NCBI GenBank assembly: GCA_034408725.1
Contig: JAWXCN010000239.1
Coordinates: 1 to 18,339, forward strand
Length of the DNA: 18,339 nt
Origin: Candidatus Hydrogenedentota bacterium
GTDB lineage: Bacteria > Hydrogenedentota > Hydrogenedentia > Hydrogenedentales > SLHB01
Direction: 5' to 3'
Shown here: in pieces, positions 1 to 18,339 of the stretch
Layout: the number at the start of each line of letters is the position of its first letter
How positions within the stretch are numbered: position 1 is the first letter of the stretch
The notes under the pieces: generated by a model
What the model saw: the letters and a program-made list of their open reading frames with translations, nothing else
Databases searched by the model: none
What the model was told of the DNA's origin: nothing
Program-made: the position numbers and the translations under genes

Positions 1-3
1 CAA

Positions 4-254
4 ATTTATTGTGGCATTCGGCTATCCGAAGTGAAAGCGGCGCTGACACGCCGCAGTCCAAGGCGCTGCGCGCGGCCAATCCACGTCTAAAATCCGCGCG
101 GATCGCCTTGGACTGCGGTAGCGGATAGCTACCGCTTTCCATTTCCTGGGCAAAATCGCTTCACAATTAAACGCGATTGGCCAGGTTTCGTTCACGTGAA
201 TCTGAAGTCTGCGTATTTATTGACGCATTCGATTATCCGAAGTGAGGGCGGCGC
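4..254 (+). repeat. 40-bp imperfect direct repeat with 211-bp period (4-43 and 215-254)
   Basis: atttattgtggcattcggctatccgaagtgaaagcggcgc versus atttattgacgcattcgattatccgaagtgagggcggcgc, 34/40 identical by manual alignment. Confidence 0.85.
33..139. repeat. REPIN-like element: two inverted REP-like palindromic units
   Basis: ccgcagtccaaggcg (51-65) and cgccttggactgcgg (104-118) form a perfect 15-bp inverted repeat. gaaagcgg (33-40) pairs with ccgctttc (132-139). Each arm has its own internal hairpin: gcggcg-ctgaca-cgccgc and gcggtagc-ggata-gctaccgc. Confidence 0.8.
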
Positions 255-428
255 CCACGAATACCGGCGCCTGAAAGGACGCGCACGTCCCGGACAGAGC
301 AACTAGCATCACGCCAACAACGAGCAGTACCGTATCCCGCCGGCCGCGAGTAAATAATTTGTACACTTCCCCGTATAGAACCTTAACTATTGACCAATCT
401 CGTAAGCGCCGCCGGAACTCCGGCGCCG

Positions 429-1262
429 TCAGACCGTCTCTTCCTCACCATGTACATGCTGGTGCTGGTGCCGCTTCCCCTTCTTAATCAAGCCCGGCAG
501 GACCGAACCCCCAAGACCCGGAAACATCGCAGAGATACGCGACAGCCACGCCCGGTTCCACGGCACCGCCACCTCGAGTTCCTTCCTCTGTAGCACGCGC
601 GTCATAATCACATCACCAATCTCATCGAGACTCAGTAGCCGCGGACCCGAAAACACCATCGCGCCCGCATCCGTCTGCGCCGACTGCTCGACCAACGGTG
701 TTTTAATCGCGTCAGGACAAACGACAGTCGCCTGTACGCCGTAGCGCTTAAGTTCATTCGCAATTGCCAGCGTGAATCCGCGCACGCCGTGCTTGGACGC
801 AACGTACGCCGCGATGCCCGGTATCGGGGCGATGCCCGCAAGCGACGCAATATTAACGATGTGGCCCCGCTTGTTCGCGATCATGTGTCGCGCCGCGACC
901 TGTGTCCCCCAGATGACGCCTTTCAGATTGATGTCGATCTGCAAATCCACTTCGTTCGCGGGCTGTTCCTGAATCCAGCCCGAGATCATCACACCGGCGA
1001 CGTTCATGCACACATCAATCGCGCCAAACGCCTCGACCGCCCGCGCGAAAGTTTCTTCCCATGCCTCGATCTTCCGCACATCAAGCGTATCGATTTTGAC
1101 GCGGTCCGCCGGCCAGCCTTGCTCACTCGCATGACGCGCCATCGCGTCGTAATTCACGTCTGTCGCATACACCCGCGCGCCTTTCGCAATCAGGCGGTCC
1201 GCGACGTGCCGCGCAATCCCGCTCGCGCACCCCGTGATGAAATACGTATCGCCCGCGCTCAT
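429..1262 (-). CDS. Short-chain dehydrogenase/reductase (SDR)
   Basis: TGCASGIA Rossmann motif, NVAG, NIASLAG and catalytic YVASK. Start overlaps the upstream gene's stop (ATGA), indicating translational coupling. Confidence 0.93.
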   Translation of the reverse strand: MSAGDTYFITGCASGIARHVADRLIAKGARVYATDVNYDAMARHASEQGWPADRVKIDTLDVRKIEAWEETFARAVEAFGAIDVCMNVAGVMISGWIQEQPANEVDLQIDINLKGVIWGTQVAARHMIANKRGHIVNIASLAGIAPIPGIAAYVASKHGVRGFTLAIANELKRYGVQATVVCPDAIKTPLVEQSAQTDAGAMVFSGPRLLSLDEIGDVIMTRVLQRKELEVAVPWNRAWLSRISAMFPGLGGSVLPGLIKKGKRHQHQHVHGEEETV

Positions 1263-2347
1263 GATGTTGCCCTCTGGGGTGCGCCGAACGTTACCGGCCC
1301 GAAGCTGAATGTTGGCGTGATGCCCGGAAACATCCAGTACGGCGTCAGTTCGGACGAGTTGACCACATTGTAAAAATCAGGGTTGCGCGACGACTTCCCC
1401 GCGATCTCCCGCTCCTGAATCATTGAAATATATTGGTCCAATCCCCGCTCCAACGTGTTGCTATTCAGAATAACGTCGATACCCGTTGATTCAGCATATT
1501 TTCTCAGCCCCGGAATGCGCGAATTCCGCGGCGCATACGAATCCGGACCAACGCCATTCTCGCTCGTCACAAACAATTCCTCCGGCACGTGTACGACGAT
1601 CGAGTGATTGCCTTCCGTGTGCCCAGGCGTTTGCACCAGCGCAACACCCCTCCCCAGCATGACATCCCCATCGAGCAATACAATTTTTTCTTCCGCCACC
1701 CCCGCGACGCCATCGGGGCAGTACCACAGCTTCTGCGGCGGCAGCAGCGCCTTGGTCGATTCCCACTCCTGACGCATCACCAGCAACTTCGCGTTAGGAA
1801 AATATGCAAGCATCTCCCCCGCGCCAAACCACCGGCGAATGTCCTGCGTGTGCAGGTGATCATACGTGATGTAATCAACCTGCTCCGGCCTGATTCCCGC
1901 CTGCGCAAGCCACGTCTCCACGGTCCCAAGTTCCGGCGCCATAAGCGGCTCCAACCGGCCGCGCAACGCGCCAAAATTCTGGCTCAGGTTCTTGAAGAAC
2001 GGCGTCTCCGAATTCCGCCGGTAATCCGACGGCGACACCAGCAGCGTCTTCAACCCCGAATCGCTCCAGAACTGCACCACGAACATCCGGTTCAGAATAT
2101 GGATATAAGGAATCGGGACGGAGCAGGCATCCTTCAGCGCGTACCGCCTCGGATACGGCACGCGAACAAGGTCAAAAGACTGGTAATACGGCGCCGGATC
2201 GCCCGCCAGCATCTCCTCGCGGAAAGGTGCGCAGGCCTCGACAATCGCGTTGAGCCGGTCCTGCGGCGCGGCATGCGCCCGCGCGCCATCAAAATGCGAG
2301 CATGGCTGGATAACTGGGTCGTCGTAAACCGGCAAAACAACGGCCAT
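1259..2347 (-). CDS. Metallo-beta-lactamase-fold hydrolase-like protein
   Basis: VDYITYDHLHTQD (HxHxDH-like), LVQTPGHTEGNHS and GIRPEQVD motifs. GGGAG RBS at 2356-2360 on the - strand. Confidence 0.85.
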   Translation of the reverse strand: MAVVLPVYDDPVIQPCSHFDGARAHAAPQDRLNAIVEACAPFREEMLAGDPAPYYQSFDLVRVPYPRRYALKDACSVPIPYIHILNRMFVVQFWSDSGLKTLLVSPSDYRRNSETPFFKNLSQNFGALRGRLEPLMAPELGTVETWLAQAGIRPEQVDYITYDHLHTQDIRRWFGAGEMLAYFPNAKLLVMRQEWESTKALLPPQKLWYCPDGVAGVAEEKIVLLDGDVMLGRGVALVQTPGHTEGNHSIVVHVPEELFVTSENGVGPDSYAPRNSRIPGLRKYAESTGIDVILNSNTLERGLDQYISMIQEREIAGKSSRNPDFYNVVNSSELTPYWMFPGITPTFSFGPVTFGAPQRATS

Positions 2348-2368
2348 CAGGGAGTCTCCCTACCGGTA

Positions 2369-2396
2369 ATTATACGCATCCTACCTCCATTCGCAA
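2369..2396 (-). promoter_or_regulatory. Putative sigma70 promoter for the MBL-SDR operon
   Basis: - strand TTGCGA (2396-2391), 16 nt spacer, perfect TATAAT (2374-2369), just upstream of the RBS. Confidence 0.6.
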
Positions 2397-2413
2397 AAAG
2401 TTGGTCAACTTTG

Positions 2414-2442
2414 GTGACAGAACCCCGCCCAAGTGGTACTCT
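2414..2442 (+). promoter_or_regulatory. Putative sigma70 promoter with extended -10 for the micro-lipoprotein triplet
   Basis: GTGACA (2414-2419), 17 nt spacer, TACTCT (2437-2442) preceded by TG-n. Confidence 0.55.
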
Positions 2443-2497
2443 GTTGCACAACTTCCGTTCCGTGGGTGTGTGGTCGATATAATCAAGGAGACATGCA

Positions 2498-2617
2498 ATG
2501 AAAAAGTTTGTGCCGATCGCGTTGTTGCTGGCCCTAACCGTCCTGTTCTCGACCGGGTGCCCGCGCAGAGTGCCCCTGCTAACAAGCACTATCGCGCCCA
2601 TCGCGGACACGAAATAG
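2498..2617 (+). CDS. Small lipoprotein 1 (39 aa): MKKFVPIALLLALTVLFSTG-CPRRVPLLTSTIAPIADTK
   Basis: Manual translation. AAGGAG RBS at 2485-2490, basic N-region, hydrophobic H-region and lipobox-like FSTG|C with Cys21. Paralogous to the next two ORFs. Confidence 0.9.
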   Translation: MKKFVPIALLLALTVLFSTGCPRRVPLLTSTIAPIADTK

Positions 2618-2693
2618 ACCAAAGCACGCTTATTGAATGCTCTCGCCTGCATCGTGTGCCGGCGAGGAACTACCAAACAAGGGGATACATTGT

Positions 2694-2810
2694 ATGAAGC
2701 AGTTAGTCGCAATCGTAGCATTGTTGGCGGTCACGGTGCTCTTCTCGACAGGGTGCCCGCGCACCACCGTTTTGTCGAAATCAGCCGCCCCGGTCGCGGA
2801 ATCCAAGTAA
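2694..2810 (+). CDS. Small lipoprotein 2 (38 aa): MKQLVAIVALLAVTVLFSTG-CPRTTVLSKSAAPVAESK
   Basis: Manual translation. AAGGGGA RBS at 2679-2685. Shares TVLFSTGCPR with ORF1 but with synonymous codon differences (ACC GTC CTG / ACG GTG CTC), and has Cys21. Confidence 0.9.
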   Translation: MKQLVAIVALLAVTVLFSTGCPRTTVLSKSAAPVAESK

Positions 2811-2880
2811 TTCAGAAGGGTCCGCTCCAAGGCGGGTGTGCGTTGCACGCGCCTGTAAAGCGGTTTGAGGAGACAACTAA

Positions 2881-2997
2881 ATGAAACGGTTTGCAGCATT
2901 GATGGTGTTGTTGGTCGCGGTTGCGGCAGTGTCCATGGGATGCCCGCGCGTAGAACGCGTAGCAATCTCAAGCCCGGCAACCTCCGCCGCGAAGTAA
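2881..2997 (+). CDS. Small lipoprotein 3 (38 aa): MKRFAALMVLLVAVAAVSMG-CPRVERVAISSPATSAAK
   Basis: Manual translation. GAGGAG RBS at 2867-2872, signal peptide with VSMG|C at Cys21, conserved GCPR and C-terminal Lys. Confidence 0.9.
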   Translation: MKRFAALMVLLVAVAAVSMGCPRVERVAISSPATSAAK

Positions 2998-3013
2998 ATA
3001 ACACAAATTACGC

Positions 3014-3052
3014 AAAAGGCGCGGGCGAATCGGTCGCCCGCGTCTTTTTTTT
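3014..3052 (+). terminator. Rho-independent terminator, possibly bidirectional
   Basis: aaaa-ggcgcgggcga-atcgg-tcgcccgcgtc-tttttttt, 16 nt after the stop of lipoprotein 3. Confidence 0.9.
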
Positions 3053-3088
3053 ATTCTAAACCATTCAGGTCCGCGCAATGCTGGAGCT

Positions 3089-3247
3089 GTCGGCGTAGGT
3101 CGTGGACTTAGTGGACGAAGTGGACTCAATGGACGGGATGGATCCGATGGACGATAGATCGCTGCGCCACGCATGATAGGGATCGACGATCTTCGCGACG
3201 TCTTCCGTGGTGAGTTCGCGGTGGACCCGCTCAATGAGCGTTCCCAA
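3089..3247 (-). pseudogene. hsdM: Internal fragment of a type I restriction-modification methyltransferase (HsdM) C-terminal region
   Basis: [30 protein letters not shown]...TYAD resembles the HsdM segment (K)LG.(L/M)(I/V)DR..RELT.EDIAKIADTYHAWR....Y.D, recalled from knowledge of the family. There are no catalytic motifs, and similarity is lost after YAD. Confidence 0.8.
3102..3155. repeat. Six tandem 9-bp repeats RTGGAYnnn
   Basis: gtggactta gtggacgaa gtggactca atggacggg atggatccg atggacgat. Confidence 0.9.
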
Positions 3248-3267
3248 ATGAAAATTTCGGGAACGAG
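3239..3267. repeat. REP-like palindrome or hairpin
   Basis: cgttccc-aaat-gaaa-attt-c-gggaacg(ag), about 14 nt downstream of the ceramidase-family gene's stop. Confidence 0.6.
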
Positions 3268-3279
3268 GAGTATGAATCG

Positions 3280-4731
3280 TTACGTGGTTTTCGCATCCAC
3301 CACTTGAAAATCTTCGGGAGTGCAGAAGTCTTTGAGACGATTCGTGAGTTTGCCGATTTCGATTTGGGATTCGAGCACGAGCTTCTCACCGGCGGCGAGG
3401 CCTACGTAGGTTGCGGCGCCGCCGCCGTATCCGCCGGCGGCGGCATTGAGGACGGTTGGGAAGTAGAGGTGGAAGTCGTTGGAGTAGCCGACGAGGAGCG
3501 CGCGGCGATGATTGAATAATTTGCGGATTGGGGCCATCATCGGCACGGTGAAGGAGGGAGTGATATTGGTTTCGGGCCATAGTGGCGCATGCGCTTTCAG
3601 GTCAAGCTGGTGTTGGGTGAAGAGTTCGCCGGGGACGAATGCGAGCGCGAGTTCGCCGTTGATGAGCAGGACTGAGAGCGGTACCGCGAGGTCCGGTTTG
3701 AGGTCGGCGAGATATCGATCAAACAGGCCACCGTAGACGCCGCGGAACACTTCTTGTTGTTTTGGATCGGTGAAGTCCCAGCGGGTGCCAACTTCGACGT
3801 GTTTTTCGGATAGCGCGAGGCTGGGGTTTTCGGGCGCGGCGGTTTGGATTTGAGGCAGCAGAGCGAGGACGGCGTCCGCGCATTCCTTGCCGGTGGCGCG
3901 CATGGATTCGACGCCGCCCTGATCGCGGGGCGTTTTGTCGAGGTAGGGGTTGATGTCGCCGCAGCCACCCTGGAGGAACAGGCATTCGGCGCCGGATTTT
4001 TCTTTGACGATGCGGCACATTTCGCCGACGTAGTCGGCGCTGTATTCGAGGTTGTCGCCGGCGAGCACGACGGGGTGGCACGCGAAGTGAACGAGGATCG
4101 CGAGCTGTTTACCGTCTGTTGCATCCAGTTTTACAATCGTTGCTTCATAATCGACAGGGTTCGTCGGGCGTTTGTTTTCGTTACGCCACAACATTTCGCA
4201 GGAACCGTCGGGCATGATGAGCCGTCGGTTGTGCGAGATGTCGAACAGGGTCGAGCCTATCCCTATGTTGACGGGCTGGAGTTTGCCCGCGGCTTCGCTG
4301 ATCGATTCCGCCAGTTTTTCCGCGATGGCTAGCACGTGTGGTGCGTCGTCCAATTCCATGATCGGGCCGCCGTGCGTGTGGGATGCGGTGAAGATGCAGT
4401 GCGTCACGCCGGCGGCTTTTGCCTTTTCGCGAATTTTATCGAGCACGGCGGGTCGCGGAGTCCGGCCGAGGTCCATTGTGACGATGGCGATGCTCGTGTC
4501 ACCGGTCCTAAAAACTACGGTGCGCGCATGCAGGGGATCGAGTGTGCCGGTTGACGGCCCTTTTCTGTCGCTGTATCCCCACATGGGCACGCCGGGCGCG
4601 GGGGTAATGTCCCGGATCGCGACGCCTGCCATCATCCCGGAATGCCGCACTGTTTCCCCTCCTACATTTGTGGTAGCCGTTGCCGCGGCGATCGCGGACG
4701 CCGCAATGAATTCCCTGCGCGTAATGTGCAT
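3280..4731 (-). CDS. Tat-exported neutral/alkaline ceramidase N-terminal-domain family hydrolase
   Basis: Twin-arginine signal ITRREFI plus a hydrophobic stretch. Motifs [39 protein letters not shown] and GYSND. GGAGG RBS. Confidence 0.88.
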
Positions 4732-4753
4732 TTATCCCTCCGTTTTATTGGTC

Positions 4754-5170
4754 TCAAGGGACGGGGACGTTGGTGCGTTCCCATTCGAGAAATGCGTCCA
4801 GCTCCGTCCGTACCTGGCGAAACACGGCGGCGAGAATCGCGGCGTCGTCAATGAATCCGCCGAACAGAAAGTCCGGGAGTGCGTCGAACGGCATGATAAA
4901 ATACAGAAGCGCGGCGGTGACGAGCGCGATGGTTTTCCAGGGCACCTTTGTGTACTGGCGGCGTGCGTATGACCGTAGCATGCGCGCGAACGTCTGGACG
5001 TGTCCCCAGGTATCGCCCAGGGCTTTGCGGTATTTTCGCGCGCGTTCCTGCGCGGAGGTGGCCAGCGCTTCCGCCTTGCCGCTGTCTCGGGCGATACGCT
5101 CGGCTTTGCGCACGGGAAGGTCCGGAAGTATCTCCGGCTTAATGGACGATGTAGCGTCTTTGTGGTTCAT
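4754..5170 (-). CDS. YkvA/DUF1232 family membrane protein (start revised to ATG 5170, MNHKD...)
   Basis: VPWKTIALVTAALLYFIMPFDALPDFLFGGFIDD matches the Y..xP.D.xPD...G.xDD signature. AAGGAG RBS at 5183-5178. Confidence 0.88.
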   Translation of the reverse strand: MNHKDATSSIKPEILPDLPVRKAERIARDSGKAEALATSAQERARKYRKALGDTWGHVQTFARMLRSYARRQYTKVPWKTIALVTAALLYFIMPFDALPDFLFGGFIDDAAILAAVFRQVRTELDAFLEWERTNVPVP

Positions 5171-5343
5171 GCCAAGGCTCCTTGTTGCAGCGTGTTCCAT
5201 CATACTCGATAACGTTTTCCGGCGTAGCCCTCGCCAGAATCTGTCGAATGGCGGGGCACAAACTGTTTGGCATGCGGCAAACGTGCTATGTTGTGTAGCG
5301 CACAAGTCGCCGTACACACTCGCTTTACGCCAAAGGTCATATT

Positions 5344-5359
5344 GGGCACAAGCATTGCT
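5344..5359 (+). promoter_or_regulatory. Putative sigma54 (-24/-12) promoter
   Basis: GGGCACAAGCATTGCT versus consensus TGGCACG-N4-TTGCW, with exact GG-N10-GC spacing (5345-46 and 5357-58). Confidence 0.55.
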
Positions 5360-5372
5360 CAACGATTATCCC

Positions 5373-6920
5373 ATGCAATTGTTCGCCATCATAATGTTTC
5401 TGGGGCAATCAAATCTGGCGCCGCCCGAATTCTTCGCGCCAAACGAAGAAGTGCGCGGCTATATTCTTGAAACAATCGGCGGGACGATAAACCATCCCGC
5501 GCTTGATGAACTCGCCGCCACCTACGATGCGGATCTCGCGCGAGTGCCACAGGAAACCGCACTGGAAGACCCGATGCTGTCGTTGGGGTATTTTCTCCGG
5601 TCGTCGGGTGGCGAGGGACGCTACTCGGTGATGCTGTCGCAGGATGTGCCGTGGTTTGGAACCCTGAAAACGCGCGGCAAAAAGGCGGAGGCGGAGGCGG
5701 AACTAACGTTCAACGCGTATCAGCTTGCACGGCTAGAACGCGTCGCGGAAATCAAAAAGGCGTATGCCGAGTATAGCTTTCTTGCCGAACGCACGCGGAT
5801 CGCGATGGAGCAGGTGGATGTGCTGACGTCGCTGAGTGATGTTGCACGATCGCGGTATTCGCTGGGCATCGGTGGGCAGGAAGACCTGTTGCGCATCGAG
5901 ATGGAGGAGGCAAAGCTCCAGGCGTCCTACGATTCTTATGCGCTTGAGAAGAACGCGATGGGCGGAAAACTCAACGAAGCTCTCGGACGCGAGGCCTCTC
6001 CGAATTTACCCTTCCCTCAACCAATGGAGTTGCCACCCCCACCGCCACCGGCGCCCGTCGTGTTGGCGCGTATTCGCATTGCGAATCCGGCGTTGAGCGG
6101 GATGGACGCGGGCATATCGGGTCGCGCGGAAGCAGTCACCCTCGCGCGAAAGAAAGGTTGGCCGGACTTTACGTTTGGCATCAGTTACACCGACATGAAG
6201 GACGTGCGAAACGAACCGCGGACGAGCGCCGTGCTCGATGCGCTCGATTCATCGCTGCGGATTGCCAATCCGCGCGTGCCGATGTTACCGGCGATTCCGC
6301 CGGGTGGGACTGTCATAGCGCGCGCGCGCGCCGCCGCATCCGCTGTATCGGCGGCGCAACGGGACGGCGTAGAAACCGCCTTGCAAGGCGCGATGGATTT
6401 GAACAGCTTTGTCGAACTCGAAAACATGCTCGACAATGAGAAGATGAAAGATGAGGTGATGGTATCCGTCAGCATGAACCTTCCGATATGGCGCAGCAAA
6501 GTGAAGGCTGGTGTGCGGGAAGCGGAGCACCGGAAGAAAGCAGCGGAACACGAAAAGCGGAAAACCACGATCACATTGGAAGGCGCTGCCAAGCTGGCAA
6601 TTTACGGAATCGAGGACGGCTATCGTCGGCTGCGGTTGTACGATGACAACTTGCTACCCAAGATAAAGCAGACGTATGAGACACTCGAAGGCGCGTATGC
6701 GTCGGGCGGCGCTGACGCGGGATTCTTGGACGTGCTTTCTACAGTGCAGACATTGTTGGAATTTGAGGAACAGCGCGCGCAGGCCTTTCGCGACATCCAG
6801 GTAGCAGCCGCCGAGCTCGAATACATCATGGGCGGTCCGTGGACGGCGGAGGAGTCGGCGCCGGTTCTGACGCCGCCGACGGCCGTTTCTGAATCATCGA
6901 AAAAAACTGCACCGGAGTAG
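5373..6920 (+). CDS. TolC/outer-membrane efflux protein, CzcC/CusC-like (start revised to ATG 5373)
   Basis: NHPAL, DPMLSLG, SQDVPWFGTL, ARSRYSLG...QEDLLR, ANPAL, WPDFTFG, SMNLPIW and AYASG...FLDVL OEP repeats. The upstream part of the 716-aa track ORF is antisense to the DUF1232 gene. Confidence 0.88.
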   Translation: MQLFAIIMFLGQSNLAPPEFFAPNEEVRGYILETIGGTINHPALDELAATYDADLARVPQETALEDPMLSLGYFLRSSGGEGRYSVMLSQDVPWFGTLKTRGKKAEAEAELTFNAYQLARLERVAEIKKAYAEYSFLAERTRIAMEQVDVLTSLSDVARSRYSLGIGGQEDLLRIEMEEAKLQASYDSYALEKNAMGGKLNEALGREASPNLPFPQPMELPPPPPPAPVVLARIRIANPALSGMDAGISGRAEAVTLARKKGWPDFTFGISYTDMKDVRNEPRTSAVLDALDSSLRIANPRVPMLPAIPPGGTVIARARAAASAVSAAQRDGVETALQGAMDLNSFVELENMLDNEKMKDEVMVSVSMNLPIWRSKVKAGVREAEHRKKAAEHEKRKTTITLEGAAKLAIYGIEDGYRRLRLYDDNLLPKIKQTYETLEGAYASGGADAGFLDVLSTVQTLLEFEEQRAQAFRDIQVAAAELEYIMGGPWTAEESAPVLTPPTAVSESSKKTAPE

Positions 6921-6940
6921 TGATAATTCACCAAAACGCA

Positions 6941-7123
6941 TCATTGATCGCCAGTGATATATGAATCAATGAATTCTTGTGGATTAAGTACGGGTAGTGA
7001 AGAAACCTCAAAACCTCTTGAGTCACGAGTAACAATCGTTTCACATTTCGCGGCTTCGGCAGTCGCAATGATTACTGCATCCTCGAAATCTTGCGTGGCA
7101 AGGCTACGCGCGCGCTTCAGAAG
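6941..7123 (-). pseudogene. C-terminal half of a PIN-domain (VapC-like) protein, no start codon
   Basis: Manual translation: LLKRARSLATQDFEDAVIIATAEAAKCETIVTRDSRGFEVSSLPVLNPQEFIDSYITGDQ*. DFEDA...IVTR(D/N)...F....PVL.P.EF is the typical PIN C-terminal pattern. The segment is more AT-rich than its flanks. Confidence 0.85.
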
Positions 7124-7726
7124 TCAACCCAGCCTGGTGCGGCCTTGAAGGGCGTGGGACAAGGTAAGACCGTCGGCGAGTTCGAGACCGCTGCCCATGG
7201 GCACGCCGTGGGCAATGCGTGTGACATTGACGCCGGCGCCTTCCAGACGTTTTGCGAGGTAGAGCGCGGTGGACTCGCCTTCCGCCGTCGAATTGGTGGC
7301 AACGATCACTTCGGTCACGCCGCCTTCGGCTACGCGGCGCGCGAGCCTTTCGAAAGTGAGTTCGTCAGGGCCAATGCCGTCGAGCGGATTAATCGCGCCG
7401 TTCAATACGTGATAAAGCCCGCGAAACGTGCCGCCTCTTTCGATTGCGAATGTGCCAGCGGGACGTTCTACAACGCAGATAATGGAATGGTCGCGCGAGG
7501 GGTTTGCGCAGATCGGGCAGGGATCGCTTTCGGTGAGCGTGCAACAAACGGAGCAGGTGGTGATGCGTTCGCGCGCATTGCGTAGCGCGTCGCTCAATTC
7601 CCGTGCTTCATCCGCGGGCGCGCTGAGAATGTGCAACGCATAGCGTTCCGCGGTGCGTTTGCCGACACCGGGCAATCTGCGAAAGGCTTCAACAAGCCGC
7701 TCAACTGACGGCGACTCGAATAACAC
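7124..7726 (-). CDS. recR: Recombination mediator RecR
   Basis: LPGVGKRTAER HhH, CSVC...CPIC zinc finger, ICVVE, YHVLNGAINPLDGIGPDEL, ATNSTAEGESTA and RIAHGVPMG. Confidence 0.98.
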   Translation of the reverse strand: MLFESPSVERLVEAFRRLPGVGKRTAERYALHILSAPADEARELSDALRNARERITTCSVCCTLTESDPCPICANPSRDHSIICVVERPAGTFAIERGGTFRGLYHVLNGAINPLDGIGPDELTFERLARRVAEGGVTEVIVATNSTAEGESTALYLAKRLEGAGVNVTRIAHGVPMGSGLELADGLTLSHALQGRTRLG

Positions 7727-7729
7727 CGT

Positions 7730-8245
7730 CTAACCTCGCGTGCCCGTTGCCAGGAGGCGGCCCCGGATATCTTCCCATTCCTGCATTTTGGCGTGCCGCG
7801 TCAAGACATCGACACGGTCCAGAATCAGGGCGCCATTGAGGTGATCAAATTCGTGCTGAATAATGCGCGCGAGAAAATCAGTGGCTTCAAAATCGACCGG
7901 CTCGCCTTTTTCATTCAAGGCGCGCACGTGAATCCGCGTCGCGCGCGGAACCTGCACATAAATTTCCGGCAGGCTCAAGCACCCTTCCTGACCCACGTCG
8001 CGGCCCTCGAGTTCGGTGATCTCGGGATTAATGAGGCACATTTTTTCGCCGTCGGGTTCGTGCAAGACGAAGAGCCGTTTTGCCACGCCGACCTGCGGCC
8101 CGGCTAGTCCGACGCCTTCACTCGCGTACATCGTCTCGAACATGTCTTCCACGAGCCGTTGTATCGCTGGGCCGACGCGGTCTATCGGGGCGGCGACCTG
8201 GGTCAACGGATCGTCGGGGTAAAACACGATGTTCAAGACGCTCAT
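7730..8245 (-). CDS. def: Peptide deformylase
   Basis: GVGLAGPQVG, EGCLS and QHEFDHLNG motifs. Confidence 0.98.
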   Translation of the reverse strand: MSVLNIVFYPDDPLTQVAAPIDRVGPAIQRLVEDMFETMYASEGVGLAGPQVGVAKRLFVLHEPDGEKMCLINPEITELEGRDVGQEGCLSLPEIYVQVPRATRIHVRALNEKGEPVDFEATDFLARIIQHEFDHLNGALILDRVDVLTRHAKMQEWEDIRGRLLATGTRG

Positions 8246-8315
8246 TCAACCTGCTCCACTGCGAGCGCGAATACGCTCAAAAAACCTTTTCAAGATTAGC
8301 ACACGGCGCAATGGC

Positions 8316-10397
8316 CTACAACAGCGGTTTCCCTTCTAAATCCGTGGGCACTGCCGCGCCAAGATAATGCAGCGCGGTGACACCCAAATCGATGATACCG
8401 GGCTTTTCAGTATTGATTTTTTTATTCGAGAAAAATATGCCTGGTGTGTTTGCCACGTCGGAACTGCCGTGTTCGCCGCTCCATTTGTCGTCGTTGATTT
8501 CCAACAAGGCTTCGGGCGCGGAGCCACTGACGGTTGCCTTGCTCGATTGGAATCCATCGGCATAGCCCAGTTGCAGGTCAGGCGCGTCCGCGGAGGCGGC
8601 CCCGGTGAAAACTTCTTTCGTATAGATAGCGTCGAACAATTTCTCGCCTGTTTCGGGATCGGTGAACGCAAGGAGTTTTTGCCGGATTTCGCCGGCCAAC
8701 GCATCGGCGTCTTCGGCGCTGACGATTCCTTGGCCTTCGCGTCCCTTCATGTTTATAAAGATGCTTCCAAGCCCAAGGCTATAGGCCCTCGATTTCGTCC
8801 AATCGAAACCGGACAAAAACGATTGATCCTTCGTCGTGTACGCGGTTGCCGGATCGGTCTGACCGACAACGTTCAAAAATCCGTTGCGCACGAGCCACGT
8901 ATTAACATTGAGGCCCTTGCGAAAACTCTTGAACCCGTGATCAGAGAGGATCATCAATAAATCATCGGGGGCAAGCTTGGCCATGACCTTGCCGACCGTA
9001 CCGTCCATTGCCTTATAGGTGTTCTCGACGGCACGACCGTATTGTTTTGCGCCTGCTTCCGTGTAGAGAGGATGTTTTTGATCGCGGAACCGCCAGAACA
9101 TATGCGATACGCGGTCGGGACCCGTCCACGCGGCGATGACCATGTCATGCACATTGCGATCCATCTCGTCCACGGTAAGACGCTCGTTCCATGTCATCGA
9201 ATTCGCTACGTCCTCGAGGAAAGCGTCGTCGGACAGCGCGTCCTTGCGCACCGCGTGCGTGTCGAACGACCATCCGATGGTTTTGAACAGGCCGTACTTA
9301 TCCATCAGTTCGGAGGAATACGTTTCCGGAGTGGATAACCGGATATAGGGCGCTTTCGGATGGAATTGCAGACATGCCATATAGACGTTGACCTGATCGC
9401 CGGCCTCCATAGCGTAGAACCGGCTGATGGCCTTCACCGTAAATTTGGGCGACACCTCAAAAGACCATTCAATCCATTTTGACCATTCGTTCTCGGCCAG
9501 CTCCAAGGTCTCTGCTGGCGTTTTTATGGACACCTTCTTTGCGCCGCGGTCCACGGTGAATTCGAGCGGGACTTGAACAAATCCTTCGGGCGACCCATAA
9601 GGTTTTAGTGGGTTGCGCGCACCCGGAATGGTTACCGACGCGACATTGTCCGTAAATGAGAGCGGAAGCAATATGCCGCCCGCGACATTTTCCGGCGCGG
9701 CATGAGACTCGGAAAACGAAAAATACGTGCTGTCCGTGCCACGAATATCCGTTACGCCCAGCCCGCAGAGCATGCACCCTTGGGCGAGGTCTTCCGCGGG
9801 AAACGCGAACGGCACCAACAACGCGGCGCATTTTAGTCCCTGTTGATCGGCGATTTTCCAGAAGGAATCGCCTTTGCGCAATGAAACGAATTTTGCGGGC
9901 TCTGTCACTGCGCCATCCGGGCCAAGCTTTGCATGTTCGGACGACCCGAAGCCCTTCCTCGGGCCATACCTCGACGGGTCGCGCGTTATAAAATCATATA
10001 TTCCGTGCGCGCCGGTGTTCTTGCACGTCGCAAACGACGACCACGCGGATGGAGATTGAGGCGGAATCGCCGAAGTCAGACGCGCATACGATCCTGTATC
10101 ACGCAGCTTCGCGAGGTTTGGCAACTCTCCCGCATCGAGCATCGTGTCGACGATCGTGGGTTCGACGCCGTCAAAACCGAGGATGACGACCCTGCCTTTC
10201 TTCACTCCGGCAGGCGCGATAGGCGCAGCCTGCTTCGGTGCATTGGCCGCGACTTGCGCAGCCGGGGATTCAGTGGGCGCGCCAATCGCGTTGGCCGATT
10301 GCGCGCCGCCACTTCCAAAGAAAACTACCGCTAGGCCTAGCGCAAGTAATAGCATCAGGACCAGGGTGAGTAATAGCATTTTAGGGTTGGGCTGCAT
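8316..10397 (-). CDS. Membrane-anchored alkaline-phosphatase-superfamily protein (type I phosphodiesterase/nucleotide pyrophosphatase); start revised to ATG 10397
   Basis: N-terminal TM helix. ILGFDG, PPQSPSAWSSFAT (Ser nucleophile), DRVSH, SDHG and WSGEH metal-ligand motifs. AAGGA precedes ATG 10397. Confidence 0.88.
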   Translation of the reverse strand: MQPNPKMLLLTLVLMLLLALGLAVVFFGSGGAQSANAIGAPTESPAAQVAANAPKQAAPIAPAGVKKGRVVILGFDGVEPTIVDTMLDAGELPNLAKLRDTGSYARLTSAIPPQSPSAWSSFATCKNTGAHGIYDFITRDPSRYGPRKGFGSSEHAKLGPDGAVTEPAKFVSLRKGDSFWKIADQQGLKCAALLVPFAFPAEDLAQGCMLCGLGVTDIRGTDSTYFSFSESHAAPENVAGGILLPLSFTDNVASVTIPGARNPLKPYGSPEGFVQVPLEFTVDRGAKKVSIKTPAETLELAENEWSKWIEWSFEVSPKFTVKAISRFYAMEAGDQVNVYMACLQFHPKAPYIRLSTPETYSSELMDKYGLFKTIGWSFDTHAVRKDALSDDAFLEDVANSMTWNERLTVDEMDRNVHDMVIAAWTGPDRVSHMFWRFRDQKHPLYTEAGAKQYGRAVENTYKAMDGTVGKVMAKLAPDDLLMILSDHGFKSFRKGLNVNTWLVRNGFLNVVGQTDPATAYTTKDQSFLSGFDWTKSRAYSLGLGSIFINMKGREGQGIVSAEDADALAGEIRQKLLAFTDPETGEKLFDAIYTKEVFTGAASADAPDLQLGYADGFQSSKATVSGSAPEALLEINDDKWSGEHGSSDVANTPGIFFSNKKINTEKPGIIDLGVTALHYLGAAVPTDLEGKPLL

Positions 10398-10555
10398 GAA
10401 TAATTCATCCTTCAATCAGTATTTGCCTTCGGAATGGCCCCGAGTATATCAGTCAAACAGCCGGGTTGCACGCAACAAGGGCGTGTGATTACCATAGTGC
10501 CGTGTCTTAATAAGGTGTGGCATATCAATCGATTTTTTTGGGGAGGAATCGTATC

Positions 10556-10999
10556 GTGCAAAGCAAGGCTTTTCTAAATCTGTGCATTTGTTTGTTTGCG
10601 ATGGCAGTCGCTGTGGGCTGTGCCACGACGGGCGGTGGCGACGCCGCTGCCCAGAAACCTGCTGACGACAAGGCGGCCATCACGAAAGTCCTCAACGACT
10701 GGGGTGCGGCGCTCGCGACGAAAAACATCGACACCATCGTTACCTTCTACTCCGACAGCTTTTCAGATTCCGACGGCCGCGGCAAGCCGGAGATGAAAGG
10801 CTTCCTTCAGGAGGTCATCGACGCGGGTTATCTCGACGGCGCCAAGGTGGACCTTACGACAACGGTAATCACGGTCAACGGCGATCAAGCGACGGCGACT
10901 CCCGTGAATCTTTCCGGTGACATGGGCGCAATTCCGCTGTCGTTAACCTTGAAAAAAGAAGCGGCTGGCTGGCGCATCGCCAGCAGCAGCCAGGGTTAG
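10556..10999 (+). CDS. Lipoprotein with an NTF2/SnoaL-like domain (start revised to GTG 10556)
   Basis: GGGAGG RBS at 10541-10546, lipobox AVG|C, and an NTF2-like pattern: AITKVLNDWGAAL..KNIDTIVTFYSDSF...LKKEAAGWRI. Confidence 0.8.
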   Translation: MQSKAFLNLCICLFAMAVAVGCATTGGGDAAAQKPADDKAAITKVLNDWGAALATKNIDTIVTFYSDSFSDSDGRGKPEMKGFLQEVIDAGYLDGAKVDLTTTVITVNGDQATATPVNLSGDMGAIPLSLTLKKEAAGWRIASSSQG

Positions 11000-11019
11000 C
11001 ACGCAGACGATTATTTTTG

Positions 11020-11052
11020 GAGCACCCCCGCGTTTGCCGCGCGGGGGTGTTC
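11020..11052 (+). terminator. Strong GC hairpin (terminator or attenuator-like)
   Basis: gagcacccccgcg / cgcgggggtgttc 13-bp stem with G-U pairs, 20 nt after the stop. The U-tail is weak (gtatt). Confidence 0.55.
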
Positions 11053-11093
11053 GTATTCAGGCGCAACATTTTCACGGCGGAAGGAATGGAATC

Positions 11094-11852
11094 ATGCGGT
11101 TGAAGGATAAAGTGGCGATCATCACCGGCGCGGGTCTCGGCATGGGCCGCGAGGCCTCGCTGTTGTTCACCACGGAAGGCGCCAGCGTCGTTGTATTCGA
11201 CATGAACGCGGAATCGGGCAATGAAACCGTCGCGCTCATTAAAAAGGCGGGTGGCGCCGCCGTTTTTGTTCAAGGCGACGCGAGCAAGGAAAGCGATGTT
11301 AGGACCGGAATTGATGAGGCGGTGAAGAACTTCGGCAAGCTGGATATCCTGTATGCAAATGCCGGCGTGCTCTGGAAGGACCGAGACAAGTCCGTGATCG
11401 ATACGACGGAGGAAAATTGGGACAAGGTCCAGGCTATCAATCTGAAGGGCCCGTTTTTCCTTACCAAGCACGGTATACCCGCGTTGCGCAATGCTGGCGG
11501 CGGCTCGATTATTCTGGTTGGATCAATTTCCGCATTGGCAGGGTTTACGCTCGCGCAGGATTCGTACACCTGTGCAAAAGGCGCGCTCATCTCTCTTTGT
11601 AAATCACTCGCCATACAATTCGCGCCGGAACAGATTCGCTGCAACATCATCCACCCCGGTTTCATCGATACACCGTTGCAGGCGCCTTATCTAAATGAAC
11701 AAAAGCGCACCGCGATTGCGAGCGAGATTCCGATGCGCAGGCTAGGCAACGCGCGGGACATCGCCAACGCCGCCCTCTTCCTCGCATCCGATGAATCGGC
11801 GTGGATGACCGGTGCGGAAATGGTGGTGGATGGCGGGTTCCTGGCTATGTAA
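11094..11852 (+). CDS. Classical SDR oxidoreductase, FabG/glucose-dehydrogenase-like (start revised to ATG 11094)
   Basis: MRLKDKVAIITGAGLGMG, NAG, YTCAK, PGFIDT and VDGG. AAGGA upstream. Confidence 0.93.
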   Translation: MRLKDKVAIITGAGLGMGREASLLFTTEGASVVVFDMNAESGNETVALIKKAGGAAVFVQGDASKESDVRTGIDEAVKNFGKLDILYANAGVLWKDRDKSVIDTTEENWDKVQAINLKGPFFLTKHGIPALRNAGGGSIILVGSISALAGFTLAQDSYTCAKGALISLCKSLAIQFAPEQIRCNIIHPGFIDTPLQAPYLNEQKRTAIASEIPMRRLGNARDIANAALFLASDESAWMTGAEMVVDGGFLAM

Positions 11853-11856
11853 GGGA

Positions 11857-11878
11857 GGGCGCGTGGGGACACGCGCCC
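11857..11878. repeat. Perfect 9-bp hairpin between convergent genes (REP-like or terminator)
   Basis: gggcgcgtg-ggga-cacgcgccc. Confidence 0.5.
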
Positions 11879-11912
11879 ACCCGGTATCAGCGCGCGGGGA
11901 GGCGCGTTGTAC

Positions 11913-12122
11913 CTATACTTTTTTTATGTGGCCGCGGCATTGAATCATGGGTAATCGCGGGTATTTTGGAAATGATTTGTCTTCATCCGATTTGCCGCAA
12001 CGCCAATAGGAGTGGCCTCCATGTGGATGGGGCAGCACCCGGGCATGAACACATGTGGCGCACAGGCCGACCCTGGCCTTCTCGATTTCCGAATCGTCTG
12101 ATTCTCCGGGTTCCATGTACAT
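11913..12122 (-). CDS. Small hypothetical 4-Cys (probable metal-binding) protein
   Basis: GLCATCVHAR...YWRC..S..D..FPKYPRLP...C.G: CxxC plus two further Cys. It fills an otherwise empty intergenic space and resembles a conserved small hypothetical family. The start could be 12122 or 12116. Confidence 0.75.
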   Translation of the reverse strand: MYMEPGESDDSEIEKARVGLCATCVHARVLPHPHGGHSYWRCGKSDEDKSFPKYPRLPMIQCRGHIKKV

Positions 12123-12250
12123 TCACCCGTCCGCTGCAGTTATTGAGGCCATTCGACCAGCCTACGTGTTAAACTCCCGGAATCCAATCCCGTAGTACCT
12201 GGAGTCTAATGCTTGCCTGGTAATTGGCGTGAGCCTGGTTCGACGCAAGG

Positions 12251-15127
12251 ATGTACTTTGTGAAAAGAGCAGTTCTGAGTTTCCTGGTGGCTGCCGCTCT
12301 GGTGGGCGTTGGCATCGGCGCGTATTGGGCGACAACGCGCCGGCCAGCCGAATCGCCTCGGGCGCAGACACCTGTCACGAATGTACCGGACACGCCAGCA
12401 AGCACACCGGATGTAAAGGCAACTTCCACTCCGGACAACCTCGTCCGCGTTTTCGGTGCGGTGACTGATGCCGCGACTGGCGCGGTGATTGAAGGAGCAC
12501 AGGTGCGCGCGCGGCGGGAGGGTCCGCAAGAGGATGGCGATGCGCCGGAGCCCGCGGAATCACTGAGCGACGTGAGCGGTGTGTTCGAGGTGCGCGTCGA
12601 GCCAGGCGTTTATAACGCGATTCTTTGCAGCGCACCGGGCTATACCCGGCAGCGAAACACGTTGCGCACGGAGAATCGCAGCGAGTTGCGGATCGACTTC
12701 CAACTCATGCGCGGCGGCACTATCTCCGGGATGATTTCAGACAAAGGCACCCAAAAACCGATTGAAGGGATTGGCGTCGAATTGGTCGGCGCACAGGAAA
12801 ACGTCATGGAACGGTTGCAGTCGCGCGGGCAGGACCCAAGCCGGCGAGCACAATCGCAACCAGACGGAAGCTACGCGCTTGATGGAGTCCCACCGGGGTC
12901 GTACCGGTTGGCCCTAAGCATGCGGGACAGCGGCTACCTCTATAAGCCAGAGGACACAGTCCCAATTGAAGTTTCTGCGGGAAGCATCATTTCGGACGTA
13001 AATTTTACTCTGGAACGCGGGGCGGAGGTGTCGGGCACTGTCATAGACACGAATGGAACACCCGTGGCAAACGCGCTGGTGACGGCCATGCCGGCACAGA
13101 TGATTCAACGCACGATGCGGCGCATGAACGCCGGTCTACTCATGGATATTGAGCCGGGAAATGCGCGCACGGACGAAACTGGCGCGTTCACCGTGCGCGG
13201 ATTGGAAATCGAGCCGGAATATCGCATGCTCGGACATGCGGACGGATACGCGGACGCGACAAGCGAGCCATTCACAATCGGACGCAATGTTTCCGCGCCT
13301 CATCTCACCATTACCTTGGGCCGCGGGAGCGCGATGTCTGGGACCGCGAAAAAGGTTGATGGTGCGCCTGCCGCGAACGCGGAACTCATGCTCGTCCCTG
13401 ACTCCGGGGAAGGTTGGACAGGTTTCAATGGTCCGAGGACGGTCCGCGCGGCTGATGATGGCACGTTTACGCTGGAGCATATTCCCGCGGGGGCGTATTG
13501 GCTGAGGCCTCAAGCCGACTTTGGCGGCGGCATGATTGCCAGCCGTTCGGCGCGGACACGAAGCAAGGCTTTGCGCGTGGAAGTGGATGGAAAGACGGAC
13601 ATCACGGGCCTTGAAGTCATCGTTGCCGATGAAGAAACGAAAGATGAACCGGCGCAGGGTACTATTCGCGGAACCGTCGTGCGGGACAATGATACGCCTG
13701 CCGCGGACGTGCGAGTCGAAGCACGCGCGGTCGGAAATCCAGGGCGAAGTTATGGCGCAACAACTGCCGCGGACGGCACGTTTGAACTAACAGATCTGCG
13801 TGGGCCTGCTTTCGATTTAAGCGTATCGTCGGATGAGGGCATTGCGAATCAACCGGCGGTGGCCGTTGGCGCGACGGTGACCTTGCAATTGACGCCGCCG
13901 GCGTCGATTAGCGGTCATGTCACCGACCTCGCCGGCGATCCCGTGCCGAATGCCCGCGTGAGTTTGTCGAACGAGGGTGAGACCGGAAAAATATCGTCGT
14001 TCATTTCGATCATGCAAGGGATGTTTGGGGGCGAACCCGGCGGACAGCGCACGGACGGCAATGGTCATTTCGAGTTCACGAAACTTGCCCCGGGAGCGTA
14101 TGTCGTTAAGGCAGAGAGCGCTTCTAAAGGCAGTGCGGAATCGGCCATGACGCAAGTTGCGGCAGGCCAGGACGTGATGAACCTGCAGATACTCCTGAAT
14201 CCCGGTGTGAGTGTCGGCGGGACAGTTGCCGGGCCAGGTGGCGAACCCGTGCAGGGCGCAACGATACAACTTGCGCCGATGACGCAGGATCTGGCGGCGA
14301 ATCTCGTGTCTGAATTCATTCCGGCCGGTGTATTGAAGACGGCTGGAACAACTTCATCTGCCGCGGACGGTGGCTTCAGCATTCCGCAAGTTGCGCCGGG
14401 GACGTACAGGCTGGTGGTATCGCATGGCAATTATGCGAAGACCGTTGTGCAAGGGTTCAGCGTTTCGCCCGGACAGGACATTACCGGATATCGCGTGACG
14501 CTGGGCAAGGGCGGTGAAGCGCGCGGCACGTTCACGCTGGATGGAAAGCCGCGGCCTGGCGCGATGATCGTGATGCTCAGTGAGTCTGGCGTCGAACTTG
14601 TGCAGACCGACAGCCAGGGCCGGTTTCAGGTATCGGGTCTCACGTCGGGACCGCACATGATCGCTGCGTTTGATCCTTCTCGCATTGGCTCGATGGGCGA
14701 GGGCATGCAGTTTAATCCTGAAGTTGTCGATATTGCGGAGGGACAGACCGAAGATATCTCGCTCGGCGGAGTTGGCGGCGTCGAGGTGTCCGGCATGATC
14801 AATGGCGATCTTGGCACGCTCACACTGGTCGCTCTGCGCAAGCCCGATGGCACACCGCTCGAAGGACTCGACCTTACGAATTTCGCGAACCTGCTCGAAT
14901 CGTTTAGATCGCTCGGTGGGCAGACGATGGTGGGACCCGACGGCAGTTTCGCGCTCGACAATGTCCCGCCCGGCAGTTACACACTTGAGGTGTATTCGAT
15001 GGACTTTGACGAGTCTAATCCCGATATCACTGCCTTGCTCAATCTTCCCCGCACGCCTGTCCATCGCCAACCTATCGAGATTGGAGTGGATTCACAACCT
15101 GTTCAAATCGATCTGCCGGCGCCGTGA
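12251..15127 (+). CDS. Secreted or membrane-anchored protein with about 9 carboxypeptidase-regulatory-like (CarboxypepD_reg) beta-sandwich repeats
   Basis: N-terminal TM/signal, Pro/Thr-rich linker, and recurring (I/V)SG.V.D..G.P(V/I)..A.V ... T(D)..G.F.(L/I)..(L/V)..G.Y.L modules. Confidence 0.88.
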   Translation: MYFVKRAVLSFLVAAALVGVGIGAYWATTRRPAESPRAQTPVTNVPDTPASTPDVKATSTPDNLVRVFGAVTDAATGAVIEGAQVRARREGPQEDGDAPEPAESLSDVSGVFEVRVEPGVYNAILCSAPGYTRQRNTLRTENRSELRIDFQLMRGGTISGMISDKGTQKPIEGIGVELVGAQENVMERLQSRGQDPSRRAQSQPDGSYALDGVPPGSYRLALSMRDSGYLYKPEDTVPIEVSAGSIISDVNFTLERGAEVSGTVIDTNGTPVANALVTAMPAQMIQRTMRRMNAGLLMDIEPGNARTDETGAFTVRGLEIEPEYRMLGHADGYADATSEPFTIGRNVSAPHLTITLGRGSAMSGTAKKVDGAPAANAELMLVPDSGEGWTGFNGPRTVRAADDGTFTLEHIPAGAYWLRPQADFGGGMIASRSARTRSKALRVEVDGKTDITGLEVIVADEETKDEPAQGTIRGTVVRDNDTPAADVRVEARAVGNPGRSYGATTAADGTFELTDLRGPAFDLSVSSDEGIANQPAVAVGATVTLQLTPPASISGHVTDLAGDPVPNARVSLSNEGETGKISSFISIMQGMFGGEPGGQRTDGNGHFEFTKLAPGAYVVKAESASKGSAESAMTQVAAGQDVMNLQILLNPGVSVGGTVAGPGGEPVQGATIQLAPMTQDLAANLVSEFIPAGVLKTAGTTSSAADGGFSIPQVAPGTYRLVVSHGNYAKTVVQGFSVSPGQDITGYRVTLGKGGEARGTFTLDGKPRPGAMIVMLSESGVELVQTDSQGRFQVSGLTSGPHMIAAFDPSRIGSMGEGMQFNPEVVDIAEGQTEDISLGGVGGVEVSGMINGDLGTLTLVALRKPDGTPLEGLDLTNFANLLESFRSLGGQTMVGPDGSFALDNVPPGSYTLEVYSMDFDESNPDITALLNLPRTPVHRQPIEIGVDSQPVQIDLPAP

Positions 15128-15160
15128 CAGGTTGCATTTCATGGTAGTGCATCCAGAACG

Positions 15161-17599
15161 ATGAAGCAGATCGCATCCATCATTCTATGCGCGGGCAGAG
15201 GACGCCGCATGCAGGCCCGGCGCATGCCGAAGGTGTGTTTTCCGATTGCGGGGAAACCGGCAGTGCTGCATCTTTTGGAACACCTGCGCGGTCTCGAGGT
15301 GACGCCCAATATCCTCGTCGTGGGACATTTAGCGGGCAAAGTGATCGACGAGGTCGGGCCAAAATTTCCAGAGGCGGCATTTGTCTATCAGGCCGAACTT
15401 CTTGGCACCGGCCACGCAGCGAAACAGGGCGCGGCAATGTTACAGGGTCTCGGATTCGACGGCGCGGTGCTAATCGTCGCGGGCGACAAAGTGATCGAGC
15501 GGCGGGCGCTCGACAAATTGCTGACGTCATTTGATCGGGAGCAACCGGACATTGCGCTGCTTACCGCGCCGAAGTCACGCTGGCCCAACGCGGGACGCAT
15601 CATCACGGATACGGCGGGAAAGGTGCTTCGCGTCATTGAACGCGCGGACCTTGCCAATGCCGAATCCCGCGATATCACCTTCCATCTGGGTAACGAGACG
15701 ATAAGCGCCGCGGAACTCGAAGCAAACACTACCTGCGTGAATCAAGCGGTCTATTTATTCAAAGCATCTGTGCTGTTTGAATCGCTTGACGCATTGTCTC
15801 GCGGCAATGTTCAAAAAGAAGAATATCTCACCGATACAATTGCGTACGTCGTTGAACGGGGTGGACACGTGTTGCCTGTCCCCGTCGATGCGCCTGACGA
15901 TGTGCTGGCATTCAACAATCCCGAAGAACTGCTGGAAATCGAGGACTTTTTCCGGACCAAGGGCATTTCGACACTTCAACGAGAGGCGACACCAAACCCG
16001 ATAATTTTCAAACCCCCAGCGGAATGGGCCGCGCGCCTACGGAATCCCGATGAATCAATGAAGTCCCTGTTCCGCGACATCTATGGGTCAAATGACGCGC
16101 TACGGGAACAAAAGCGGCTTCGGCTGCTCGCAGCGGTTGAGCTTTTCATCGAACATTTTGGGACCAGCGGCGCGGTAACCGTGGTTCGCGCGCCTGGCCG
16201 AATTAATCTTATGGGCCGACACGTCGATCATCGCGGGGGCTGCGTGAACCTTATGGCGATCGACCGCGAGCATATTCTTGTGGCGCGGCCGCGTTCCGAT
16301 GGGGTCGTGCGCGCGCGAAATGCCGAGGTCTCCCAGTTCCCGGACATCGAGTTCAGTGTTGGAGATCTGCTCGAAAAGGTTGGGCTCGACGACTGGCGGG
16401 AATTCGTGAACAGCGGCATCGTGATGTCGATGGTACGTGACCTCGCGGGCGACTGGGGCAATTACCTGAAGGCGCCCATGCTGCGCCTCCAACAACAGTT
16501 CAAGGACCGCCTCATTCACGGGGTTGATTGCATCGTCACCGGTGACATACCGATGGCCGCGGGGTTGAGTTCTTCTTCCGCGTTGGTGGTGGCCATGGCA
16601 GAAGCCCTTGTGCTTTCAAACGCGCTTGATGTGTCTTCACACGATCTTGTTGACGTGTGCGGCGAAGGAGAATGGTTTGTTGGCACGCGAGGGGGAAGCG
16701 CCGATCACGCCGCAGTGAAACTGAGCCAGTCACGCCGCGTCGCCCACGTGTGCTTCTTCCCATTTGCCATCAAGGACTACCTGCCGTTCCCCGAAGACTG
16801 TTCACTTGTGATCTGCAATTCGCGCGTGCAGGCGCGAAAAGCGGCAGGCGCGCGAGAAACCTTTAACGAGCGCATTGCATCGTACGAATTTGCGGTGCGC
16901 TGGGTGAAAAAGCGGTTCCCGCACTACGCGCCATTGATTCAACATCTTCGCGATGTGGCGCCGGACACGCTCGGCATTCGCCCCGCGGATATTTATCGCA
17001 TCCTGCTTGAAGTGCCGGAACGCATTACACCAGCCAAACTTCGCGACGAACTTGGCGACGAGCAGTTAGATGTCTTGCACGTCCCGCCGCGGGAGTATGA
17101 ATTGCGCGGCCGCCTCTTGTTTGGCATTGCGGAATGCGAACGGAGCAGGAGGGCGCACGATGCGCTAAAACGCGGCGACATGCCTCGCCTCGGCACGTTG
17201 ATGAACATCTCTCATGACGGAGATCGCGTGCGCCGCTCAAACAATTCGCCCGGCATTGCCGATCTTTCGGACGCCGCTTTGCAAACATTCATCGGTGGCC
17301 TGGCCAGCGAAGATGGGCGCCGCGTCGAGTCCGCGCAGATTTACGCGCAACCCGGGGTTTACGCGTGCAGCATCCCTGAAATTGACCGGATGGTCGATAT
17401 CGCCAAAGATTGCCCAGGCGTTTTTGGGGCTCAGTTGTCGGGCGCGGGCCTTGGCGGATGCATGATGGTACTCGTGTCCCGCGACGCTGGAGACGCAGTC
17501 ATCGAGCGCTTGAACGAACAGTACTACGGATTGAGTGGTCTAGAACCGGGCGCGTTCAATTTTAGCCCAATTGCGGGGTCTGGCCCATTGGCGATTTAG
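15161..17599 (+). CDS. Bifunctional sugar-1-phosphate nucleotidyltransferase (GlmU N-domain-like) / GHMP anomeric sugar kinase (galactokinase-like)
   Basis: N-terminal: ILCAGRGRRM...PKV, Q.ELLGTGHA, GD and N.QKEEYLTD. C-terminal: RAPGRINLMGRHVDH, IPMAAGLSSSSA and GAQLSGAGLGG. Confidence 0.92.
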   Translation: MKQIASIILCAGRGRRMQARRMPKVCFPIAGKPAVLHLLEHLRGLEVTPNILVVGHLAGKVIDEVGPKFPEAAFVYQAELLGTGHAAKQGAAMLQGLGFDGAVLIVAGDKVIERRALDKLLTSFDREQPDIALLTAPKSRWPNAGRIITDTAGKVLRVIERADLANAESRDITFHLGNETISAAELEANTTCVNQAVYLFKASVLFESLDALSRGNVQKEEYLTDTIAYVVERGGHVLPVPVDAPDDVLAFNNPEELLEIEDFFRTKGISTLQREATPNPIIFKPPAEWAARLRNPDESMKSLFRDIYGSNDALREQKRLRLLAAVELFIEHFGTSGAVTVVRAPGRINLMGRHVDHRGGCVNLMAIDREHILVARPRSDGVVRARNAEVSQFPDIEFSVGDLLEKVGLDDWREFVNSGIVMSMVRDLAGDWGNYLKAPMLRLQQQFKDRLIHGVDCIVTGDIPMAAGLSSSSALVVAMAEALVLSNALDVSSHDLVDVCGEGEWFVGTRGGSADHAAVKLSQSRRVAHVCFFPFAIKDYLPFPEDCSLVICNSRVQARKAAGARETFNERIASYEFAVRWVKKRFPHYAPLIQHLRDVAPDTLGIRPADIYRILLEVPERITPAKLRDELGDEQLDVLHVPPREYELRGRLLFGIAECERSRRAHDALKRGDMPRLGTLMNISHDGDRVRRSNNSPGIADLSDAALQTFIGGLASEDGRRVESAQIYAQPGVYACSIPEIDRMVDIAKDCPGVFGAQLSGAGLGGCMMVLVSRDAGDAVIERLNEQYYGLSGLEPGAFNFSPIAGSGPLAI

Positions 17600-17639
17600 G
17601 TTGGCGGAGAAATACGAATTGTGAACAAACTGCACTTAG

Positions 17640-17668
17640 TAGACAAATTGGAAAGGTTGTGATATTCT
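17640..17668 (+). promoter_or_regulatory. Putative sigma70 promoter for the PilZ gene
   Basis: TAGACA (17640-45), 17 nt spacer, TATTCT (17663-68) with extended TG-n. Confidence 0.55.
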
Positions 17669-17693
17669 TTCCACGGCATTAGGAGTGCCGGGC

Positions 17694-18131
17694 ATGTCAC
17701 GATACAATACCAACGTCGCTTGGTCTGATCCGTTCGAACCGAAAAAGAGCAACCAGCGCGACTCGGAACGCTTCAAGTTCCGGATCAAAATCTCGATCAC
17801 CGCGCAAAACGGAAATCCTCCCCAACGCCTTGTGGGACCGGGCATTGTACGGAATATTTCTGTATGCGGCGCGTGGTTTGTGACCAAGCATCACCTGGAA
17901 ATCGGTCAAAAAGTGGTCATTGGAATCCCGACGCAACGCTTCGCGGTAACCGACTATTTGCCGGCAATGTTCATCGGGCCTGCCGTGGTTTCACGTCTCT
18001 TGCCAGACACTGACGGGCGGGTCTGGGCAGGAATCCGGTTTGGAGACCTTTTGGCACAGAATATGGAATTCGCATCGTTTATTCAGGGACTGTACTCGTT
18101 GCGGCAGGCGCTTACACGAAAAGAAGAGTAA
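17694..18131 (+). CDS. PilZ-domain protein (probable c-di-GMP receptor); start revised to ATG 17694
   Basis: QRDSER (RxxxR) and NISVCG (D/NxSxxG) motifs, GIRF near the C-terminus, and an AGGAG RBS at 17681-17685. Confidence 0.85.
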   Translation: MSRYNTNVAWSDPFEPKKSNQRDSERFKFRIKISITAQNGNPPQRLVGPGIVRNISVCGAWFVTKHHLEIGQKVVIGIPTQRFAVTDYLPAMFIGPAVVSRLLPDTDGRVWAGIRFGDLLAQNMEFASFIQGLYSLRQALTRKEE

Positions 18132-18214
18132 CCGGCGCGCGCCCGCGCGTCTTTGCGTTTCCGACATCCCCTCCCCTACACTTCCCCGCGTTTGGCCGTT
18201 GGAGATTATTCCCC

Positions 18215-18339
18215 GTGATCCTTCCTGACCGGAAAATAAAAGAATTGTTGGCAAGTGGTGAACTGCGGATCGATTCGCTCGACCCGCGGCAGATAGGCCC
18301 GGCGTCGGTTGACCTGCGGTTGGGGAGATCGTTTTTGAC
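18215..18339 (+). CDS. dcd: dCTP deaminase, 5' partial (runs off the window)
   Basis: Manual translation from GTG: MILPDRKIKELLASGELRIDSLDPRQIGPASVDLRLGRSFL. The PASVDLRLG signature is present, with a GGAG RBS at 18201-18204. Confidence 0.92.
   Translation, partial: MILPDRKIKELLASGELRIDSLDPRQIGPASVDLRLGRSFL

Follow-up and report, generated by a model that had tools for sequence, protein, structure and literature searches.

Three tiny tandem genes lie on the plus strand of the window, by which we mean the whole 18,339-nt stretch of DNA that was analysed here (Table 1). The three reading frames of 39, 38 and 38 aa, which a sequence-only reading had pointed out, were recovered together with their plus-strand coordinates in the ORF lists. 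Each of them begins with ATG, is preceded by its own Shine-Dalgarno (SD)-like tetramer, carries the G-C-P-R motif at residues 20-23, with Cys21 set in the context S-x-G-C-P-R, and ends in Lys. Genes 1 and 2 form an 81-nt direct repeat with 72% identity, and gene 1 gives a profile match with an E-value of 1e-21. The genes had been described as hidden, which is not wholly the case, as peptides identical to the products of ORF1 (P0001) and ORF3 (P0021) are already present, without a name, in public protein collections.

Table 1. Features of the three-gene array, with positions given in the window.
Feature	Position	Strand	Description
Putative promoter	2414-2442	+	-35-like GTGACA, 17-nt spacer ending in TGG (extended -10), -10-like TACTCT
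Micro-lipoprotein gene 1	2498-2617	+	39 aa; SD GGAG, 7 nt 5' of the start; predicted signal peptide, residues 1-20; predicted mature peptide CPRRVPLLTSTIAPIADTK (19 aa)
Micro-lipoprotein gene 2	2694-2810	+	38 aa; SD GGGA, 8 nt 5' of the start; predicted mature peptide CPRTTVLSKSAAPVAESK (18 aa)
Micro-lipoprotein gene 3	2881-2997	+	38 aa; SD GGAG, 8 nt 5' of the start; predicted mature peptide CPRVERVAISSPATSAAK (18 aa)
Intrinsic terminator	3014-3055	+	hairpin 3014-3048 with a 15-bp stem (9 G-C pairs) and a 5-nt loop, followed by a T run

The genes are flanked by the two elements that the sequence-only reading had placed there, an extended -10 promoter and a strong intrinsic terminator. Hereby, the putative promoter corresponds to the pattern GTGACA-N14-TGnTAnnnT, which has a single match in the window and none in 200 shuffled sequences. 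Each of the five arrays described below has one copy of the same pattern in its upstream region, and none of the 34 other loci compared has it; a generic sigma-70 scan, which called no plus-strand promoter in the window, missed it. The terminator was detected by a scan, its hairpin folds with -26.5 kcal/mol (z = -5.5), a value reached by none of 200 shuffles, and a hairpin followed by a T run is located 3' of the last cistron in all five arrays. We hence read the region, with a probability of roughly 0.6, as a self-contained operon of promoter, three cistrons with a ribosome-binding site each, and terminator, which encodes three paralogous ultra-short lipoprotein precursors.

Distribution, neighbourhood and coding selection

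Arrays of this kind are present at five genomic places. Four are in genomes of one genus, and the fifth, on a contig of 3.4 kb, was assigned by binning to a neighbouring genus. In each case the repeated unit consists of a GTGACA-N17-(TGn)TAnnnT promoter, two to six cistrons and a hairpin plus T-run terminator. The arrays of the relatives occupy the same locus, and their reading frames are kept there: all 17 copies from the five genomes start with ATG behind an SD-like tetramer, the spacer measuring 6-10 nt in 16 copies but 3 nt in the remaining one, and copy length stays between 37 and 43 aa. The three tiny neighbouring genes are therefore real and are kept in the closest relatives of this uncultured Hydrogenedentota bacterium.

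The family occurs in 5 of 135 genomes of the phylum. When 1.84 billion proteins were searched exhaustively with a profile, 19 matches were obtained, 17 of which are family-like; the other two (P0028 and P0029) are long repetitive translations containing GCPRLL or GCPRSL and were set aside. One of six database members that were looked up has a name, a mis-started 70-aa 'hypothetical protein'. None of the peptides matches a family in Pfam, NCBIfam, PHROGs or PADLOC. A phage or defence origin was rejected (no PHROG match below E 0.06, no PADLOC match), as was an RNA element (no Rfam match at the gathering score). A narrow literature search, in which the motif itself was not among the terms, yielded no description of such a family. 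The proposal that these peptides form a possibly undescribed family thus holds with regard to characterised small-lipoprotein families, none of which was matched, but the breadth is very narrow and essentially that of one genus.

The genes found around the array encode an MBL-fold protein, an SDR, a ceramidase-like protein and an OEP, and none is specifically linked to it. A link in function between the array and the divergent 362-aa MBL-fold gene was rejected, as 8 loci from other genera within the same family have this gene and its downstream SDR but no array. A further 160 loci, taken from metagenomes and named genomes, were compared; 155 of them lack a GCPR micro-ORF, and the five that have one are all places already known. 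When the peptides were considered as precursors of ribosomally synthesised and modified products (RiPPs), no maturase or transporter was found to be kept next to the array, its sole constant neighbour being the MBL-fold/SDR pair, which is also found without it. An origin from a lipoprotein of about 123 aa at the equivalent position in another genus, itself without a Pfam match, received no support (hhalign probability 1.9%, signal peptide only).

Coding selection was evaluated on the 17 copies. The GCPR residues are unchanged in all of them while being encoded by different codons (four for G, two for C, four for P and three for R). Within the block comprising signal and GCPR, divergence at codon positions 1, 2 and 3 amounts to 0.43, 0.32 and 0.62. 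The ratio pN/pS is 0.57 in frame compared to 1.03 and 1.27 in the shifted frames, values that are pooled over 136 non-independent pairs and are near saturation. The synonymous differences noted earlier within the conserved block are thus real, and the codon pattern bears out the selection at the protein level for which they had been taken to argue. The tail gave a pN/pS of 0.90, a value based on a poor alignment. In every identity bin, conservation is higher in the signal region than in the tail, with 0.88 versus 0.68 in the 26 closest pairs. Hence, the conserved part is the signal peptide together with Cys-Pro-Arg, and the 11-18 residues after CPR evolve faster.

Across the whole family only G-C-P-R is invariant, although this invariance in 38 of 38 peptides is partly circular, as the sequences were gathered with a GCPR-containing profile. 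The wider motif S-x-G-C-P-R, which had been called invariant, applies to the trio of the window but not to the family, in which the Ser at -3 becomes Ala or Val in some copies; in E. coli, Leu is common at this position. Likewise, the terminal Lys of the three window peptides is frequent but not general: the 38 distinct mature peptides end in K (27), R (6), Q (4) or N (1), and no array lacks a Lys-ended copy. The description of the family as having conserved ends is therefore overstated for the C-terminus.

Lipoprotein features and the proposed product

A type II signal peptide of 20 aa had been predicted for the three ORFs, and our analysis agrees with this prediction. All 39 distinct family sequences conform to a lipobox rule patterned on PROSITE PS51257 (K/R in the n-region, an uncharged stretch, [AGS]-C, Cys at 21-25), and the three window ORFs, with ATG and SD, pass a genome-wide lipobox scan. 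The window's own genome encodes the corresponding maturation proteins above cut-off, namely Lgt (PF01790, two matches), LspA (PF01252, one match) and Lnt (TIGR00546, one match, 269 bits), as well as a LolA-like protein (PF03548, one match). AlphaFold2, run with a 17-sequence alignment, models residues 4-18 as helix and 19-39 as coil, the pLDDT of the block being 53-56. Of the 38 distinct mature peptides, 37 have a net side-chain charge between +1 and +3. The products are thus most likely lipid-anchored peptides with a mature length of only 14-21 residues.

In the proposed pathway, Sec would export each precursor, Lgt would add diacylglycerol to the invariant Cys, LspA would cleave between Gly20 and Cys21, and Lnt would probably N-acylate the new N-terminus. 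We infer these steps, as well as the membrane location and any partner. The product would be a lipid-anchored, unstructured and net-cationic peptide of 18-19 residues (14-21 family-wide), and would amount to a lipoprotein's 'tether' segment to which no globular domain is attached. Reviews describe this post-Cys tether of lipoproteins as disordered and as carrying sorting signals (PMC4623201, PMC11784454). The acylated Cys-Pro-Arg head, invariant despite codon drift, may be the functional determinant and could act as a sorting or recognition element for the trafficking machinery or for a membrane partner. The cationic 11-18 residues that follow, predicted to be coil, would serve as a hydrophilic spacer that is flexible, evolves fast and has a basic residue at its end.

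For such an action, LptM (YifL) is the best analogy. This small lipoprotein is described as acting through its acylated N-terminus, which docks into a membrane machine, and its Pfam model, PF13627, as spanning the lipobox together with a brief N-terminal motif, the C-terminal part being poorly conserved outside one family (PMC10567701). The GCPR peptides share the conserved lipobox, the short post-Cys motif and the poorly conserved tail, and their head could be recognised much like the short conserved post-lipobox motif of LptM. They have, however, no PF13627 match at E up to 1, carry C-P-R instead of the LptM motif, are much shorter, and are multi-copy and found in one genus. The only link to LptM is a row of a language-model feature search with a score of 0.77, where 18% of the cluster's members carry PF13627.

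We also considered GCPR as a general lipoprotein code of this genome, for which the case is weak: GCPR is found in 5 of 471 long lipobox ORFs, a crude list of candidates. In an unrelated 343-aa lipoprotein, Pro at +2 is kept in 6 of 6 readable N-termini across genera, which is consistent with the post-Cys residue having a role. The residue after GCP is there R, S, V, L, Q and Q, and because Arg at +3 varies in this protein, PR as a general sorting code is not established.

Alternative readings and related small lipoproteins

The best reading of the sequences is that they encode 'tether-only' micro-lipoproteins, which would constitute a new small family. A more far-reaching version, which we regard as doubtful, sees in them ribosomal lipopeptides, the shortest ribosomally made lipoproteins yet seen (mature from 14 residues). 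In this version the acylated Cys-Pro-Arg head would be the working part, and the rapidly diversifying cationic tails and changing copy number would stem from a role in recognition, shielding or antagonism between cells, played at the cell surface or on vesicles.

It is unlikely that the peptides are outer-membrane micro-lipoproteins in which an L,D-transpeptidase covalently joins the C-terminal Lys to peptidoglycan, in replacement of a missing Braun lipoprotein. Lpp is a small outer-membrane lipoprotein with a trimeric coiled coil, the terminal Lys of which is its attachment residue to peptidoglycan. The GCPR peptides resemble it in being small and in many cases Lys-ended, with Lys-ended copies in every array and a tail predicted to be flexible, and the genome holds two YkuD-type L,D-transpeptidase genes above cut-off and no match to the Lpp family (PF04728), to which the peptides themselves have no match either. 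YkuD enzymes, however, also make ordinary 3-3 cross-links and their presence is thus unspecific, and a basic residue at the C-terminus is widespread among bacterial proteins for unrelated reasons. Moreover, the 11 of 38 peptides that end in R, Q or N could not form a link through a Lys epsilon-amino group, and with 14-21 residues, modelled as coil and not as coiled coil, the mature peptides are far shorter than Lpp. Lpp itself is described as tethering the outer membrane to peptidoglycan (PMC13712963).

A second reading that we judge improbable takes them as membrane-permeabilising lipoproteins of the entericidin or colicin-lysis type, which, once induced, would damage the envelope of the very cell that makes them, as a programmed lysis or release, with some paralogues possibly acting as antidotes. 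Entericidins EcnA and EcnB (PF08085) are likewise made from very small precursors, of about 40-50 aa, encoded by the tandem paralogues ecnA and ecnB of similar size class, and their mature parts comprise a few tens of residues. As the sequence-only reading had held, a closer resemblance is missing: the three peptides have no PF08085 match at E up to 1, whereas the genome's own two genuine entericidins, located elsewhere, match with 5e-8 and 9e-8 and carry a CNT-RG-G-D motif. The tails of the GCPR peptides have fewer residues than these, include Pro, show no amphipathic helix and are predicted to be coil. Colicin lysis proteins (PF02402) have a small Ser/Thr/Ala-rich mature part, and the colicin E1 lysis protein cluster is the nearest named one in the feature search (score 0.79, rank 15), yet below the lead threshold of 0.9. 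Their lipoprotein precursors are described as 47 aa long, including a signal peptide of 19 aa (PMC2896534). The GCPR precursors are similarly small. The GCPR mature peptides, in contrast, are about 10 residues shorter, show no PF02402 match at E up to 1, and have no colicin or other bacteriocin, immunity or phage lysis gene in their neighbourhood.

That the array makes a secreted or signalling product is, in our estimate, quite unlikely. Here the mature cationic lipopeptide would be released, e.g. on vesicles, and act against or between cells, or the cleaved signal peptide would itself be active, as in the enterococcal pheromones. A conserved signal, a diverging mature part and changes in copy number are the pattern of many secreted effector families, and the GCPR family, with its faster-evolving mature part, birth-and-death copy number of 2-6 and predominantly positive net charge, follows it. 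Conserved prolipoprotein signals in front of diverging mature parts are also known from clustered paralogues such as Vlp/Vsa of Mycoplasma and Mlp of Borrelia. The mature parts of those proteins, however, span tens to hundreds of residues, are often repetitive and come with phase-variation switches, whereas the GCPR mature part measures 14-21 residues and the array showed no switch element. Against a secreted product stand the lack of linked export, processing or immunity genes and the recognisable conservation of tails within subtypes, e.g. the CPRVPK... group, which favours constraint over an arms race.

Very unlikely, in turn, is an unprocessed small membrane peptide, type I toxin-like or regulatory, whose hydrophobic stretch would form a membrane helix and whose Cys would carry no lipid. 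The type I toxins Ldr and Ibs have such an N-terminal hydrophobic helix and a polar charged tail and occur in tandem copies, as do the GCPR peptides, the helix being the one modelled by AlphaFold2. The hydrophobic stretch of about 15-17 residues is, however, typical of signal peptides, and 39 of 39 sequences have the invariant Gly-Cys with small residues at -2/-3, in keeping with a lipobox. Within the array there is neither an antisense promoter-like site, the sole minus-strand site (2396-2369) facing the MBL gene, nor an Rfam match at the gathering score, although scans by consensus are weak evidence in this phylum. Finally, the assumption of chance ORFs in a repeated non-coding element, which the very short reading frames might suggest, is close to refuted by the in-frame synonymous variation with the third codon position most divergent, by the ATG, SD and length kept across the copies, and by opposite-strand ORFs of varying length that extend over several units.

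Small proteins, and small lipoproteins especially, are under-annotated, and the host phylum Hydrogenedentota is uncultured. The restriction to nearly one genus and the lack of a linked partner limit the general importance of the GCPR peptides. As predicted lipoproteins, they would nevertheless lower the size limit of this class to the bare tether, and because nothing else in the molecule is conserved, the family may provide a clean natural case for the role of the residues right after the lipidated Cys.

Three tandem ORFs and their predicted expression signals

The three tandem ORFs of 39, 38 and 38 aa, which an earlier sequence-only reading had proposed as paralogous micro-lipoprotein genes (products here called GCPR peptides), were recovered on the forward strand, and each has a GGAG/GGGA motif of its own 7-8 nt upstream of the ATG, as claimed. 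The peptides can be aligned over their full length and are identical at M1, K2, two Leu, S18, G20, C21, P22, the next Arg and the final Lys; an 81-nt direct repeat (72% identity, 196-nt spacing) is common to ORF1 and ORF2. An ATG start with an SD-like tetramer upstream is present in all 17 family copies. While the S-x-G-C-P-R motif named as invariant holds in the window, only G-C-P-R is invariant in the 17-sequence alignment, whose members were collected by a profile that itself contains GCPR. These four residues use 4, 2, 4 and 3 codons, in that order, and the amino acids are unchanged in 17/17 copies. In the signal+GCPR block, divergence at codon positions 1, 2 and 3 is 0.43, 0.32 and 0.62, and pooled pN/pS is 0.57 in frame vs 1.03 and 1.27 with the frame shifted either way, figures that pool 136 non-independent pairs near saturation and thus give direction, not magnitude. 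The suggested protein-level selection on this block is thereby borne out. Two long ORFs opposite the array were rejected as genes: since their counterparts in relatives vary in length and span several units, we regard them as shadows. The array is a conserved, selected set of lipobox peptides, predicted to be translated separately.

In all five arrays the first cistron is preceded by GTGACA, a 17-nt spacer ending in TGG or TGT, and TAnnnT, and the spacers are unrelated in sequence. The resulting pattern matches once in the window (0/200 shuffles) and once per array locus, with no match in 34 other loci compared. As a generic sigma-70 scan of the window did not call this site, the extended -10 promoter proposed earlier is backed by conservation, not by consensus score. 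The strong intrinsic terminator likewise stands: its hairpin folds at -26.5 kcal/mol (z -5.5; 0/200 shuffles as good), and 5/5 arrays end in a GC-rich hairpin with T run after the last cistron. Just past it lies a 9/18-nt tandem repeat (GTGGAC-like, ~3 copies) within a 60-aa ORF lacking a Pfam match. On this side of the array, three relatives (G001, G002, G012) instead have a gene of 152-158 aa with an HFEHHF motif; tblastn found no trace of this gene in the window.

Features of the array, its neighbourhood and compared genes (window positions unless a locus or contig is named; G000 is the window's own genome)
Feature	Position	Strand	Remark
SDR	429-1262	-	adjoins MBL-fold gene
362-aa MBL-fold protein	1259-2347	-	divergent neighbour of array
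Putative promoter	2414-2442	+	GTGACA-N14-TGnTAnnnT
Micro-lipoprotein ORF1	2498-2617	+	39 aa
Micro-lipoprotein ORF2	2694-2810	+	38 aa
Micro-lipoprotein ORF3	2881-2997	+	38 aa
Opposite-strand ORF	2347-2721	-	shadow
Opposite-strand ORF	2630-3004	-	shadow
Intrinsic terminator	17 nt after last stop codon	+	15-bp GC-rich hairpin, then T run
Repeat ORF	3065-3247	-	60 aa
Tandem repeat	3102-3154		
Lipobox protein GC-SPQ...	L055:869-1294	-	divergent from MBL gene
Lipobox protein GC-SPQ...	L051:2792-3238	+	divergent from MBL gene
Entericidin-family gene	G000:C21:2667-2807	-	PF08085; 46 or 49 aa
Entericidin-family gene	G000:C82:15975-16124	+	PF08085; 46 or 49 aa

Distribution and genomic neighbourhood

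The genome to which the window belongs, as contig C239, measures 5.17 Mb and is 92% complete. With a three-peptide profile, the breadth check proposed earlier found tandem copies with conserved reading frames in the related genomes G003 (three), G002 (six), G012 (three) and G001 (two), all at one shared locus, divergent from the MBL-fold gene and upstream of it; copy number per array varies between species from 2 to 6. Six-frame searches with the 17-sequence profile identified carriers in 5/54 genomes of the GTDB family (best 138 first-look candidates per genome scored) and 5/135 of the phylum (best 55 scored); three weaker matches of the family search fall within ORFs of 308-736 aa. The window's genus accounts for four of the five carriers; its fifth genome (G004) is uninformative because its MBL gene is cut by a contig end. 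The remaining carrier, G012, is from another genus and has its array on a 3.4-kb contig (L012/L049, G012:C312). The MBL copy there is 82% identical to the window's, as in the window's genus, and a second copy (L059, G012:C125) is 75% identical, as is typical of G012's own genus; judging from these values, the array contig may have been mis-binned or transferred.

Searched exhaustively with HMMER, 1.84 billion representatives yielded 19 matches (E up to 0.001), of which 17 are family-like (37-43 aa, including one whose called N-terminus is falsely long). The other two (P0028, P0029), long repetitive translations with GCPRLL or GCPRSL just under E 0.001, look like translated interspersed DNA repeats and were rejected as relatives. 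A word-indexed search of 5.8 billion clusters also gave 19 matches, and databases and genome copies together comprise 39 distinct sequences with 38 distinct mature peptides (the predicted products starting at Cys). One of six database members looked up carried a name: 'hypothetical protein' (70 aa), from a Candidatus Hydrogenedentes/Hydrogenedentota bacterium.

The MBL/SDR pair is not specifically linked to the array, as it occurs without it in 8 loci of related genera; GCPR micro-ORFs were present at 5/160 further MBL loci from metagenomes and named genomes, all five being already known places. Hydrogenedentota, Polyangia, Leptospirales and further groups retain the pair at 53-85% identity, and among named genome records the closest MBL-gene loci bear the phylum label Hydrogenedentota, the phylum to which the window most likely belongs. 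The MBL protein has no Pfam family above cut-off; its matches to quorum-quenching lactonases are weak, at E 1e-9 to 1e-7, and fall far short of the cut-offs. Where the array lies here, another genus of the same family has a 123-148-aa lipobox protein (GC-SPQ...); this protein has no Pfam family, and no homology to the micro-lipoproteins was detected beyond the signal peptide (hhalign probability 1.9%). No functional hint for the array was found among the other window genes (ceramidase-like protein, OEP, RecR, deformylase, phosphodiesterase, SDRs, CarboxypepD_reg repeat protein, sugar kinase/nucleotidyltransferase, PilZ protein).

Predicted lipoprotein character and possible function

In each of the 39 sequences a start containing K/R leads into an uncharged stretch, followed by small residues at -3 and -2, Gly at -1 and Cys at position 21-25; each also passes a lipobox rule modelled on PROSITE PS51257. 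The full lipoprotein maturation pathway is encoded in the window's genome (two Lgt, LspA, Lnt at 269 bits, a LolA-like protein). AlphaFold2 on the family alignment gave a helix at 4-18 and coil at 19-39 (block pLDDT 53-56). The predicted mature peptides are 14-21 residues long, rich in Ala/Val/Thr/Ser/Pro and devoid of Trp and Tyr, with a net side-chain charge of +1 to +3 in 37/38. In typical lipoprotein families the mature domain is the conserved part. Here, the signal region is better conserved than the tail (the residues after Cys-Pro-Arg) in every identity bin (0.88 vs 0.68 in the 26 closest pairs, 0.64 vs 0.45 in the next 31), and Cys-Pro-Arg is the sole invariant part of the mature peptide. 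As the tails form recognisable subtypes (CPRVPK-GGFTA..ESK, CPRTL.T..VAEAK, CPRRVP...VE.VAK), they are not free of constraint. GCPR also occurs in five larger lipobox ORFs of the window's genome; among its long lipobox ORFs, Pro ranks fifth in frequency at +2 (32/471). For one of the five (343 aa, no Pfam family; G000:C262:9310-10341 and homologues, L225-L231), the Gly-Cys-Pro of the lipobox, with Pro at +2, is retained in 6/6 readable N-termini from six genera, followed at +3 by R, S, V, L, Q and Q.

Among the rival explanations, an Lpp-like peptidoglycan tether would attach through the terminal Lys. The genome has two genes for YkuD L,D-transpeptidases and no match to the Lpp family; the C-terminal Lys noted in all three window peptides does not hold family-wide (K 27, R 6, Q 4, N 1), and the 11/38 non-Lys ends limit this rival. 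Entericidin- or BRP-like permeabilisers are a second one. In a feature-based Atlas search, unnamed clusters came first (0.84-0.82), ahead of a colicin E1 lysis protein cluster (0.79) and one in which part of the members carry LptM_cons (0.77), all below the lead threshold; colicin lysis proteins are described as 47-aa lipoprotein precursors with 19-aa signals whose action is to activate outer-membrane phospholipase A (PMC2896534). The GCPR peptides have no Pfam or NCBIfam match at E up to 1 beyond noise well below cut-off, nothing below E 0.06 in PHROG and no PADLOC match. This is not a size artefact, since Pfam detects two true entericidin genes, not in tandem, in the same genome (5e-8 and 9e-8), in agreement with the earlier view that the peptides do not resemble entericidins. 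Released or signalling products, or membrane peptides left unprocessed, are further rivals. That the ORFs are non-genes sits poorly with the in-frame selection.

Because selection is concentrated on the signal peptide and Cys-Pro-Arg, we propose the acylated CPR head as the functional element. Precursors would be exported by Sec and processed by Lgt/LspA/Lnt at Gly20|Cys21, yielding cationic peptides of 18-19 residues, disordered and anchored in the membrane, with the tail as hydrophilic spacer. The post-Cys segment of lipoproteins is described as a disordered tether holding sorting information (PMC4623201), and Lol as largely indifferent to peptide sequence, a flexible linker being helpful (PMC11784454). 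For LptM, the Pfam model PF13627 spans the lipobox and a short motif at the N-terminus, and the remainder is reported as poorly conserved outside Enterobacteriaceae; modelling places its acylated N-terminus at the lateral gate of LptD (PMC10567701). Most likely, the acylated CPR head would similarly function in sorting or in docking to a partner.

The possibly undescribed lipopeptide family of the sequence-only reading thus holds up in that no known family matches, but its 'conserved ends' are overstated, as the C-terminal Lys is frequent and not invariant. The GCPR micro-lipoproteins are, as predicted from their genes, a real genus-level family of ultra-short lipoproteins, previously undescribed within the narrow literature covered.

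Follow-up and report, generated by a model that had tools for sequence, protein, structure and literature searches.

We identified a gene encoding a single protein of 812 amino acids in which a GlmU-type nucleotidyltransferase domain precedes a galactokinase-type GHMP kinase domain. The gene occupies 15161..17599 on the + strand of the window, the 18,339-nucleotide stretch of DNA that was analyzed. Based on its two predicted active sites, the protein is probably a bifunctional salvage enzyme that would convert a free sugar to a sugar-1-phosphate and then to a UDP-sugar. A one-protein route of this kind is the most likely function because both active sites are retained among the 92 relatives compared. 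In the first step, the C-terminal kinase domain would transfer a phosphate from ATP to the anomeric hydroxyl of the free sugar, with D515 as the likely catalytic base and R347 as its partner. In the second, the N-terminal domain would react the sugar-1-phosphate with UTP, forming the UDP-sugar and releasing pyrophosphate; R16, K24, D109 and N252 would take part, the last two as metal ligands. Both activities, their order, the use of UTP and the choice of sugar are inferred. For the sugar, our best guess is a 2-acetamido hexose of the GalNAc or GlcNAc type, which may carry a negatively charged C6 group bound by the invariant Arg353. If active as predicted, the protein would provide a compact one-enzyme route from free sugar to UDP-sugar, bear on how these bacteria, which degrade polysaccharides, reuse sugars for their own glycans, and be a candidate tool for chemo-enzymatic UDP-sugar synthesis.

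Gene and domain organization

ORF analysis finds one frame across the gene, stop codon included, with no internal stop. The protein is 100% identical to a database entry, for which the gene call (P0002) is only 796 aa; this call starts too late and would remove the N-terminal motif. The correct start is the ATG at 15161, since the conserved motif IILCAGxGxRM begins at residue 7. Scans for promoters and terminators near the gene gave nothing better than shuffled controls, and a look-up of the protein in the ESM Atlas returned nothing further.

The protein consists of four segments, all on the + strand. Domain matches, alignment to GlmU and fold identify residues 1-270 (15161..15970) as a predicted GlmU-type sugar-1-phosphate uridylyltransferase domain, with no LbH domain after it. 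A short linker (residues ~271-282; 15971..16006) connects it to a helical N-terminal extension of the kinase (residues ~283-325; 16007..16135). The galactokinase-type GHMP kinase domain itself (residues 326-812; 16136..17596) is assigned from Pfam, alignments to galactokinases and fold. The Pfam matches are NTP_transf_3 (7-144), GalKase_gal_bdg (327-377), GHMP_kinases_N (434-520) and GHMP_kinases_C (729-789), and there is no Pfam match to Hexapep anywhere in the 812-aa protein. An AlphaFold2 model computed from the 92-sequence alignment has a pLDDT of 89.5 and a pTM of 0.81. The linker is its only low-confidence stretch, with pLDDT below 50 at residues 271-274 only, and helices are modeled at 286-333. 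Alignment of a stand-alone paralog to the fusion protein begins at residue 284, and W289 and Y308 are invariant in the family alignment. The extension is considered part of the kinase rather than of the linker because stand-alone paralogs also have it.

These results agree with the initial annotation, which had described one uninterrupted 812-aa reading frame with a GlmU-like pyrophosphorylase lacking the hexapeptide acetyltransferase domain and a complete GHMP kinase in the same chain. Pfam, NCBIfam and fold matches bear out the first domain, Pfam and fold matches the second, and the NTP-transferase, GalKase_gal_bdg and GHMP_N/C domains named in that annotation are all matched in Pfam.

Predicted active sites of the two domains

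The NCBIfam GlmU models match the N-terminal domain over profile positions 1 to ~245-260 only, corresponding to the pyrophosphorylase half, with scores of 71-133 bits against equivalog cut-offs of 367-725 bits (TIGR01173 and related). The domain carries the pyrophosphorylase signature (G-x-G-x-R-M...P-K) and the metal and sugar ligands, but the LbH acetyltransferase domain and an above-cut-off score are lacking. The domain resembles GlmU and not GalU or further enzymes of the UDP-glucose type, with 56 bits for the AglF model compared with up to 133 bits for the GlmU models. Residues 1-273 superimpose on GlmU pyrophosphorylase domains with Z of 31-34 and an rmsd of ~1.5 Å over ~250 residues (VIA-align). 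A BLASTP alignment to residues 6-242 of E. coli GlmU pairs R16 with R18, K24 with K25, Q77 with Q76, G82 with G81, T83 with T82, D109 with D105, G145 with G140, E160 with E154, N194 with N169, and N252 with N227. We take these E. coli positions to bind nucleotide, metal or GlcNAc, and all have counterparts in the fusion protein. Q77, G82, T83, D109, G145, E160, N194 and N252 are identical in all 92 relatives, K24 is found in 91 and R16 in 86.

A HexNAc-1-phosphate is indicated as the substrate because the pyrophosphorylase pocket matches that of GlmU. However, the two differ in more than the acetyltransferase domain. The fusion protein has a 19-residue insertion between E160 and N194, which is longer still in relatives of ~900 aa, and the GlmU motif 'GDVP' is replaced by 'GDK'. 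The pocket is also not identical to that of GlmU, since the equivalents of Tyr103 and Tyr139 are not conserved in the family (M/A/P and mostly A, respectively). Directly after the metal-binding Asp, K110 is a family-specific basic residue (Lys in 89/92 relatives, Arg in the other three).

The kinase domain scores 161 bits with the galactokinase model TIGR00131, below the cut-off of 226.65 bits, and residues ~313-812 superimpose on galactokinases with Z of 36-39.5 (VIA-align). It shares with this family the GHMP fold, the signature, the P-loop ('PMAAGLSSSSA') and the catalytic Asp and Arg, but lacks the Glu of the 'GEH' signature and the Tyr before 'N-x-R'. R347 and D515, which align with the Arg and the catalytic Asp of galactokinases, are each present in 91/92 relatives, and the Ser-rich P-loop in all 92. 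D356 aligns with the O3/O4-binding Asp of galactokinases and is Asp in 84 relatives, Glu in seven and Ala in one. At position 568 the protein has Phe, as do 89/92 relatives, where Tyr is found in the galactokinases of L. lactis and E. coli. An insertion of ~41 aa follows 'SHDGDRV'.

The closest solved relative of the kinase is the human GalNAc kinase GALK2 (2a2c/2a2d; E 6e-34 by sequence, 2e-28 by Foldseek), which is similar in length to the kinase domain, 23-28% identical to it, and has Phe at the position of F568, where galactokinases carry Tyr. However, GALK2 keeps the 'GEH' Glu where the fusion protein has Arg353, has a Glu in 'TEGGG' that is R510 in the fusion protein, and is without the ~41-aa insertion after the 'SH' motif. 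GALK2 also works with a separate UDP-HexNAc pyrophosphorylase, whereas here the kinase is joined to its presumed partner. No paper was found in a literature search for a weaker relative, 'AbGHMP' (PDB 9ulx).

The description of the kinase as galactokinase-like thus stands for the fold and the signature. It does not extend to galactose as the sugar, given the score of 161 against 226.65 bits, the GalNAc kinase as nearest relative and the change of Glu to Arg. The direct conversion of a free sugar to a UDP-sugar that had been proposed is supported by the conserved catalytic residues of both domains. We infer UDP, rather than another NDP, as the product nucleotide from the conserved GlmU residues.

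Family distribution and the arginine of the kinase signature

GTDB species genomes from many phyla gave 598 candidate stretches, of which at least 506 were confirmed to have the same architecture, and 527 representatives (50%-identity clusters) belong to the family at E <= 1e-30. Full-length relatives are 39-72% identical to the fusion protein, and the family spans Hydrogenedentota, Planctomycetota, Acidobacteriota, Verrucomicrobiota, Lentisphaerota, Chloroflexota, Bacillota and others. The gene is patchy inside its own phylum, where ~24 of 135 genomes carry it. The family is large and widely spread, yet literature searches found no experimental work on it and, consistent with the initial annotation, no characterized ortholog of the same architecture. 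Long relatives (885-1314 aa) contain no new Pfam domain; in two of them (P0227 and P0247) the nucleotidyltransferase is divergent and a hexapeptide-like stretch is visible by eye between the domains. A 1154-aa relative in genome G093 has a polyproline run of ~330 residues with no Pfam match. An intein was considered for this protein and rejected, and the run is probably low-complexity sequence or an assembly artefact.

The genomic context does not point to a sugar. When the 957 ORFs called crudely in the window and at 80 related loci were clustered, no conserved neighbor gene indicated one, and the largest neighbor cluster occurs at 6/81 loci. A Pfam tally of the immediate neighbors (134 of 136, the two longest having been dropped) found no family in more than three. 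Synteny is gone already at 71% identity (L001).

The codon at 16217..16219 (+ strand) encodes Arg353, a candidate specificity determinant based on family conservation. This residue stands in place of the Glu in the 'GEH' signature of galactokinases and is Arg in 92/92 relatives and in 63 of the 65 fused representatives. In an evenly drawn Planctomycetota sample, GRH is found in 6/6 fused proteins and 0/7 stand-alone kinases, all seven of which have GMH. One genome (G001) has a stand-alone kinase of the Arg type. A search of the flanks of this kinase and of the seven stand-alone Planctomycetota kinases, which are Met-type paralogs, with an HMM of the nucleotidyltransferase domain found no split form with an adjoining nucleotidyltransferase. 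Glu, Met and Arg also occupy this position in three paralogs of the genome that contains the window, the Met-type one being a stand-alone kinase on contig C200. In galactokinases the 'GEH' Glu presumably contacts the C6 hydroxyl, and Arg353 may mark an anionic C6 group on the sugar. However, Arg is also able to hydrogen-bond a plain hydroxyl. With its switch between Glu, Met and Arg, this single position offers a rule for specificity in enzymes of the galactokinase family that can be tested directly.

Candidate substrates and comparison with known systems

It is possible, if doubtful, that the sugar salvaged by the family is an anionic amino sugar (GalNAcA, GlcNAcA, ManNAcA or a 6-O-sulfated HexNAc), converted directly to its UDP form, the 'GEH' residue coding for the C6 group. 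Under such a code Glu would stand for CH2OH, Met, Val or Thr for a deoxy or absent group, and Arg for an acid group. This proposal is consistent with the HexNAc ligands together with the GALK2-like Phe, the invariant Arg353, Lys110, the E/M/R paralogs and the link between Arg and fusion. Surface or marine polysaccharides would be the source of a 6-O-sulfated HexNAc. To our knowledge, no salvage route has been described for 2-acetamido uronic acids or 6-O-sulfated HexNAc. The same two-step mechanism could instead act on a plain uronic acid, GalA or GlcA, giving UDP-GalA or UDP-GlcA as a bacterial counterpart of zebrafish DrGKUP or of plant GalAK together with USP. With three NDP-sugar dehydrogenases above cut-off, the genome does use UDP-uronic acids, as this alternative would expect, and both Arg353, at the position of the Glu that we take to contact the C6 hydroxyl, and K110, a second family-specific basic residue in the pyrophosphorylase site, fit an acidic sugar. 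However, all of the GlmU residues that we take to bind GlcNAc are invariant, and Phe568 is shared with the GalNAc kinase where the galactose kinases compared have Tyr, which makes a plain uronic acid an unlikely substrate. An analogue of MurNAc recycling by AmgK and MurU was also considered and is less likely, as D356 is kept and the gene is patchy in the phylum (~24/135 genomes).

GalT, noted earlier as absent from the window, has no match (PF01087) there or in the whole 92%-complete genome, and the kinase has the galactokinase fold. A bypass of the Leloir pathway by this one protein, in which galactose (or glucose) is converted through Gal-1-P to UDP-Gal to offset the missing GalT, is nevertheless very unlikely. 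The kinase falls short of the TIGR00131 cut-off (161 vs 226.65 bits) without the signature Glu and Tyr, a separate canonical galactokinase with both residues scores above it (contig C273), and the pyrophosphorylase resembles GlmU (to 133 bits) rather than GalU or another enzyme of the UDP-glucose type (AglF model, 56 bits). The genome also has a separate archaeal-type GlmU (TIGR03992, 487 bits vs a cut-off of 292), which by its sequence is the de novo route to UDP-GlcNAc. Because a separate GlmU and a separate galactokinase are present, the fusion would be an extra, specialized route. The inactive galactokinase relative Gal3p, whose structures are among the fold matches, is a precedent for a catalytically dead domain acting as a sensor or regulator, which would leave the protein with a single step. 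This is highly improbable here: 86-92 of the 92 relatives retain the P-loop, the residues that align with the catalytic Asp and Arg of the kinases, and those that align with the catalytic Arg, the Lys and the metal ligands of GlmU, so neither active site appears lost as the initial annotation had allowed, and both domains are modeled with high confidence. That annotation had also raised the possibility of a fusion artefact. Joining of two genes by assembly or gene calling is extremely unlikely, as the open frame is continuous, its linker is 12 residues long, and full-length relatives are present in many independent assemblies and phyla, the architecture recurring in hundreds of genomes. The one irregularity is the polyproline run within the gene of a single relative.

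The predicted conversion of a free sugar to a UDP-sugar in one chain can be compared with two known systems. Fkp/FKGP of Bacteroides fragilis and plants is an L-fucokinase/GDP-L-fucose pyrophosphorylase (PMC11982464). It has the same order, with the nucleotidyltransferase at the N terminus and the GHMP sugar-1-kinase at the C terminus, and takes a free sugar to an NDP-sugar. The fusion protein belongs to the same functional kind, as a nucleotidyltransferase and a GHMP kinase, both predicted to be active, are present in one chain. However, the domain families appear to differ, and no Fkp chain was found at E <= 0.001 in a sequence search of solved structures or among the fold matches listed. 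Fkp also uses GTP, whereas UTP is expected for the fusion protein, and has a beta-helix linker domain that is absent here.

The second system is zebrafish DrGKUP, a glucuronokinase/putative UDP-GlcA pyrophosphorylase in which, as reported, a short bacterial-type nucleotidyltransferase (~260 aa) is N-terminal, the proposed product is a UDP-sugar, pyrophosphorylase activity was not confirmed with recombinant protein, and the kinase is homologous to plant glucuronokinase (PMC3938481). As in the fusion protein, the nucleotidyltransferase precedes a GHMP sugar-1-kinase in the same chain. However, DrGKUP is eukaryotic, and by its description the kinase would lie outside the galactokinase/GalNAc kinase branch. 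The initial annotation knew of no characterized example of the fusion, and literature searches found none in the family, but DrGKUP provides a second precedent besides Fkp. The logic of converting a sugar to an NDP-sugar in one chain is thus known from these two systems, and the family described here is a further, predicted instance of it.

Architecture and context of the fusion

The bifunctional fusion gene (15161..17599, + strand) is one 812-aa ORF without stops, in which Pfam identifies a nucleotidyltransferase domain (residues 7–144), three galactokinase/GHMP modules (residues 327–377, 434–520 and 729–789) and no hexapeptide repeat. NCBIfam GlmU models score 71–133 bits, far under their cut-offs, and align through the pyrophosphorylase half alone (profile positions 1 to ~245–260); the TIGR00131 galactokinase equivalog reaches 161 bits versus a cut-off of 226.65. 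An AlphaFold2 model built from an alignment of 92 relatives is confident (pLDDT 89.5, pTM 0.81), and the sole stretch with pLDDT <50 is residues 271–274. In VIA-align comparisons residues 1–273 match GlmU pyrophosphorylase domains (Z 31–34, rmsd ~1.5 Å, ~250 residues) and residues ~313–812 match galactokinases (Z 36–39.5), while Foldseek found no solved chain spanning both halves (query-normalised TM-score <=0.47). The ORF, domain, model and fold matches therefore agree with the initial annotation, which had described an uninterrupted ORF joining a GlmU-like pyrophosphorylase to a GHMP kinase and missing the hexapeptide acetyltransferase domain. The correct start is the ATG at 15161; the 796-aa database version (P0002) would lose a G-x-G-x-R-M motif conserved in the family. 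Because it has no acetyltransferase domain the protein is not a GlmU, and judged by the NCBIfam cut-off and signature residues it is no galactokinase.

A 958-aa protein consisting mostly of eight CarboxypepD_reg (transthyretin-like) domains (12251–15127, +) ends 33 bases upstream of the gene, and a 148-aa PilZ-domain protein, a possible c-di-GMP receptor, is encoded 85 bases downstream (17685–18131, +). The top terminator-like hairpin of the region follows the PilZ gene (18134–18151). Neither neighbor recurs at related loci, where no conserved neighbor was found (the largest neighbor cluster occurs in 6 of 81 loci) and no Pfam family is shared by more than 3 of the 134 genes flanking them. Gene context is thus of no help in assigning the sugar. 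Two unusual annotations lie elsewhere in the window: a 699-aa protein resembling type I phosphodiesterases/nucleotide pyrophosphatases (8316–10415, –) and a 483-aa protein whose N-terminal match to neutral ceramidase is weak (3280–4731, –).

Distribution of fused and stand-alone kinases

A word-indexed search identified 2219 proteins at E <= 0.001 among 8000 candidates scored. The best 120 of these 2219 are nearly all full-length fusions (780–940 aa), and come from Hydrogenedentota (56–72% identity), Phycisphaerae, Anaerolineae, Brocadiia, Sumerlaeia and Spirochaetia. An exhaustive HMMER search of 50%-identity representatives gave 527 matches at E <= 1e-30. With one genome per GTDB species, at least 506 relatives were confirmed among 598 pattern-matched stretches; Planctomycetota, Acidobacteriota, Verrucomicrobiota, Victivallales, Chloroflexota, Clostridia, Limnochordia, Latescibacterota and Kuenenia are among the loci kept. 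The concern that the fusion might be an assembly artefact is answered by this recurrence across many phyla, and we regard such an origin as exceedingly improbable.

Within its own phylum the fusion is patchy. Among 135 genomes, 19 contain a full-length one-frame match, 3 more a match broken by contig ends or a low-complexity insertion, and 2 a longer form; most of the remainder contain only a stand-alone paralog (30–37% identical). One ortholog (L091:2702-6166, –, on contig C3 of genome G093, the L046 record) carries an almost pure polyproline run of ~330 residues, in frame after residue ~378 and without a Pfam match, which probably arose as an artefact, either of assembly or of low complexity, in this long-read MAG.

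Three galactokinase-type kinases are encoded in the genome containing the fusion, and they differ at the variable position of the galactokinase 'GEH' signature (E, M and R). A canonical 474-aa kinase on contig C273 scores over the TIGR00131 cut-off (GEH and Tyr), a 561-aa stand-alone paralog of the kinase domain lies on contig C200 (L089:5855-7540, +; GMH and Tyr), and the third is the fusion itself (GRH and Phe). The C200 paralog and the fusion share an 'HDGDR' motif, an insertion and an N-terminal extension. Most genomes of the phylum encode this Met-type kinase, which also occurs in Planctomycetota and is never fused. The genome also encodes an archaeal-type GlmU (contig C194, L090:4503-5777, +; TIGR03992, 487 bits) and three NDP-sugar dehydrogenases. 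No bacterial-type GlmU scores over the cut-off, the top match to the bacterial model being the N-terminal domain of the fusion, and GalT was not detected in this 92% complete genome.

Arg at the 'GEH' position goes together with fusion to the nucleotidyltransferase domain. In a set of 138 near-complete kinase domains, drawn from the representative search and from controls, Arg is found in 63 of 65 fused kinases (the others have Ser and Lys) and in all eight long proteins that the nucleotidyltransferase HMM did not score as fused, two of which (P0227 and P0247) show a divergent nucleotidyltransferase on reading. Stand-alone kinases comprise 37 with Arg, 10 with Met, 8 with Val, 4 with Thr and a few others, and some of these entries may be genes truncated on short contigs. 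'Stand-alone' and fused entries interleave in a FastTree phylogeny, in which the Met, Val and Thr types form subclades of stand-alone kinases only. An unbiased sample of 301 evenly drawn Planctomycetota genomes contained 14 with a match at E <= 1e-80: six fused kinases, all GRH, seven stand-alone kinases, all GMH and lacking a nucleotidyltransferase in the flanking sequence searched, and one fragment at a contig end. A true stand-alone Arg-type kinase was identified in one genome (G001, contig C49, L092, 6582–10197), adjoining a HAD hydrolase, a LacY-like MFS transporter and a sulfatase with an N-sulphoglucosamine-sulphohydrolase (SGSH) C-terminal domain; at this single locus, the neighbors may point to the use of sulfated amino sugars.

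Active sites and candidate sugars

Ten residues of the fusion align with E. coli GlmU (R16=R18, K24=K25, Q77=Q76, G82=G81, T83=T82, D109=D105, G145=G140, E160=E154, N194=N169 and N252=N227), at positions that we assign to catalysis (an Arg and a Lys), to recognition of uracil, to metal coordination (two ligands) and to contacts with GlcNAc hydroxyls. The family differs from GlmU at Tyr103 (M, A or P), at Tyr139 (mostly A) and in replacing 'GDVP' with 'GDK', whose K110 is Lys in 89 relatives and Arg in 3; the fusion also has an extra 19-residue insertion between E160 and N194. In alignments with human GALK1 and GALK2 and with the GalK proteins of L. lactis and E. coli, R347 and D515 fall on the catalytic Arg and Asp, and a Ser-rich P-loop on the phosphate loop. 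That one domain is dead is very unlikely given conservation of the catalytic-aligned residues, each GlmU-equivalent residue in 86–92 of 92 relatives and the kinase residues in 91–92 of 92, and both active sites appear intact. The fusion is probably an ATP-dependent anomeric sugar kinase coupled to a UTP:sugar-1-phosphate uridylyltransferase. The kinase would use ATP to phosphorylate a free sugar at the anomeric position, and the uridylyltransferase would act with UTP on the resulting sugar-1-phosphate.

Several features count toward a 2-acetamido sugar as the substrate of such an enzyme. The GlmU-type pocket residues are invariant in the family, human GalNAc kinase is the top match to the kinase among solved structures (sequence E 6e-34, Foldseek E 2e-28), and F568 (89 of 92) corresponds to the Phe of GALK2, a position occupied by Tyr in L. 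lactis and E. coli GalK and in the canonical kinase of the same genome. The Glu of 'GEH' contacts the C6 hydroxyl in galactokinases. Its replacement by Arg353, and that of the Glu of GALK2 'TEGGG' by Arg510, both in 92 of 92 relatives, point away from a plain hexose or HexNAc. Assuming the kinase and uridylyltransferase mechanism, we tentatively favor plain GalNAc or GlcNAc, the sugars suggested by the pocket and by GALK2. An anionic 2-acetamido sugar, consistent with the 2-acetamido features and with Arg353, is a weaker candidate. A plain uronic acid would accommodate Arg353 and not the 2-acetamido features, and is unlikely; galactose or another sugar takes what probability remains.

Comparison with known kinase–pyrophosphorylase fusions

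The initial annotation knew of no characterised example, and this held in searches of the accessible full-text articles for bifunctional GalNAc kinase/pyrophosphorylases, GHMP-nucleotidyltransferase fusions and anomeric kinase/uridylyltransferase salvage, which yielded only Fkp, DrGKUP and reviews. The fusion is a real, widespread, uncharacterised and predicted bifunctional enzyme. Two longer proteins, P0227 (1314 aa) and P0247 (1129 aa), combine a divergent nucleotidyltransferase, large insertions, a hexapeptide-like stretch and an Arg-type kinase, a layout closer to the three-part architecture of Fkp. Fkp/FKGP (PMC11982464) and zebrafish DrGKUP (PMC3938481) follow the same one-protein logic of kinase plus pyrophosphorylase. 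However, Fkp/FKGP pairs a GDP-fucose-type pyrophosphorylase with a fucokinase, and DrGKUP contains a glucuronokinase, whereas the fusion described here joins a GlmU-type domain to a galactokinase/GALK2-type kinase.
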